DNA of 64,000 nucleotides from Escherichia phage ECO340P1. The notes below the pieces were generated by a model. It had not been told where the DNA came from, did not search any database, and was given only the letters and a program-made list of their open reading frames with translations. The position numbers and the translations under genes were made by a program. This document shows, piece by piece, positions 1-64,000 of the stretch (its first letter is position 1; each line of letters starts with the position of its first letter). Where the stretch lies: sequence record OP172791. The stretch is one strand, 5' to 3'.

Positions 1-1
1 G

Positions 2-355
2 GTTGATGTAATCTTTGCAGTAGATTCTGTTCCGGCAGTGATCGCAGTAACACAAGAACCTCTGCTTGTATTCTCTTCGATGTTATGTGCAATCTTAGGT
101 CTACGTGCTCTGTTCTTTGTTCTTAGTGTTGCACTGAAGTATCTGGTTCACTTGGAGAAAGCAGTTATTGTGGTTCTGGTGTTTGTAGGTGTTAAACTAA
201 TGTATCACCCGTTTGCAGAAACGTTACATGAAAAAATGAGCTTCCTGCCAGCGCACATTGATCCAACTATTAGTATGTATATTGTCCTGGGCACATTAGC
301 TCTTGGTGTTATTGCAAGCTTTATCTTCCCTGAAAAAGAAGAAGCTACTGTTTAA
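2..355 (+). CDS. terC: TerC-family integral membrane protein, C-terminal fragment (5' end lies outside the window)
   Basis: Frame from nt 2 translates VDVIFAVDSVPAVIAVT...AILGLRALFF, matching the TerC-family DSxPA and AILGLR signatures; hydrophobic throughout; stop at 353-355. Confidence 0.7.
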   Translation, partial: VDVIFAVDSVPAVIAVTQEPLLVFSSMLCAILGLRALFFVLSVALKYLVHLEKAVIVVLVFVGVKLMYHPFAETLHEKMSFLPAHIDPTISMYIVLGTLALGVIASFIFPEKEEATV

Positions 356-361
356 TAAATG

Positions 362-387
362 AGCCTCCTTCGGGAGGCTATTTTATA
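362..387 (+). terminator. Rho-independent terminator after the TerC-like gene
   Basis: Stem AGCCTCC / GGAGGCT with TTCG loop, followed by ATTTTAT. Confidence 0.6.
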
Positions 388-397
388 GGAGAGATTT

Positions 398-748
398 ATG
401 AGTAATTTTGATGAAATTCAAGAACTTGTTTGGGATTTATCTGGTGATGTGGATTACATTTCAGATTATCTTTCAAAAGTTTACCCTGGGGTAAGCGTTA
501 TGATTGTGACCAAAGATCCAATTAATTTGCCTCCTAATGTTGTAGCTTGTTGTGGAAGTGGTTCAGGAGAAGTAGAGCCTGTATCTCGTTGGGAATTAAC
601 TAAAGCTGTTTCAAAACGAAACGGTGAAGTTTTGAATATTGATATTGAGCAAATATGGACTTCTCCAGCAGCCAAATGGAATGATCCAAATGGTTGGGAT
701 TTGTTCTTCTGGGATAATGAGACTGATGATGAGGTGTTTTTAAAATGA
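398..748 (+). CDS. hypothetical protein
   Basis: 116-aa ORF with ATG start directly after the terminator; no recognisable motif. Confidence 0.5.
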   Translation: MSNFDEIQELVWDLSGDVDYISDYLSKVYPGVSVMIVTKDPINLPPNVVACCGSGSGEVEPVSRWELTKAVSKRNGEVLNIDIEQIWTSPAAKWNDPNGWDLFFWDNETDDEVFLK

Positions 749-990
749 AATACTTGTTGGTTGTGTTTGAAAATATCTGTTTTGCAATAGGGTTGTTTGT
801 TGTAATTTTTGTATTGACAAGCGTAATCAACGGCAGTAAAGTGAGTTTATACCGAGATGGAGAGCAACTTTATTGCTTCTCTGGAGATTTCAAACACAGA
901 TGTATTAATAGCCAAAACGAGGAAAGCAAATATGAAAAAACTAGCCCTGATTTTAATTGGTTGTATCTTTTTAACAGCTTGCGAGGATGA
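745..990 (+). CDS. hypothetical small membrane protein
   Basis: 81-aa ORF with hydrophobic N-terminus; overlaps the lipoprotein start at 932 by 59 nt, so uncertain. Confidence 0.3.
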   Translation: MKYLLVVFENICFAIGLFVVIFVLTSVINGSKVSLYRDGEQLYCFSGDFKHRCINSQNEESKYEKTSPDFNWLYLFNSLRG

Positions 991-1369
991 AACAAATCCT
1001 GCACAATACCAACAACCTCCTCAACAATACGCTCAACAAGGATCTGACGGAGATACAACTATTATCAACAATGGTGGCGGTTCTAGTAGTAGCGGTGTTG
1101 GTGAGTTTGCTACAGGTATGTTGTTAGGGCATATGATGAGTGGCGGTAGTAATCGTAGCAGTGGGGATTATAACGATAACAGAACGATTATTAATAAGCA
1201 TTATAATACACCTAAACCGAAAACTAATTTTTATGGTAAGCCTAAACAAGAGATAAAAACTTATGAAAAGCCGAGACAAACTTTTAAAACAAATAGTAGC
1301 TATACAACTCGTAAATCTTACAATAGCCCTTTAAGTAAAAAGAGTTCATCTCGTAGCAAGCGACGTTAA
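932..1369 (+). CDS. lipoprotein (signal peptide with lipobox LTAC)
   Basis: Internal ATG at 932 preceded by AGGAAAG; N-terminus MKKLALILIGCIFLTAC is a classic lipoprotein signal; Q/G/S/N-rich body and basic C-terminus. Confidence 0.6.
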   Translation: MKKLALILIGCIFLTACEDETNPAQYQQPPQQYAQQGSDGDTTIINNGGGSSSSGVGEFATGMLLGHMMSGGSNRSSGDYNDNRTIINKHYNTPKPKTNFYGKPKQEIKTYEKPRQTFKTNSSYTTRKSYNSPLSKKSSSRSKRR

Positions 1370-1383
1370 TAAGGAGAAAAACA

Positions 1384-1977
1384 ATGACAATTTCTATTCG
1401 TACTTCCATTACAGGTGTTAAAAGTTTGCCTAATGCTTTGCAAATCACACGTGCTTTGAGGGATACGTTCTCTGCTGTGGATGAGCATAAGATGCTCGAT
1501 AATCTCTCAAATTGGCCCTATTTTCATTATTTTAAAAATGAAGACGACGAGTTTATAGACGCTGTTTCTTACGGTTATGATTTCGGTAAGGAGGTTTCTC
1601 CTGAAGAATTTGTAGCTATGGTGTTCCCAAACGGTTTGCCTACTCGCAGTAAACGTAAAAAAGGACCAAAAAACAAGAAACGTGCTACTAATAAAGCTAC
1701 CATTTTCTTTACTGATGGCACACAATATACGATTAAAGATTTTGAAGAGGTATCTTATACAGCAGGTGGGAGTCTTTCTTTCTACACCATCAAAAAACAA
1801 AACTATACGTTCAGCCATGTTTCTAACATGATTGAAATGTTAGTAGAAGATATTGAAAGCGTGGCTGTGTTAGGTATGCATAAAAGCTTTTTAATTACAA
1901 ATATTTCAGATTTCAGTGCAAGTTTATCTGGCCCTGATTTTGAAGCCACGACCACGCATTTCGCTTTTAAGGTGTAA
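1384..1977 (+). CDS. hypothetical protein
   Basis: 197-aa ORF with GGAGA RBS; no motif recognised. Confidence 0.5.
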   Translation: MTISIRTSITGVKSLPNALQITRALRDTFSAVDEHKMLDNLSNWPYFHYFKNEDDEFIDAVSYGYDFGKEVSPEEFVAMVFPNGLPTRSKRKKGPKNKKRATNKATIFFTDGTQYTIKDFEEVSYTAGGSLSFYTIKKQNYTFSHVSNMIEMLVEDIESVAVLGMHKSFLITNISDFSASLSGPDFEATTTHFAFKV

Positions 1978-1980
1978 GTT

Positions 1981-2571
1981 ATGCATACCGAGAGAGACTT
2001 GCAACTCTTGTGGTGGGAAGTGATGCAGGAAATAAAAGAAGATTTTCCTGTTTACTACAACATGTTACGTGAAGCAGGATATAAAGCTTGTGTTAGAAAC
2101 AAAGTGAATAACTCTTTCGGTTGGTGCAACTACCGAGATAAAATTGTTGTTGTAAATTGGCACTTGCATAAGAACTCCACAAGAGATATGATCGTGGATA
2201 CAATGAAGCACGAAATTGCTCATGCTATTGATGGTTGTATGGGTAAGTTTAGTAGGCACGGTGCTCATTGGCAAAAACTGGCAGCAGAATTAGGGGCTAA
2301 TCCTAAAGCCACTTCCAAAGAGCCGTTGAACCACGAATATAAATATGTTCTTGTTCTGGTAGATAGGTTTGCGACAAGATGTGTTAGAGGTTATAATCGT
2401 AAACCTAATCGCATGTACCCAGGTAAGCAACCTAATATGTGGTTGAAATCAGATAAAGAAGGGACCGAAGGAAAATTATGGTTGTATAAATGGGACGATT
2501 GGGTTAAAGTAGCTAAAGAGTACGGTGTTTCACCATATATAAGAGATGCAGAAGAGGAGAATGAAGAATGA
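1981..2571 (+). CDS. SprT-like zinc metallopeptidase domain protein
   Basis: HEIAHAIDGCMGKFSRHGAHW: HExxH plus downstream His and Trp, as in the SprT/WLM family. Confidence 0.5.
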   Translation: MHTERDLQLLWWEVMQEIKEDFPVYYNMLREAGYKACVRNKVNNSFGWCNYRDKIVVVNWHLHKNSTRDMIVDTMKHEIAHAIDGCMGKFSRHGAHWQKLAAELGANPKATSKEPLNHEYKYVLVLVDRFATRCVRGYNRKPNRMYPGKQPNMWLKSDKEGTEGKLWLYKWDDWVKVAKEYGVSPYIRDAEEENEE

Positions 2572-3680
2572 CAAGTCCATTTTTAAAAGCAGCTACTGGT
2601 GGTCAGAAGAAGCCTGAAATGAGCGTATTTGCTGCAACAACAGATGCAAGTAAATCTGTATTCGCTCCAAGCGTGTTAGATGCCAGTCCTGTTTATGCAC
2701 CAGCGGCACCGCAAGAAGTTCCAGTTTTGCCTTCTATGACCCGACAAGAGATTGAAGAGATTGGGGCAGAGGCAGGAACAACCTTGCGTTCCTTGAATGC
2801 CGAGGTGTTAAAACATCAACGTAGTAATCAAGGCGATCAGATGAGTGAACGACTCACAGCTTTGATTAAACAGGCAAAACAACTTGATCCAAACTCTATT
2901 AAACAAAGCAAGGGTATTACTAAACTCATTAAAAAAGTTATGGGTATGAAAGAAGACCTGTTCGGGGAGTTTGATAATGTTAATAACCGTATTGAAGAGT
3001 TGGTAAAGAACCTTCAAATGGATATTCGCAAAGAAGAAGATTCCTTGGTATATCTTGAAAAGCTGCATCAAGCTATTGGACAATATGCTGCAAGTTTGAA
3101 CCGAGATATGCAGCTTCTAACAGCAACCTATGAAAAAGAAGAACAAGCTTTGGCTGCTCTTCCAGAAGATGCAGTAGAACAGCGACAAGTGATCCGAGAT
3201 ACTTTGGATCTTCTGGAGATTCGTATTGCAGATTTAAAAGCATTGCGCCTACTGTGTGTCCAAATGGGACCGCGTGTACAAGGTATGCAAAAAGTTTCTG
3301 CAAGCTTAATGCGATCTGCGCGTAACATAGTAAATAATGTTATTCCTGCTTACTCTGCTAACTTCTCAATGTATATCGAGAGCTTACGTCAAATGAAAGC
3401 AGCAGAGACGCAGAATAACGTTCTTGATGAATTTAACCTGGCAATTAAACTGGGTAGCGATCTTGCCACACAGAATCAGATCGAAGCAGCAGCACTGGCT
3501 AACCGTCAAGTGTTGGATATTGAAACTCTGCGTCACGATCAGGAAAACTTGGTTAAGATGCTGGAAGAAACTAACCGCATCAATACGGAAGCCCGTGCTG
3601 CTCGTGTTGATTATATTAATGAAGTTCAATCTCTGGAAGACGGGATGGTAGCTGCTGTGAAACGAGGGCTTGGTAAATGA
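2568..3680 (+). CDS. TelA-like (toxic anion resistance) coiled-coil protein
   Basis: 370 aa, heptad-rich and charged, size and composition typical of the TelA/KlaB family; sits between TerC and TerD-family genes. Confidence 0.4.
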   Translation: MTSPFLKAATGGQKKPEMSVFAATTDASKSVFAPSVLDASPVYAPAAPQEVPVLPSMTRQEIEEIGAEAGTTLRSLNAEVLKHQRSNQGDQMSERLTALIKQAKQLDPNSIKQSKGITKLIKKVMGMKEDLFGEFDNVNNRIEELVKNLQMDIRKEEDSLVYLEKLHQAIGQYAASLNRDMQLLTATYEKEEQALAALPEDAVEQRQVIRDTLDLLEIRIADLKALRLLCVQMGPRVQGMQKVSASLMRSARNIVNNVIPAYSANFSMYIESLRQMKAAETQNNVLDEFNLAIKLGSDLATQNQIEAAALANRQVLDIETLRHDQENLVKMLEETNRINTEARAARVDYINEVQSLEDGMVAAVKRGLGK

Positions 3681-3874
3681 GAATCCGTATCTATATAATT
3701 GATGAAGACATTGGTGTCCGTTATGATGACGAAAAACGATTCGCACCGATGGGAGGCATATATCCCCCAAGTGTTCTAGCAGTTTGTCGTGATTGTTATA
3801 TTTATGAAGGTTGTCGTAACTTCCGTAAATTCGAACTCCTTGCAGATATTGACTTCAATGAGGAGGAGGAGTAA
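3677..3874 (+). CDS. hypothetical protein
   Basis: 65-aa ORF, start overlaps the upstream stop. Confidence 0.35.
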   Translation: MRIRIYIIDEDIGVRYDDEKRFAPMGGIYPPSVLAVCRDCYIYEGCRNFRKFELLADIDFNEEEE

Positions 3875-4047
3875 TGAAAATATTACGAGTGAATATTGAA
3901 ACTGCTTGGTGTGGATGCAATGAGGTTGTTGATATTGAGATTGAAGAGGATATGTCTCAAGAAGATATCGAAGATCTTGCAAAAGAAACATTCCAGGATT
4001 ATTGTAACTACGGGTTCCATATTTTAGAGGAGGGAGAAGATGTTTAA
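3874..4047 (+). CDS. hypothetical small Cys-containing protein (57 aa, below the ORF-track cutoff)
   Basis: ATG at 3874 overlapping the upstream TAA, GGAGGAGGAG RBS, open to TAA at 4045-4047. Confidence 0.3.
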   Translation: MKILRVNIETAWCGCNEVVDIEIEEDMSQEDIEDLAKETFQDYCNYGFHILEEGEDV

Positions 4048-4243
4048 CTACGAGAACGACCCTAACATTATCCAGTTAACTCGACAAGAACTGATCACAA
4101 TCATGGAAGATGCTTTTATCGATGGGTGGAAGACTCAAAACTATGATTGGAGTGGCCCAGAAGACTTTCTGCGTCTTCATAAAGAGTATGACGAGTCCAG
4201 TGAGACGACTATTGCCATTGACGATCTTAAGGCAGGTGTATAA
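4040..4243 (+). CDS. hypothetical protein
   Basis: 67-aa ORF, start overlaps the upstream gene end. Confidence 0.4.
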   Translation: MFNYENDPNIIQLTRQELITIMEDAFIDGWKTQNYDWSGPEDFLRLHKEYDESSETTIAIDDLKAGV

Positions 4244-4812
4244 TGGGTTGCTTTAGTTTTCTGTGTAAGGAGTCGGGCAAAGCTGCCCTCTCCACCTCTT
4301 TCGATGGATCTCCTTGTTATCTCTTTCTACTGAAAGATGGAAAGGTTATCGAAGAGATGCACGGCAATTATGATAGTTATGGGCGTGTCTTCTCCAGTAA
4401 GCAGGATGCTCACGGGAACAGAGAAAGCTTTAAATGGACTATACCTTGGAGCGACGTTTGTGATCTTATGTTCTCTGTAAACCGTGGAGACGGTATTGCT
4501 ATGGTTTTAGCAGAACACTTTACAGGAGAAGCCCCCACAGAACGATCCGAGGATGATCCTAATCAAGGTTGGGGAGACGGAGACGGAGAAGAAGAAGAGG
4601 ATTATTTCTACAGCACCGAAAATAATATTTTCAAACGTGTTGACAACCCTTATCATAAAGTGCATAATGTCCTCACTGAAACAGAAGACGACAAAATGGA
4701 AATTGAAGAAGATGATCCTCTTGTAACACTTCCTATAAGTGAGTTACAAAAGATCACTAAGGAAGCTTACGATTTGGGCTTCAAAATTGGTAGAGGAGGT
4801 ATGCGTGTTTAG
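4243..4812 (+). CDS. hypothetical acidic protein
   Basis: 189-aa ORF with a D/E-rich central region. Confidence 0.5.
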   Translation: MGCFSFLCKESGKAALSTSFDGSPCYLFLLKDGKVIEEMHGNYDSYGRVFSSKQDAHGNRESFKWTIPWSDVCDLMFSVNRGDGIAMVLAEHFTGEAPTERSEDDPNQGWGDGDGEEEEDYFYSTENNIFKRVDNPYHKVHNVLTETEDDKMEIEEDDPLVTLPISELQKITKEAYDLGFKIGRGGMRV

Positions 4813-5083
4813 ATTCAATATTCAAGAAGAAAAAAGTCAAGATTTACCTATTGCTTTCGAAGATCTTGACGTAGGGGCAACATTCATGTATTATGATGCC
4901 TATGAAGACGCAGGGTTGGATACCTACCGTAACTTGGTGTTCATTAAAAATTCCACAAACAGTGCGATTTGTATTAATGGATCACTAGCACAACGAGGCT
5001 ATACTCATTGCATCCCACCAGATACAAATATGGTGGAAGTAGATTTAGAAGTTACCAATATTACACTTAAGAAGGAGAAATAA
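4805..5083 (+). CDS. small conserved protein, paralog of 6105-6374
   Basis: GTG start at 4805 after AGGAGGT; shares LDVGxTFxY...GLD...VxLxVTxITLK with the 6105 ORF. Confidence 0.5.
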   Translation: MFRFNIQEEKSQDLPIAFEDLDVGATFMYYDAYEDAGLDTYRNLVFIKNSTNSAICINGSLAQRGYTHCIPPDTNMVEVDLEVTNITLKKEK

Positions 5084-5084
5084 T

Positions 5085-5879
5085 ATGTCCGAGAAAATCA
5101 GCCTGAAAAAACGTCAAGAAAACCTTGCTTTCTCTCTGAAAAAGAATAAGAACCTGAATGAAGGTAAGATTGTTCTTCGTGTAGCATGTGCTCTAGATAT
5201 TTCTGGTAGTATGCATGGTCTATATTCTAGTGGGGTAGTGAGTGATTTTGTAGGTAAACTGCTTCCTTTTGGTATGCTGTTCGACGATAATCAACAAATT
5301 GATATGTGGGCCTTCAATACGAGTTCCCAAGAGCTTACTCCAGCAACAGCAGACGTTTACGATGACTATGTTGGTAAATGTATGCGTAATGTTCGTATCG
5401 GAGGTGGAACAAATTACGCCCCTGTAATGGCAGATATCTACGATGAGTATTTTGGCACTGTTACCAAATATATTACCACTAAACAAGTGGTACAAGAGGA
5501 GGCTCCAAAGAAAGGCTTCTTTAATCGTCTGCTTGGTAAAACTGAAACAGTGTCTGTAGAGCGTGAAAAAGTTGTAGCTGTATCTGAACCAGGTGCTGAC
5601 GTTACCCCTGGTGTTGTATTCTTCCAGACGGATGGTGAGAATGGTGATCCTAGTGCTGTTCGTCGTCTTATTGAAGAGAATAAGAATAAACCTATTTATT
5701 GGTTCATGGTTGGCGTTGGTAATGAGAAGTTTGGGTTCCTGAAAGAACTGGCAAATGCTTATGATAATGTTGGTTTTATTGGCATTAAAGATTTAGACTT
5801 GACAGATTCAGAGCTTTATGACAAACTCTTATCTGAGGAGTTCGGAGAGTGGGTTGTTAAAGTAGGTGCTAAAAAATGA
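5085..5879 (+). CDS. vWA domain protein (vWA-TerF/TerY-like)
   Basis: TerD-like KISLKK N-terminus followed by a MIDAS motif DISGSM and a vWA-like fold pattern. Confidence 0.6.
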   Translation: MSEKISLKKRQENLAFSLKKNKNLNEGKIVLRVACALDISGSMHGLYSSGVVSDFVGKLLPFGMLFDDNQQIDMWAFNTSSQELTPATADVYDDYVGKCMRNVRIGGGTNYAPVMADIYDEYFGTVTKYITTKQVVQEEAPKKGFFNRLLGKTETVSVEREKVVAVSEPGADVTPGVVFFQTDGENGDPSAVRRLIEENKNKPIYWFMVGVGNEKFGFLKELANAYDNVGFIGIKDLDLTDSELYDKLLSEEFGEWVVKVGAKK

Positions 5880-6124
5880 TCGACGAGCTTGCCTCTCAAG
5901 TCATAGAAAATTATTGGCGCGAGAGAGAAGCTTTCATTATGCGCAGTCTCAAAGAGTATTTCATTGGGACTGTGCGAATGGAAGATATTGTAAGTAGAGT
6001 GGAGATTCATGTATGGCCCGATTATGAAGAATGGGTTGACAAAGAAAATGAAAATGCTATAATTCTTCGTATATACAAACCGGAGATAACATTAGGAGGA
6101 AGAAGTGTTAAACTTCGAAATTGA
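5876..6124 (+). CDS. hypothetical protein
   Basis: 82-aa ORF, translationally coupled to the upstream gene. Confidence 0.4.
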   Translation: MIDELASQVIENYWREREAFIMRSLKEYFIGTVRMEDIVSRVEIHVWPDYEEWVDKENENAIILRIYKPEITLGGRSVKLRN

Positions 6125-6374
6125 TGAGCAAAAAGTAAATAAACGATGCCTTACCATTAAAGATTTGGATGTAGGAGATACTTTCGTCTATGAAAATGCA
6201 TTTGACGAAAATGGTTTAGACCTTAGTGAAATCATTGTTTATTTAAAAGTAGATGATGGGGAAAATGATTATTCTGCTGTAGAACTAAACCATCATGCAC
6301 AATTAGTATCAATCCAAAACACATCTAAGCTTTTGGAAGTAGAATTGACTGTAACTGGTATTACACTTAAATAA
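6105..6374 (+). CDS. small conserved protein, paralog of 4805-5083
   Basis: GTG start after AGGAGGA; same conserved motifs as the 4805 ORF. Confidence 0.5.
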   Translation: MLNFEIDEQKVNKRCLTIKDLDVGDTFVYENAFDENGLDLSEIIVYLKVDDGENDYSAVELNHHAQLVSIQNTSKLLEVELTVTGITLK

Positions 6375-6389
6375 TAGAGGAGACAAAAG

Positions 6390-6992
6390 ATGACTGATAA
6401 AATTTCCCTGAAAAAAGGCTCTAGCGAAAAAATTTCCCTGAAGAAAGTTGCTCCGGCTCTGAAAGAACTGCGCCTGGAATTCTCTTGGAAATCTGATTCT
6501 AAACTGGATCTGGATGTAAGTGCACTGGTTTGTCGTCACAATGCCGCTGGTAATCCTGAAATGCTGTCTGCACGTCATCTGGTTTGCTATGCTAACAAGT
6601 TTGATCCTGAACGTTCTACCTTCGCTGGTGACGATGTTCGTGATGGAACTGGCAGCATGGAGCAGATTGATATTACTCTGGCTAAAATCTCTCCTGATGC
6701 ACAAGAGATTGCCTTTGTTCTGACCATTGATGATGATACAGGTCTGAAACGTTTTGGTCATGCTTCTGAAGGTATGCTTAAAATCTTCGACTCCGAGCGC
6801 AATGTGGAAATTCTGGATTTTGACTTCCTGGCTCCTGAAGTAGCTGGCAACACAATCTGCCACGTGGCTTCCTTGGTTCGTGAAGATGGGGAATGGAAGC
6901 TGAAAGCATATGGTGTAGGTAAAGCTGGTCTGGATATTTGTGATGTGGTGATGGCCTTCGGTGGTAAAAAAGAATGGTATGAATGTCCATAA
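6390..6992 (+). CDS. terD: TerD-family protein (TerD/TerE/TerZ-like)
   Basis: KISLKKG...KISLKK repeat, LDLDVSALV, GDDVRDGTG and EWKLKAYGVGKAG match the TerD-domain signature regions. Confidence 0.8.
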   Translation: MTDKISLKKGSSEKISLKKVAPALKELRLEFSWKSDSKLDLDVSALVCRHNAAGNPEMLSARHLVCYANKFDPERSTFAGDDVRDGTGSMEQIDITLAKISPDAQEIAFVLTIDDDTGLKRFGHASEGMLKIFDSERNVEILDFDFLAPEVAGNTICHVASLVREDGEWKLKAYGVGKAGLDICDVVMAFGGKKEWYECP

Positions 6993-7010
6993 TAATTAAC
7001 AAATGATTTT

Positions 7011-7030
7011 GAGGGGGAGAAATCCCCCTC
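7011..7030 (+). terminator. GC-rich hairpin after the TerD gene
   Basis: Perfect 8-bp stem GAGGGGGA / TCCCCCTC with GAAA loop; weak U-tract. Confidence 0.5.
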
Positions 7031-7059
7031 TTGCAATAAAGCCTCTATCGTGTTATACT
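7031..7059 (+). promoter_or_regulatory. sigma70-like promoter (TTGCAA-N17-TATACT)
   Basis: -35 TTGCAA at 7031-7036, 17-nt spacer, -10 TATACT at 7054-7059, upstream of the 7092 gene. Confidence 0.55.
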
Positions 7060-7091
7060 AGAAATTCGTTAACTTAAAAAGGAGGCAAAAT

Positions 7092-7613
7092 TTGCTGATA
7101 AAAAACTTTGTAACAGTTGCGTTACTATCCTTAACTGCTTTTACATTTACACCTGTTGTGGCGAAAGCCGAAGCTGCAAACGTAAAAACCGCTAAAGTAG
7201 TTCACAAATGTACAAAGCAATATAATGATAAAATTCTATTAGCTTGTGCAATTTACGCAGAAGGTCGCGGTCTGGGTAAAAAAGGAATGAATGCCGTTGG
7301 GAATGTGGTAATCAACAGAAGAAATGATACCTACTTCCCTAACACAGTCAGAGGAGTCTTGTTCCAGAAAGGACAATTCTCATATGCGAAAACTTTTAAC
7401 GTAACAGAGAAAGATAAGTGGCAGGAAGCAAAAGCAATAGCGGAACGTTTACTTTATTTAGAGAAACATTTTCCTGAATTGCGGTCTGTTTTAGATGTTA
7501 CTAAAGGTGCTCTATACTTCAAGAAACGGAATATAAGGACAAACTGGGAACGTGATATGCGTCTTGTTTATCGAGATAAAGTGCATGGTTTCTATCTACC
7601 AAAGGGGAGTTAA
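7092..7613 (+). CDS. secreted cell wall hydrolase (SleB/Hydrolase_2-like), candidate endolysin
   Basis: TTG start after AAGGAGG; N-terminal signal peptide ...VVAKA/EA; motifs AIYAEGRGLG...VGNVVINR...FPNT...QFSY typical of SleB-family hydrolases. Confidence 0.6.
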   Translation: MLIKNFVTVALLSLTAFTFTPVVAKAEAANVKTAKVVHKCTKQYNDKILLACAIYAEGRGLGKKGMNAVGNVVINRRNDTYFPNTVRGVLFQKGQFSYAKTFNVTEKDKWQEAKAIAERLLYLEKHFPELRSVLDVTKGALYFKKRNIRTNWERDMRLVYRDKVHGFYLPKGS

Positions 7614-7614
7614 A

Positions 7615-7899
7615 ATGCAAGAAGATAATACTGTTGTTGTAGCAAGTTACCTGGTTGTCGGTCTTACCGAAGAGGACGTATACTACACCCGTAAGCATTT
7701 GGAAGCATACGCTACTTTGTTTATGGAAGATGAAAAGGATGTAGATAAATATAGCATTGATATGATCAACGACAGTATTTATCCTTGTATGGTTCTTAAA
7801 GTAGATGCTGTGTTGTGGGAGCGTTTTGCAAGGACTCATGATGCTGTAGAATGCTCCGCAGTAATGTCTCAAAACAACATTTTAGGGGAGATTCATTGA
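7615..7899 (+). CDS. hypothetical protein
   Basis: Internal ATG at 7615 with AGGGGAG RBS chosen over the upstream ORF-track start. Confidence 0.4.
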   Translation: MQEDNTVVVASYLVVGLTEEDVYYTRKHLEAYATLFMEDEKDVDKYSIDMINDSIYPCMVLKVDAVLWERFARTHDAVECSAVMSQNNILGEIH

Positions 7900-8129
7900 T
7901 GGGAGAAGTCATTGAAGTCAATTTTCGCACTAAACAGAAAGTGCAAAAATATGTCGTTATTAAAAACATTTGCGTTGTCTGCTTCAATACAGTAATATAC
8001 GACTCACGACGCGGAGAAAACGAAAATGAACCTTACATTGAAATTTCTAAGAACAAAGGTCAATGTATTTGTAAGAACTGTGCAGTAGCTATTAAGGAGG
8101 TTGTAAATGAAAACGCTTGGGACCAATGA
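7899..8129 (+). CDS. small Cys-rich (zinc-ribbon-like) protein
   Basis: ATG at 7899 overlapping the upstream TGA; CVVC...CICKNC cysteine pairs. Confidence 0.4.
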   Translation: MGEVIEVNFRTKQKVQKYVVIKNICVVCFNTVIYDSRRGENENEPYIEISKNKGQCICKNCAVAIKEVVNENAWDQ

Positions 8130-8298
8130 AACTGGCGAAATCTCTCTTCAAGAAGTGACAAACGACAAGCTGATTAAACTACGGGATGTAGCTCGTGACC
8201 ATCTCCAAGAATCTTTTAAAGAATATATGGAAGCACGAGATCGTGTGATCCAGATTCAACAAGAAATGATTAAACGTGGGATTGTAGCTGACAGTTAA
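8107..8298 (+). CDS. hypothetical protein
   Basis: 63-aa ORF. Confidence 0.35.
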   Translation: MKTLGTNETGEISLQEVTNDKLIKLRDVARDHLQESFKEYMEARDRVIQIQQEMIKRGIVADS

Positions 8299-8314
8299 TA
8301 TAACGGAGGGGAGA

Positions 8315-8878
8315 ATGATTTATTATATTACTCCCTATCTGACAGGAAATATCGGCAAGGCTATCAATGAAGCCATTGCCGTTCTTCCAGATGATAGTTG
8401 GGTGTGTTTAAGAGATACCGATACAATGTTCCTCCTACCTGATCAACCATCTATGCTTGAAGAGCTTGTTATGTCAAATCCGCCTTTTGATGTAATAGGT
8501 GCAACTTGTAACAGGTTAGGCAGTGGTTATCAGCTTTTCTCTAACCAAATTAACGATGATCCAGATATTCTAAACCATATAGAATATGCTAAGATTGCAA
8601 GAGAATATCATAAAGTGAGTGTTGAAGAAGTTCCTTTCGGAACACCTCTAGCAGGTTTCTTCTTGCTTTTTAGAAAATCATTGTGGAATGAAATTCCTTT
8701 CGAAGAAAAATCTATCCAATTCGACTTAATTTTCTCTCGCACTTTACATGAAAAAGGAAAGAGGTTAGGATTGATGCGGGGAATGTATCTGTTTCACATT
8801 TACAGATTAGGTCAAACAAATCCTCAACGGTCTATACATCATTTATTACACTGTCATGATCACAGTAAAACTATTTAG
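8315..8878 (+). CDS. hypothetical protein, possibly glycosyltransferase-related
   Basis: 187-aa ORF with GGAGGGGAGA RBS; first gene of a glycosyltransferase block; no firm motif. Confidence 0.4.
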   Translation: MIYYITPYLTGNIGKAINEAIAVLPDDSWVCLRDTDTMFLLPDQPSMLEELVMSNPPFDVIGATCNRLGSGYQLFSNQINDDPDILNHIEYAKIAREYHKVSVEEVPFGTPLAGFFLLFRKSLWNEIPFEEKSIQFDLIFSRTLHEKGKRLGLMRGMYLFHIYRLGQTNPQRSIHHLLHCHDHSKTI

Positions 8879-8886
8879 GAGAGAAA

Positions 8887-9570
8887 ATGGAAAATATTAA
8901 AATTGGAGTGGGTGTTATCACTGTAGGTGTCCGTCCACTTAAAGACTACCTTGTAACAGATCCACGTGCAGATTTTCGAGTATTCAACGATCCAGATCGT
9001 AAAGGTGTAGCTTATGCCAGGAATGAACTTATGCACCAGTTTTATGAAGAAGGTTATGATTATTGGTTTATTTTTGACGACGATTGCTACCCAGTCATGG
9101 AGGGATGGGAAACATACTTTGTAGGTCAAGCTGTCTCTGGAGGATGGGATTTCTTTGGTATGCCGGAGTATTTCAAAGATAAAGTTGTTGGAAGCAAAGG
9201 AGAAGTTATTCTCTGGGAACTTGCAATGTGTCAATTTGCAATGTATTCTCGTGCCGTTGTTGAGAAGATGGGTTATTTCCGTCCTTACACTCACGGCTAT
9301 GGTTTTGAAGATGCTGAATGGGGACACCGTTTGCAAGCTGCTGGTTTGAATCATGGTATTCAGGCAACACCTTGTCCACTTCGTATCATGGCTTATATCC
9401 ACCCAGACGATGTTTTTGGAAACAATCCTATGCCTTTTGCTAATCTGACAAAAGAAGAGAAAGAAGCTGCTATCGGGATTAACTGGGAAGAATATAAAGC
9501 ATCTTTAGAGGATATTAAAAATGGGAAAATCCGAATTTCCTATGAGGAGGCACTGGCACATGTCAAATAA
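8887..9570 (+). CDS. glycosyltransferase, GT-A fold (family 2-like)
   Basis: N-terminal beta-alpha-beta region GVGVITVGVR and DxD-type motif FDDDC. Confidence 0.55.
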   Translation: MENIKIGVGVITVGVRPLKDYLVTDPRADFRVFNDPDRKGVAYARNELMHQFYEEGYDYWFIFDDDCYPVMEGWETYFVGQAVSGGWDFFGMPEYFKDKVVGSKGEVILWELAMCQFAMYSRAVVEKMGYFRPYTHGYGFEDAEWGHRLQAAGLNHGIQATPCPLRIMAYIHPDDVFGNNPMPFANLTKEEKEAAIGINWEEYKASLEDIKNGKIRISYEEALAHVK

Positions 9571-10507
9571 AAAATGGTCTAAACTAAAAATTGATGCAAA
9601 ACCTCATAGCGGTTGTGACTATCATCGTATTGTTATGCCATTTAACAACAATAATTTTCAACCTAAGAAAGATATTGTTGTGTTTAACCGTATCCACTCT
9701 AAAGGTGCAGAATACGTTTTATCTTTGAAACGTCAAGGTGTTAAGGTTGTTGTAGATTTAGATGATTTTTACCAACTTAATCCAGAGCATTATTTAGCAA
9801 GTCTATACGAGTCAAACACTCATGCTATTGTAGCTATGGTTAAGCTTGCTGATGTGGTTATTGTGACTACAGAATATTTGGCATATAAGATCCGTCACTT
9901 AAATAGAAATGTCGTTGTGATCCGAAATGCACTTCCTTTTGATAGCGGACAATTCACTTTGTCAAATGATCGTTCATCCGGTACCCCTGTTGTATGGGCT
10001 GGCGGTGCTAGTCACGAACCAGATTTACGACTAGTCTCTAATACTTTCGATGATGAACTTCTTACTATTGCGGGATATGAAGCATCACAAAGCATCACGG
10101 GACAAGAGTGGATTAAGATTCGCAGAAATTTACCAAATGCCAAATATAAAGCTGCTGTAAAAGATTTAGATAATTACATGAGTGTTTACGAAAGTCATGC
10201 TATTGCTATAGCTCCTTTGGTAGACAATGATTTTAATAATTGTAAAAGTAATCTCAAAATCCTGGAAGCTGGAGCAAAAGGTATTCCGATTATTTGTTCT
10301 AAGGTATTACCTTATTTTAACCCTGTAGATGCTCGCGCTGTTGCTTACGCAGAGAATAAAGCAGAATGGCATTACGAAATTGTTAAGCTTCTTCGCAATC
10401 CAAACTATCGGGAAGATCGTGGCTTGTTCTTGGCTGAACATGTTCGAACACATTATAATCTGGCAGATGCAAACGAGTTGCGACGCCAGGTTATTGAAAG
10501 TTTGTAG
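9560..10507 (+). CDS. glycosyltransferase, GT-B fold (GT1/GT4-like), paralog of 10515-11459
   Basis: ATG at 9560 after GAGGAGG; C-terminal KSNLKILEAGAKGIPIICS resembles the GT-B nucleotide-sugar binding motif; clear paralogy with the next gene. Confidence 0.55.
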   Translation: MSNKKWSKLKIDAKPHSGCDYHRIVMPFNNNNFQPKKDIVVFNRIHSKGAEYVLSLKRQGVKVVVDLDDFYQLNPEHYLASLYESNTHAIVAMVKLADVVIVTTEYLAYKIRHLNRNVVVIRNALPFDSGQFTLSNDRSSGTPVVWAGGASHEPDLRLVSNTFDDELLTIAGYEASQSITGQEWIKIRRNLPNAKYKAAVKDLDNYMSVYESHAIAIAPLVDNDFNNCKSNLKILEAGAKGIPIICSKVLPYFNPVDARAVAYAENKAEWHYEIVKLLRNPNYREDRGLFLAEHVRTHYNLADANELRRQVIESL

Positions 10508-10514
10508 GTGAAGT

Positions 10515-11459
10515 ATGGGACAAATAATTCTTGACAATCGTAACGGAATCAATTATAGTGTCTGCGATTTCCATAGGGTAGTGCTGCCTTACTCAAGGCA
10601 GTTCTCTTCACAACCTAAATACAACGTTTTCGTTTTTAACGGAGTGCCAACAAAAGGTAAAGAGGGCTTTTTAGCCCTTAAAAACCTAGGCTTTAAAATG
10701 GTTATGGATTTGGATGACTCTTTAGTTATTCCAAAAGGACACATGTTAGAAGGTATTTTTGAATCAGGTATTCGTGAACATTTAAAATGGTTTTTAGAGC
10801 ACAGTGATCTTGTTACAACTACGACACCTGCCTTGCAAGTTGAACTTTCACAATACAATGATAATGTGCACATAATCCCTAATGGACTTCCTTATGACGA
10901 AGGTCAATTTGTGTTGACCCGTGATCGCTACTCCAAAACTCCATTAGTCTGGGCTGGAAGTGAAACACATAAGCAAGATTTGGCTATCTTGCCCGATTTT
11001 GGTAAAGATCTTACAATATGTGGTTTTCGTAGGGATTCTGAAGTTTTAAGTAGTCGTGAATGGTCTGTAATCAGAGAAAATGTAGCACCAACTTGTGTTT
11101 ATGAAGGTGTAAGACCATATGCCAACTACATGGAATCTTACGATGGTCATCAAATCAGTCTTGCGCCACTGATTGATAACGTGTTTAATAATGCAAAAAG
11201 CAATCTTAAAATTCTTGAGGCAGGTGCTAAGGGTTTACCTTTGATCTGTTCTCCTCGTGAGAATTATCATACACAAGAGTTTAAAGATCTGTTGTTCTTT
11301 GCTGAAACACCTTCCGAGTGGAAAGATATTACGGAATACTTATTAAGTGCTCCCGATGTTTGCATGGAGAAAGGATTAGCATTAGCTAAGTATGTCAGGA
11401 CTCATTATCACATTGATGTGTTGAATGAGCGTCGTAGACTTTTATTTGAGGAGCTATAA
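10515..11459 (+). CDS. glycosyltransferase, GT-B fold (GT1/GT4-like), paralog of 9560-10507
   Basis: Shares CDYHRIVMPF/CDFHRVVLPY, PVVWAGGASHEPDL/PLVWAGSETHKQDL and KSNLKILEAGAKG motifs with the upstream gene. Confidence 0.55.
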   Translation: MGQIILDNRNGINYSVCDFHRVVLPYSRQFSSQPKYNVFVFNGVPTKGKEGFLALKNLGFKMVMDLDDSLVIPKGHMLEGIFESGIREHLKWFLEHSDLVTTTTPALQVELSQYNDNVHIIPNGLPYDEGQFVLTRDRYSKTPLVWAGSETHKQDLAILPDFGKDLTICGFRRDSEVLSSREWSVIRENVAPTCVYEGVRPYANYMESYDGHQISLAPLIDNVFNNAKSNLKILEAGAKGLPLICSPRENYHTQEFKDLLFFAETPSEWKDITEYLLSAPDVCMEKGLALAKYVRTHYHIDVLNERRRLLFEEL

Positions 11460-11737
11460 TGATTAACACTTTTGATTTTGAATACACCACTCGTAACGGG
11501 AAAGCCTTAGTTGTGGAGGTGGATTACTATTATGAAGAGCCTAACCCGCTTTCTCGTGAAAGTGATTGGGATTACCACGGAGGGCTTTTAATTGACGGTA
11601 TTCGTTTTTATGAAGGCTCTACAGAAGTTTTTGAAAAAGATTTAAATGTAACTGTAGCAGAAATTGCTTTCCAATTTAGAAAGCATATGGAAGAACTAGA
11701 AGCAGAATATATGATGGAGACTAACGAACCATTTTAA
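11459..11737 (+). CDS. hypothetical protein
   Basis: 92-aa ORF with overlapping start. Confidence 0.4.
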   Translation: MINTFDFEYTTRNGKALVVEVDYYYEEPNPLSRESDWDYHGGLLIDGIRFYEGSTEVFEKDLNVTVAEIAFQFRKHMEELEAEYMMETNEPF

Positions 11738-11749
11738 CAGGAGAACAAA

Positions 11750-13528
11750 GTGTCGCACATTATAACTAAATATGGATTTGATGTTGATCTTAGCAAGGAA
11801 GGGCATACAGGTTGTCCGCGCTGCATGAAAAATGGCAAGGATCGCTCTCGTAATAACCTGATGGTTTATGGATTAGATTCTAATGGAGAGCATAAAGGTG
11901 CTAAGTGCTTTGCGTGTGAATACACTATTCCTAGCGTAGAATGGTTACGAGAAAATGGTGAAGTTTTAGAAGAAGAGGAGGAGATTGTGGGTTCGGAATT
12001 TAATAAACAGATTCATCGTAAAATTGTTCAAGAAACATCAACCAACCCACGTGGTTATCGAGGAATTAAAGAAAAAGTTTCATCTTTCTATGGTGTTCGT
12101 TATGAATACCGTCAGGAAGGGGATCAGATGGTAGTAGAAAGTTGTTTATATCCGACTACTATCGGTAAAGAATTGGTTGGTTTTAAGCGTCGTATTCATC
12201 CTAAAGATTTCAGTAAACCTATTGGTCAAGTAGGTAAAGATGTAGATCTTTTTGGACAAATTCGTTTTGCAGACCGTTCTCATACTGTGGTAATTACAGG
12301 TGGTGAACACGATGCTCTGGCAGCTTATCAAATGCTATCTGAAAACTTGGACAACAAGTATGAACTTCCAGCAGTAGTTAGTGGCACAACTGGTGAAACC
12401 AGTATGTATAAACAAGTTCAGGCACAATATCCTTTCTTTGAAAAATTTAAGAAGATTATTGTTTGCATGGATAATGACAAAGCAGGTAATGAAGCATTTG
12501 AAAATATTGTTAAGGTGCTGCCTCGTAACAAAGTCTACCGTATGCAGATGGATCTTAAGGATGCCAATCAGTATCTGGAAGAAGGTCGTGCAAAAGATTT
12601 CGTAAAAGCTTTTTGGAGTGCTCGTCTATACACCCCAGCAGGTGTTTATGCTTCTAATGTCTTGTATGAAGCTGCATTAGAATGCTTGGAATCCAAGATG
12701 ATTACCTTGCCTCCTTTTATGCGTGTAGCTGCAAACATGCTGGGTGGTGGTTTAGTAGAGGAAGAGATTACAGTCATCCTGGCAAAGACCAGTATCGGTA
12801 AAACTTTAATGGTGAACGAGATCACCAAACATATTATTGTTGCGCACCCAGAACATACCCTAGGTATCCTGTCCTTGGAAGCAACTTATAAGAAATATTC
12901 TCGTAACCTGTTGTCCTCGTTCCTGCATATTCCTCTACACAGGAAAACACCGGAAGAGAAATTTCAAATCTTGGAAGAGAATAAAGAAAAAATCCTAGAT
13001 TTTTACGAAAGAGAAGATGGATCACCACGTTTTTATGTGTGTGATGATCGTGGAGCAGATGTGGAGTCTATCAAAGAAAAAGTTTTGGAGATGATCATCT
13101 ATTTTGGAGTAACAATTCTTGTTATCGACCCTTATTCTGATTTGCTTTCTGGTATGGATGTTCAAGCCCAGGAAGAGTTAGCAACATGGTTGAAGCGCAT
13201 CATGAAAGAGTATGCTATAACTATTATCGTCATCTCACACGTTAAGAAATCGGCTAATGGTGGCAATGAACACTTAACAGAGGACGATGCAATGGGTAGT
13301 AGTTTCTTGGCTAAAGGTGCTGGTATTACCTTGGCTTTGGAACGAGATAAAGCCGCTGAAGACCCTGTAGAACGCAATACGACTCATTGCTTTATCCTAA
13401 AAAACCGTGAGTTCTCGGAAACTGGTCCGGCAGGGCAGTTTTACTATGACATTAGAACTGCAACTCTGCATGACAAAGAGCAGTATTTCAACAATCCTGC
13501 TAATTTGCCTACGGATAGCAACTATTAA
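11750..13528 (+). CDS. bifunctional DNA primase-helicase (T7 gp4-like)
   Basis: GTG start after AGGAGA; N-terminal zinc ribbon CPRC...CFAC, TOPRIM motifs (GGEHDALAAY, CMDNDKAGNEA), helicase Walker A KTSIGKT. Confidence 0.85.
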   Translation: MSHIITKYGFDVDLSKEGHTGCPRCMKNGKDRSRNNLMVYGLDSNGEHKGAKCFACEYTIPSVEWLRENGEVLEEEEEIVGSEFNKQIHRKIVQETSTNPRGYRGIKEKVSSFYGVRYEYRQEGDQMVVESCLYPTTIGKELVGFKRRIHPKDFSKPIGQVGKDVDLFGQIRFADRSHTVVITGGEHDALAAYQMLSENLDNKYELPAVVSGTTGETSMYKQVQAQYPFFEKFKKIIVCMDNDKAGNEAFENIVKVLPRNKVYRMQMDLKDANQYLEEGRAKDFVKAFWSARLYTPAGVYASNVLYEAALECLESKMITLPPFMRVAANMLGGGLVEEEITVILAKTSIGKTLMVNEITKHIIVAHPEHTLGILSLEATYKKYSRNLLSSFLHIPLHRKTPEEKFQILEENKEKILDFYEREDGSPRFYVCDDRGADVESIKEKVLEMIIYFGVTILVIDPYSDLLSGMDVQAQEELATWLKRIMKEYAITIIVISHVKKSANGGNEHLTEDDAMGSSFLAKGAGITLALERDKAAEDPVERNTTHCFILKNREFSETGPAGQFYYDIRTATLHDKEQYFNNPANLPTDSNY

Positions 13529-13547
13529 GGGCTTCGGCCCTTTTATT
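13527..13547 (+). terminator. Rho-independent terminator after the primase-helicase
   Basis: Stem AAGGGC / GCCCTT with TTCG loop, followed by TTTTATT. Confidence 0.65.
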
Positions 13548-13558
13548 AAAAATACCTG

Positions 13559-13587
13559 TTGACAACTTTGCGGAAGGGACTTATACT
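13559..13587 (+). promoter_or_regulatory. strong sigma70-like promoter (TTGACA-N17-TATACT)
   Basis: Consensus -35 at 13559-13564, 17-nt spacer, -10 TATACT at 13582-13587. Confidence 0.65.
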
Positions 13588-13620
13588 TGTCTCATCAACC
13601 AAACAAGAGGAGAAGTAAAA

Positions 13621-14052
13621 ATGCGTATGACAATCGATCTGAATGCAAAAGTTAAAGCTGCTGGTGCTCTGGGTGCTGGTGTTATTAAACACAAACAAGC
13701 GTTGGCATTTGCCATCCCACATATGATTGTTGAGGATCATCCTGAAGAGTTTGCTGTAAAAGTTGTTGAGAACAATGTCTCTGTTATTGAACATCTTCCA
13801 ACTGGACGTTCTTACCGTGTTGTTTCTTCTAAAGGTTTCCGTTTCGATGTAAGCCCTTCTTTCACAAAAGGTGCTGGTCGTAGTAAAGTGGGTATTCTTT
13901 CTTACAAATATTATATCGATAAAGTTGCAGATGGTGTTGCATTCTGTCGTGTAAGTGAAGGTAAAGTAGATATCATCTTTAAAAATACTAAAAACATGGT
14001 TATTTCTGATGATGGTAAAGTTGACCTCACTATTGAGTTCGCTAACAACTAA
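13621..14052 (+). CDS. hypothetical protein (behind the strongest promoter in the window)
   Basis: 143-aa ORF with AGGAGAAG RBS; no motif recognised. Confidence 0.5.
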   Translation: MRMTIDLNAKVKAAGALGAGVIKHKQALAFAIPHMIVEDHPEEFAVKVVENNVSVIEHLPTGRSYRVVSSKGFRFDVSPSFTKGAGRSKVGILSYKYYIDKVADGVAFCRVSEGKVDIIFKNTKNMVISDDGKVDLTIEFANN

Positions 14053-14061
14053 GGAGGACTA

Positions 14062-14856
14062 TTGAGCAAGTTGAACACACTTGATCAATATTACACTAAC
14101 CCCGCTTATGCGGGGTTCTTATGTGATAAGATCAAAGAAATTTTTGGAGAGGAAGCTAACTACGTAGAACCATCTGCGGGAGAAGGAGCTTTCTCTTCTT
14201 GTTTTAAAAACATAACTTCTTTTGATATTGACCCTAAGTTTGAAGATTGTATTGAGGCAGATTTTTTAGCTCAATCTGTTGAGTCTGTTGGTAGTGTAAC
14301 TGCTTTTGTCGGTAATCCTCCATTTGGAAAAAATGCTAGTCTTGCCATTAAATTCTTTAACCATTGTGCTGAAATGCTGGATAACGAAGGTGGTATTTGT
14401 TTTATCTTGCCTCGCACATTTCAAAAAATCTTTTTTGCACACAAGCTAAATCCCCATATGCATCTTCTTTACGAAGAAGAATGTCCAAAAGGATCTTTTA
14501 TTCTTCATGGAGAACCTTGGGATGTTCCTTGTGTATTCCAGGTATGGATTAAACGCAACGAGAAGCGTTCTCCCGTTGTTTTAGGAGAGAATCGACTATT
14601 CGTATTAGGTAACAGTAAAGACTACGATATAGCCGTTAGGAGAGCGGGAGCAAGTGCAGGTAAAGTGTTATCAGAAGAAGATTCTTTATCTGAAGCATCT
14701 ACCTATTTTTTAAAAGCCTTGACTTCTGATCTTAAAACGCGTATCATTGAGGCTTACCCGTTACTTAAAGCTGAAGCTAGTAAAACTGCGGGAGTAAGAA
14801 GTTTAAGTTTAAAAGAACTTCAGTGGGTTCTGGAGAACATTAGAAAGGAGGAATAG
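14062..14856 (+). CDS. DNA amino-methyltransferase (N6-adenine or N4-cytosine)
   Basis: TTG start after AAGGAGGA; SAM-binding-like EPSAGEGAF and catalytic NPPF motifs. Confidence 0.6.
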   Translation: MSKLNTLDQYYTNPAYAGFLCDKIKEIFGEEANYVEPSAGEGAFSSCFKNITSFDIDPKFEDCIEADFLAQSVESVGSVTAFVGNPPFGKNASLAIKFFNHCAEMLDNEGGICFILPRTFQKIFFAHKLNPHMHLLYEEECPKGSFILHGEPWDVPCVFQVWIKRNEKRSPVVLGENRLFVLGNSKDYDIAVRRAGASAGKVLSEEDSLSEASTYFLKALTSDLKTRIIEAYPLLKAEASKTAGVRSLSLKELQWVLENIRKEE

Positions 14857-17453
14857 TGAGTAAGTTTACATGGGATATTGAAGCAAACGGATTGTTGAAT
14901 AATGACACTATTGATTATTTAGCTAGTCCTTATCGTCTCAAAGACACATTTCAAATGCACTGTATTGTCTTAGAGAACCATGAAACAGGAGAAATAGTAG
15001 CTTTCCACGATGGCCCTAAATACATCTTTGATGGGCGTCCTTACGAAGAGTCAGATGGTAAATACACATATGTTCTTAAAGAGTATGTGGCGCAAGATTA
15101 CACACATTTTCAACTAAAAGATTTCCCAGATTTTATTAATCATGAAGGTTATTTTAAAGACAAGCCTGAATATCTAGTTGAAATGGCTGTGGCTCACAAC
15201 GGTATCAACTACGACTGGTTGGCTACAAAACTGTTTTATGGATTAGATTACAGTGTTAAATATAATACGTGGGGCAAAAATAAGGTAAAACTTATTGACT
15301 CCTTGATTTTGAGTAAAGTGTTAAACCCAGATCGAAAGATTGAGGGCAAATCAGGACATAGCTTGGCAGCACTTTCTCGAAAAGCAGGTGGTGATGTAAA
15401 AATAGATTTCCGTAAAGAGATTCCAGAAGAAGATCGATTTAAGACTTTTGCTGCGGATATGCTTTATTACTGTATCTATGACAACAAAGCCAATACGAGC
15501 GTATATAATTACCTTATGGAAGAATGGGGTGATTATGATAAATGGGAAGGTCCATTTGAACTTGAACAACGTGTAGCAGACATTATTACACGCCAGGAAC
15601 ACCGTGGGTTTGCTTTTAACATGAAACAAGCAGAAGAGAACCTTGCTTTTTTGGATGCAGAAATGGAGCGTCTTCGTTTACTCGTTGAGCCTATTTTGCC
15701 ACCTAAACCAGCAACAAAAGGTTATCTTAAGGCTTTTATTCCACCTAAGTTGCAAATTAAAAAGAACTTAGAGCCAACTAACCATATGATCAATTTTGCT
15801 AAGAAACATGATGGTCATTTGGAAGAGAGGGATGGCGATTGGTGGTTAGTTATGTTGGGGAAAGAGTGGAAACTGCCAGTTGCAGCAGATGAGCCTCTAT
15901 GTGATCCTAACATTCCTGCAACATTGAACGATACAACCCATATTAAAAACTGGCTTGTAGGATTAGGTTGGGTACCGTCTGAATATAAAGATAAAGACTT
16001 GACGCTTAAATCTGGCACCAAAATTAAAAAGAGCGAGGAAGAACTTCAGAAAGGTATTAGAGCTTACGTTGAGCAAACTCTATCTTCTAATTTTTGTCAG
16101 GATCGTTGTGATCATCTGGAGTGCACACCGGAAACTTTGGAAAGGAAGATTCAAGAGCGTATAGCAAAAGGTAAAGGTCGCGGTCTTAAAGTATTGACTA
16201 ACCCATGTTTTACCAAAGGTCAGGAAAAAGAAATTTGTCCTAACCTGCAAGCTTTGGGTGAGAAATTTCCTTATGCTACACAGATTGTAGAATACTTAAC
16301 GTATAAGCATCGTAGGAACTCTATTTTAGGTGGCGGTGCTGATTGGGAAGAAGATGAAGAAGATCAAGAATACGATAAAGGTTTCTTAGCCGCAGTAAGG
16401 GCGGATGGGCGTATTCCTACACCAGCCGCTACATGTGATGCTGCAACCTCTCGTATGAAACATAGATCTGTAGCTAATATTCCTCGTGTCACATCTTTGT
16501 TTGGATGGGAGATGCGTAACTTGTTTGGTGTAGAGGTTCCTAAATACTTCCAGATCGGCTACGACTTCGACTCTTTGGAAGCAAAAATTGAATCACATTA
16601 CTGTTGGCGGTACGAGCCGGAGCCACACGAGTATTGTAACGCTCTGTTGTTAGAGAAACCTAATGATGTTCACACAATGATGGCAAAACGTATCACTGAA
16701 ACTATTGGACGTAAATTTGAACGTAGTCCTGCTAAATCTGTTAAGTATGGTATTACCTATGGTGCACAAGCCGACAAGGTTGCTAAAACAATTGGTAGCG
16801 ACAAGTTTACAGGTCAATTGGTGTTCGATGCTTTCTGGGAAGCTGCATTCCCATTGGCGCGTCTTAAAGAACGTTTAAACGATTTCTGGGTTAAGACTGG
16901 TAAACAATATGTTTTGGGTATTGACGGTCGTAAGGTTCCTACTCGTTCTGCTCACGCGATTCTTAACTCTCTGTTCCAAAGCGGTGGGGTTATCTGTGCT
17001 AAACGTGCAATGGTTATTTATGATGACATGATCGAAGAAGAAGGGCTAAGTGTTGACTTCTTTAAAGATGACTGGAAGAATAAAGACTTCGTGCAACAAA
17101 TGATTGCATATCACGATGAAGCCCAGCTTGAAGTTTCTCGTAACCTTGTAGAATTCAAATGGTTTTCACCTGAATCATTAGGTTGGAAGAAAGTAGACGA
17201 TCCTGAAGAACAAAAGAAAATTGATAAAGAATGCCTTGCTAAAGTCGAAGAATGGAAGCATAATAAGGAAAAAGAGACAGGGCAAATTTGGGCTAACATT
17301 CATGAATCTCCCAAAGGTGGATGGTTTACAGCCTATAGTCGGGCAGGTGAACTTGCTGCTTTAGCTGTTACTAAAGCTGGAGAATTTTACAATCTTAATG
17401 TTCAGCTTACTGCTGGATATGACGTGGGGAATTCCTGGGCCAGTTGTCACTAA
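14856..17453 (+). CDS. family A DNA polymerase with 3'-5' exonuclease domain
   Basis: Exo I motif TWDIEANGL; polymerase motifs YDFDSLEAKI (A), KSVKYGITYGAQ (B), YHDEAQLEV (C). Confidence 0.85.
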   Translation: MSKFTWDIEANGLLNNDTIDYLASPYRLKDTFQMHCIVLENHETGEIVAFHDGPKYIFDGRPYEESDGKYTYVLKEYVAQDYTHFQLKDFPDFINHEGYFKDKPEYLVEMAVAHNGINYDWLATKLFYGLDYSVKYNTWGKNKVKLIDSLILSKVLNPDRKIEGKSGHSLAALSRKAGGDVKIDFRKEIPEEDRFKTFAADMLYYCIYDNKANTSVYNYLMEEWGDYDKWEGPFELEQRVADIITRQEHRGFAFNMKQAEENLAFLDAEMERLRLLVEPILPPKPATKGYLKAFIPPKLQIKKNLEPTNHMINFAKKHDGHLEERDGDWWLVMLGKEWKLPVAADEPLCDPNIPATLNDTTHIKNWLVGLGWVPSEYKDKDLTLKSGTKIKKSEEELQKGIRAYVEQTLSSNFCQDRCDHLECTPETLERKIQERIAKGKGRGLKVLTNPCFTKGQEKEICPNLQALGEKFPYATQIVEYLTYKHRRNSILGGGADWEEDEEDQEYDKGFLAAVRADGRIPTPAATCDAATSRMKHRSVANIPRVTSLFGWEMRNLFGVEVPKYFQIGYDFDSLEAKIESHYCWRYEPEPHEYCNALLLEKPNDVHTMMAKRITETIGRKFERSPAKSVKYGITYGAQADKVAKTIGSDKFTGQLVFDAFWEAAFPLARLKERLNDFWVKTGKQYVLGIDGRKVPTRSAHAILNSLFQSGGVICAKRAMVIYDDMIEEEGLSVDFFKDDWKNKDFVQQMIAYHDEAQLEVSRNLVEFKWFSPESLGWKKVDDPEEQKKIDKECLAKVEEWKHNKEKETGQIWANIHESPKGGWFTAYSRAGELAALAVTKAGEFYNLNVQLTAGYDVGNSWASCH

Positions 17454-17471
17454 TCTAACGTATTGTTTTAT

Positions 17472-17492
17472 AAGGGGCTTCTGCCCCTTTAT
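17472..17492 (+). terminator. hairpin terminator after the DNA polymerase
   Basis: Stem AGGGGC / GCCCCT with TTCT loop, then TTTAT. Confidence 0.5.
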
Positions 17493-17502
17493 AGGAGAAG
17501 AT

Positions 17503-17694
17503 ATGAGTTACGATTTAGATTGTTTTGGTATGCCTTACCTACCAGATGAATTTGAAGGTAAAGAAGAACGTGAATGGGACGATGGGGATATCCGTTGTTG
17601 GTCTTGTGGTAAAGATATGTCTTATGAACAACATATGCACAATGATGGTTTCTGCATACATTGCTATAATGAAATTGATCTGGAGGAAGATTAA
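17503..17694 (+). CDS. small Cys/His zinc-binding protein
   Basis: ATG at 17503 after AGGAGA; CWSC...CIHC pairs. Confidence 0.4.
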   Translation: MSYDLDCFGMPYLPDEFEGKEEREWDDGDIRCWSCGKDMSYEQHMHNDGFCIHCYNEIDLEED

Positions 17695-17855
17695 TGGGAA
17701 ATGGTATCATGATTTGCTATAAAATTGTGCGTATTGTCGGAGACGAAATTACCACTCGGTATTTTATGATAGAGTCTCAAGCCGATGAGGTTTACAATGA
17801 CTGGCTTGAAAAAGGTGGATACGATTTTGTATCTAAAGAAACTTTCCGTTTAGAA
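17694..17855 (+). CDS. hypothetical small protein (53 aa, below the ORF-track cutoff)
   Basis: ATG overlaps the upstream TAA; open through 17853. Confidence 0.25.
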
Positions 17856-17871
17856 GTATAAGGAGAAAACA

Positions 17872-18090
17872 ATGCGTAAATTAGTGAGCTTTAATGTTTC
17901 AATTCTTGTTGATGAACAAAATGAAGATGTTATTAAAGGTCTTGCAAATAAGATTGCAGGTGGAATGACGGAAGCTGAAGTGTGGGAAGAATGTGCTCGA
18001 CTTTATGAGGAAGGTGTTATTGAGGTCTTGGGGGATGAGATTAATATGGACGATGTTGTAAAAGTAACTGTGGAGCGTATCAATGACTAA
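17872..18090 (+). CDS. hypothetical protein
   Basis: 72-aa ORF with AAGGAGAA RBS. Confidence 0.45.
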   Translation: MRKLVSFNVSILVDEQNEDVIKGLANKIAGGMTEAEVWEECARLYEEGVIEVLGDEINMDDVVKVTVERIND

Positions 18091-18676
18091 ATCAAAACAA
18101 ATCAATATTGCCAAAGAAATTCTTACCGTATTAAAGATCGCTGATCCTAATTCTGTCTTGGCTGGCGGTGCTGTTCGTGATTGGCGTATTCTTGATATTG
18201 CTGGACGTGATCTGGATTTCTATACATCCCTTCCTGCACATCGGACTGAAGAACAAATACAAGGATTAATTGCATCTGCTTTAATGGGAACCAATATTCG
18301 TAAACTAGGAAACAAAGAGGCTTCTGACAATTATGAAGGTGTTACTGGTCTTAAACACGTTTTTGAGTTTGAACGTGATGGTCAGCTTTGCAACCTTATG
18401 ATTATGGAACCAAGCGTAATGACAACCTTTCTAAATGAGTTCGATCTGTCCATCTGCCAGGCTGCATTTGATGGGAAGGATTGTTATTATTCTAAAGATT
18501 TTGAAACAACCTTGGAAACAGGGATCTGCTTCTTGCACAAAGACGTTAGAGAAGATGCCAAACACGTTATTAAAATTGCTACACGTTTCCCATATCTTCG
18601 TTTTGTGAAAGAGGTTAAGGTTCCACGTCCACCTCAAGTAGATACCAGATTGGAAGAAGATGATATTCCTTGGTAA
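18083..18676 (+). CDS. nucleotidyltransferase (Pol-beta superfamily, CCA-adding enzyme head-domain-like)
   Basis: LAGGAVRDW...GRDLDF matches the GGxVRD ... DxD signature of tRNA nucleotidyltransferase / poly(A) polymerase head domains. Confidence 0.55.
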   Translation: MTKSKQINIAKEILTVLKIADPNSVLAGGAVRDWRILDIAGRDLDFYTSLPAHRTEEQIQGLIASALMGTNIRKLGNKEASDNYEGVTGLKHVFEFERDGQLCNLMIMEPSVMTTFLNEFDLSICQAAFDGKDCYYSKDFETTLETGICFLHKDVREDAKHVIKIATRFPYLRFVKEVKVPRPPQVDTRLEEDDIPW

Positions 18677-18703
18677 TTAAAGCTTGACAATATTAAACAT
18701 TTT
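18674..18703 (+). promoter_or_regulatory. sigma70-like promoter (TTGACA-N18-TAGGAT)
   Basis: -35 TTGACA at 18674-18679, -10-like TAGGAT at 18698-18703. Confidence 0.45.
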
Positions 18704-18721
18704 ATGATAGGATAGCATTCA

Positions 18722-19114
18722 ATGACTGAACGTTCTAAGATAGCTGTTGAAACTGTTTATGGAAACTATACCAGTTTGACACTAGTTGAGAAAAATGTTG
18801 TAGGTCTTGACAACTCTTTTTATTTTCAAATTTTGGTTATTCAAGGTGGAAACAAGAAGCTAACTGCTCGTGTTGAAACATCTGAAATAATTGAAACCAC
18901 TGTTACAAACAAAGAATTCATTTCACTGCAAGATACAATCCGAAACGTTATAGACGAAGAAGGCAAAGCTGCCACAATTAAACTCGGAGGTTTCCCAGTG
19001 CAAATAGTTCATTTTCCTAATGGTGAAATTGGAGTTGGAATAGGTAAAGGTAAATACCTGTTAGAGCAAGATGATATGGAAAGACTCCGTTCTTTCTGTG
19101 CAAAATTAATGTAA
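18722..19114 (+). CDS. hypothetical protein
   Basis: 130-aa ORF downstream of the promoter. Confidence 0.45.
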   Translation: MTERSKIAVETVYGNYTSLTLVEKNVVGLDNSFYFQILVIQGGNKKLTARVETSEIIETTVTNKEFISLQDTIRNVIDEEGKAATIKLGGFPVQIVHFPNGEIGVGIGKGKYLLEQDDMERLRSFCAKLM

Positions 19115-19130
19115 TGTAGAGGAGATAATA

Positions 19131-20018
19131 ATGTCCGTAATTAATACTGAAACTGATCGTAAAGGCAAAACCGTAACTTATGCAACTGGTATCGTAGACT
19201 ACGTTAAACTGGATAAATTCGCTGAACCTAAAACTTTTCATTGGGAAGGAAAAACGATTGTTTCAACTCACCGAGCTTCTCTTGTTCTGAAAGAGAAAGG
19301 TGCTAAACCAGATGAGAAAGGTGTTTGGATTTCTCTTGGTGACATTGAACTGAAAGAAGGTTATGAAAACCTGCAAGTCAAAGAAGGTGATAATTGGATC
19401 ACTATTGAAAAAGGTGTAGAAGTAAGTATTGATATTGATCGCGTTGATAATAAAGGCGGTAAAACTTACTACAATACTAAAAAATCTCGTATTACAGTAT
19501 TGTCTACCGATGGTGTTCAGAAGTCTAACAAATCTTCTGGCAATAAAGGTTCCAACGATGCTGCTCCTAAGCAATCCTATAAAAAACGTGATACTGTAGG
19601 TCTGGAAACTGGTCACGCAGTAAATGGTGCACTGGAACTGATTCGTAATGGTGTTAAAGGCGATGCTTTCGATATCGCTGGGGTTGTTCAATCTGCAACT
19701 GTCACGCTGAAATCGGAAATTGCTGAATCTCGTGGCGTTGATATTAATGATTATGATCTTGGGGCATCTGTTGGTCACGCTATTCTTAATGCTTGTAAAG
19801 ACCATACCATTAAGACTGTATCTGTAGAAGATCTGATTGACTCTGCTCGTAAAGTTCTAGCTCTGTCTGATAAAGTTGCTGCTGCCATTCGTGGTTCCGC
19901 AGAACAACCTAAGAAAGAAGAGAAGAAAGAAGTTAAAAAGCCTGAACCACAACCAGAACCAACTCCAAGCAATCAAGAAGAACCTCCAATGGACTTCGAT
20001 GATGATATTCCATTCTGA
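19131..20018 (+). CDS. single-stranded DNA-binding protein with acidic C-terminal tail
   Basis: C-terminus MDFDDDIPF is identical in pattern to the bacterial SSB protein-interaction tail; preceded by a Pro/Glu-rich linker. Confidence 0.6.
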   Translation: MSVINTETDRKGKTVTYATGIVDYVKLDKFAEPKTFHWEGKTIVSTHRASLVLKEKGAKPDEKGVWISLGDIELKEGYENLQVKEGDNWITIEKGVEVSIDIDRVDNKGGKTYYNTKKSRITVLSTDGVQKSNKSSGNKGSNDAAPKQSYKKRDTVGLETGHAVNGALELIRNGVKGDAFDIAGVVQSATVTLKSEIAESRGVDINDYDLGASVGHAILNACKDHTIKTVSVEDLIDSARKVLALSDKVAAAIRGSAEQPKKEEKKEVKKPEPQPEPTPSNQEEPPMDFDDDIPF

Positions 20019-20050
20019 TCTTATTGATTTATAAAGAGTTTTTATAAAAG

Positions 20051-20080
20051 AAAAGGGAACCTTTGCGGGTTCCCTTTTTT
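20051..20080. terminator. bidirectional Rho-independent terminator between convergent early and late blocks
   Basis: AAAA-GGGAACC-tttgcg-GGTTCCC-TTTTTT, with A-tract and T-tract flanks, between the SSB stop (20018) and the tail fibre stop (20082). Confidence 0.7.
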
Positions 20081-20081
20081 A

Positions 20082-22757
20082 TTAGTCGTAATATTTCAAA
20101 CCTGTAATGAACTTCGATCCCCAATCCGCACTTGCGGCGGTGAACGTCAACATCCAAGTTGTAGCTGTACCAGTGAAGACCTCTCGTTGCACAGTACCAT
20201 CAGTGTGGTAAATGTCCACGCCAGTATGTCCATTCTTAGGAATAGTGAAGGTAACAGCACTGGTAGTGTCTCGTGCATAAGAACAAACAAATGGTGTCCC
20301 CGCCCAAACTGGATTTGTCATATCACCCATCTCAAGCTGTGGAACCCAAGCAATAAGACCTGCCGTACCATCTCCTGCGAAAGTGTCTGATCCACTTGCA
20401 TTCAAAGCTATAATCTCATAGGTTATAGATGCTTGTTTGGCAACTGTCACTTTGTGTAGAATTACACGATACCAACCGTTCCCCATATCGATTATGTTTG
20501 CATCTGCACCTGTAAATGTTCCAGCTACAAGATCATAAGTCCCTTCGTTAATCTCATCTCCTGAAGTCAATTTGAGTTTCACTTTAGTGATCCCGTCTGG
20601 CTTCAAGAATACGGATGCCGCCCAGTGCTTACCTGCTGTAATATCAGAAGCTGTATTCACTGCTGATAAAATATGTTGTCCTGAAGTTGTAGAAGGTGTT
20701 AACTTGTAAGTGTTAGCCGTAGTTCCAACCGGAGAGTTGATTGTTGATGCTGTGACTGTCAAGTTCGTCTTCAACCACGGGGAAGCTGTTGTCAAGTTAT
20801 TGTTGATAAAGATATGTGTACGGTTGGCTGCTACAACACGTCTACCTTGTGGAGTTGTACCAACATATTCTAAAGGTGCTACGGGAGCAGAACTCTCTGT
20901 AGGTACAAGGATATCTCCAGAAGCCCTGGCATAACGGTTACTCCTGTTGACCTTTACATCCGCCGGAATAGTTTCTTGCGTCAAATCATAGTCCATCACA
21001 ATGACCACAGCATTCACTGTGAGATAAGAACTATCTTCGGCAGTTACCACACCTTGATAAGTTGCTCTACAACCGATACGACAACCTCCATCAGCAACCG
21101 CTGTAATAACGCCTGTAACGGGGTCAACTGTTGCTACCGTAGGGTCATTAGAGAAATACTCAACAACCACACCAGGTAAGCTTGCTGCTCCTGTTGGCGT
21201 TATTTCTGCTACCATTGTTTGTGTTGTTCCTACATCCATCGCAGATAAGCTAGGAGTGTAAACGCTCAATGTTGAAGCATATCCTCCAGAGGTATCTGAT
21301 AAAGTTGTTCCTTCAGCGTTTAAGGCTGTCATACCTGCATCAAAACCACCTTCTGCATGGAAAGTCATTAAACCAGTAGATGATATTGTCATGTTTGCAG
21401 GGGCAGAAGAAGTGTATTTAATATTGAAAAGTTTACCTCCTTCTGGGCTAACAGAATGTGTCAACTGTTTAGTTCCACCTACAATACAAATTCCTAAAGA
21501 ATCTGTAGTTAAGCCAGTTGCCAGAATATCACCCGTAATCACGGAGCTTGCTATTGGTGTGAATTTATTATAGTTTAGACCACTATTGAACAGATACGAG
21601 GCTTTCCCATCTTTCCAAATACCGGAATAATACATATCCCCGTTATAAACGAAAAAGGTTCCTTGATAACCTAATTGGTTAGTAATATCCATATTCAGCG
21701 TATGAACGCTTGTGAGCTTGTTTATATCCCAGGAACCCACTCCTTCAGGTTTAACTGGTTTTCCCACTTGGAGTGGATCTCCGCTCGCAGAATCATACCC
21801 CAAACCTAAGTTTGCAGTGTAGTTCTTACCAATAGCCCACAAGGAATTGTTGATCCCAACGAAAAAAGAGTGGCGGCTTGGTGGAAATTTCCATGTTGAG
21901 AAACCTGCTGCAAAGGTATCCAGTTTAGTGTAGGTTGTTTCTGTATTAGACCTGACATATAAGTAGTTTACCGTGCCCGTACCACCGGAGGTATCTCCTA
22001 CAACTATTGTCTGGGAAACTGTATTGATGTAATCTTTGACATACACTGTTTCAGTAGCGGATATCGTGGCATTGACAAAAGCGGTTGTTGTGTTATTATT
22101 ACCTGCTAAACCTTTACTAGCTCCACAAACACGCAAGGTTCCCACATTGTTGACATAAGAGCATTGGTTGTAACCTGCATCAAAAGCAACTGCTGAACTT
22201 GTTATCTGACGAGGAGTAGAAACTTCGTTAGTAGTGCTTGCACCTAAACTACCTACTGTGTTTTGACCCGATCCATAAAGAACACCACTATTCATTAACC
22301 AGAGAGTATTGTTATACCCTCCTTTAACCTCTTTAAGATTGGCTAAAGAAATAGTCCCTGTTATTACAGATGGAAAGCTGGTCCAAGTAGTTACACATGC
22401 ATCCGTACCACCTGCTGCTATAGATCCTACCAACCCTGCTGTCAATCCTGAATATTGCCATCCCCCACTGTTAGTTTTAATAACAAAACAACGATCTGCG
22501 GTAAACACATCCGCTACTACAGTAGAAGCTAAGTGGAAATTATTGAATCGTGCACTACGAGTTCCATCTGCAATCTCACCAAAGAGGTTTGCGCCTTGAG
22601 TAAACAATCTACCATCATTAAGCAAAATTGCCAAACTGCTGTTAGAATTACCAGCGTTATCTGGGTAATCTAAAGTAATTACTTTTTTAACAATACCTGC
22701 TGGCAGAGGAACGACACCAGTGCTGGTCATAATAGTAAATATTGGAATTGGAAACAT
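20082..22757 (-). CDS. tail fibre / receptor-binding protein
   Basis: 891 aa, Gly/Thr/Ser/Asn-rich beta-type composition; last gene of the tail fibre block. Confidence 0.6.
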   Translation of the reverse strand: MFPIPIFTIMTSTGVVPLPAGIVKKVITLDYPDNAGNSNSSLAILLNDGRLFTQGANLFGEIADGTRSARFNNFHLASTVVADVFTADRCFVIKTNSGGWQYSGLTAGLVGSIAAGGTDACVTTWTSFPSVITGTISLANLKEVKGGYNNTLWLMNSGVLYGSGQNTVGSLGASTTNEVSTPRQITSSAVAFDAGYNQCSYVNNVGTLRVCGASKGLAGNNNTTTAFVNATISATETVYVKDYINTVSQTIVVGDTSGGTGTVNYLYVRSNTETTYTKLDTFAAGFSTWKFPPSRHSFFVGINNSLWAIGKNYTANLGLGYDSASGDPLQVGKPVKPEGVGSWDINKLTSVHTLNMDITNQLGYQGTFFVYNGDMYYSGIWKDGKASYLFNSGLNYNKFTPIASSVITGDILATGLTTDSLGICIVGGTKQLTHSVSPEGGKLFNIKYTSSAPANMTISSTGLMTFHAEGGFDAGMTALNAEGTTLSDTSGGYASTLSVYTPSLSAMDVGTTQTMVAEITPTGAASLPGVVVEYFSNDPTVATVDPVTGVITAVADGGCRIGCRATYQGVVTAEDSSYLTVNAVVIVMDYDLTQETIPADVKVNRSNRYARASGDILVPTESSAPVAPLEYVGTTPQGRRVVAANRTHIFINNNLTTASPWLKTNLTVTASTINSPVGTTANTYKLTPSTTSGQHILSAVNTASDITAGKHWAASVFLKPDGITKVKLKLTSGDEINEGTYDLVAGTFTGADANIIDMGNGWYRVILHKVTVAKQASITYEIIALNASGSDTFAGDGTAGLIAWVPQLEMGDMTNPVWAGTPFVCSYARDTTSAVTFTIPKNGHTGVDIYHTDGTVQREVFTGTATTWMLTFTAASADWGSKFITGLKYYD

Positions 22758-22767
22758 TTAAACCCTC

Positions 22768-22795
22768 CATAAAAAGAAAGCCCCTTTCGGGGCTT
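22768..22795 (-). terminator. Rho-independent terminator after the collagen-like fibre gene
   Basis: Minus-strand hairpin AAGCCCC-gaaa-GGGGCTT followed by TTCTTTTTAT. Confidence 0.6.
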
Positions 22796-22798
22796 CTG

Positions 22799-24823
22799 TT
22801 ATCGTGTTACAACAACCATGTCCACGATATTACCCACACCAGGATACGTTAATTGCAAAATTGTTACTGCGTTAGCAGTAGTTGCTATTTCTGTATCATT
22901 CAGTGCTCCATAAGACGCATCTAGTGTAACCGTGTGTCCCGTTGTATCTTGAATCAAATAAATCATTGCTGAAAATGCTTTAGGTTTTGTAGATCCAGTG
23001 ACACCAGGCCATGCTCCAACTGTCAGAGCGTCAGTTACTGTAACAACATACATATTGGAAGTTCCAGAAGGAGTCCAAGATGCTCCAGAGTTGGCAGTAG
23101 TTGTTTCAAGTTCCATGAAACCTGCTGTAACTTTAGTTGGTGTTATAGCTTCTGTAGGATCTGATCCTGATATTTCGATCCAGTTCCCATCAGAACGACC
23201 ATACGTCAAGCCGTCTTGAGGTGCTTCTGGTATACTAGGAAGAGTTCCTATAAGTGTCCACGTAGAAGAATCTGTTTTCTTGAACACTGCTCCAGTGGTA
23301 GTATTGAAGGCGTAATCATTGATAACACCATCTCCTGCGACTGGATTAGTTGTTGCTACAAACCACTGTGCGCCGTCCTTACCGTTGGTCCCATCTGTAC
23401 CGTTGGTTCCGTTTGTTCCAGGATCACCCTTATCTCCTTTATCCCCTTTTTCACCTTTGTCGCCTTTAATACTTCCCATGTCAACAAAAGATGCGGAATT
23501 GGTGTCTTGATCGTAGGTATAGATATAAAGATTACTAGTATCTTCAGTTAAGTAGGCATCACCATAGTTATTATAAACAGGGAGAGCTTCACTGTTCGGA
23601 ACATGACCTTTAGCTGTAATTGATGTTCCTCCAAGACTGCCAACATTCATCCATTCTGTAGCATCTTGAACCCAAACATACAAATCATTATTAATTTTAT
23701 ATGCATCACCTACTTCTCCAGTAGGAGGAAGTTCAGCTTCACTGTTCAGAACCCCGATAATCTCTAAGCCTGATCCTGTTGCACCCACTGGTCCTTGTGG
23801 ACCTAGTTCACCTTGTGGACCTCGCTCTCCTTGATCACCCTTGTCTCCTTTTGGACCTTTAAGTGAGTCAATAAAATCTACTTCTGTCCCTTCATTACCA
23901 GCATCCAGCCAACTTTGATATGCAGATTTCCCTTCATCTCCATCTGTTCCATCAAGACCGTCTTTACCTGCCTCACCTTGTGGACCTTGAGGACCAACAA
24001 TATTACCCATGTTGACCCAAGCTGTCCCATTAGAGACATAAAGATTACCATTGATAGAATAAGCTTGGCTTACGTTTTCAGAGTTAGGTTGTGGTAAGTT
24101 ACTTGTAGAAGGTAAATCCCCACGATAATCAAAACCGTTGGCGTTAACACCAGGTGCTCCCTGTGGCCCTGTAGGACCAACATCACCTTTATCACCTTTT
24201 ATAGAGGTAAGAAAGTCATAAACAGATCCTGTATTACCATCTGCCAACCATACCTCATAAGCTGATTTCCCTTCTGGTCCAAGAGAAGAAATAAGTTTCC
24301 AAACAGAACCATCCCAAGCATAGATTACATCGCCTACGATATAACCGTCCCCTGCAACGTTACCTGTAGATGGTAGCTCACTAGTGCTTGCTAATGATCC
24401 TTTAATATTAAGTTGAGCACCAGTATCTCCTTTCAAAGAAGCAAGCCATTGTGCTTCTGTTCCAACAAAACCATTATCAAGTGCGATCTGATAAGCTGAT
24501 TTACCAGCTTCAGGTATTGTTTCCGACAGATCATCGATCTGTTGCTGCACTGCCGTAAACTTGGCATTGATAATTGCTATATCATCAGCGGTCCCAACAT
24601 TTTGCCATGCAAGGGAAGAAATACCACCTGTGGTGGCTGGTGTAGAGTTTGCTGGAACTACTTTAGGAAAAGTTCCTTTCCATTGGTAATAATTCCCTTC
24701 TGCTGCTAACAGCAAAACTTCACGGGAATTACGTAATGTAAAACCTGCCTCAAAACTGCGACGTTTTCGATAAGTAGCTTCTACCAGATCGGCTATCGCA
24801 CTATTAGGTCTTGTTAAATTCAT
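22799..24823 (-). CDS. tail fibre protein with collagen-like Gly-X-Y repeats
   Basis: Several runs such as GDKGDVGPTGPQGAPG and KGDKGEKGDKGDKGDPGTNGTNGTDG, interspersed with repeated GKSAY modules. Confidence 0.65.
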   Translation of the reverse strand: MNLTRPNSAIADLVEATYRKRRSFEAGFTLRNSREVLLLAAEGNYYQWKGTFPKVVPANSTPATTGGISSLAWQNVGTADDIAIINAKFTAVQQQIDDLSETIPEAGKSAYQIALDNGFVGTEAQWLASLKGDTGAQLNIKGSLASTSELPSTGNVAGDGYIVGDVIYAWDGSVWKLISSLGPEGKSAYEVWLADGNTGSVYDFLTSIKGDKGDVGPTGPQGAPGVNANGFDYRGDLPSTSNLPQPNSENVSQAYSINGNLYVSNGTAWVNMGNIVGPQGPQGEAGKDGLDGTDGDEGKSAYQSWLDAGNEGTEVDFIDSLKGPKGDKGDQGERGPQGELGPQGPVGATGSGLEIIGVLNSEAELPPTGEVGDAYKINNDLYVWVQDATEWMNVGSLGGTSITAKGHVPNSEALPVYNNYGDAYLTEDTSNLYIYTYDQDTNSASFVDMGSIKGDKGEKGDKGDKGDPGTNGTNGTDGTNGKDGAQWFVATTNPVAGDGVINDYAFNTTTGAVFKKTDSSTWTLIGTLPSIPEAPQDGLTYGRSDGNWIEISGSDPTEAITPTKVTAGFMELETTTANSGASWTPSGTSNMYVVTVTDALTVGAWPGVTGSTKPKAFSAMIYLIQDTTGHTVTLDASYGALNDTEIATTANAVTILQLTYPGVGNIVDMVVVTR

Positions 24824-24857
24824 TTATCTCTCCTATCATTAGACCATTCTATTGGAA

Positions 24858-24882
24858 GAAGAGGGGGAATCCCCCCCTCTAT
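24858..24882 (-). terminator. GC-rich hairpin after the tailspike gene
   Basis: AGAGGGGG / CCCCCTCT stem; weak T-tract. Confidence 0.45.
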
Positions 24883-24886
24883 TCCA

Positions 24887-27800
24887 TTAGGTTGTTGGCA
24901 CATCTACTACTGGCGTTGGGCGAATAACTGCAGTATTACCTACAGAAACATTACTGGAATCATTAGGTATGGTTTTAATTCTAACTCCAGCACTTGTAGG
25001 CGTTACAATTGGATCTGCAATGTCTATTTTAACTGGGTTAGTCCACGTATCATTATCTTGATAAGGTGCACGAGTAATAACTGTGTCCAAATCTGCTCCA
25101 CCTACGCCAGCACCAGGAATACGGATACGTGTCCCTGCTGACAGAGGGTAATGATACAACCAAGAAGCATTTGTTGCTGTCCCGTTAGGAGTCAAGTTCT
25201 GTGTCAGGAAGGTATCTCCTGCCTGTGTAGCTCGAATACCGAAAGCTGGGATATCTGGAATATATGCCCCACTTGTTGTTACAAGGAAGAACGTATTATC
25301 CGCCTTGACTATCATATCACCTTTGTCAAACTCTTTCCCTGTTGGGAAATGCATTCCATCAATGTTTCGACTAGGATTAGGCTCTAAGTAATAAACTTTG
25401 CCCGTTGTCCCTACAATAGCTCCAATACCACCTGCGATATTGGTATACATATTAGCTTCAACATTACAGTTGACACGATGAATATCCGAGTAACGGCAAC
25501 GGCTCCACTGTGGACGACCAGTAACCATCGTCTTGCCATCTGGGTAACAGTTTACGTTAACCATTTCAAGAACAGATTTTTCTCTACGGAAGAATCCATC
25601 ATAAAATGTCCCTGGACCAGATTCAGGTTGACCAACACAATCGAAGATATTACAGGTGATGTTAGACATTGAAAGCCAAGAAGCTATACCGAACAACTGC
25701 AATGCAGCGCAACGAATATTTTCAAAGCTAACTCTGTTTTCATAACCTGGCCCAGCGGAAACTCCCGCAAAAACACGCCCAGTTTTGGTGTGAATGTTAC
25801 GAACAGAATAGTTAAAACATGGATTTGAAGGTCTGCCCTGTGCCGGAACTACCGGATTACCCTCTTCGTCCAGAACTGCGTTAGTTCCCCACTCCAAATA
25901 AATCATACGGATATTACTTGCAAGTGTGCTACCGTCTGTTTTAGGCTCTCCATAAACACCGTCAATCGTAAAATCTTTACTTCCGTACATTACAACTGCG
26001 CCAGTTGCCAAACCTGTCCCAACAGATACAGTCTGATCTGGATCGCCATGAATGTTTTCGATAGAGATATTACGACCAACTTCTACGTGGACAATCTGAC
26101 GACAACGTTTTGCAAAAACGTTACGAATTGTAATATTCTTGCAATATTGATCATCAGGGATTCCGTAACCATATGGTCCTTTACCAGCTACACCGATACC
26201 GATACCCCAGTTGGACAGAGGAATAGGAGCGTTAGTCCCATCGATATTAGACAGGTAAATATTCTCAATCACACAACCATCGTCATAATGTTTATTGATG
26301 ACGTTCAGTTCTATTGCATCACCTTGCATGTCCATGAAGGTAAGGTTACGGAAGACACCACGTGTTACTGGTTCCCCTGTTCCTTGTTGAAGGATGCCAT
26401 ACAACCCGTTTTTAAAAGTACAGTTATCAATTTCAAAAGTACCTGATATTGGGTTGCCTTGGAATACCAAGCTACCAACTTGACCTGCGCGAGGAGCACC
26501 GTCCCACAAACAATCGAACATGCGCACAGCACCACCCCAATACATAACACGAGAGTTACGGAAAGTTGTGCCTTCTACTGTAGCATTTTGCACACGATAG
26601 TCGCGTTGACCACGGAACACACCCCCACGCAAAGTGATACCTTGAATATCAAAAGAGCTTGTCGTGAAAGTCATATCGCAACCGTAAGCATCGAGAATCT
26701 TGCTTTTCGAAGATTTTGCTGCTAACAGTGCCGCTTGGAAAGCTGCTTCTGGTGTGGTATAGGTAGTTGTATTGTTAGCAAATTCGGACAAGTAGACAAC
26801 ATCGAATAAATCGTTGTATGTTCCACCACGAGGGGTTAACAGTCCTTCTGTATTAGTCAGAACCCATGCATTTGGACCTAATCCTCCGCTCGTCTCCAAG
26901 GTATCGGAAGCCAAAATACTTTTTGGTAAACTTCCAGCCCAACGATAACGACCAGCGCCACGTCCAATCGTCTGATTTTTAGCTGTCAGAGTTACATTAT
27001 TACCAAAGCTTGTAGGCAAATGAACAAACTGTCCACGCTCAACAGCCAGTGCAGAAAGGTCTACAGATCCTCCAGAATAAGTCATTACTCCAGAAACAGA
27101 CAAGGATGTTAAAGTGCCTGTAATGTTAGGAGGTAATGTGTAGGAAGACTGCGCTACCGGATCATACAGAGCTTTAATCCCTGTTAACGATTGACCTGCT
27201 GTTGCGTAAGCCACCTCATCATCTAACAAACCATACTTACGAGCAATAGTTTGCAGAGGGACTTTATCCATGCTTTCTGTTAGTTCTTCCGTTTTTGTTT
27301 CTAAACTAACAAGACGGTTCTCTAGATTAGGATCTGTATCTGCTGAAGCTACGATTTTGCCAATATAAGCAAAAAGTTTGTTTGGCAGTCCTGTTGCAGG
27401 ATCGTGTCCCAAAGGTTCAGATAAGATGATCTTACTATCTTCTATACGGAAAGCTTCCCCCAGAACCTGAATAACACCATTGATCGTAACAATAGCACTA
27501 TCAAAGATGTAAGGAGGACTAATTACTGTTTCATAACCAGTTGCACCAGAATATACCCAAGGGGTGACTTCTGTTGCCAATTGTTCTGTCTTCAGTCCCC
27601 ACAATACCCAGTTGTTATCTCCTACTGGAGTCCCTTGCATAGGGATTGGGTTAACCAATGTAGCGTTAGGGGCATAGTAATAACCGCTCAATACTCCATT
27701 CTGGAAATAACGAAGTTGGTTAAAAACTGTTTCGTTTGTGCCTTGCGCCCAATCCAATGGGCTTTTAAAGAAAAAGTTGTCAACAAGGGCTTTTCTCAGG

Positions 27801-27940
27801 GTTGGTATCAACCCTGATTCTGTTTCAATACTCTCTGTAGCACTTCCATTAATAACATCATGGAGTTGGTTAGATGAGAAAATAACCAGGTCTACGCCCT
27901 GTTCGAGAGACGTTGCTGGATATGTTGGGAATGTTGCCAT
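24887..27940 (-). CDS. tailspike protein, probable right-handed beta-helix depolymerase
   Basis: 1017 aa; central region has periodic N/G/V/I-rich repeats (NITIRNV, NISIENI, NIRMIYLE) typical of parallel beta-helix tailspikes. Confidence 0.55.
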   Translation of the reverse strand: MATFPTYPATSLEQGVDLVIFSSNQLHDVINGSATESIETESGLIPTLRKALVDNFFFKSPLDWAQGTNETVFNQLRYFQNGVLSGYYYAPNATLVNPIPMQGTPVGDNNWVLWGLKTEQLATEVTPWVYSGATGYETVISPPYIFDSAIVTINGVIQVLGEAFRIEDSKIILSEPLGHDPATGLPNKLFAYIGKIVASADTDPNLENRLVSLETKTEELTESMDKVPLQTIARKYGLLDDEVAYATAGQSLTGIKALYDPVAQSSYTLPPNITGTLTSLSVSGVMTYSGGSVDLSALAVERGQFVHLPTSFGNNVTLTAKNQTIGRGAGRYRWAGSLPKSILASDTLETSGGLGPNAWVLTNTEGLLTPRGGTYNDLFDVVYLSEFANNTTTYTTPEAAFQAALLAAKSSKSKILDAYGCDMTFTTSSFDIQGITLRGGVFRGQRDYRVQNATVEGTTFRNSRVMYWGGAVRMFDCLWDGAPRAGQVGSLVFQGNPISGTFEIDNCTFKNGLYGILQQGTGEPVTRGVFRNLTFMDMQGDAIELNVINKHYDDGCVIENIYLSNIDGTNAPIPLSNWGIGIGVAGKGPYGYGIPDDQYCKNITIRNVFAKRCRQIVHVEVGRNISIENIHGDPDQTVSVGTGLATGAVVMYGSKDFTIDGVYGEPKTDGSTLASNIRMIYLEWGTNAVLDEEGNPVVPAQGRPSNPCFNYSVRNIHTKTGRVFAGVSAGPGYENRVSFENIRCAALQLFGIASWLSMSNITCNIFDCVGQPESGPGTFYDGFFRREKSVLEMVNVNCYPDGKTMVTGRPQWSRCRYSDIHRVNCNVEANMYTNIAGGIGAIVGTTGKVYYLEPNPSRNIDGMHFPTGKEFDKGDMIVKADNTFFLVTTSGAYIPDIPAFGIRATQAGDTFLTQNLTPNGTATNASWLYHYPLSAGTRIRIPGAGVGGADLDTVITRAPYQDNDTWTNPVKIDIADPIVTPTSAGVRIKTIPNDSSNVSVGNTAVIRPTPVVDVPTT

Positions 27941-27943
27941 TAA

Positions 27944-28279
27944 TTACCCCTTATTCTGTGTACGTTTAACTATGTCATCTAGCATCATTTGGATAGTCGC
28001 ATTCTTGAGGTCCATAATCTTTTCAATTTTTTGCTCAAGGGTGTTATTATTTGCCATTAATGTAGAGTTAATTTGATTTAGCATCTGGGTAAGTTCGGCT
28101 TTAGTTGCATAAGTTGATTCAACAAAGACCAACTTCTTCTCTAGCTCTCGACTTTTCTCCTCCATTTCCTCAAGATCAGAGCCGAATTTATCCATTTTTT
28201 GTTTGAAAAAGAACCAGATGACTCCGATTAAAGGGATTATTGCATCCTTTGCAAGTCCCCATGCTTCTTGAAATTCCAT
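27944..28279 (-). CDS. small membrane-anchored coiled-coil protein
   Basis: N-terminal hydrophobic segment AIIPLIGVIWFFF followed by a charged coiled coil. Confidence 0.35.
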   Translation of the reverse strand: MEFQEAWGLAKDAIIPLIGVIWFFFKQKMDKFGSDLEEMEEKSRELEKKLVFVESTYATKAELTQMLNQINSTLMANNNTLEQKIEKIMDLKNATIQMMLDDIVKRTQNKG

Positions 28280-28288
28280 AGTGATCCC

Positions 28289-28834
28289 TTATTCTGTCGG
28301 TAATGTAGGCCAATCTATAGCGTAAGGATAGTCTTTTTGAAGCGGAACACGATTTAGTTTAACTACATAAACTTGAAGATTTTTAAGATAAGCTAATTCG
28401 TCTTCAGTAGCCATTTCTAAATCTTTAGCATACTGTAAAGGTGTTATAAGTGCTACCGCTGTTTCTTGTAAAGAGCGAATTTTTGCACTAGCTTGTGTCA
28501 TCAACTCTTCACGGGAATACTCTTTATCCTTAAGAGTTAAGGTTTCTAAATCCAGAACCTTGTTCCTAATATCCTCAAAAGTATCTATATTAAAGTCTAC
28601 TTGTGCTATAGAAAGATCTTCAGGGCAAAGTAGTGTAGGATCAGTATTCCAAAACACAATACGATTTTGATCATCAAAAACGACTTTCATTTTATCGTTA
28701 TTGAATTCTGTGCTACGTAAATCATACCAATCGTAACCTTGATCGCAACGAAGAAAAAGAATGTTCTCTGCTTCTACCAATTCTTTTAGTTCAGGGTCTT
28801 CAGGAATATATTTTTTAAAGTTTGTAAATATCAT
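28289..28834 (-). CDS. tail fibre assembly protein (Tfa family chaperone)
   Basis: C-terminal region APLQYAKDLEMATEDE...YVVKLNRV...IDWPTLP parallels the lambda Tfa C-terminus (APLQDAADLEIATKEE...LLNRV...IEWPAVP, recalled from memory). Confidence 0.8.
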   Translation of the reverse strand: MIFTNFKKYIPEDPELKELVEAENILFLRCDQGYDWYDLRSTEFNNDKMKVVFDDQNRIVFWNTDPTLLCPEDLSIAQVDFNIDTFEDIRNKVLDLETLTLKDKEYSREELMTQASAKIRSLQETAVALITPLQYAKDLEMATEDELAYLKNLQVYVVKLNRVPLQKDYPYAIDWPTLPTE

Positions 28835-29896
28835 TTAGCCTCCAATATCGTACCAGTTTCCGTTAACGTTGCGCTGGAGGCGTTTGAAGTAAACCCCACC
28901 GATGTTATCCGCAGAGCTACGTCCTGTTTCCTGTACGATAATACCAGAAAGAACATAACCAGAAGAACAGATATAAGTCCAAGAAACCTCGTTCCCTGGT
29001 GGATAATACACACCTTGGCTAGTATAACGAATATCTCTTACAAAGGTTCCGTTAGCATAATTGTAGTTATTTGTAATCTGACTTTGATGATTACTTTCTA
29101 CATTGTTTATACGGGAAGAAAGGTTGCTGTTAACATTATTCAAGTTATTTTGAACAGTGTTAATATTCGTCTGCAATGTGTTCTGAAGGGAAGTCAAACG
29201 AGAGTTCAGATAATCTAAACGAACTAAAGCATTTCCGTTAGAAGTATCTTGTCCACTGTTTGATCTTGGATTATCTATTAGAACATAACCTGCATCATAT
29301 AAACGAACACCTGCCGATACACTACCTGTGCTAGGATTTCTACGATAAATATAAAGCTGACCTCCGCTTTGATACTCGGCAGAAATCTCACCATTTGTTT
29401 GTCCTGCAAAGTTTTTGAAGAACAGTGTTGCAGGATCTGTTGTGGAAGTACCGTTAACATAAACATCGCCACCATAAATAGCACCACCCGCATCACGTTT
29501 TACCAGCACGTTTGGTGTTACTGTTGAACTAGTGGCATCTGTAATGTTTGCCGACAAGTGATTATGACTGTTATCTTGAACCTGGATAGATAAAGTAACT
29601 TCTTTGTTACCGTTCCAAGTGGCCTCACCAGTAGCATCACCTGCCATTGTAATCTTAGTTCCCACTAAAGGCAAGTAGGTATTAGGTAAAGTTGGAAGAA
29701 AATCATCCACCAAATAGCGAATCCATAAACCGATATTATTAAGAATCCAGTTCATTTCTTCGCAAGTCATGATTTGACCATAATCCATACCAACTGTGCG
29801 GATGGTTTCTTTAGGTCTAATTTTGTTTGTGTTTAAAGTTCCTGGGAGCGTTACAGTTTGTGTAGCCCAGTCAGGATAATATATTGGCTTCGCCAT
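28835..29896 (-). CDS. tail fibre protein
   Basis: 353 aa, N/S/T/Q-rich, immediately upstream of the Tfa gene. Confidence 0.55.
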   Translation of the reverse strand: MAKPIYYPDWATQTVTLPGTLNTNKIRPKETIRTVGMDYGQIMTCEEMNWILNNIGLWIRYLVDDFLPTLPNTYLPLVGTKITMAGDATGEATWNGNKEVTLSIQVQDNSHNHLSANITDATSSTVTPNVLVKRDAGGAIYGGDVYVNGTSTTDPATLFFKNFAGQTNGEISAEYQSGGQLYIYRRNPSTGSVSAGVRLYDAGYVLIDNPRSNSGQDTSNGNALVRLDYLNSRLTSLQNTLQTNINTVQNNLNNVNSNLSSRINNVESNHQSQITNNYNYANGTFVRDIRYTSQGVYYPPGNEVSWTYICSSGYVLSGIIVQETGRSSADNIGGVYFKRLQRNVNGNWYDIGG

Positions 29897-29905
29897 TTAA
29901 ACTCC

Positions 29906-30535
29906 TTAATCTATTTGCTTGAGAAGCGTACACATGCGTCCTGTTTCATCCCCAGTAGATTCCATGTACAGGGAACCTAAACCACCAATACCATGAGGCG
30001 GTTTGGTAGCATAATAAGAACTAAAACCAAAAGCTGATCCTGCTTTTGCTCCAAGACGGTAGCTACTAATAATAGGGAAAACACTTAGCAACTGCTCTAA
30101 AGCTTGATCAGATTGAAGACACAGGTTGTAGAAAAACACATCAAAGGTTTTATTCAAACCTACGTAAGTATTAAGCGTTTCACGCTCTGTTCCTGTGAAA
30201 CGGGCGAAGATATCAATTATGTCGCCACGAGTCCCCGATGAGGCTACGCGGTAAGCCCTGATTTTTAATATTGTTCTATACTCTTCATCATCAGAGCCAT
30301 TACGTTCGATCCCCATTTCTTCCCCTAGAATATCTAGGTATTTGCCTGTGGCTGTAGAGATCAAGCGGTGTTTAGCAAGATAGATCATTGCCTGATCTAT
30401 CTTTTGCTTTTCACTGGATACGATGTAGAGGAGCTTGACAATGTTAGGAGAAGATTTAAAATCTTCAATCAGAAGGTTTTTAACATCTTCATTGATACTG
30501 GCCCAAGTTGTTACATGGTCAACACTCACTGCCAT
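29906..30535 (-). CDS. putative baseplate protein
   Basis: 209-aa ORF between baseplate J-like and fibre genes; assignment by position only. Confidence 0.35.
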   Translation of the reverse strand: MAVSVDHVTTWASINEDVKNLLIEDFKSSPNIVKLLYIVSSEKQKIDQAMIYLAKHRLISTATGKYLDILGEEMGIERNGSDDEEYRTILKIRAYRVASSGTRGDIIDIFARFTGTERETLNTYVGLNKTFDVFFYNLCLQSDQALEQLLSVFPIISSYRLGAKAGSAFGFSSYYATKPPHGIGGLGSLYMESTGDETGRMCTLLKQID

Positions 30536-30537
30536 TT

Positions 30538-32025
30538 TTACACTCCATACTCGTAAGAAATGTTATCAAGGTCAAAAGAAGGGACAACATTATAAGCAGG
30601 AACTATATTATTCTCTGTATATTTACTGTCATCCTCAGTATTAAGTTTAACATAAACACGAAGAGAAGTCAAGCGTCCAAAAGCAAGTGCTGCATAAATA
30701 ACACCTTTGATTTGATCGTTCGTTACTGAAGAACCTAACTCAAAGTAAGCTTGCAGGTTTTGCAAAGCTTCTACGATGTTTTGTTTTTCTGTTCCACTTA
30801 AAGTTGTTCCGTTGACAGTTTGATAAACAAGTTTTACGGAATACATAGCAGAAGCACCAGGAGAGAAGCGAATAATTTCTTGTCCTCCATCTTCTGTTGT
30901 AACTGTTATGTTAGTTGTTCCGTGTGTCAAAGTGTTGATTGGTTTGGTTTTATAGATAACATTTGCAATTTCTTCTGCACTGCCACCATAAACTATAGTC
31001 TGGAAAGTCATAGCTGGAGCATGTTCTTGATCGTGTAATGTGGGGTTATCGTAGATTTTCACTTTGGTAACACCATCTGTAAGCAGCAGTGCTTTCACAA
31101 TAGCTGCTCGTGTCCCCGCATTAGCTTCATCCACATTATCATTGAAACGAGAGCGGAATTCTGCATCTGTCTCAACATCTCGACCAGGAGAAAACGAATA
31201 GAAGTTACCACTATCAAGATAACCTGTAAAGGTAGAAGATATCCCTGTAATAGACTCCACACCCACCGGATTGTATCCTTTCTCTGCTGCAACTACCGGA
31301 ATTTCACTCCATTTGGTTCCAACTGGAACACTAGCATAAAATTTGATAGGAGTTACTAGTCCCACTGGAGTATCGCTGGTTAAAGAAGTAAAACCAATTG
31401 ACAAGTTACCAGAATCAGAAAATACAAGACTACGATCAGCTTCTGTTAAATTCGCCTTGATAAAAGTTTCAAGATCGGTTATAAATGTAGAAGAACCAGG
31501 TGCAAGTGTTTTACTGTTTAGTCCTCCATCCACCGCACTTTGTGCATAAAAAGTAATATTTGGAACACCTGTAGCAGTTGCATTAGCACGGGAGATTTGA
31601 TAAGCTGCAATCTTAGCATTCAACATAGTTGGTGTGCTAACATAGTAGTTCATATCACTATCAGAGTTGAAATAAATATCTGTGCCTAGCTCATAAGTCC
31701 AAGCTGCTTTGTTATTACTCTTAACATATGCATAACCTGTACTTGCTGCTGCACCTGCTCGATAGAAACCGCGTTTAGAAAAGATTTCATCAAGATAAAT
31801 ACCTTCTGCACCATCCAGTGTTTGAGTATTATAAACACCTTGCATACCTTCCCACAATGTGTAATCTGTGTATGCAATTATTCTAAACAGTTGTCCGATC
31901 ACAGTATCTTCCGAAGTGGCTGCATCTGCACCAAATGTGTTTTTTACTGCTGTCATGTAGTTGTTTAAAACATCGTCAAAAGTCGGGATTACAAATCCCG
32001 CATCTGTCAAACCATATTCGTCCAT
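30538..32025 (-). CDS. baseplate J-like protein
   Basis: 495 aa; N-terminal region resembles Baseplate_J family starts; position in the baseplate block. Confidence 0.5.
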   Translation of the reverse strand: MDEYGLTDAGFVIPTFDDVLNNYMTAVKNTFGADAATSEDTVIGQLFRIIAYTDYTLWEGMQGVYNTQTLDGAEGIYLDEIFSKRGFYRAGAAASTGYAYVKSNNKAAWTYELGTDIYFNSDSDMNYYVSTPTMLNAKIAAYQISRANATATGVPNITFYAQSAVDGGLNSKTLAPGSSTFITDLETFIKANLTEADRSLVFSDSGNLSIGFTSLTSDTPVGLVTPIKFYASVPVGTKWSEIPVVAAEKGYNPVGVESITGISSTFTGYLDSGNFYSFSPGRDVETDAEFRSRFNDNVDEANAGTRAAIVKALLLTDGVTKVKIYDNPTLHDQEHAPAMTFQTIVYGGSAEEIANVIYKTKPINTLTHGTTNITVTTEDGGQEIIRFSPGASAMYSVKLVYQTVNGTTLSGTEKQNIVEALQNLQAYFELGSSVTNDQIKGVIYAALAFGRLTSLRVYVKLNTEDDSKYTENNIVPAYNVVPSFDLDNISYEYGV

Positions 32026-32288
32026 TAGTCATCCTCTTTGGTAGATTGTGATCTGCCCCAACGTAAATCAATAAGATTTTTCATGAGGCGAGAAGGGGTT
32101 ATCATGAAAACAAAAGCCCAACCCATCCATTCAGGAATTTCTTTTTCTATTCCTAAAAAGATAAACATGCCTGTCATAACCGACATGCCTACAGCGTTCC
32201 AGACTTTCGTAGAGCTTACCCCGTTGCCGGGGTAAGTGCAGAACATTCCACGAATAAATTTTTTAAAACCGTTTTTCTCTTTAGCCAT
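32025..32288 (-). CDS. small two-TM membrane protein (holin-like)
   Basis: 87 aa with two hydrophobic segments and a charged C-terminus RWGRSQSTKEDD. Confidence 0.3.
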   Translation of the reverse strand: MAKEKNGFKKFIRGMFCTYPGNGVSSTKVWNAVGMSVMTGMFIFLGIEKEIPEWMGWAFVFMITPSRLMKNLIDLRWGRSQSTKEDD

Positions 32289-32309
32289 GAGTACCTCTAA
32301 GTGAGATAT

Positions 32310-32337
32310 AAAGATTGAAATACCGCCTAAGCGGTAT
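32310..32337 (-). terminator. hairpin with T-tract just upstream of the holin-like gene
   Basis: Minus-strand ATACCGC-ttag-GCGGTAT followed by TTTCAATCTT. Confidence 0.4.
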
Positions 32338-32624
32338 TATTTACTTTCTAGGGTTGCAAGCCTTTCTTCAAGAGCTTTTAACTTTTTACGTTGATAAGCC
32401 ATCTCAATAAAAAACATTTGGTCAGCGCGGATACCCCATCGCGATCCTGCTGGAGTTATTTCGATAGTTTCTACAACATCTTCTACGATTGTTACTGGAT
32501 TACCTTACAACCTTCCCCTTCATCAAATAAAGGGATTTCTTTTTGTCCCGTAACAACACTATCGTACATAACAGGGTATTCATCATAACACAGAAAAGCA
32601 TACTTACAATCTTAGTTATTTTAT

Positions 32625-34235
32625 TTATACTATATTGATGGTCCCCGATATACTTATGGCTCTTGCTGAACCGTCAGATACATCTGTCCAGTGTGCGTAC
32701 CGAGTAGTTCCATCTATGAATGTTAATAAGAACTTAGCTGTATTATCTGACACCACCTCTAAGGAAACATCGTATAATTGTTTAGCTGAGTTTGCTGTAG
32801 CATAGTAAAATGCGTACAGGCCGCCCCTAACTGTACCTCCAAATCCAGATTTAATGCCATAAACAGGAGCTATATTTACAATTACATCACCTGTTGCTGA
32901 CGGTATAGCTGCTACTGTTGTAGCTATGGAAAAACTTAATGTGTTATACCATATTCCAGAGGTCAGAGTTTGGCTCGACATCGTTACACCATCAGCACTT
33001 GCAAGAACAGCCCCTGAATTGGGTCCAAAGGTCATTCCTGTACGCATTTTTTCAGCATATCCATAACCTGAAATGTGATTTCTGGCTATCCCTGAATTGT
33101 TTTCAAATGAAATCCATATGTCTGTTACATATTGCTCACCCGAAACCTGAAAATCTTTTATTGTCGATCTTTGAGTCGTGGTGATCATTGGTAAGGTACT
33201 TTTTGCTACTGTGTCATGTCTGGACGGTAATACAAGAATCCCATCAAGAACGCAGTCCCATGCATCACAAATTACACCAACCCCACCATTACTTCTAGAT
33301 GGTGCATTATTGGTGTTTTTCCTTACCGGAGTATCAAGAATAATATTTGAATATGTAGAAAAACCTGCGTTCTCTGTGATTACGATACCAACATTCATCT
33401 TCCCCATCACGCCTACGCGATTATCAACAGTGTTTCCCCAGGGGTGTGCTTTATCAACCACATTTGCGCTCTTATTAAACTTTAGCCCAATTGAATAACC
33501 AACTGGCGAAAGTTCACTAAACCAACTGTCAGTTGAATTACTTTCAAATCCTACAGAGTTATCAAGCCTTGTATTTGCTACAACCATCGTGAATTTGCTG
33601 GCTTTTCCTTCGTAGTTGTTCGTCTCATAGAACCCGCCATTATTAAAACCGATGATTGCCCCTCCTTCGTAAGTCCATCCGTAGCAATGGCGAACACAAA
33701 CACCTTTAGCAGAAATACCTGTTGTGTAATCCTCTGCTACTAAGAAGAGGTTATAGCAATTTGTTTTGTTAGCTTTAGTAAAGTGATGGGAACTGCTGTA
33801 TGTAGGAGTATCTGCTCCACCATCCATTATATAAGCATATTCAGCAGTTAATCCTGACTTAACTTTAGCTACAGCGTTCCATCGCACAGTTACATTCTCT
33901 TTGTGCATAATAGGAAGGGATGTAAAGAGTATGTCCTCATTGACGAATAGTGTTCCACCACCATTAGCTGACAACTCAGACATCGCGGCGTTAAAACCTT
34001 CTTCTCCGGCCCCCCATCCCCGTACATCACCTTCATCTCTCCAGCGTGACATTTGAAGTTCTGGGTACTTGGTAGCTCCAGAAATATCTTTTAACTGGGT
34101 GGCTAAAACCACCCCAGTGTCAGTAAGAAAGTTGGAAACTGTGCTTTTAACAGTCTTATCAGGTTGGTCTAAAACCAGGTAATCAGAACCATTAACTTTT
34201 GATGTTTCGGGTAAATTAGTAATTGTAGTTGACAT
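32625..34235 (-). CDS. tailspike / tail fibre protein
   Basis: 536 aa; N-terminus TITNLPETSKVNGSDYLVLDQ typical of tailspike adaptor regions; Gly/Asn/Thr-rich body. Confidence 0.55.
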   Translation of the reverse strand: MSTTITNLPETSKVNGSDYLVLDQPDKTVKSTVSNFLTDTGVVLATQLKDISGATKYPELQMSRWRDEGDVRGWGAGEEGFNAAMSELSANGGGTLFVNEDILFTSLPIMHKENVTVRWNAVAKVKSGLTAEYAYIMDGGADTPTYSSSHHFTKANKTNCYNLFLVAEDYTTGISAKGVCVRHCYGWTYEGGAIIGFNNGGFYETNNYEGKASKFTMVVANTRLDNSVGFESNSTDSWFSELSPVGYSIGLKFNKSANVVDKAHPWGNTVDNRVGVMGKMNVGIVITENAGFSTYSNIILDTPVRKNTNNAPSRSNGGVGVICDAWDCVLDGILVLPSRHDTVAKSTLPMITTTQRSTIKDFQVSGEQYVTDIWISFENNSGIARNHISGYGYAEKMRTGMTFGPNSGAVLASADGVTMSSQTLTSGIWYNTLSFSIATTVAAIPSATGDVIVNIAPVYGIKSGFGGTVRGGLYAFYYATANSAKQLYDVSLEVVSDNTAKFLLTFIDGTTRYAHWTDVSDGSARAISISGTINIV

Positions 34236-34243
34236 TTTTACTC

Positions 34244-36397
34244 CTATATATAAAATTTTTGTGTTGTTACTAAATCTTCTCCAGATTTAGTGGCTAATGT
34301 AATTCCACTTATGGTGGCAATCTCAACATTTACCTGTTTAAGAGTGATATCCTGTAAATAAACGTTCAAAGGCACGTTACCCATATAGAAAACTTGGGAT
34401 TGAGAATTAACTACCGTGATAGAATCGTGCATTATTTGAGGATAGGCCCATATATATTGTGTAAGTCCATTGAACTTATTGGCGTTCAACACTATGTTAC
34501 CTATAATCATCTTCCAAAGATATGTGCGGTAGTTTGATTCAGGATCAAAGCCATACAAAGGTGCAAGAGTAGCATCTGGAACAAAACCTGCAAGATAGTG
34601 AATATCAGAATATTCAAAACCTAATTTTTCATGTGGTATGGTAATTGCATCAAATGCTTTCATCATTTTACCTTCCAGAAGCCAGTCGTAACACTCCGAA
34701 CAGTAAAAATCAAAAGCTTCAGGAATGTAGTAATCAGACGGAAAGTTAACTTTCTCCATCAACCCGTTGCCAATAATTGATGGTAAGAATGGAAGCAATG
34801 TTACTTTAGCTCCTGGATAAGTTGCTCTAGTATCTGTTGCAAACTTTGTAACTCTTAACCCTAGTTTACGAGACAAAAATGCATAGTATTCGTCAAATGG
34901 CGTTCCTGTTTTATAATTATCTATTGTTCCTGCATCTTGTGCAAATAAGCCTGTTTCTGTATTGAATGCCAGTTTGGTAGTGTAATCATATATACAAGGC
35001 ATTTTACTTGCTGTATTATACCACCACCAAGGTTCACCAATTTGAATGACGACTGGAATATTGTTAGCTTGAGAAATAGATGCTATTTTGTTAATAACAT
35101 TTTGCAAATATTCCATACCTTCATCAATTGTTGGAGATAACACATAACTAGGCGGCTCATAACCTGTTGCTGCAAGAGCATCGTTCCAATCATGTTGAAC
35201 CCATTCTACAGGACAAACTGTGCTCATCAACTCAAAACTCAAAGAGTTCATTATTGTGTAGCCATTTTCATTAGCTATAGAATGGAAACTGTTAAGCCAA
35301 GCTTCTGTAGCCGGATTCAGGAAAACAGATCTATTCAAAGCCCAAGATGTTCCGTTCCATGAGAACTCATAATAGTGAGACATTCCGTTGTAATGGTTAA
35401 TCATTCCACGATAACCTAGTGCATATGTATTATAAATAACTCTCTCTGGAGTCAGGTTATACATATCATCATAAGATGTGCACATGCGAATATCATGTTC
35501 AGGCTGGACAAGGTTGCTGACTTTCATCATACTGTAACCAGAAGTAGGTTCAAGAAGAGTGAAAGTAAACCAAGCCTCTTGACTGGCAATAGGCACAATC
35601 TCTTCTATTTCTTCATACCTTGCTGTAATCAAAGAGAAGAAAATATTATCTACAGCACTCATATCCAAAGGAATATCATTATTAGGGCCAGAAAAGATAT
35701 TACCAAAATCTAACTTGATTGTGGCTGTTTTACCATCTTCTGAAATATCTGAAGCGTAGAATCCTAAACTGACATAATGAACACTTTTATCCAAGAGAGT
35801 TACAGTCAAAGTCGGCACCAAAGGTTCTTCTTTAAAACCTGGCATGTTTTGACTAATTTCCATTTTAAACCAAAGTTTCTCTGAACTTAAATCTGTGTGG
35901 GGTAAATACCCAACACCTTTGTGATCATATTTGTCAACTGTGCTCCAGATAACCCCTGCCAAACCTGCTGTTGTTCTGTTTACAAATCTTGCAGTAAAAG
36001 AGTCTCCATGAGATACAATAGAACAACTTTCCGTTGCTTGAGAATCTATTGTCCAATACATAGGAGAGAACATTTTAACGTCTTTTGTAGTCCAAGTTAT
36101 TGGAGTAGTATTTTCTTGGATAGTAGTTATAATACAATTGATGGTTGTTTCAACCATCATGTTATTTTGACTAATCCCTGAAACTTGGAGGGAGAAGTTA
36201 AGATCTATTGAGTTCTTTGGTCGTTCAAATACTTCAACCACAATAGTAGCAGAATCAGCATCATCAGGGAACACAAGTGTTCCCGATTTTGCAATATAAT
36301 CTCTACCAGCGACTGCTGTTCCATCAACAGTCGTGTAGTTAAATGAACTCGCATTTACTCTCTTGTCTCGCGTGACAGTAAATATAGCTTGTTTCAT
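34244..36397 (-). CDS. tail-associated protein with N-terminal Calx-beta domain
   Basis: FTVTRDKRVNASSFNYTTVDGTAVAGRDYIAKSGTLVFPDDADSATIVVEVFERP fits the Calx-beta signature. Confidence 0.55.
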   Translation of the reverse strand: MKQAIFTVTRDKRVNASSFNYTTVDGTAVAGRDYIAKSGTLVFPDDADSATIVVEVFERPKNSIDLNFSLQVSGISQNNMMVETTINCIITTIQENTTPITWTTKDVKMFSPMYWTIDSQATESCSIVSHGDSFTARFVNRTTAGLAGVIWSTVDKYDHKGVGYLPHTDLSSEKLWFKMEISQNMPGFKEEPLVPTLTVTLLDKSVHYVSLGFYASDISEDGKTATIKLDFGNIFSGPNNDIPLDMSAVDNIFFSLITARYEEIEEIVPIASQEAWFTFTLLEPTSGYSMMKVSNLVQPEHDIRMCTSYDDMYNLTPERVIYNTYALGYRGMINHYNGMSHYYEFSWNGTSWALNRSVFLNPATEAWLNSFHSIANENGYTIMNSLSFELMSTVCPVEWVQHDWNDALAATGYEPPSYVLSPTIDEGMEYLQNVINKIASISQANNIPVVIQIGEPWWWYNTASKMPCIYDYTTKLAFNTETGLFAQDAGTIDNYKTGTPFDEYYAFLSRKLGLRVTKFATDTRATYPGAKVTLLPFLPSIIGNGLMEKVNFPSDYYIPEAFDFYCSECYDWLLEGKMMKAFDAITIPHEKLGFEYSDIHYLAGFVPDATLAPLYGFDPESNYRTYLWKMIIGNIVLNANKFNGLTQYIWAYPQIMHDSITVVNSQSQVFYMGNVPLNVYLQDITLKQVNVEIATISGITLATKSGEDLVTTQKFYI

Positions 36398-36405
36398 TTT
36401 ACCCC

Positions 36406-39282
36406 TTACTCAGTAACGTCCACACTAATGTTTGCCATTGTCAAAACAGTAAGTGCAGGAATATTGCTCGAATCCAAAACAGGTAATGCATTTTGGGGAT
36501 TAAGTTTTTTGTATAAAGCATACAACCCAAAACCACGTAACAACTCTCCAGCGTGGAAGCCAAAGAAGACTCCGTTATCACTGTCTGGTCTAGGAGCGGC
36601 ACTCCAACAACCATTCATAACGTGATTAGGACCAAGAACAATATAATTTTCCTGAATAAGTTCAAAACAGCGGTCTGCTACTATTTTAATGTTAGGAATT
36701 TCTGAATCATATCCAGCCATCCCCATTATAGCACATCCCGCCATAAAGAGCGCAGACATGTGACTTGTAAAGTCATCTACAGGCGCAGCCACTTCTCCGT
36801 TAGGATAAAATATTGTTGGTGTTCTTCCTTCGTTGTTATCTTGGAACCACTTCAGATAGTTGATCCAGTTTTTACAAACTGTTAAAAGTTTTTCAGGAAC
36901 TTCTGCTCCTCGTTGTTTCAGTTCGTATACTGTATGACACGCACAGAAGAATGCTCGTGCTTCATAACCATCCCAAGCTTTATCGTTCCAATGATACATT
37001 GTGAACTCATTCTTGTTTCCGTATTTATGAGCATCCCAACGATCCCAAACATAAGCTTGTGCCATTGGCCCAGGCATTACAGGGGCAAACTTATTATAAA
37101 ACCACATTTGTGAATCATATAAAAAGTCTATACTGTTGTTCATACGAACCCAGTCAATATCTCTCCCTTTAAAACAATATAAGGATGGGTATTGATAACC
37201 TGGGTAAGGAATACCACGCCAACCGTCATATAATGCTGTATTAGGATCACTAATATTGGAAAATGGAATGATTCCTGGAGTATAATTCAAACTGTCAAGT
37301 TTGTAGTCCAGTATTGTACAATCTCCAAGTTTTGCTGTATAAGGATTTTCAGATGAAACTGTAACCCTGAAATACATTGTGTAATCATCACCAGCGGCTG
37401 AAGAATACAAAGATGGGATATCGTTAACGCAATAAAAGTCGATTGCCCCTGTCAAGCCATTTGCAGGTTCAGAATCCAATGCAATGTTGATCTGATCAAC
37501 AGCAGTCAGGTTTATTGACGAAGGTTTTGTCTCTGTGTCATCGTGATTAGGTTGCCAAGTACTTAATTTGAAATCAGCAGGACTTAAAGCTTTAGTAACC
37601 CATGCAGAATTTGTTTTTTCTAACATAGCCCACCATCTCCAACCTGCGGAATCCGTAATAGTGATGTTAAAATCATCTGCGTATGAACGATACGTAATAG
37701 ATTTTAAATTGGCTGTTTTAGTTGGTGTTAACCAAAACCCAATAGTAAAACCACCATCTGAATCCATATTAGCAGAAACTATCTGATCACTATTTGTCCC
37801 AGCAATACCAGTTGCATATTTATATTGTATCACAGTATTGCTTCCCCAGTCAACAATGATTCTAGGTTCAGCAATAATATATACACCACCTCCAGGAGGT
37901 TCAGTGCGCATAAAACTGGATAAAGGTATATCCATCTTAGTCATATTAGCTGCACCAAGAGGTAAGCCACAACGATATGTCACTGTGTCTGTTTCACTCT
38001 TAGTCTTGCTTAATTCTAACTCTGGACGGAAAAGAACACCTTCCCCTGCATCATCTACGCCTTGAAACTCAATACGTAGTTTTGAATTCTGATCCACTCT
38101 GAACCAAACTGCCTGTTGTTCTAGAGTTGTTTGTGCTGCAACATCTTGGCGAATTACTGTGTATCCTAATTCGTCACGAGAATATTTAGGTATTGCTGTA
38201 GATGGGTATGAGTAATCATAAGAAATACCATCTGTAAAAGGAATTATTGCTGTCGTAGATCTACGGAAGAATTTATCAAACATATCGATGTTTGAGTAGT
38301 CTTGACACAGCAATAAAGAAGATTGCCAGCAAAGCCAGTATTTTCTCTCTCCTGTGATCTGATACATCAAGTAGTTTGCATCACACCACCACGTTTCAGC
38401 ATCGGAAGCATTATCTTGATAACCTAACTCTACCGGAACGTTTACAGGACGGTTATGCCACATCTCATTACGTTTAAGTAGATACCCACCGTGTTCTACA
38501 GGGTTGCATGTAGCATAGTTGAATTTATAGTCACCGTTCACAGAAGCGTTTTTAAGTTGCACTGTTCCATATTCTGCAAAGCTATGACCAGTAGATAAAA
38601 TGTTACCATCCCAATCAACTTTACGTCCTAGACGGTCTATAATCCATTCAACGTCCCACTGATCTCCATATTCTTTCCAGTTGGTTGAACCATCTGGGTT
38701 AGTTGCATACACTGTTGCGTTAACAGAGTTCCAACCAAGATTACCATTGAAAGCAAACCAAGCTTTATCTAAGTATTCTCCCCAGTGTGGCGCACCTTTA
38801 GGAATAATAGTCCTTCCGTTAATCCAAGTCATCATGCTACCTTTGAACCCACCGTGCGTAGGATACCCATCATCTGTGAGAGGGTAATGTGCTAAACGTG
38901 GTTCTTTACCATTGATGATCCAGTTGGGACGATATTTAGCCGGAGGATCAGGAATAGGTTGGCCCCCGAAGAAGTGATCTATATAAGCTTGCCAATACTT
39001 CTCGGCAGATTCAAGATATTTTTTATCCCCTGTAGCCAAATATGCATAAGCAAAACCAGTGATAAGCACAGATTGACCTTCGGTAGTAGCGTCACCGTTT
39101 GGTTGCCCTTCCTGCGCTGTCCAGTTAATAAAGTGTCTGTTGTTCGCCAATACGTTTTGTGGGTTGATAATGTAATGCTGAACCGTAGGATCTATGGTAA
39201 GCCCAGTATTTCTTTCCAAAAACTGAACCAACCCTTCAATCAACTGAAACGTGTTGTCAATATTGTGCTTAACTCTTGACAT
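36406..39282 (-). CDS. large tail-associated protein with glycoside-hydrolase-like (alpha/alpha toroid) regions
   Basis: 958 aa; W/Y/G-rich segments such as GFAYAYLATGDKKYLESAEKYWQAY; fold assignment is tentative. Confidence 0.45.
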   Translation of the reverse strand: MSRVKHNIDNTFQLIEGLVQFLERNTGLTIDPTVQHYIINPQNVLANNRHFINWTAQEGQPNGDATTEGQSVLITGFAYAYLATGDKKYLESAEKYWQAYIDHFFGGQPIPDPPAKYRPNWIINGKEPRLAHYPLTDDGYPTHGGFKGSMMTWINGRTIIPKGAPHWGEYLDKAWFAFNGNLGWNSVNATVYATNPDGSTNWKEYGDQWDVEWIIDRLGRKVDWDGNILSTGHSFAEYGTVQLKNASVNGDYKFNYATCNPVEHGGYLLKRNEMWHNRPVNVPVELGYQDNASDAETWWCDANYLMYQITGERKYWLCWQSSLLLCQDYSNIDMFDKFFRRSTTAIIPFTDGISYDYSYPSTAIPKYSRDELGYTVIRQDVAAQTTLEQQAVWFRVDQNSKLRIEFQGVDDAGEGVLFRPELELSKTKSETDTVTYRCGLPLGAANMTKMDIPLSSFMRTEPPGGGVYIIAEPRIIVDWGSNTVIQYKYATGIAGTNSDQIVSANMDSDGGFTIGFWLTPTKTANLKSITYRSYADDFNITITDSAGWRWWAMLEKTNSAWVTKALSPADFKLSTWQPNHDDTETKPSSINLTAVDQINIALDSEPANGLTGAIDFYCVNDIPSLYSSAAGDDYTMYFRVTVSSENPYTAKLGDCTILDYKLDSLNYTPGIIPFSNISDPNTALYDGWRGIPYPGYQYPSLYCFKGRDIDWVRMNNSIDFLYDSQMWFYNKFAPVMPGPMAQAYVWDRWDAHKYGNKNEFTMYHWNDKAWDGYEARAFFCACHTVYELKQRGAEVPEKLLTVCKNWINYLKWFQDNNEGRTPTIFYPNGEVAAPVDDFTSHMSALFMAGCAIMGMAGYDSEIPNIKIVADRCFELIQENYIVLGPNHVMNGCWSAAPRPDSDNGVFFGFHAGELLRGFGLYALYKKLNPQNALPVLDSSNIPALTVLTMANISVDVTE

Positions 39283-39755
39283 TAAATAACTCCTGCTAAA
39301 ACTAAGCTACCTGTCCAAGTTGCACCATTATCATAACTGATAAACTCAAAAGTGTCTGTTGCACCTTGACGATAACTCAAAACTGGGGGACGACCAAAAC
39401 TCCATTTTACAGAAGAAGGCCATACGACTTTATTTGCACCACTTCCTTGACGCAAAGCTAAAGTAAAGTTTAAAACTGCATTTGTTGCTACTGGAATATT
39501 AGTAAAACTAATTGTGCACGTTGCAGAAGATAAAGTTGCTGAAAAATATTCTGCTGAACTAATATCTAATGCCAAGGTGCTAGTTACTGTTCCCCGTGCA
39601 TTCAGACGGTTTCTAGTTACCCCTGCACCACTCAACAGCACTTTCAAAGAAGTTTTCTTTGTTATTCCAGCCTGATCTGTTACAAAGAAATCTGTATCAG
39701 ATACAGAGGTTGTTTGTGTAAGATCAGAAATTTTGATCGTAGTTAAATCTGCCAT
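39282..39755 (-). CDS. hypothetical tail/baseplate protein
   Basis: 157-aa ORF, Thr/Ser-rich, coupled to neighbours. Confidence 0.4.
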   Translation of the reverse strand: MADLTTIKISDLTQTTSVSDTDFFVTDQAGITKKTSLKVLLSGAGVTRNRLNARGTVTSTLALDISSAEYFSATLSSATCTISFTNIPVATNAVLNFTLALRQGSGANKVVWPSSVKWSFGRPPVLSYRQGATDTFEFISYDNGATWTGSLVLAGVI

Positions 39756-40381
39756 TACTCTTCTACTCCTGTCATAGCTGTTATACCGAAATCATTGTTT
39801 GTAGCTAATGCATCACCTTTTTCGTTAACCATGATTCTTTCCACTGCTGACTCTGTGGACCATTCATTCCACCAAGTAGAGTAGGTATCACGTGGCAAAC
39901 CAACAAAGTTGATAAAGCGATAAAGTCTATTCGAATTCTCAACAATACTGTAAGCTTCACAAATGATCGCTGCATTGTCTTCGCCAGCTTCAGGGTAAAT
40001 AAACTCTTCAGAAGGTTGAGTATTGAATATAGATGTTACTGTATCTGCTCCAACTGTGACCATAACTGTCATTGAGTAATAACGTTGGTCCATATCATAA
40101 GCAGATTTATAACTGTTTATTGTATCGATGTAAACGTTTTTGGCAATCTCTGCTAAAAATATTCTGTCTACAATATCTTTCTTTCTGGCAACACCAATAA
40201 TCTCTTGTAAGTAAGGAACACCAAAGTTAGTATTTAAAAACCACTCCCCACGATACGTGTTCAGAGTTATCCCAAGAGTTTGTGCTGCAATTTCTGTTCT
40301 GGTTGTGGTAAGGACCAAATCCCCATCGTCCATGATGAGGTCGTTGTTTGGTCCAAGTTTTAAGTCAAAAGGGATTCCCAT
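39755..40381 (-). CDS. baseplate wedge protein (gp25/gpW-like)
   Basis: N-terminus GIPFDLKLGPNNDLIMDDGDLVLTTTRTEIAAQTLGITLNTYRGEWFLNTNFGVP resembles the GPW_gp25 family. Confidence 0.5.
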   Translation of the reverse strand: MGIPFDLKLGPNNDLIMDDGDLVLTTTRTEIAAQTLGITLNTYRGEWFLNTNFGVPYLQEIIGVARKKDIVDRIFLAEIAKNVYIDTINSYKSAYDMDQRYYSMTVMVTVGADTVTSIFNTQPSEEFIYPEAGEDNAAIICEAYSIVENSNRLYRFINFVGLPRDTYSTWWNEWSTESAVERIMVNEKGDALATNNDFGITAMTGVEE

Positions 40382-40382
40382 G

Positions 40383-41117
40383 TTAGGCTCCTGTTGGTTT
40401 TAAGGACTCGGCACTTGAGCTACCGCTCTGAATGTTACGAACCGTGTGCGTGTGAGTATGGAATCCGATGCCATTACCATCTGTCATCAAACCGTTCTGA
40501 TCTATTTTAAGACCATTGATATCTGCTACGCCGCCTTTGAAAGTTAAATTACCACCTTTTAGATCCAAAGTCCCTGTGCCATCTGTAATAGTAATACCGG
40601 AGGTAGTAATGTCTATTTTCATCCCTTGACTATTCCATATTGAAATATTACCTGTAGGGTCGAAAGAAGCGTACGTGTTTTTGTTATTAGAAATAACTAC
40701 CTTTTCAGAATCTACAGCTTCTGTTGAATCTGTTCCTGTAGCTATTTTGGGAATAAAACAAATAGGGTATAATCCACAAGGCTGCATAAAAGTGGATGAT
40801 GAAGAAGTTTCCCCACTAGTTTGCAGTGCATTAGAAGGATCTCGTTCAGAAAATATAACGGTCCCTAAATCTCCTGATTTAATAGGGAATGAGATTCTTC
40901 CTGTCCCACCACCATTAACCATGAAAGGAACATCTTCAAAAGTAGGATAATCTATTTCATCTTCACTAGATCGTGTGTTTTTAACAATAGATTCTAAGGT
41001 GACAGTCTTAGCACCATAATTAACGCCAGTCACACGGACTGGCAAGGCTGTATGGACTTCTGCTAATTGTTCTGTCATTAAGCCACGCATTGCTGTGACA
41101 AAATTCAATGCATCCAT
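40383..41117 (-). CDS. baseplate spike / hub protein (gpV-like)
   Basis: OB-fold-like N-terminus and Gly-rich C-terminal repeats; position after the wedge gene. Confidence 0.45.
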   Translation of the reverse strand: MDALNFVTAMRGLMTEQLAEVHTALPVRVTGVNYGAKTVTLESIVKNTRSSEDEIDYPTFEDVPFMVNGGGTGRISFPIKSGDLGTVIFSERDPSNALQTSGETSSSSTFMQPCGLYPICFIPKIATGTDSTEAVDSEKVVISNNKNTYASFDPTGNISIWNSQGMKIDITTSGITITDGTGTLDLKGGNLTFKGGVADINGLKIDQNGLMTDGNGIGFHTHTHTVRNIQSGSSSAESLKPTGA

Positions 41118-42127
41118 TATTTCTCCTTAGTCATTATTTCAGACACGGATACACACTCCACTTCAGTAACCCACTCTTTACCTTCTTTATCTCCGTTGTG
41201 AGAAACAGAAACTACTTTAAATGGACCATCATAATCTCGGCTTTTTAACCAGATTGTTTTTTCTGGTAATATTGCACCATTCATTTGGCATTTGAATTTA
41301 ACACCATCTGTAGGTTTCTTTGCCTTCTTAGATGACTTGGTAACTTTTTTAGTAGGTTTTATATCGTTGTGGAATGGTTCTGGACTTCCTATCAGACCAG
41401 TTTCAGGGCTAATGTAGGCGCTACGTGCACTAGACATTTGTGAACGAGGAGTGACATAAACAGATCCATCTTGTATTGACACATTGTGATCAATACTTTT
41501 ACAAATATGTTCTAGGTAATGTGAAGTGTTTCCACACATAGCTGTTGCTGAGGATAAGGTTTGATCATTATCTACGTGTATATTACCTTCTGTAGTTCCT
41601 AAATCCTTTACCAAATCTGTCACAACACGTTTGATTTTAGTTCCTTTTGGATAACTGCGGCTTGTTCTTGCTTCTGCAATGTTAATACCGCCATCCAAAC
41701 AGTGTAAAGTGGTTTTCCTGTCTACCGAGTCAAAAGTATCACTAACCCACTGGATAGTTCCTTTGAAGACCATAACCAACTCTTCACCTTCGTATCCTAC
41801 CGCTAAAGCAACAGCCAAGTTATTTCGGATACCACGGTTTATATAGTTAACAGTATCATCCGAAAGGTTATAAACTACAATCTCTGCTTGGTTAGGATCT
41901 TTGTTATTATCTTTCTTAATACTGAAGGTTATTTGATGGTCTTGCAACAAATACAAATTAGAAGAGGATTTTTCTGTTGTTCCTAACTTGGTATCCAAAT
42001 CTACTGTAGATTTAAATGCCGAGTTCTTAGTTCTCTTCTGTATTGTGTTTGTGGCAGAACCAATTAATAATTTGTATGCCCTGTTTAAATTAGGGGCAGG
42101 AGCTTTTGTATACTCTCTTTCTGCCAT
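41117..42127 (-). CDS. putative baseplate hub protein (gpD-like)
   Basis: 336-aa ORF in the expected position; weak assignment. Confidence 0.35.
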   Translation of the reverse strand: MAEREYTKAPAPNLNRAYKLLIGSATNTIQKRTKNSAFKSTVDLDTKLGTTEKSSSNLYLLQDHQITFSIKKDNNKDPNQAEIVVYNLSDDTVNYINRGIRNNLAVALAVGYEGEELVMVFKGTIQWVSDTFDSVDRKTTLHCLDGGINIAEARTSRSYPKGTKIKRVVTDLVKDLGTTEGNIHVDNDQTLSSATAMCGNTSHYLEHICKSIDHNVSIQDGSVYVTPRSQMSSARSAYISPETGLIGSPEPFHNDIKPTKKVTKSSKKAKKPTDGVKFKCQMNGAILPEKTIWLKSRDYDGPFKVVSVSHNGDKEGKEWVTEVECVSVSEIMTKEK

Positions 42128-42136
42128 ATTATCTCC

Positions 42137-42550
42137 TTACGCCTGATTAGGTTTGTTATCAATATAAACCAATACAAAACGTTTATCTCGACCTGTAGTT
42201 GTATACCCAGGACGACCATTAATCTTAACTGTATCTACTATATACAATTGACCATCTGGCACACTTTCAAGATATTTATAAGGTTTAAGAAGATCTAAAC
42301 CATTTGTAACTTTGAAACTTATACTTGGATCATCTCCAGATAATCCAATCTGACATTGCCAAGACTCGTCCCTAGTGTTCCACCTTAAACGAATGTCATA
42401 ATCAACTCCATCCAATGTAACTGTATATGTTTGATCAGGATACTCTTCAGTTTTCAGATACCATGCAAAATAAGTAGAATGGTCCTCTAGATAAACTGCA
42501 CTGTAGCCTGTATTACTTGTAGACCTTGTTGTTTTAGAATAAGTTGTCAC
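42137..42550 (-). CDS. hypothetical tail protein
   Basis: 137-aa ORF. Confidence 0.4.
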   Translation of the reverse strand: MTTYSKTTRSTSNTGYSAVYLEDHSTYFAWYLKTEEYPDQTYTVTLDGVDYDIRLRWNTRDESWQCQIGLSGDDPSISFKVTNGLDLLKPYKYLESVPDGQLYIVDTVKINGRPGYTTTGRDKRFVLVYIDNKPNQA

Positions 42551-42552
42551 TA

Positions 42553-43254
42553 TTAACCTCCGTTGTTTGTTGGGGTATTAGTAGCTTCAGCAGTTCTTAC
42601 TGTAATATCTGACTTAGGACCATTCGAAGCAACTTGACCTTTCACATCACCACCAGTCGATTTATTTGGTGCTGTTTTTACAGCAATAGCATTAGTAGTG
42701 GCCTTAGAAACGAGACGGATTTGTTCAAACTCTAAATCAAATTGCATAGCAAATTCAGATTTATAATCATAAGAGTAGCCTTTGAGAATAACATTTTCAA
42801 AAGTCCTGTGTTCTGTCAAAAGAACTATTGGTTGTCTTGACTCAAATATTTGATCTAGATATTCTATTGCTTGAGAAATCCTTGCCCCATTTACACCTGC
42901 ACTGTATAATTGATCTCGCATAAGCCGAATTGGTGTTTCGGTAATTATACCTGAAAGTTTAAATCTGTTGTTTTTTATTTGAACGTGGTCACTTACATCC
43001 GATCCTGATTCTACTGGAAAACTTGTAACATCTGCCTCACGAGTTACACCTACTTCAGGGACCGAATCGAAAGTAATTGCTTTAAAGTTTTGAATGTATT
43101 GATCACTTGAACTATTATAAACACTTGCTAAAATGCAGAAACCATTATCACCCTTTACAGTAGATGCCGAGGTATTTTTATTCTCGGTAGAGTTGATTTC
43201 CTGTTCTGCCTTATAGACGGCTCTCACCGACTGTTGTGGAGTCATTGCTGCCAT
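42553..43254 (-). CDS. hypothetical tail protein
   Basis: 233-aa ORF, first gene after the tape measure. Confidence 0.4.
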   Translation of the reverse strand: MAAMTPQQSVRAVYKAEQEINSTENKNTSASTVKGDNGFCILASVYNSSSDQYIQNFKAITFDSVPEVGVTREADVTSFPVESGSDVSDHVQIKNNRFKLSGIITETPIRLMRDQLYSAGVNGARISQAIEYLDQIFESRQPIVLLTEHRTFENVILKGYSYDYKSEFAMQFDLEFEQIRLVSKATTNAIAVKTAPNKSTGGDVKGQVASNGPKSDITVRTAEATNTPTNNGG

Positions 43255-43313
43255 GATAACCTCGTAGTAATGATAATGCCAAAAGGAAGATGCAAGATCT
43301 TCCCATATTGATT

Positions 43314-43343
43314 ATTGTAACACATATAGAAACTTCGTGTCAA
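43314..43343 (-). promoter_or_regulatory. sigma70-like promoter (TTGACA-N18-TACAAT) for baseplate genes
   Basis: Minus-strand -35 TTGACA (43338-43343), 18-nt spacer, -10 TACAAT (43314-43319). Confidence 0.55.
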
Positions 43344-43350
43344 GGGAAAC

Positions 43351-43376
43351 GAAAAAACCCCGCCGAAGCGAGGTAT
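43351..43376 (-). terminator. strand-specific Rho-independent terminator after the tape measure gene
   Basis: Minus-strand CCUCGC-uucg-GCGGGG (one G-U pair that works only on this strand) followed by TTTTTT. Confidence 0.55.
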
Positions 43377-43380
43377 TTTA

Positions 43381-45366
43381 TTAACCACCAGTGTTAGATT
43401 GTCCACTTAGAGTTGAAAGAGATAAACGTTGGAAAATGCTATTTCCGCTATTTTGAATTCTTGCATCAAGAATATTTCCAAACTCTGAAGAAGGGCTGAT
43501 CGTAACTTTGATAAGATCACTTGGTATTGCTACCGTATTCTCAACAACAGGTTGATTACGAGCCAAACTTACATTAGGTGTATATGCCGACTGACGTAAA
43601 TCTTCCAAAGGGTTTCCGAAACCGAAGGTTTGTGATCTGGTTTCTTCTCCTCTTATAGCACGACCAACATCTCGTGTATCTAAACCAGTGGCATTAAATA
43701 TCCAATCTGCTATAGTATTTGGTATTATTTGAGATGCGTCATTCACCTTATCTAATATAGATTTGTTAGGATCTGAATTTTTACCAAAAGTATCAGGGAA
43801 AGTTTCTTTTAACCAGTTATTAAAAGATCCAAAACCATCTCCTAATTCTTTAGCAAACCCTGTAAGCTGGACAGTTGTCTTACCAAGTTCTTCACCTAAA
43901 TTTTTGGCGAACTGATCTAACACTTTAACGTTATCCAACCAACCATCATCTTTAGGTAAAGCTTTTACAAAACCTTCTAAGAAATGGTTCTGCATACCTT
44001 GACCTACAAGTTGAACTGTTGCAGCAAAACGAGTAAACTCTTTAGAAGCGTCTATTTGTTCTTGAGTTAATGTTGCACCTGTTCTTTGAAGCATTTTCAA
44101 TGTTTCATTGTATCCTTCGCCGTTTTTACTAAACATTCGTTGGTAGTGCATAAGGTCGTCACCAAGGTTTTCAAGAAGTCGCCCGATTTGAGCAGAGTTC
44201 ATACCTCGACGCTCACCTTCATTAACAGTAGCCTGAATAAAAGCTAAAGGATCGTTCTGTAAAGGTTTAAGTTGTTCTGGATTCCATCCAAACAAGTTCA
44301 TAATGTCATTTATGCCATTATCACCGCCTTTCCACTTCCCTTCTTTCTCATTCCATTTTGAGGCTAAAACTGTATTACCAAGACGTTCACGAACGTCTTT
44401 AATATTATCTATTGACTTAATAATATTTGCAGAGTCTACACCGTTCTGTTCACCCCAAGCTGTCATCGTTAAAATAGAGTTGGCGTTTGTCTGAACGTTT
44501 TCAGCGCCACGGCTTACAAGTTTAATTCTTTCGTTAGTATTCATCAAAGTGTTACCAACTACAGAACCACCTGCAAACAGCCCAGCACCTATTAAAGAGG
44601 ATGCAATCATGCGTGGATTAAGACCTGCTGCACCTTCTTTTAATTGTCCATATCGACGATCACGATCACGTTTTTGTTGAGCTAATTCACGCTTACGGTT
44701 GCGTTCTATATCTCTAAGTTCACGATTTCGCATACGTATACGCATTTTAGCTTCTGCTTCTAGCTCTCTACGAATACGGCGACGACCGCGAACCTCGTCT
44801 TCTATTTCAGCATTCTTTTCACGATGAGATCTGCGTAAGGCATCTAACTGGTGAGCAAGAGCTTGGTTCATACGTTGAAGAGTTATTTCACCCTTTTTGT
44901 ATTGCTCTACAGCTTTACCCATAACGTCTCTAGCTTCTTGCATAGCGCCAGGACTAGCTTTACTAAATGCTCTTGCTCGATAGTTAAAGTTCTGCAAACG
45001 AAGATTACCTAAATCTTCCCTACGTGCTGCTGCTTTAGCTTCGCGTTCAGCAGCTTTACGAGCTTTTTCTTCTTCTCTTCCTTGCGGGGTTTTAGGAGTT
45101 CTAGGTCTACCAGATCCGCCTACAGGAGCACCCGCTCCAGCGGGAGTAGGTGCTCGCATAGGTTTTTGACTTTGAGTTTGAGCTTTCTTAAGTTCACGCT
45201 CAATCTCTTTCATTTGTTGTCTAAACTTGGTCATGTTCATAGTGGGTTGCATTTTATTTGCAAACTTCTGAACACTCAACACGGCATCTTTTGCTTCCTT
45301 GAGACTGTTCTTGTCCACCTTAAACGTAACCACGTTACTAATTTTGGAGGCGTTAATTTCTAACAA
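43381..45366 (-). CDS. tail tape measure protein
   Basis: 661 aa; Arg/Glu-rich coiled-coil N-terminal half, Gly-rich hydrophobic segment GAGLFAGGSVVG, located downstream of the chaperone pair. Confidence 0.7.
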   Translation of the reverse strand: MLEINASKISNVVTFKVDKNSLKEAKDAVLSVQKFANKMQPTMNMTKFRQQMKEIERELKKAQTQSQKPMRAPTPAGAGAPVGGSGRPRTPKTPQGREEEKARKAAEREAKAAARREDLGNLRLQNFNYRARAFSKASPGAMQEARDVMGKAVEQYKKGEITLQRMNQALAHQLDALRRSHREKNAEIEDEVRGRRRIRRELEAEAKMRIRMRNRELRDIERNRKRELAQQKRDRDRRYGQLKEGAAGLNPRMIASSLIGAGLFAGGSVVGNTLMNTNERIKLVSRGAENVQTNANSILTMTAWGEQNGVDSANIIKSIDNIKDVRERLGNTVLASKWNEKEGKWKGGDNGINDIMNLFGWNPEQLKPLQNDPLAFIQATVNEGERRGMNSAQIGRLLENLGDDLMHYQRMFSKNGEGYNETLKMLQRTGATLTQEQIDASKEFTRFAATVQLVGQGMQNHFLEGFVKALPKDDGWLDNVKVLDQFAKNLGEELGKTTVQLTGFAKELGDGFGSFNNWLKETFPDTFGKNSDPNKSILDKVNDASQIIPNTIADWIFNATGLDTRDVGRAIRGEETRSQTFGFGNPLEDLRQSAYTPNVSLARNQPVVENTVAIPSDLIKVTISPSSEFGNILDARIQNSGNSIFQRLSLSTLSGQSNTGG

Positions 45367-45386
45367 AGTATGTTCCTCGTGTTGGA

Positions 45387-46135
45387 TTAAACAAGTTTCT
45401 TAAACAAATCTGACATTTTATTTGTCTGGTTTTGATGTTTTCTCTTTATTGAAGTGTCTTTAACATACATGGCTTCAACATACTCTTCGTATGTTAAATA
45501 CTCATATAGTTTTAAAAGATAATCTACACCGTAGTTATCCAATGTTTTCAGTGTTTCCGAGGTATCTTTAACGACTTTGCAAAGAATAACCTCATACCAC
45601 TTCAAAGTAAGGGTTTTCGTTGCTATGTCGATAGCATGTTCAATCGCAGGTGTTAATTTGCTGCTAAACTCGTCATCGCCTGAAGCTGTGTGAACAGTTT
45701 TCCGAAACCTCGTTTGAAAAAAGGGCCGTAGTTTACCTCCAGAACTTTAGCAGTAAGATCTAACACTAGTTCTGGGTGAGCCATAAATAATTCATCAAAA
45801 TTTTCTGCAACGTTATAACCGTCTTGAGTATAAACCTCATCTAAAATTTTACGCAAAAAGACAGTTAAATTCTTTTCTTCCAAACCTGCAAAAAGTTGGA
45901 TCAATGCCATAGCAATACGTGACTCAAGGTCTTCGTCTGCGGACATTGTTGCTGTGCTATACATAGTCATAGGAACAACCAGAACACTACCTAATTCTGG
46001 AATCCTGTCAAACACTTTAGATGGACTCCACTTCATAATACGGAAAGTAACAGATCTGTTTCCATCTAACGGAATCTCAACTACTTCTTCTGGTCGAGCA
46101 TATTTTTGAATTGTGTTATCTTGTTCTTGTGACAT
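45387..46135 (-). CDS. tail assembly chaperone GT-like fusion via programmed -1 frameshift
   Basis: Slippery heptamer T_TTT_TTC in the 0 frame; the -1 frame is open from the slip site to the stop at 45387 and includes the 72-aa ORF-track product. Confidence 0.5.
45653..46135 (-). CDS. tail assembly chaperone (G-like, 0-frame product)
   Basis: 160-aa ORF between tube and tape measure; ends 48 nt before the -1 frame ORF. Confidence 0.6.
   Translation of the reverse strand: MSQEQDNTIQKYARPEEVVEIPLDGNRSVTFRIMKWSPSKVFDRIPELGSVLVVPMTMYSTATMSADEDLESRIAMALIQLFAGLEEKNLTVFLRKILDEVYTQDGYNVAENFDELFMAHPELVLDLTAKVLEVNYGPFFKRGFGKLFTQLQAMTSLAAN
45716..45722 (-). other. -1 ribosomal frameshift slippery site (T_TTT_TTC)
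   Basis: Codons CCT TTT TTC (P F F) of the G-like ORF form a canonical X_XXY_YYZ heptamer. Confidence 0.5.
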
Positions 46136-46150
46136 ATTTTCCTCTCTAAT

Positions 46151-46174
46151 GATAAAAAGGGCATTTCTGCCCTT
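46151..46174 (-). terminator. Rho-independent terminator after the tail tube gene
   Basis: Minus-strand GGGCAG-aaa-TGCCC hairpin followed by TTTTTATCATT. Confidence 0.6.
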
Positions 46175-46180
46175 TATTTA

Positions 46181-46660
46181 TTATTGAATTGTCAGAGCAG
46201 AGATTGAGTTAAGGGTGCTCAAACCTACACCAACTTCATTACGCAGAAGGCTTGCATCTTTAAGACCAATAACCCATTGGTTCTCTGTAATCATTTCGCC
46301 AATAGTATCTTCAGGCTGACTTTGAATCCATCCAATCGTGCTAATGTAATAGCCACGTGGGTCTTCTAAATAAACACTGAACGCTACTTGACGAGTAGAA
46401 TACATTGTTTGTGCATATGTTGCAAGTACTTCGTTAGCTGGAGATGTGCGTTGCAAAGACATTGTGAGTGTTCCCAAACGGTTACGACTCAAAGCTAGTG
46501 AAACGTCGCCATCAGTCCCTGCATAAGGGTTGATAATATCGTTAGATTTAGCAATAACGATTTTAGTATCAGCCGCAAAACCCCACGGTTCCCAACCACC
46601 TAATGAAAGGATAACTTGAGATGGGTCGTAGGCCATTACGCCAGTAAGCATTTTATCCAT
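46181..46660 (-). CDS. tail tube protein
   Basis: 159-aa ORF directly downstream of the sheath gene. Confidence 0.55.
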   Translation of the reverse strand: MDKMLTGVMAYDPSQVILSLGGWEPWGFAADTKIVIAKSNDIINPYAGTDGDVSLALSRNRLGTLTMSLQRTSPANEVLATYAQTMYSTRQVAFSVYLEDPRGYYISTIGWIQSQPEDTIGEMITENQWVIGLKDASLLRNEVGVGLSTLNSISALTIQ

Positions 46661-46706
46661 TATAGATCCTCTTTATTTTGATAACGGGGGCTTAACCCCC
46701 GCCGTA

Positions 46707-48080
46707 TTAGTTTGCAGTACGGTTAGTCAGGACGTTGACCTGAACTTTAACGTAATGGAAGAAGCCAGCGTAAACATATTCAATCTTCATCCCATCTACC
46801 AGACGAGCATTGATTTGCGCATCAGTCATATCGGCACGAGAAGGAATATAAACAATAGGTTTCAGATCGACACGCAAACCAGTCTCTTCAGAAGTAACAA
46901 CTTCATTAGCGATGGAACCGTTGAGGATACCTACTTGGATCGGGTTAGCCAGAACAGCTTGTCGAATCAAAGCCAGACCGTTTGAAGTAGCACGAACACC
47001 ACCACCCAGCATAGACTGTTGTTTAAACAGTGTAAACAGTGATTCTTCTGTGCGAGCTTTAAACCACAAAGCATGAACAACATAGTCAACAAAGAAACCG
47101 CTAACCATCAATCCATCACGATAGAACAGAGTTCCGTGCTCTTTACGATAGATGTTGCCGTTCTGTTGAACAATATTGTTTTCCGAAGTCTGATCCAGTT
47201 TCTCGATCTCTACACCTACCAGTGTTTTACCGTGAAGAGTAGTTAAACCAGGTTGACGAGAACAGATTGCACCAACAACTGCTGCTTCTGGGAATACAGA
47301 ATCTGCATCGGTCATCCACAAAGCAAAGCAAGTGTTATTATAACCGAGGTCATTCAGTCGTTCCAGAACGTTATCTTCTGCTTTCGTTTTAATTCCAGGT
47401 TCAGAGCTAGAGAAGAAGTAAACTTTATCATTCTCTTCTACCCATGCAGCCAAAGCTAGAACATCTTCTGTTTCATGGGAATCTGAAAGGGTCCAGAACC
47501 AGCTACTATCGATATCATGCAGAGCAGCAATATCTTCCGTAATAGCATTAGCATAGACAGTTTCTTGAGTGAAACCTGTGCTGTCAATAGAACCAAACTT
47601 ACCTTCTACTGGAGTGAAAGTCATTGCAGCGCCGTTGTTAGCTACTGTAAACAGTGGGCCATAAACAAGATCTGCATTGATCATTTCAGTCAGACCAACT
47701 ACAATCTCTTGTGCAGTTGCAGTGTCATCAGCAATGAATTTAAATTCTTTTTTCTTGGTACCATTTTTGATGGTAATTGTGTAAGTTGCACTATCTTCTA
47801 CGATTGGAGTTAGAGTAAAGTTTGTAACTTCACGCTTACCAACCATGACTTGATCTGGTGGGAACAAACCGTTAAACAGTTTGACTGCCATAATATACGC
47901 TGGATCATTTAATCCATAACCTGCTTCCAAAAGTGCATCGGAAGAAGAGTAATATTGAATCGCTTCGCCAGTTACGTTCTGACCTGTAAGGATCAGGGGA
48001 ATATCGAACTGGGTTTCACGAATTGATGTAGCACCATACAGTAAAGTTACGGTTGCTACCTTTTCACGAAAAGTTGCCAT
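46707..48080 (-). CDS. tail sheath protein
   Basis: 457 aa; contractile-sheath-like composition and position upstream of tube, chaperone and tape measure. Confidence 0.65.
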   Translation of the reverse strand: MATFREKVATVTLLYGATSIRETQFDIPLILTGQNVTGEAIQYYSSSDALLEAGYGLNDPAYIMAVKLFNGLFPPDQVMVGKREVTNFTLTPIVEDSATYTITIKNGTKKKEFKFIADDTATAQEIVVGLTEMINADLVYGPLFTVANNGAAMTFTPVEGKFGSIDSTGFTQETVYANAITEDIAALHDIDSSWFWTLSDSHETEDVLALAAWVEENDKVYFFSSSEPGIKTKAEDNVLERLNDLGYNNTCFALWMTDADSVFPEAAVVGAICSRQPGLTTLHGKTLVGVEIEKLDQTSENNIVQQNGNIYRKEHGTLFYRDGLMVSGFFVDYVVHALWFKARTEESLFTLFKQQSMLGGGVRATSNGLALIRQAVLANPIQVGILNGSIANEVVTSEETGLRVDLKPIVYIPSRADMTDAQINARLVDGMKIEYVYAGFFHYVKVQVNVLTNRTAN

Positions 48081-48114
48081 TTATGCTCCTGTTAGAAACT
48101 TAATTCCAATGAGT

Positions 48115-48774
48115 TTATTCGGTAGGGTTGTTAAATAATGATCCATTTTGATTGACTGACGAGTATTCGCCTGGAACCAAAGTAATTGCATAAACCCTGT
48201 TTAGAATTAAATCTAAAGGGATAGGATCATTGTAACTATCTCTGAATGAACGGATGTGCATGTTGATTGCTTCTATTGGTGTAGTAGCAATATCTTCAAT
48301 ACTCATACGAGTGTTGAACGTCATAACCATACGCGCTCTTAATTCAGTCTTATCTCCGTCTACAATTGTATTGGCTTGAGCTATATTGGAGGCTCCTAAA
48401 AAACCAAGACCTTTAGAATAGAGATGTTTGTATTTTAATTCCTCTGCACCACGGAGAGCAGCCAGAACATAGCTCATCAAAGTGGTAGGTCTTCCACGAT
48501 AGGCTACAAGTTCAATCTCGTAGGTATTATCCATCTCGTAGGAATACATATCATTTTGAATAGAGCTTCGGTAAGACCAACCTCCAGAATCGCTGGAAGT
48601 GATAATACGTAGTGCTAGGTAAGGAGTATCCGGTTTAATGAATGGCTTATCCATAACATAGACTGGCAACCCCACTAATTCTTGAAGGAAGCCACCTATA
48701 TTTAAGTAGATGGCATTTTCGTATGCTTCTATTTGTTGGTAAATATTAGCCAAAGTTTCCTCCTTCTGTTCCAT
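48115..48774 (-). CDS. putative tail completion / neck protein
   Basis: 219-aa ORF between neck genes and sheath. Confidence 0.4.
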   Translation of the reverse strand: MEQKEETLANIYQQIEAYENAIYLNIGGFLQELVGLPVYVMDKPFIKPDTPYLALRIITSSDSGGWSYRSSIQNDMYSYEMDNTYEIELVAYRGRPTTLMSYVLAALRGAEELKYKHLYSKGLGFLGASNIAQANTIVDGDKTELRARMVMTFNTRMSIEDIATTPIEAINMHIRSFRDSYNDPIPLDLILNRVYAITLVPGEYSSVNQNGSLFNNPTE

Positions 48775-49195
48775 AAGACCAGGAGTTGTTTTGATCGTCT
48801 AATATTGCAACACAGTGATGATGGACTAAGAAAGATGTTCTGGTCCAATCTTTAAGGGAATAAACAGAATACCATTTACCATCTATCAATATCTGATCTG
48901 ATAACTGTTCTGTTCCTTGTTGTAACCCCTTCATTTCTGTTTTAGTCCAGAAACTATATTGAGCCTTAGATCTGTAACCTTCGGGTAGTGCATTCAGTGT
49001 TTTACCAGATATCGGTTGTAAGCTTGCCGCTTCAATAGTAAATGGTTCATATTCTACACTACTTTCTAAGTTAGCAATAACTGAACCAACGGCCTCTTTG
49101 TAGACTCGTCTACGACCTTGGTATTCAGTTAGATCAAGGAGAGTAAATTGATCTAGTAACACTTGTATCTCCTTTTTAGTATACATCAAAAACAA
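48746..49195 (-). CDS. putative neck / head-tail joining protein
   Basis: 149-aa ORF. Confidence 0.4.
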   Translation of the reverse strand: MFLMYTKKEIQVLLDQFTLLDLTEYQGRRRVYKEAVGSVIANLESSVEYEPFTIEAASLQPISGKTLNALPEGYRSKAQYSFWTKTEMKGLQQGTEQLSDQILIDGKWYSVYSLKDWTRTSFLVHHHCVAILDDQNNSWSYGTEGGNFG

Positions 49196-49207
49196 AGTTT
49201 ATGCAAG

Positions 49208-49696
49208 TTATTTTTTAGACTTGCTTTTTGTGATTTTTGTTTCGATTGCATTTATCATGTGTGCCGTATCTATTAAGATATGATTAGAATAGTTGCCTTT
49301 ATCTTGTCGTATCTTAATTGTCACAGGAGATAAAGGACGATAACGTTGCATTGCAATCGCTTGAGCTATTCCTTCTCTAGAGGCTCTCGCTATAGGCTCA
49401 AAAACAGCCAACCCAACATTGTTCATTAGGTAATTTGCAAAAACCTGCTTCATCTTTTTAGCGATATTGTTCTGTGAGATAACAGCACCATCTGTTATAA
49501 AAGGGCGAGCAGGTATGTTGTTTGTTTCATTACCATATTGTTGAATAGCTGCTATTGCAGGAATAGTGAGATCTGATTCAGGATGCCTTTTGTTTGTTAA
49601 AAAACCAGCTTCGATTTGAACTTGTTCAAGATCCATCATCTTTTTGATAATGGTTTCCCAATCTGTATCGTCACCTGGTAAGATCTCACTTTCCAT
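49208..49696 (-). CDS. putative head completion / neck protein
   Basis: 162-aa ORF. Confidence 0.4.
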   Translation of the reverse strand: MESEILPGDDTDWETIIKKMMDLEQVQIEAGFLTNKRHPESDLTIPAIAAIQQYGNETNNIPARPFITDGAVISQNNIAKKMKQVFANYLMNNVGLAVFEPIARASREGIAQAIAMQRYRPLSPVTIKIRQDKGNYSNHILIDTAHMINAIETKITKSKSKK

Positions 49697-50244
49697 TATT
49701 TGTCCCTACGATAAAAAGAAACAGGTCCGTAATTTCGCAAATAATTAACGTTACGTGTATTACGATCAACACTTGCAACATTACCAAGACCATTCACAGA
49801 GTTAGGATCGCTGTTTACTCGATCAATCTCACGAGCATCCACACCGCCAATAAGAACTTTGCTGGTTGCTCCTCGTCCTGCCGTGCACCCAGGGATCACC
49901 ATAAGACCATTTAAATAGTTATGATAGATATCTTCCCACGGAGATTTATAAGTGACTTGACCGTTGTTAAATTTAACTTCAACTTCGACTTCACCCATCT
50001 TTTCTCTGCGGGACATAGCTCCTCCTGTTTGAGTACTGTTGTTAAGAACATCGTTGTTCCATAAATACTCTAAAACAGAAATCAAGCTGTTCCACAATAC
50101 TGCACACTTATCCTTATCTTCATTCCCTATGATATCAATCCAAGTTTGGATGATCTGAATCAGCATTGCATCTGGCAATACTTCTTGAGAAGGGTTATAA
50201 ACAAGAATTCTGATCAGTGGTGCCAACTCTACCGCATTCAGCAT
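49696..50244 (-). CDS. putative head-tail connector protein
   Basis: 182-aa ORF, coupled to neighbours. Confidence 0.4.
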   Translation of the reverse strand: MLNAVELAPLIRILVYNPSQEVLPDAMLIQIIQTWIDIIGNEDKDKCAVLWNSLISVLEYLWNNDVLNNSTQTGGAMSRREKMGEVEVEVKFNNGQVTYKSPWEDIYHNYLNGLMVIPGCTAGRGATSKVLIGGVDAREIDRVNSDPNSVNGLGNVASVDRNTRNVNYLRNYGPVSFYRRDK

Positions 50245-50253
50245 AAGCCCACC

Positions 50254-50652
50254 TTATTTTTTACGAAGGGAACGTTTTTTAGCTGGAGTGTCTACCGCTT
50301 CTACTTTTAAAACTTCTTCTTTGATTTTTACAGGTGCATAGTCTTCGTAACTTACAAGATAGTAACCCATGTGTTCTTCACTTGCAAAAGGATGCACAAG
50401 AATACCTGTTTCTTCTCTCAAACGCGTGAGGAAGTGAATGAAGTTTCCACCTAATGCAATACGACCATCTTTCAGATAGAAAGACATTGGTGGCGCAGAT
50501 ACTAATGTTTTATCAGCATCAATCAGTGGTGAAAGCGATTCGAAATCACGAATCATTTCGTGATAACTAAAGTAACGTTTCAATTCTGGGTTTGACATAT
50601 CAATCTCCTCGTTGTAAACTCTTATTGTAAACAGAAAAGGCTCGCCCATCAC
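50254..50652 (-). CDS. hypothetical head-proximal protein
   Basis: 132-aa ORF immediately downstream of the capsid gene terminator. Confidence 0.4.
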   Translation of the reverse strand: MMGEPFLFTIRVYNEEIDMSNPELKRYFSYHEMIRDFESLSPLIDADKTLVSAPPMSFYLKDGRIALGGNFIHFLTRLREETGILVHPFASEEHMGYYLVSYEDYAPVKIKEEVLKVEAVDTPAKKRSLRKK

Positions 50653-50662
50653 GGACGAGCCT
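50630..50662 (-). terminator. Rho-independent terminator after the major capsid gene
   Basis: Minus-strand 9/10-bp stem around GGCTCG...CGAGCC followed by TTTTCTGTTT. Confidence 0.55.
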
Positions 50663-50682
50663 CTAATCTTAACAGAGTTCTA

Positions 50683-51684
50683 TTAAGCCGTAGTCAGTTT
50701 AACTACCAGTTCTGGACGGGTGTTAACTGCGAGCAGCGAGAATTCAGACTGAAGCTGAATAGTGCGGTGCTGGCTGATCATGAAGGTATACAGTTCACGA
50801 GCTTGGGTGTTAGCCAGTTCTGGAGTATCCGCAGGAGCGTAGTGCGCCTGGAACATACCTTCGATACCCATAGGCAGAACATATGCTTCACCAGCAGGGA
50901 TGTTACCGTGGATATCTTCAATGTAAGTTACACCGTTCCATTCGAACACCTGAACATCCATGTTACCGCTAAGGCGATCACGCAGAAGGTTAGGAGTTCC
51001 CTGGAAATACTGATATGCCTGGCGAACAAATGGAGAGTTAACCAGAGATGCGAAAAATTCACGAGAACACAGAGCTACGATACGAGTAGCGGTAGAGCCA
51101 TCTTGTTTAGTATCGATGATGTAAGCACGAGCTTCTTTCTCGATAGTGGCTGCTGGAGAAACAGTGGTAGAAGCAAAGTCTACAGCAACAGATTTCTGGG
51201 TAGCACCCCATTCGGTATACCAGTTGTATGCAGAGTTAGCTGCACCACCTACGCCGTTATAGGCACGACCCATAACTGCTTCTGCAAAGATTTTCTCTTT
51301 GGTTTTTGCTACGTCACGCAGAATCTGGGACATATAGCGGTTAACAACTTCAGCGTCTGTGCGCAGAGAGTCATTGATTCCTGCCATTGCAAAGCTACGG
51401 AAAGATTGAATATCTTGAGCTTTGATGTTTTTATCCAGAGGGAAGAACGGAATGCGGAACGCTTTCAGTTCTGGATTTTTCATGCTCAGGAAGTTACGCT
51501 CACCACCACGCTCACGAGCGGAGATCAGAGCATCTTCAGCTTTTTCTTTACCGATTTCAATAGCGGTAGTTGAATGATAGTCAACACTGAACAGATTCAG
51601 GCTGGCAATCAGTGTATCAGGGGAATCCTGAAGTTCGATCATAGGGCTGAAATCTACAACCTGATCTAAAATTACTGCTGGCAT
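50683..51684 (-). CDS. major capsid protein (lambda gpE-like family)
   Basis: 333 aa; C-terminal region NTQARELYTFMISQ...LVVKLTTA parallels lambda gpE (NTQARGLRTYGCIQ...FVSVQLA, recalled from memory). Confidence 0.8.
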   Translation of the reverse strand: MPAVILDQVVDFSPMIELQDSPDTLIASLNLFSVDYHSTTAIEIGKEKAEDALISARERGGERNFLSMKNPELKAFRIPFFPLDKNIKAQDIQSFRSFAMAGINDSLRTDAEVVNRYMSQILRDVAKTKEKIFAEAVMGRAYNGVGGAANSAYNWYTEWGATQKSVAVDFASTTVSPAATIEKEARAYIIDTKQDGSTATRIVALCSREFFASLVNSPFVRQAYQYFQGTPNLLRDRLSGNMDVQVFEWNGVTYIEDIHGNIPAGEAYVLPMGIEGMFQAHYAPADTPELANTQARELYTFMISQHRTIQLQSEFSLLAVNTRPELVVKLTTA

Positions 51685-51705
51685 TATATTAATCTCCTAT
51701 TAAAA

Positions 51706-52104
51706 TTAAGAAGTGAAAACGACTTTTTCGGTCAGTTTCAGATCATGTGTTTCCAGTGCTGCTACGCCAGCGTCATCTACCAGGGAGCCATCTTTGTAGT
51801 ATACTGCAAAGCGGTTCAGAGTAAGATCACGTACGCCAACAACTGCGGTGAAAGTGTCACCTACTGCTACATCGTCAATACCGAACAGAGCATCAGTCCA
51901 AATCAGAACTTTAGCAGCATCGGCAGCTTCAGCTTTAGCAGCTTCAGTGTTGTCAGCTTTCAGGATAGAACCAATTTTCATGGTTGCTGTTTTAACCAGG
52001 TTAACTTCACGTACACAGTGTCCAAGGTCAGAGCTAAACACTCCACCCAGAACCAGGTGTCCGAATTCCTGGCGAGAGTTAGATAAAGTAATTCCTTTAG
52101 CCAT
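51706..52104 (-). CDS. head decoration protein (gpD-like)
   Basis: 132-aa ORF immediately upstream of the major capsid gene, Ala/Gly/Val-rich. Confidence 0.5.
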   Translation of the reverse strand: MAKGITLSNSRQEFGHLVLGGVFSSDLGHCVREVNLVKTATMKIGSILKADNTEAAKAEAADAAKVLIWTDALFGIDDVAVGDTFTAVVGVRDLTLNRFAVYYKDGSLVDDAGVAALETHDLKLTEKVVFTS

Positions 52105-52123
52105 TTAATTTAATCTCCTAAGA

Positions 52124-53239
52124 TTATTGTTTCTGGGCTTTTTTAAGTTCAGCAGCTTTCTGACTAATCAGTTCAGAAGAAGATTTAGCTACAGGTTGAG
52201 TATTGATCACGTCAACACCACGTTCTGTTCCAAATTCTTTCTTAACTGCGTCCACTTCTGCACGTGCTTTTTCGAATGCTTTGACGATAGTTTCAGCGAT
52301 ATCTTTATTGTCTACCAGATATTTAACGAGAGCTTCAACTTTGTCTTCTTCTACGAAAGAATAGGATTTAACAACAGTTGTATATTCTTCTTCGATACGA
52401 GCTTGTTCAGCTTTACGAAGTTCTTCTGCTTCCTGTTCTGCCTTAGCGATTTTTTCCTGTGCTTCAAGTTCTGCGGCTGCACGTGCATCTGCGGCTGCTT
52501 TTTCTACAGCTTCAGCGATCTGTGCTTTCATCAGTTCTTGGAATTCAGCAGATTTCAGGAATTCTTCTTTGTTGATATTTTCCAAAGGGGTTTCTCCTTT
52601 ATTGATTCCAGTTGTGTTTGCAGATTTATCACCTGCGGGGTTAGCCTCTGCATCCACAGAGTTTGTATTAGCTTTAGCGTGAGCTTTCACTAAATAATCT
52701 TTAACTTGACTTTGTTTCAAGGAACTCTTAACGAGATTACTCAAAGCATCGTCTAAAACGTCCTCAAAGAAATCAATGGAGATCATTACATCACCATCAA
52801 CAACTTGATAATCAGTAACACGAACAACAGGTTTAGCAACCTCTTCAACTTCAACATTCAGTCCGTCAACTTTAAAGCCAACAGAGAACATACCGTTATC
52901 TGAACAGAAAATTGCAACGTTCGCATCGAAGTCAGCATCAATAACGTAAACCCAATCCCAACCAGCTTCAAATTTTTCACGCACTTTTTCAGAAATGCGA
53001 TCCATCACTTGTTGAATATAGCTTTTACGTAACTCTGTAACATCTTCTCCCATTTTAGTGAGAGCTTCTAACTTTTCAAAAGTTATGTCTGGAGATCCGT
53101 CTGACTTAAATAAAAGGGGGGTATTGTAACCAGATGCCGCTCCACCTTGAAAATCAAAAGTGTAAGCAATATGAGCACCTAGTGACTCTTCCGTAGCTTT
53201 TCCTGAAAAGTCTACGTTAGTTAAATATGTATTTGCCAC
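52124..53239 (-). CDS. scaffolding protein
   Basis: 371 aa with a long A/E/K-rich coiled-coil C-terminal half; sits between protease-position gene and decoration gene. Confidence 0.5.
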   Translation of the reverse strand: MANTYLTNVDFSGKATEESLGAHIAYTFDFQGGAASGYNTPLLFKSDGSPDITFEKLEALTKMGEDVTELRKSYIQQVMDRISEKVREKFEAGWDWVYVIDADFDANVAIFCSDNGMFSVGFKVDGLNVEVEEVAKPVVRVTDYQVVDGDVMISIDFFEDVLDDALSNLVKSSLKQSQVKDYLVKAHAKANTNSVDAEANPAGDKSANTTGINKGETPLENINKEEFLKSAEFQELMKAQIAEAVEKAAADARAAAELEAQEKIAKAEQEAEELRKAEQARIEEEYTTVVKSYSFVEEDKVEALVKYLVDNKDIAETIVKAFEKARAEVDAVKKEFGTERGVDVINTQPVAKSSSELISQKAAELKKAQKQ

Positions 53240-53241
53240 GA

Positions 53242-53721
53242 TTAGTCCTTCTTGACTTTAACGCCCATTGCGCCTATACTCAAACCTTTAAGAACGCCGT
53301 CTTTACGAGCTTGATATAATTCAGGGTCGTTGAATTGGATTTTAACGAGGGGAGTTCCTTCCACAACGAGTTCGTCACCAATGTAACAATCGACTTCATT
53401 TACCCAAGCTTTAATTGGAGCAAACTTATCGGTGTTCTTCATGTGACCAAGATTACCGCTAATATTGGTAATATTCTCATTGAAGTTGTCAACCATCTTC
53501 CTGATTTCCAAATCAGACATGCGCTCTCCGTGGAGATCGTCTTCTTCAGGTGGACAATACAAGACCTCAATAACCTGCATCTTTTCTTCATCAAATTTAT
53601 TTTGTTTGACTAGAGTTTCAGGTTTTTGAGATGGTATAGAATCTTGTTGGGATTCAGAATTCTCTTTAAAACCAGCGAAGGTTTTGAAGAGTTCCCACAG
53701 TGTATCTTTATTGAGTTCCAT
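53242..53721 (-). CDS. putative prohead protease or head morphogenesis protein
   Basis: 159-aa ORF in the canonical portal-protease-scaffold position; no catalytic motif confirmed. Confidence 0.3.
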   Translation of the reverse strand: MELNKDTLWELFKTFAGFKENSESQQDSIPSQKPETLVKQNKFDEEKMQVIEVLYCPPEEDDLHGERMSDLEIRKMVDNFNENITNISGNLGHMKNTDKFAPIKAWVNEVDCYIGDELVVEGTPLVKIQFNDPELYQARKDGVLKGLSIGAMGVKVKKD

Positions 53722-53757
53722 TTGAAACCTCTTAAAAACAGATATCCCATAAATCTT

Positions 53758-53786
53758 AGTCTACAGGATATTTGTTGTTTTGTCAA
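53758..53786 (-). promoter_or_regulatory. sigma70-like promoter (CTATTGACAA-N17-TAGACT)
   Basis: Minus-strand -35 at 53781-53786 within the recurring motif CTATTGACAA; -10 TAGACT at 53758-53763. Confidence 0.45.
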
Positions 53787-53814
53787 TAGAAAAATTAAAA
53801 AATATTAAATATTT

Positions 53815-55380
53815 TTAATTCGACAGGTTTTGTGCTGAAGGATCTAGAGCAGAAACAGTATCAGACGTTCCAGTTCCCGCTGTAGCTAAACCATCTCCTG
53901 ATCGTGAAGTTTTGTCAGGCATATAGTTATCCATGAATTCAAAGAATTTCTCTTTATTGGCAACAATATCATCAGGGATGCGATATTCAAAACCAATTTT
54001 TTCAAGAAACTCGTTAATAACTTCTGGGGTTAAAGGTATCGCACCAGAGGCTACCAACTGCTGAATAGCTTTAGCATTTACTTCAATATCAGGATCACCC
54101 ATTTCACCACTGACAAACTTAGGCATATCTTCATCAGAAAGGAAGATATTGTTTAGTCGTAGTGTTTGAGGGATCAGTTGAGAGTTTATAGCTTCTACAA
54201 CAATATCTACATCTCGCTCAATAAAATGAGACAATAGTGTTTGTTTGTTGTCAGAAAGCGCAAAACTTCCTGCATCACCATCACCCATAATCAACACACC
54301 CGCACCAAAGCGGTTATAAATATCTAGCTTGCGTTGTTTGATTAGTGCTTGAGTGTCAAACTGTTTACCCGTGCCATCAACACCTTGGAATACAAGATCG
54401 TATTGACGCATCACTGTGCCTTCATAAACGTCTGAAGGCAATACCATGTAGGCTTGCTCACCAGAGTGCAGGTTAGCGATGTTGGCTTGGAGAACTCGAA
54501 GAGATTGTGCTTCATCCCCCGCAGGATCTAAAGATGCCCTGTTTAGAATGTCACTTGGAACCTTAAGAACTGGCATACCGCCTAAATCTTTAGATACCCC
54601 AATAACCTCAAATTCCTGAATAAGAGATTTTTCACGCCAGCTACGATATACAGCTAAAAGCGGACTAACTCCTAATGGGTTATTCTCTGTAATGTTGCTA
54701 CCAACAAATAAAACTTTACTGAAAGGGATTTCTTTAATACCCGTTTCTAAAGTTGTATTACCTGGAGCTAACATCGTATTGGTGATATTCTGGTTAACAG
54801 ATAGAATAGAACGTCCGTCTGCCGAATATGTAAAAGGTTGAGCCATGTGAAGAGTGTCTTGTGGTCTAAAAGCCAGTTTGGTTAATCGCCAATACCCAAA
54901 GTAAGGACTTTTAGGATCTTCATCCAACTCATAAACTTTCTCTGCGAATGCAAAACCATATTGCTTATATGTCAAAAGTGATCTAACATATTGACGTAGA
55001 GGGGCTTGCATATTGCGCAACATGTAATCAATAAACTTAGCAGCTTTTCTTGACTTTGCCGAGTTTACATTGTATTTTATCTTGAAATCAAAGAATGCTC
55101 TATCTACAAAGATATATGTAGCGTCAAGAGCAGTAGCTACATCAGGGTCTTCACCCATCTCTTTAAAAGTGCGAATACATTCTGGGAAACGAGTCTCATA
55201 AGGTTGCATGAAATTCGTAAATGCTTTGATTGAGTTTAATCCGATCGTTCCTATTTCAGGTGACAGGAGTAACGTTTTCTCTTTCTCTGCCTCTTTTGTT
55301 GGAGAGAGAGCAGCTTTATTTGCAGCACCTTTGTCCCAGTATTCTGACTTTTTAGTGTACGTTCTTTTTCCTGTTGACAC
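53815..55380 (-). CDS. portal protein
   Basis: 521 aa, between terminase and head maturation genes. Confidence 0.65.
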   Translation of the reverse strand: MSTGKRTYTKKSEYWDKGAANKAALSPTKEAEKEKTLLLSPEIGTIGLNSIKAFTNFMQPYETRFPECIRTFKEMGEDPDVATALDATYIFVDRAFFDFKIKYNVNSAKSRKAAKFIDYMLRNMQAPLRQYVRSLLTYKQYGFAFAEKVYELDEDPKSPYFGYWRLTKLAFRPQDTLHMAQPFTYSADGRSILSVNQNITNTMLAPGNTTLETGIKEIPFSKVLFVGSNITENNPLGVSPLLAVYRSWREKSLIQEFEVIGVSKDLGGMPVLKVPSDILNRASLDPAGDEAQSLRVLQANIANLHSGEQAYMVLPSDVYEGTVMRQYDLVFQGVDGTGKQFDTQALIKQRKLDIYNRFGAGVLIMGDGDAGSFALSDNKQTLLSHFIERDVDIVVEAINSQLIPQTLRLNNIFLSDEDMPKFVSGEMGDPDIEVNAKAIQQLVASGAIPLTPEVINEFLEKIGFEYRIPDDIVANKEKFFEFMDNYMPDKTSRSGDGLATAGTGTSDTVSALDPSAQNLSN

Positions 55381-55481
55381 TTGTTCCTCCAGTCAGGTAT
55401 AAAATCGTTAAGGCAAGGCTGTATTATATACAACCTCACCTATCTAGTTATAATACACTTTAAAGTGACTTTTGTCAACAA

Positions 55482-64000: not shown

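What the first reader, a model, noticed from the sequence alone, without database searches (positions are those of the whole stretch)
45387..46135. Programmed -1 frameshift producing a G/GT-type tail assembly chaperone pair upstream of the tape measure gene
The 160-aa chaperone-position ORF contains CCT TTT TTC, giving the slippery heptamer T_TTT_TTC at 45716-45722 (minus strand). The -1 frame is open from that site through the 72-aa ORF to the stop at 45387, so a slip yields a fusion of about 250 aa. This matches the conserved chaperone frameshift found before tape measure genes in long-tailed phages.
Basis: partly seen in the sequence, partly recalled or inferred. Interest (0 to 1): 0.55.

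Follow-up and report, generated by a model that had tools for sequence, protein, structure and literature searches.

The report
Tail chaperone frameshift site, phAPEC8-like phage
This is the usual "slip back one base" signal that lets a long-tailed phage make a short and a long tail-assembly chaperone from one gene; it is almost certainly real and public records of this phage group do not annotate it, but it is an ordinary example of a well-known mechanism.

Summary
On the minus strand, the 160-aa ORF (45653-46135) is a Pfam Phage_TAC_15 tail assembly chaperone. It lies between the tube gene and the tape measure gene of a phAPEC8-like myophage (Phapecoctavirus, about 97.5% identity). It contains an in-phase T_TTT_TTC at 45722-45716, overlapped by C_CCT_TTT at 45725-45719. 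The -1 frame is open from 45746 to the stop at 45387, so a slip gives a 249-aa (28.8 kDa) fusion.

Comparative evidence strongly supports a programmed -1 ribosomal frameshift:
- More than 40 relatives, down to about 25-30% identity, keep an in-phase slippery site and a -1 ORF running 206-296 nt past the chaperone stop.
- Three distant relatives use different sites (G_GGA_AAG, A_AAT_TTT, G_GTT_TTT).
- The -1 ORF has no conserved start codon or ribosome-binding site.
- Substitutions upstream of its annotated TTG start fall mainly on third codon positions of the -1 frame.

No downstream RNA structure was found. A strong Shine-Dalgarno-like GGAGGU lies 12-13 nt upstream but is not conserved in all relatives.

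None of 30 public records viewed annotates the join. The same mechanism was described in 2025 for sister families. No protein-level evidence exists. Verdict: a new member of a known kind, of low interest.

The parts
45653..46135 (-). Zero-frame tail assembly chaperone gene ('G', TAC-N), 160 aa, 18.2 kDa. It has a GAGG ribosome-binding site at 46144-46141.
   Evidence: ORF list. Pfam PF21822 Phage_TAC_15, E = 1.3e-23, 84.3 bits against a cut-off of 22. phrog_3840 tail assembly chaperone, E = 2.8e-55. Molecular weight.
45716..45725 (-). Slippery run CCCTTTTTTC. It holds two overlapping in-phase heptamers, C_CCT_TTT (45725-45719) and T_TTT_TTC (45722-45716). A slip at either gives ...NYGPFF|QTRFRK...
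   Evidence: Sequence and frames. T_TTT_TTC is kept in phase in all Stephanstirmvirinae, Vequintavirinae, Plateaulakevirus and Mooglevirus loci examined.
45387..45716 (-). The part of the long form (GT, TAC-NC) encoded in the -1 frame: 109 codons plus the stop at 45389-45387. It has a variable acidic/Ser-Gly linker (overlapping the 3' end of G, 45653-45716) followed by a conserved T domain of about 75 aa.
   Evidence: Translation. phrog_16039 and phrog_10409. T-domain homologs in relatives. Purifying selection in this frame beyond the G stop.
45387..45605 (-). The 72-aa ORF that public records call a 'hypothetical protein' (TTG start, no Shine-Dalgarno sequence). It is read here as the C-terminal part of GT, not as a separate gene.
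   Evidence: annotations. There is no SD motif upstream of the TTG and no conserved start in relatives. Coding-type substitution continues upstream of the TTG.
45735..45740 (-). Internal Shine-Dalgarno-like GGAGGT (codons Leu-Glu-Val), 12-13 nt upstream of T_TTT_TTC and 9-10 nt upstream of C_CCT_TTT. It is a candidate 5' stimulator of the -1 shift. This role is inferred.
   Evidence: The duplex with the 16S 3' end is -10.6 kcal/mol, in the top 0.1% of 10-mers on this strand. The spacing that stimulates -1 shifts is 9-14 nt (PMC5009743). It is not conserved in all relatives.
43381..45366 (-). Tape measure protein gene, 661 aa. It has a TTG start with a GAGGA ribosome-binding site and begins 20 nt after the GT stop.
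   Evidence: phrog_16051 tail length tape measure protein, 1187 bits. Annotations of phAPEC8.
46181..46660 (-). Tail tube gene, 159 aa, directly upstream of the chaperone gene.
   Evidence: Pfam PF11681 KPP10_Orf10. phrog_280. Annotated as 'tail tube' or 'virion structural protein' in relatives.
46707..48080 (-). Tail sheath gene, 457 aa.
   Evidence: Pfam DUF3383. phrog_205 tail sheath, E = 2.9e-100.
46156..46175 (-). Terminator-like hairpin with a T-tract, between the tube gene and the chaperone gene. It probably lowers transcription of the chaperone and tape measure genes relative to sheath and tube.
   Evidence: 8-bp stem followed by TTATCATT. Annotated as a terminator at the same place in phAPEC8 and FBKp34.

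Best explanation
The locus is the tail assembly chaperone gene of a phAPEC8-like myophage, decoded in two ways.

Most ribosomes read the zero frame and make the 160-aa chaperone (G, or TAC-N). A minority slip back one nucleotide when tRNA-Phe (with tRNA-Pro or tRNA-Phe in the P site) sits on CCC-UUU-UUU-C at 45725-45716. They then read the -1 frame to the stop at 45387. This gives a 249-aa protein (GT, or TAC-NC) that shares the first 140 residues with G and carries a linker plus a T domain of about 75 aa.

By analogy with lambda gpG/gpGT and P2 gpE/gpE+E', the G part coats the tape measure protein. The rare T domain recruits the tube protein, so that the tube (and then the sheath) polymerises to the length set by the tape measure. 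Neither form should end up in the virion.

Shown here: the frames, the in-phase heptamers, homology of G to chaperones, conservation of the arrangement, absence of an independent start, and coding-type selection in the -1 frame.

Inferred: that ribosomes actually shift, the efficiency (a few per cent in the lambda and P2 precedents), the binding partners, and a stimulatory role for the upstream GGAGGU.
For: 1. Anatomy. An in-phase T_TTT_TTC overlaps C_CCT_TTT. The -1 frame is closed until 45749-45747 and then open for 119 codons to 45387, which ends 20 nt before the tape measure start.

2. Identity. G matches PF21822 Phage_TAC_15 at 84 bits, and the gene order is sheath, tube, chaperone, tape measure.

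3. Conservation.
- 16 GenBank loci and 33 IMG/VR loci were examined. They cover Phapecoctavirus, Justusliebigvirus, other Stephanstirmvirinae and five Vequintavirinae genera.
- All keep in-phase T_TTT_TTC and a -1 ORF of 108-141 codons running 206-278 nt (242-278 nt in complete loci) beyond the G stop. The 206-nt value is locus L044, whose contig ends inside the -1 ORF.
- The predicted fusions are 244-258 aa, although G identity falls to about 30%.
- Aeromonas 4L372D and Shigella Sf14 keep the same heptamer.

4. Different slip sites in distant relatives.
- Rheinheimera Barba1A has lost the T-run and carries lambda's G_GGA_AAG in phase, starting 9 nt downstream of the equivalent position.
- Vibrio S4-7 has A_AAT_TTT.
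- Pakpunavirus PaoP5 has the T7-like G_GTT_TTT.
- This pattern is the signature of tandem tRNA slippage.

5. Synonymous sites inside the heptamer never vary, while flanking synonymous sites do.

6. No conserved start for the -1 ORF. In Hena1, KB57, L026, L030 and L034 the first possible start leaves only 41-45 of about 105-125 codons. In the window the only candidate is a TTG with no SD. The phi92 record marks ribosome-binding sites for the chaperone and tape measure genes but none for the small ORF.

7. Selection.
- Between the G stop and the annotated TTG, differences by -1-frame codon position are for example 2/4/12, 4/3/11 and 4/2/9.
- There, pS is about 0.75 against pN about 0.25.
- In the overlap the zero frame is the constrained one, and the -1 frame there is a variable linker.

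8. Precedents. Lambda G/GT, with wide conservation in long-tailed phages (PMC5009743). P2 E/E+E' at TTTTTTG without a downstream hairpin (PMC3091744). A conserved -1 frameshift with a GTTTTT motif in the chaperone genes of the related Vandenendeviridae and Andersonviridae (PMC12846349).

9. This is as expected for non-virion chaperones.
Against: - There is no protein, ribosome-profiling or reporter evidence for this phage or any close relative. None was found in the literature searched.
- No downstream stimulatory RNA structure was found. Folding z-scores were +0.4 to +1.0 for the window; alifold gave no consensus; the small GGUUU...RRRCC hairpin has no compensatory changes; Rfam gave nothing. 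Pseudoknots were not tested.
- The upstream SD-like element is strong in the window but weak or absent in KP13-16, KB57, the Certrevirus members (CB7, CR9), UPEC06 and 4L372D. It is also confounded with the Leu-Glu-Val codons.
- No natural in-frame G-T fusion was found. All 41 hits to the fusion are 158-175 aa and cover only G. All genuine hits to the T part are 55-107 aa.
- U_UUU_UUC is not among the most shift-prone heptamers in E. coli.
- Across the wider supergroup the T-run is conserved in two different phases. This leaves a little room for a mechanism that depends on the run itself.
Confidence: 0.87

Rival explanations
1. Transcriptional slippage rather than ribosomal slippage. RNA polymerase adds one extra U on the T6 run, so a subset of mRNAs encodes G-T in a single frame and is translated normally.
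For: - The element conserved across four or five families is a T5-T6 run preceded by G or C (PMC12846349).
- Its phase relative to the zero frame differs between Vequintavirinae/Stephanstirmvirinae (T_TTT_TTC) and Pakpunavirus or Ab15 (G_GTT_TTT, T_GTT_TTT).
- A 2022 paper, cited in PMC12846349, argues for a non-translational mechanism for T4-like chaperones. Only its title was seen; the paper itself is not held.
- No downstream RNA stimulator was found.
Against: - Efficient slippage by bacterial RNA polymerase is described for runs of about 9 A or T (PMC5009743). This run has 6.
- Barba1A has replaced the run by an in-phase G_GGA_AAG and S4-7 by A_AAT_TTT. Neither has a long homopolymer.
- Both phases of the T-run match heptamers with experimental precedent for ribosomal -1 shifts in E. 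coli: P2 TTTTTTG and T7 G_GUU_UUC.
Confidence: 0.06
2. Two separate genes. The 72-aa ORF (45387-45605) is translated on its own from its TTG, as public annotations imply, and there is no fusion.
For: - Most GenBank records annotate a small 'hypothetical protein' here.
- Small ORF products are present in protein databases and in PHROGs (phrog_16039).
Against: - There is no SD upstream of the TTG.
- Start codons are at inconsistent positions, or missing, in relatives.
- Several records leave the region unannotated.
- Protein-level conservation and third-position substitution bias extend upstream of the TTG as far as the G stop.
- The -1 frame is open back to the heptamer in every relative, which an independent gene would not require.
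Confidence: 0.04
3. Chance or relic. The heptamer and the open -1 frame have no function, and only the 160-aa chaperone matters.
For: In-phase heptamers are common: 82 in this window. About 0.4 per window would be followed by at least 109 open codons by chance.
Against: - The arrangement is conserved in more than 40 loci whose synonymous sites are saturated.
- There is purifying selection on the T domain.
- The synonymous positions within the heptamer are invariant.
- Distant relatives have replaced the site with other canonical heptamers.
Confidence: 0.02

Closest known systems
Phage lambda gpG / gpGT (Levin, Hendrix & Casjens 1993; Xu, Hendrix & Duda 2004, 2013, 2014), as summarised in PMC5009743
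   Same: - Two overlapping ORFs lie between the major tail protein gene and the tape measure gene.
[quoted passage not shown]
- The long form shares its N-terminus with the short form and adds a T domain.
- No strong downstream RNA structure is needed.
- One distant relative of this window's gene (Rheinheimera Barba1A) uses lambda's own heptamer G_GGA_AAG.
   Different: - The heptamer is T_TTT_TTC/C_CCT_TTT, not G_GGA_AAG.
- The host phage is a roughly 150-kb contractile-tailed phage, so a sheath gene is present as well.
- The chaperone belongs to a different Pfam family (PF21822).
- The G:GT ratio and binding partners are untested here.
Phage P2 gpE / gpE+E' (Christie et al. 2002), as described in PMC3091744
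   Same: - It is a myophage, with the chaperone pair lying next to the tape measure gene.
- The slip occurs on a T6 run (TTTTTTG in P2, TTTTTTC here).
- There is no downstream hairpin.
   Different: - P2's proteins are much smaller (91 and 142 aa against 160 and 249 aa).
- The window's G gave no hit to a P2 gpE family in the Pfam scan.
- The last base of the heptamer differs, so the A-site tRNA is Phe here rather than Leu.
- There is a candidate upstream SD-like stimulator here.
TAC-N / TAC-NC -1 frameshift with a GTTTTT motif in Vandenendeviridae (Pakpunavirus) and Andersonviridae (Felix O1/Moogle group), PMC12846349 (Dec 2025)
   Same: - The virion module is evolutionarily related: DUF3383 sheath, KPP10_Orf10 tube, chaperone, tape measure.
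- The same T-run lies at the homologous N[YF]G-x-FF position.
- The same problem of a 'hypothetical protein' or an unannotated gap occurs in public records.
- I confirmed T_TTT_TTC in Sf14 and G_GTT_TTT in PaoP5.
   Different: - That paper analysed the chaperone locus only in Vandenendeviridae and Andersonviridae, not in Stephanstirmvirinae or Vequintavirinae.
- In Stephanstirmvirinae the base before the run is C, not G (CCCTTTTTTC), which creates a second overlapping heptamer.
Phage T7 gene 10A/10B -1 frameshift (G_GUU_UUC; Condron et al. 1991), cited in PMC5009743
   Same: E. coli ribosomes shift -1 with tRNA-Phe moving from UUC to UUU in the A site.
   Different: - It is a capsid gene, not a tail chaperone.
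- The P-site codon is GUU.
- T7 needs a distant 3' element.
- The two genes are not homologous.
E. coli dnaX -1 frameshift
   Same: An internal Shine-Dalgarno sequence 9-14 nt 5' of the slippery site stimulates -1 shifting (PMC5009743). The window has GGAGGU at that distance.
   Different: - dnaX also needs a strong 3' stem-loop and uses A_AAA_AAG at about 50% efficiency.
- No 3' structure was found here.
- The SD-like element is not conserved across relatives.

Membership tests
G/GT-type tail assembly chaperone pair made by a programmed -1 frameshift (Xu, Hendrix & Duda 2004) | Two overlapping ORFs located between the major tail (tube) protein gene and the tape measure gene | tested here: met
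   The order on the minus strand is sheath 46707-48080, tube 46181-46660, G 45653-46135, -1 ORF to 45387, tape measure 43381-45366.
G/GT-type tail assembly chaperone pair made by a programmed -1 frameshift (Xu, Hendrix & Duda 2004) | The upstream ORF is a tail assembly chaperone | tested here: met
   PF21822 Phage_TAC_15 at 84.3 bits (cut-off 22). phrog_3840 at E = 2.8e-55. No solved-structure relative by sequence.
G/GT-type tail assembly chaperone pair made by a programmed -1 frameshift (Xu, Hendrix & Duda 2004) | A slippery heptamer X_XXY_YYZ in the zero-frame phase, near the 3' end of G and inside the zone where the -1 frame is open | tested here: met
   T_TTT_TTC at 45722-45716 and C_CCT_TTT at 45725-45719. 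The -1 frame is open from 45746. These are the only in-phase heptamers in the overlap.
G/GT-type tail assembly chaperone pair made by a programmed -1 frameshift (Xu, Hendrix & Duda 2004) | The second ORF has no translation start of its own | tested here: met
   The window has only a TTG without an SD. There is no conserved start in 35 distinct relatives. Coding-type selection extends upstream of the TTG.
G/GT-type tail assembly chaperone pair made by a programmed -1 frameshift (Xu, Hendrix & Duda 2004) | The arrangement is conserved in relatives despite sequence divergence, with different slippery sequences in some | tested here: met
   T_TTT_TTC occurs in most relatives; G_GGA_AAG, A_AAT_TTT and G_GTT_TTT occur in distant ones.
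G/GT-type tail assembly chaperone pair made by a programmed -1 frameshift (Xu, Hendrix & Duda 2004) | Both proteins are made, with the long form a small fixed fraction of the short form | not testable with these tools
   This needs a western blot, mass spectrometry, ribosome profiling or a reporter assay.
G/GT-type tail assembly chaperone pair made by a programmed -1 frameshift (Xu, Hendrix & Duda 2004) | G binds the tape measure protein, T binds the tube protein, and both are required for tail assembly but absent from virions | not testable with these tools
   There is only an indirect hint. In the CB7 record, sheath, tube and tape measure are marked 'MS/MS confirmed', but the chaperone and the small ORF are not.
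SD-plus-stem-loop stimulated -1 frameshift of the dnaX/IS type | An internal Shine-Dalgarno sequence 9-14 nt upstream of the shift site | tested here: inconclusive
   It is present and strong in the window (GGAGGU, -10.6 kcal/mol, 9-13 nt spacing). It is weak or absent in several relatives and is confounded with the Leu-Glu-Val codons.
SD-plus-stem-loop stimulated -1 frameshift of the dnaX/IS type | A stable stem-loop or pseudoknot 5-9 nt downstream of the shift site | tested here: not met
   Folding z-scores are +0.40 to +0.82 for the window and -0.84 to +0.98 for three relatives. There is no alifold consensus. The mini-hairpin has no changes on both sides. There is no Rfam hit. Pseudoknots were not assessed.

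The most novel reading that the evidence does not exclude
The conserved signal in this whole supergroup of myophages (Stephanstirmvirinae, Vequintavirinae, Andersonviridae, Vandenendeviridae, Saclayvirus-like phages) may be the U-run itself, not an in-phase tandem-slippage heptamer. The run occurs in two phases, and in Ab15 as a non-canonical T_GTT_TTT. The long chaperone would then be made by a run-dependent mechanism. That could be transcriptional slippage, or single-tRNA-Phe P-site slippage helped by an upstream SD-like element. This would be in line with the proposal that T4-like chaperones do not use classical frameshifting.
Probability: 0.1. Interest if true: 0.5.

Novelty: new member of a known kind. 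Interest (0 to 1): 0.2.

Why it matters
The value is mainly in annotation.

- About 130 Stephanstirmvirinae genomes and more than 200 Vequintavirinae genomes are in public collections. Many are candidates for phage therapy against E. coli, Klebsiella and Salmonella.
- These records list the chaperone's long form as a stray 'hypothetical protein', or leave a gap of about 290 nt.
- Marking the -1 join would correct these records.
- It would also give a defined 28.8-kDa product to look for in tail-assembly studies of these large myophages.
- It extends the recently described conserved T-run frameshift of the Felix O1 and PAK_P1 groups to two further subfamilies.

It does not change what is understood about frameshifting or tail assembly.

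Tried and rejected
1. Downstream RNA stimulator. Single-sequence folds of 60, 80 and 120 nt after the heptamer, and of three relatives, were no more stable than shuffles. RNAalifold on 20 diverse sequences gave no structure. A small GGUUU-NNN-RRRCC hairpin seen by eye 8-9 nt downstream pairs in 82% of cells. However, it has zero compensatory changes, does equally well when slid by one column, and is explained by the conserved Gly-Phe-Gly (zero frame) and Arg-Phe-Arg (-1 frame) codons. Rejected as evidence.

2. Rfam scan of 45200-46300. It gave only sub-threshold sRNA noise near the terminator.

3. 'Rosetta stone' test for natural in-frame G-T fusions. There were none among 41 hits to the fusion or 14 hits to the T part in 1.84 billion representatives. 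One 3956-aa hit is a repetitive acidic protein and is spurious.

4. AlphaFold2 of the T part as a single sequence gave pLDDT 46, which is uninformative, so no fold search was run.

5. An unbiased wider survey of slip sites with the search for related loci failed. Both a T-domain alignment and an N-terminal G alignment were too divergent to give a search pattern. The one successful scan used a pattern overlapping the NYGxFF motif, so it is biased at the amino-acid level, though not at synonymous sites.

6. The other long -1 candidate in the window (TTTAAAA at 739, 81 codons) is just the next gene's ATG overlapping a stop.

7. The Vladimirov et al. 2022 paper on T4-like chaperones is not held in the library.
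Full report
**What the window is.** A megablast of 43381-48080 finds 63 phage genomes that cover most of the query at 95-99% identity. All are phAPEC8-like Escherichia myophages of about 150 kb (genus Phapecoctavirus, subfamily Stephanstirmvirinae). The genes on the minus strand run in this order:
- tail sheath, 46707-48080 (DUF3383, phrog_205);
- tail tube, 46181-46660 (PF11681, phrog_280);
- a terminator-like hairpin, 46175-46156;
- the 160-aa ORF, 45653-46135;
- the 72-aa ORF, 45387-45605;
- the tape measure gene, 43381-45366 (phrog_16051).

The 160-aa protein matches Pfam PF21822 (Phage_TAC_15, tail assembly chaperone) at 84 bits against a cut-off of 22. It also matches phrog_3840 at E = 2.8e-55.

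**Checking the observation.**
- The chaperone codons read ...AAC TAC GGC CCT TTT TTC AAA CGA... (N Y G P F F K R).
- C_CCT_TTT at 45725-45719 is a second in-phase heptamer that overlaps the first. A slip at either one gives the same product.
- The -1 frame has a stop at 45749-45747 and is then open for 119 codons to the stop at 45389-45387. That stop lies 20 nt before the tape measure start.
- The +1 frame closes after 7 codons.
- The fusion is 140 + 109 = 249 aa, 28.8 kDa, against 18.2 kDa for the short form.

**Chance.**
- Within the window, 82 in-phase heptamers occur in ORFs of at least 100 aa.
- These two rank first for -1 open length. The runner-up, at position 739, is only the next gene's start.
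- From a random position the -1 frame stays open for a median of 6 codons. Only 0.44% of positions reach 109 codons.
- On this sequence alone the evidence is therefore modest. Position and conservation carry the argument.

**Conservation.** I collected the homologous locus from three sources:
- 16 GenBank phages chosen across the range of chaperone identity (100% down to 24-30%);
- 33 IMG/VR contigs;
- six more distant phages found through the rV5 chaperone or the tube protein.

The findings were as follows.
- Every Stephanstirmvirinae and Vequintavirinae locus keeps T_TTT_TTC in phase at the motif N-Y-G-(P/C)-F-F. This covers rV5, PVP-SE1-like SSE121, Hena1, KB57, CB7, PBES02, CR9, UPEC06 and 18-1-2.
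- In each of these loci the -1 frame opens only 3-15 codons upstream of the heptamer and runs 242-278 nt beyond the chaperone stop. Locus L044 shows only 206 nt because its contig ends inside the -1 ORF.
- The predicted fusions are 244-258 aa.
- Aeromonas phage 4L372D (Plateaulakevirus) and Shigella phage Sf14 (Mooglevirus, Andersonviridae) have the same heptamer.
- Inside the heptamer the synonymous positions never vary: the third base of the Pro/Cys/Ser codon is always T, the first Phe is always TTT and the second is always TTC. Neighbouring synonymous sites vary freely (AAC/AAT, TAC/TAT, GGC/GGA/GGT).

**Different slip sites in distant relatives.**
- Rheinheimera phage Barba1A has lost the T-run (…TGT CTA ACT TCG GGA AAG…). 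It carries G_GGA_AAG, lambda's own heptamer, in phase and starting 9 nt downstream.
- Vibrio phage S4-7 has A_AAT_TTT.
- Pakpunavirus PaoP5 has G_GTT_TTT, the phage T7 gene 10 type.
- All three keep a homologous T domain in the -1 frame.

Replacement of one canonical slippery site by another, with the same direction of shift, is what Xu, Hendrix and Duda (2004) used to define this class. It argues for tRNA slippage on the ribosome. Acinetobacter phage Ab15 has a non-canonical T_GTT_TTT, with the -1 frame opening exactly at the run.

**The small ORF is not an independent gene.**
- In the window the only start codon ahead of the conserved T domain is a TTG with no Shine-Dalgarno motif.
- Across 35 distinct relatives the first usable start lies at inconsistent positions.
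- In Hena1, KB57, L026, L030 and L034 the first start would leave only 41-45 of about 105-125 codons.
- Annotators reflect this. Some call a 'hypothetical protein' of 43-122 aa and others leave about 290 nt empty.
- The phi92 record marks ribosome-binding sites for the chaperone and tape measure genes but not for the small ORF.

A Nei-Gojobori comparison of the window with nine Stephanstirmvirinae relatives gave three results.
- In the 16 codons between the chaperone stop and the TTG, differences concentrate on the third position of the -1 frame (2/4/12, 4/3/11, 4/2/9). There, pS is about 0.75 and pN about 0.25.
- The same pattern holds in the rest of the T region.
- In the 21-codon overlap, differences fall on the zero frame's third position. 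There the chaperone's C-terminus is the constrained reading, and the -1 frame is a variable Ser/Gly/Asp-rich linker.

**Stimulators.**
- No downstream structure was found. Minimum free energies of 60-120 nt after the heptamer are no better than shuffles (z = +0.40 to +0.82 for the window; -0.84 to +0.98 in three relatives).
- RNAalifold gives no consensus on 20 sequences.
- A small hairpin seen by eye has no compensatory changes.
- Rfam gives nothing. Pseudoknots were not assessed.
- Absence of a downstream structure is normal for this class. P2 and P2-like phages also lack a hairpin (PMC3091744).

Upstream, the Leu-Glu-Val codons CTG GAG GTA form GGAGGU at 45740-45735.
- It lies 12-13 nt before T_TTT_TTC and 9-10 nt before C_CCT_TTT. 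The range reported to stimulate -1 shifts is 9-14 nt (PMC5009743).
- Its duplex with the 16S 3' end is -10.6 kcal/mol, in the top 0.1% of 10-mers on this strand.
- GAG is the minority Glu codon in this genome, at 27%.
- However, the element weakens to between -2.2 and -3.8 kcal/mol in KP13-16, KB57, CB7, UPEC06 and 4L372D (-5.6 in CR9).
- I therefore treat it as a possible lineage-specific enhancer, not as part of the conserved signal.

**What is known.**
- The lambda G/GT paradigm and its wide conservation in long-tailed phages are reviewed in PMC5009743.
- P2 makes E and E+E' by a -1 shift at TTTTTTG.
- A paper of December 2025 (PMC12846349) argues for the same conserved -1 frameshift, with an invariant GTTTTT motif, in the chaperone genes of Vandenendeviridae and Andersonviridae. 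It notes the same mis-annotation.
- That paper relates these families to Vequintavirinae and Stephanstirmvirinae through other proteins, but it did not analyse their chaperone locus.
- I found no paper reporting the frameshift for phAPEC8-like or rV5-like phages. The rV5 genome and proteome paper does not mention it.
- None of the 30 records I opened carries a joined CDS.
- The feature is therefore an unannotated but fully expected member of a known class.

**Rivals.**
- Transcriptional slippage on the T6 run cannot be excluded for this phage. The T-run occurs in two phases across the wider supergroup, and a 2022 study of T4-like chaperones, of which only the title was seen, proposes a non-translational route.
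- Against this, the run is short. The two relatives without a long run keep in-phase heptamers. Both phases of the run match heptamers with experimental precedent for ribosomal shifts in E. coli.
- Independent translation of the 72-aa ORF and pure chance are both contradicted by the selection and conservation data.

**What failed.**
- No natural in-frame fusion was found.
- AlphaFold2 on the T part alone was uninformative.
- Two attempts at an unbiased wider scan failed.

**Verdict.** My confidence in a programmed -1 ribosomal frameshift producing G and GT is about 0.87. It is a new member of a known kind, and the interest is low (0.2). The value lies mainly in correcting the annotation of several hundred genomes of therapeutic-candidate phages.

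Noticed in passing
window 46156-46175 (-): A terminator-like hairpin (AAAGGGCAGAAATGCCCTTT followed by a T-tract) lies between the tube gene and the chaperone gene. It is annotated as a terminator at the same place in phAPEC8 and FBKp34. It would set transcription of the chaperone and tape measure genes below that of sheath and tube.
   Followed up: partly
window 45735-45740 (-): A strong internal Shine-Dalgarno-like GGAGGT lies 9-13 nt upstream of the slippery run. Its anti-SD duplex is -10.6 kcal/mol, in the top 0.1% of the strand. It is present in many relatives but not all.
   Followed up: yes
protein P0044; compare locus L026 1593-1925: A database protein begins MALFQTRFRK... This can only be read if its source contig has T5 instead of T6 in the slippery run. 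That points either to a homopolymer sequencing error or to real length variation of the run. The source contig was not examined.
   Followed up: no
window 398-990 (+): An in-phase TTTAAAA at 739 is followed by 81 open -1 codons. This is simply the next gene (745-990), whose ATG overlaps the stop of ORF 398-748. It is not a recoding site.
   Followed up: yes
L012 2300-3370 (Pectobacterium phage CB7); L055 1832-2470 (Rheinheimera phage Barba1A): Some relatives have extra genes inserted between the T ORF and the tape measure gene. CB7 has two ORFs, one of them 316 aa. Barba1A has a reverse-strand 'putative DNA binding protein'. These may be mobile insertions.
   Followed up: no
(hit tables): Records named Campylobacter phage (for example C11, A13b, B15) and Acinetobacter phage vB_AbaM_ABPW7 are 97-100% identical to E. 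coli phAPEC8-like or rV5-like phages at this locus. This suggests mislabelled hosts or contaminating coliphages in those submissions.
   Followed up: no
L060 2411-3991 (Pseudomonas phage PaoP5); L061 1623-3391 (Acinetobacter phage Ab15): These relatives carry two or three tube-like 'virion structural protein' genes in tandem before the chaperone gene. This is the tube-gene triplication described in PMC12846349. The window has a single tube gene.
   Followed up: no
L002 3329-5203 compared with L001 4215-6203: Public records disagree on the tape measure start. phAPEC8 uses the TTG that corresponds to window 45366. WPEC4 starts 114 nt further downstream.
   Followed up: no
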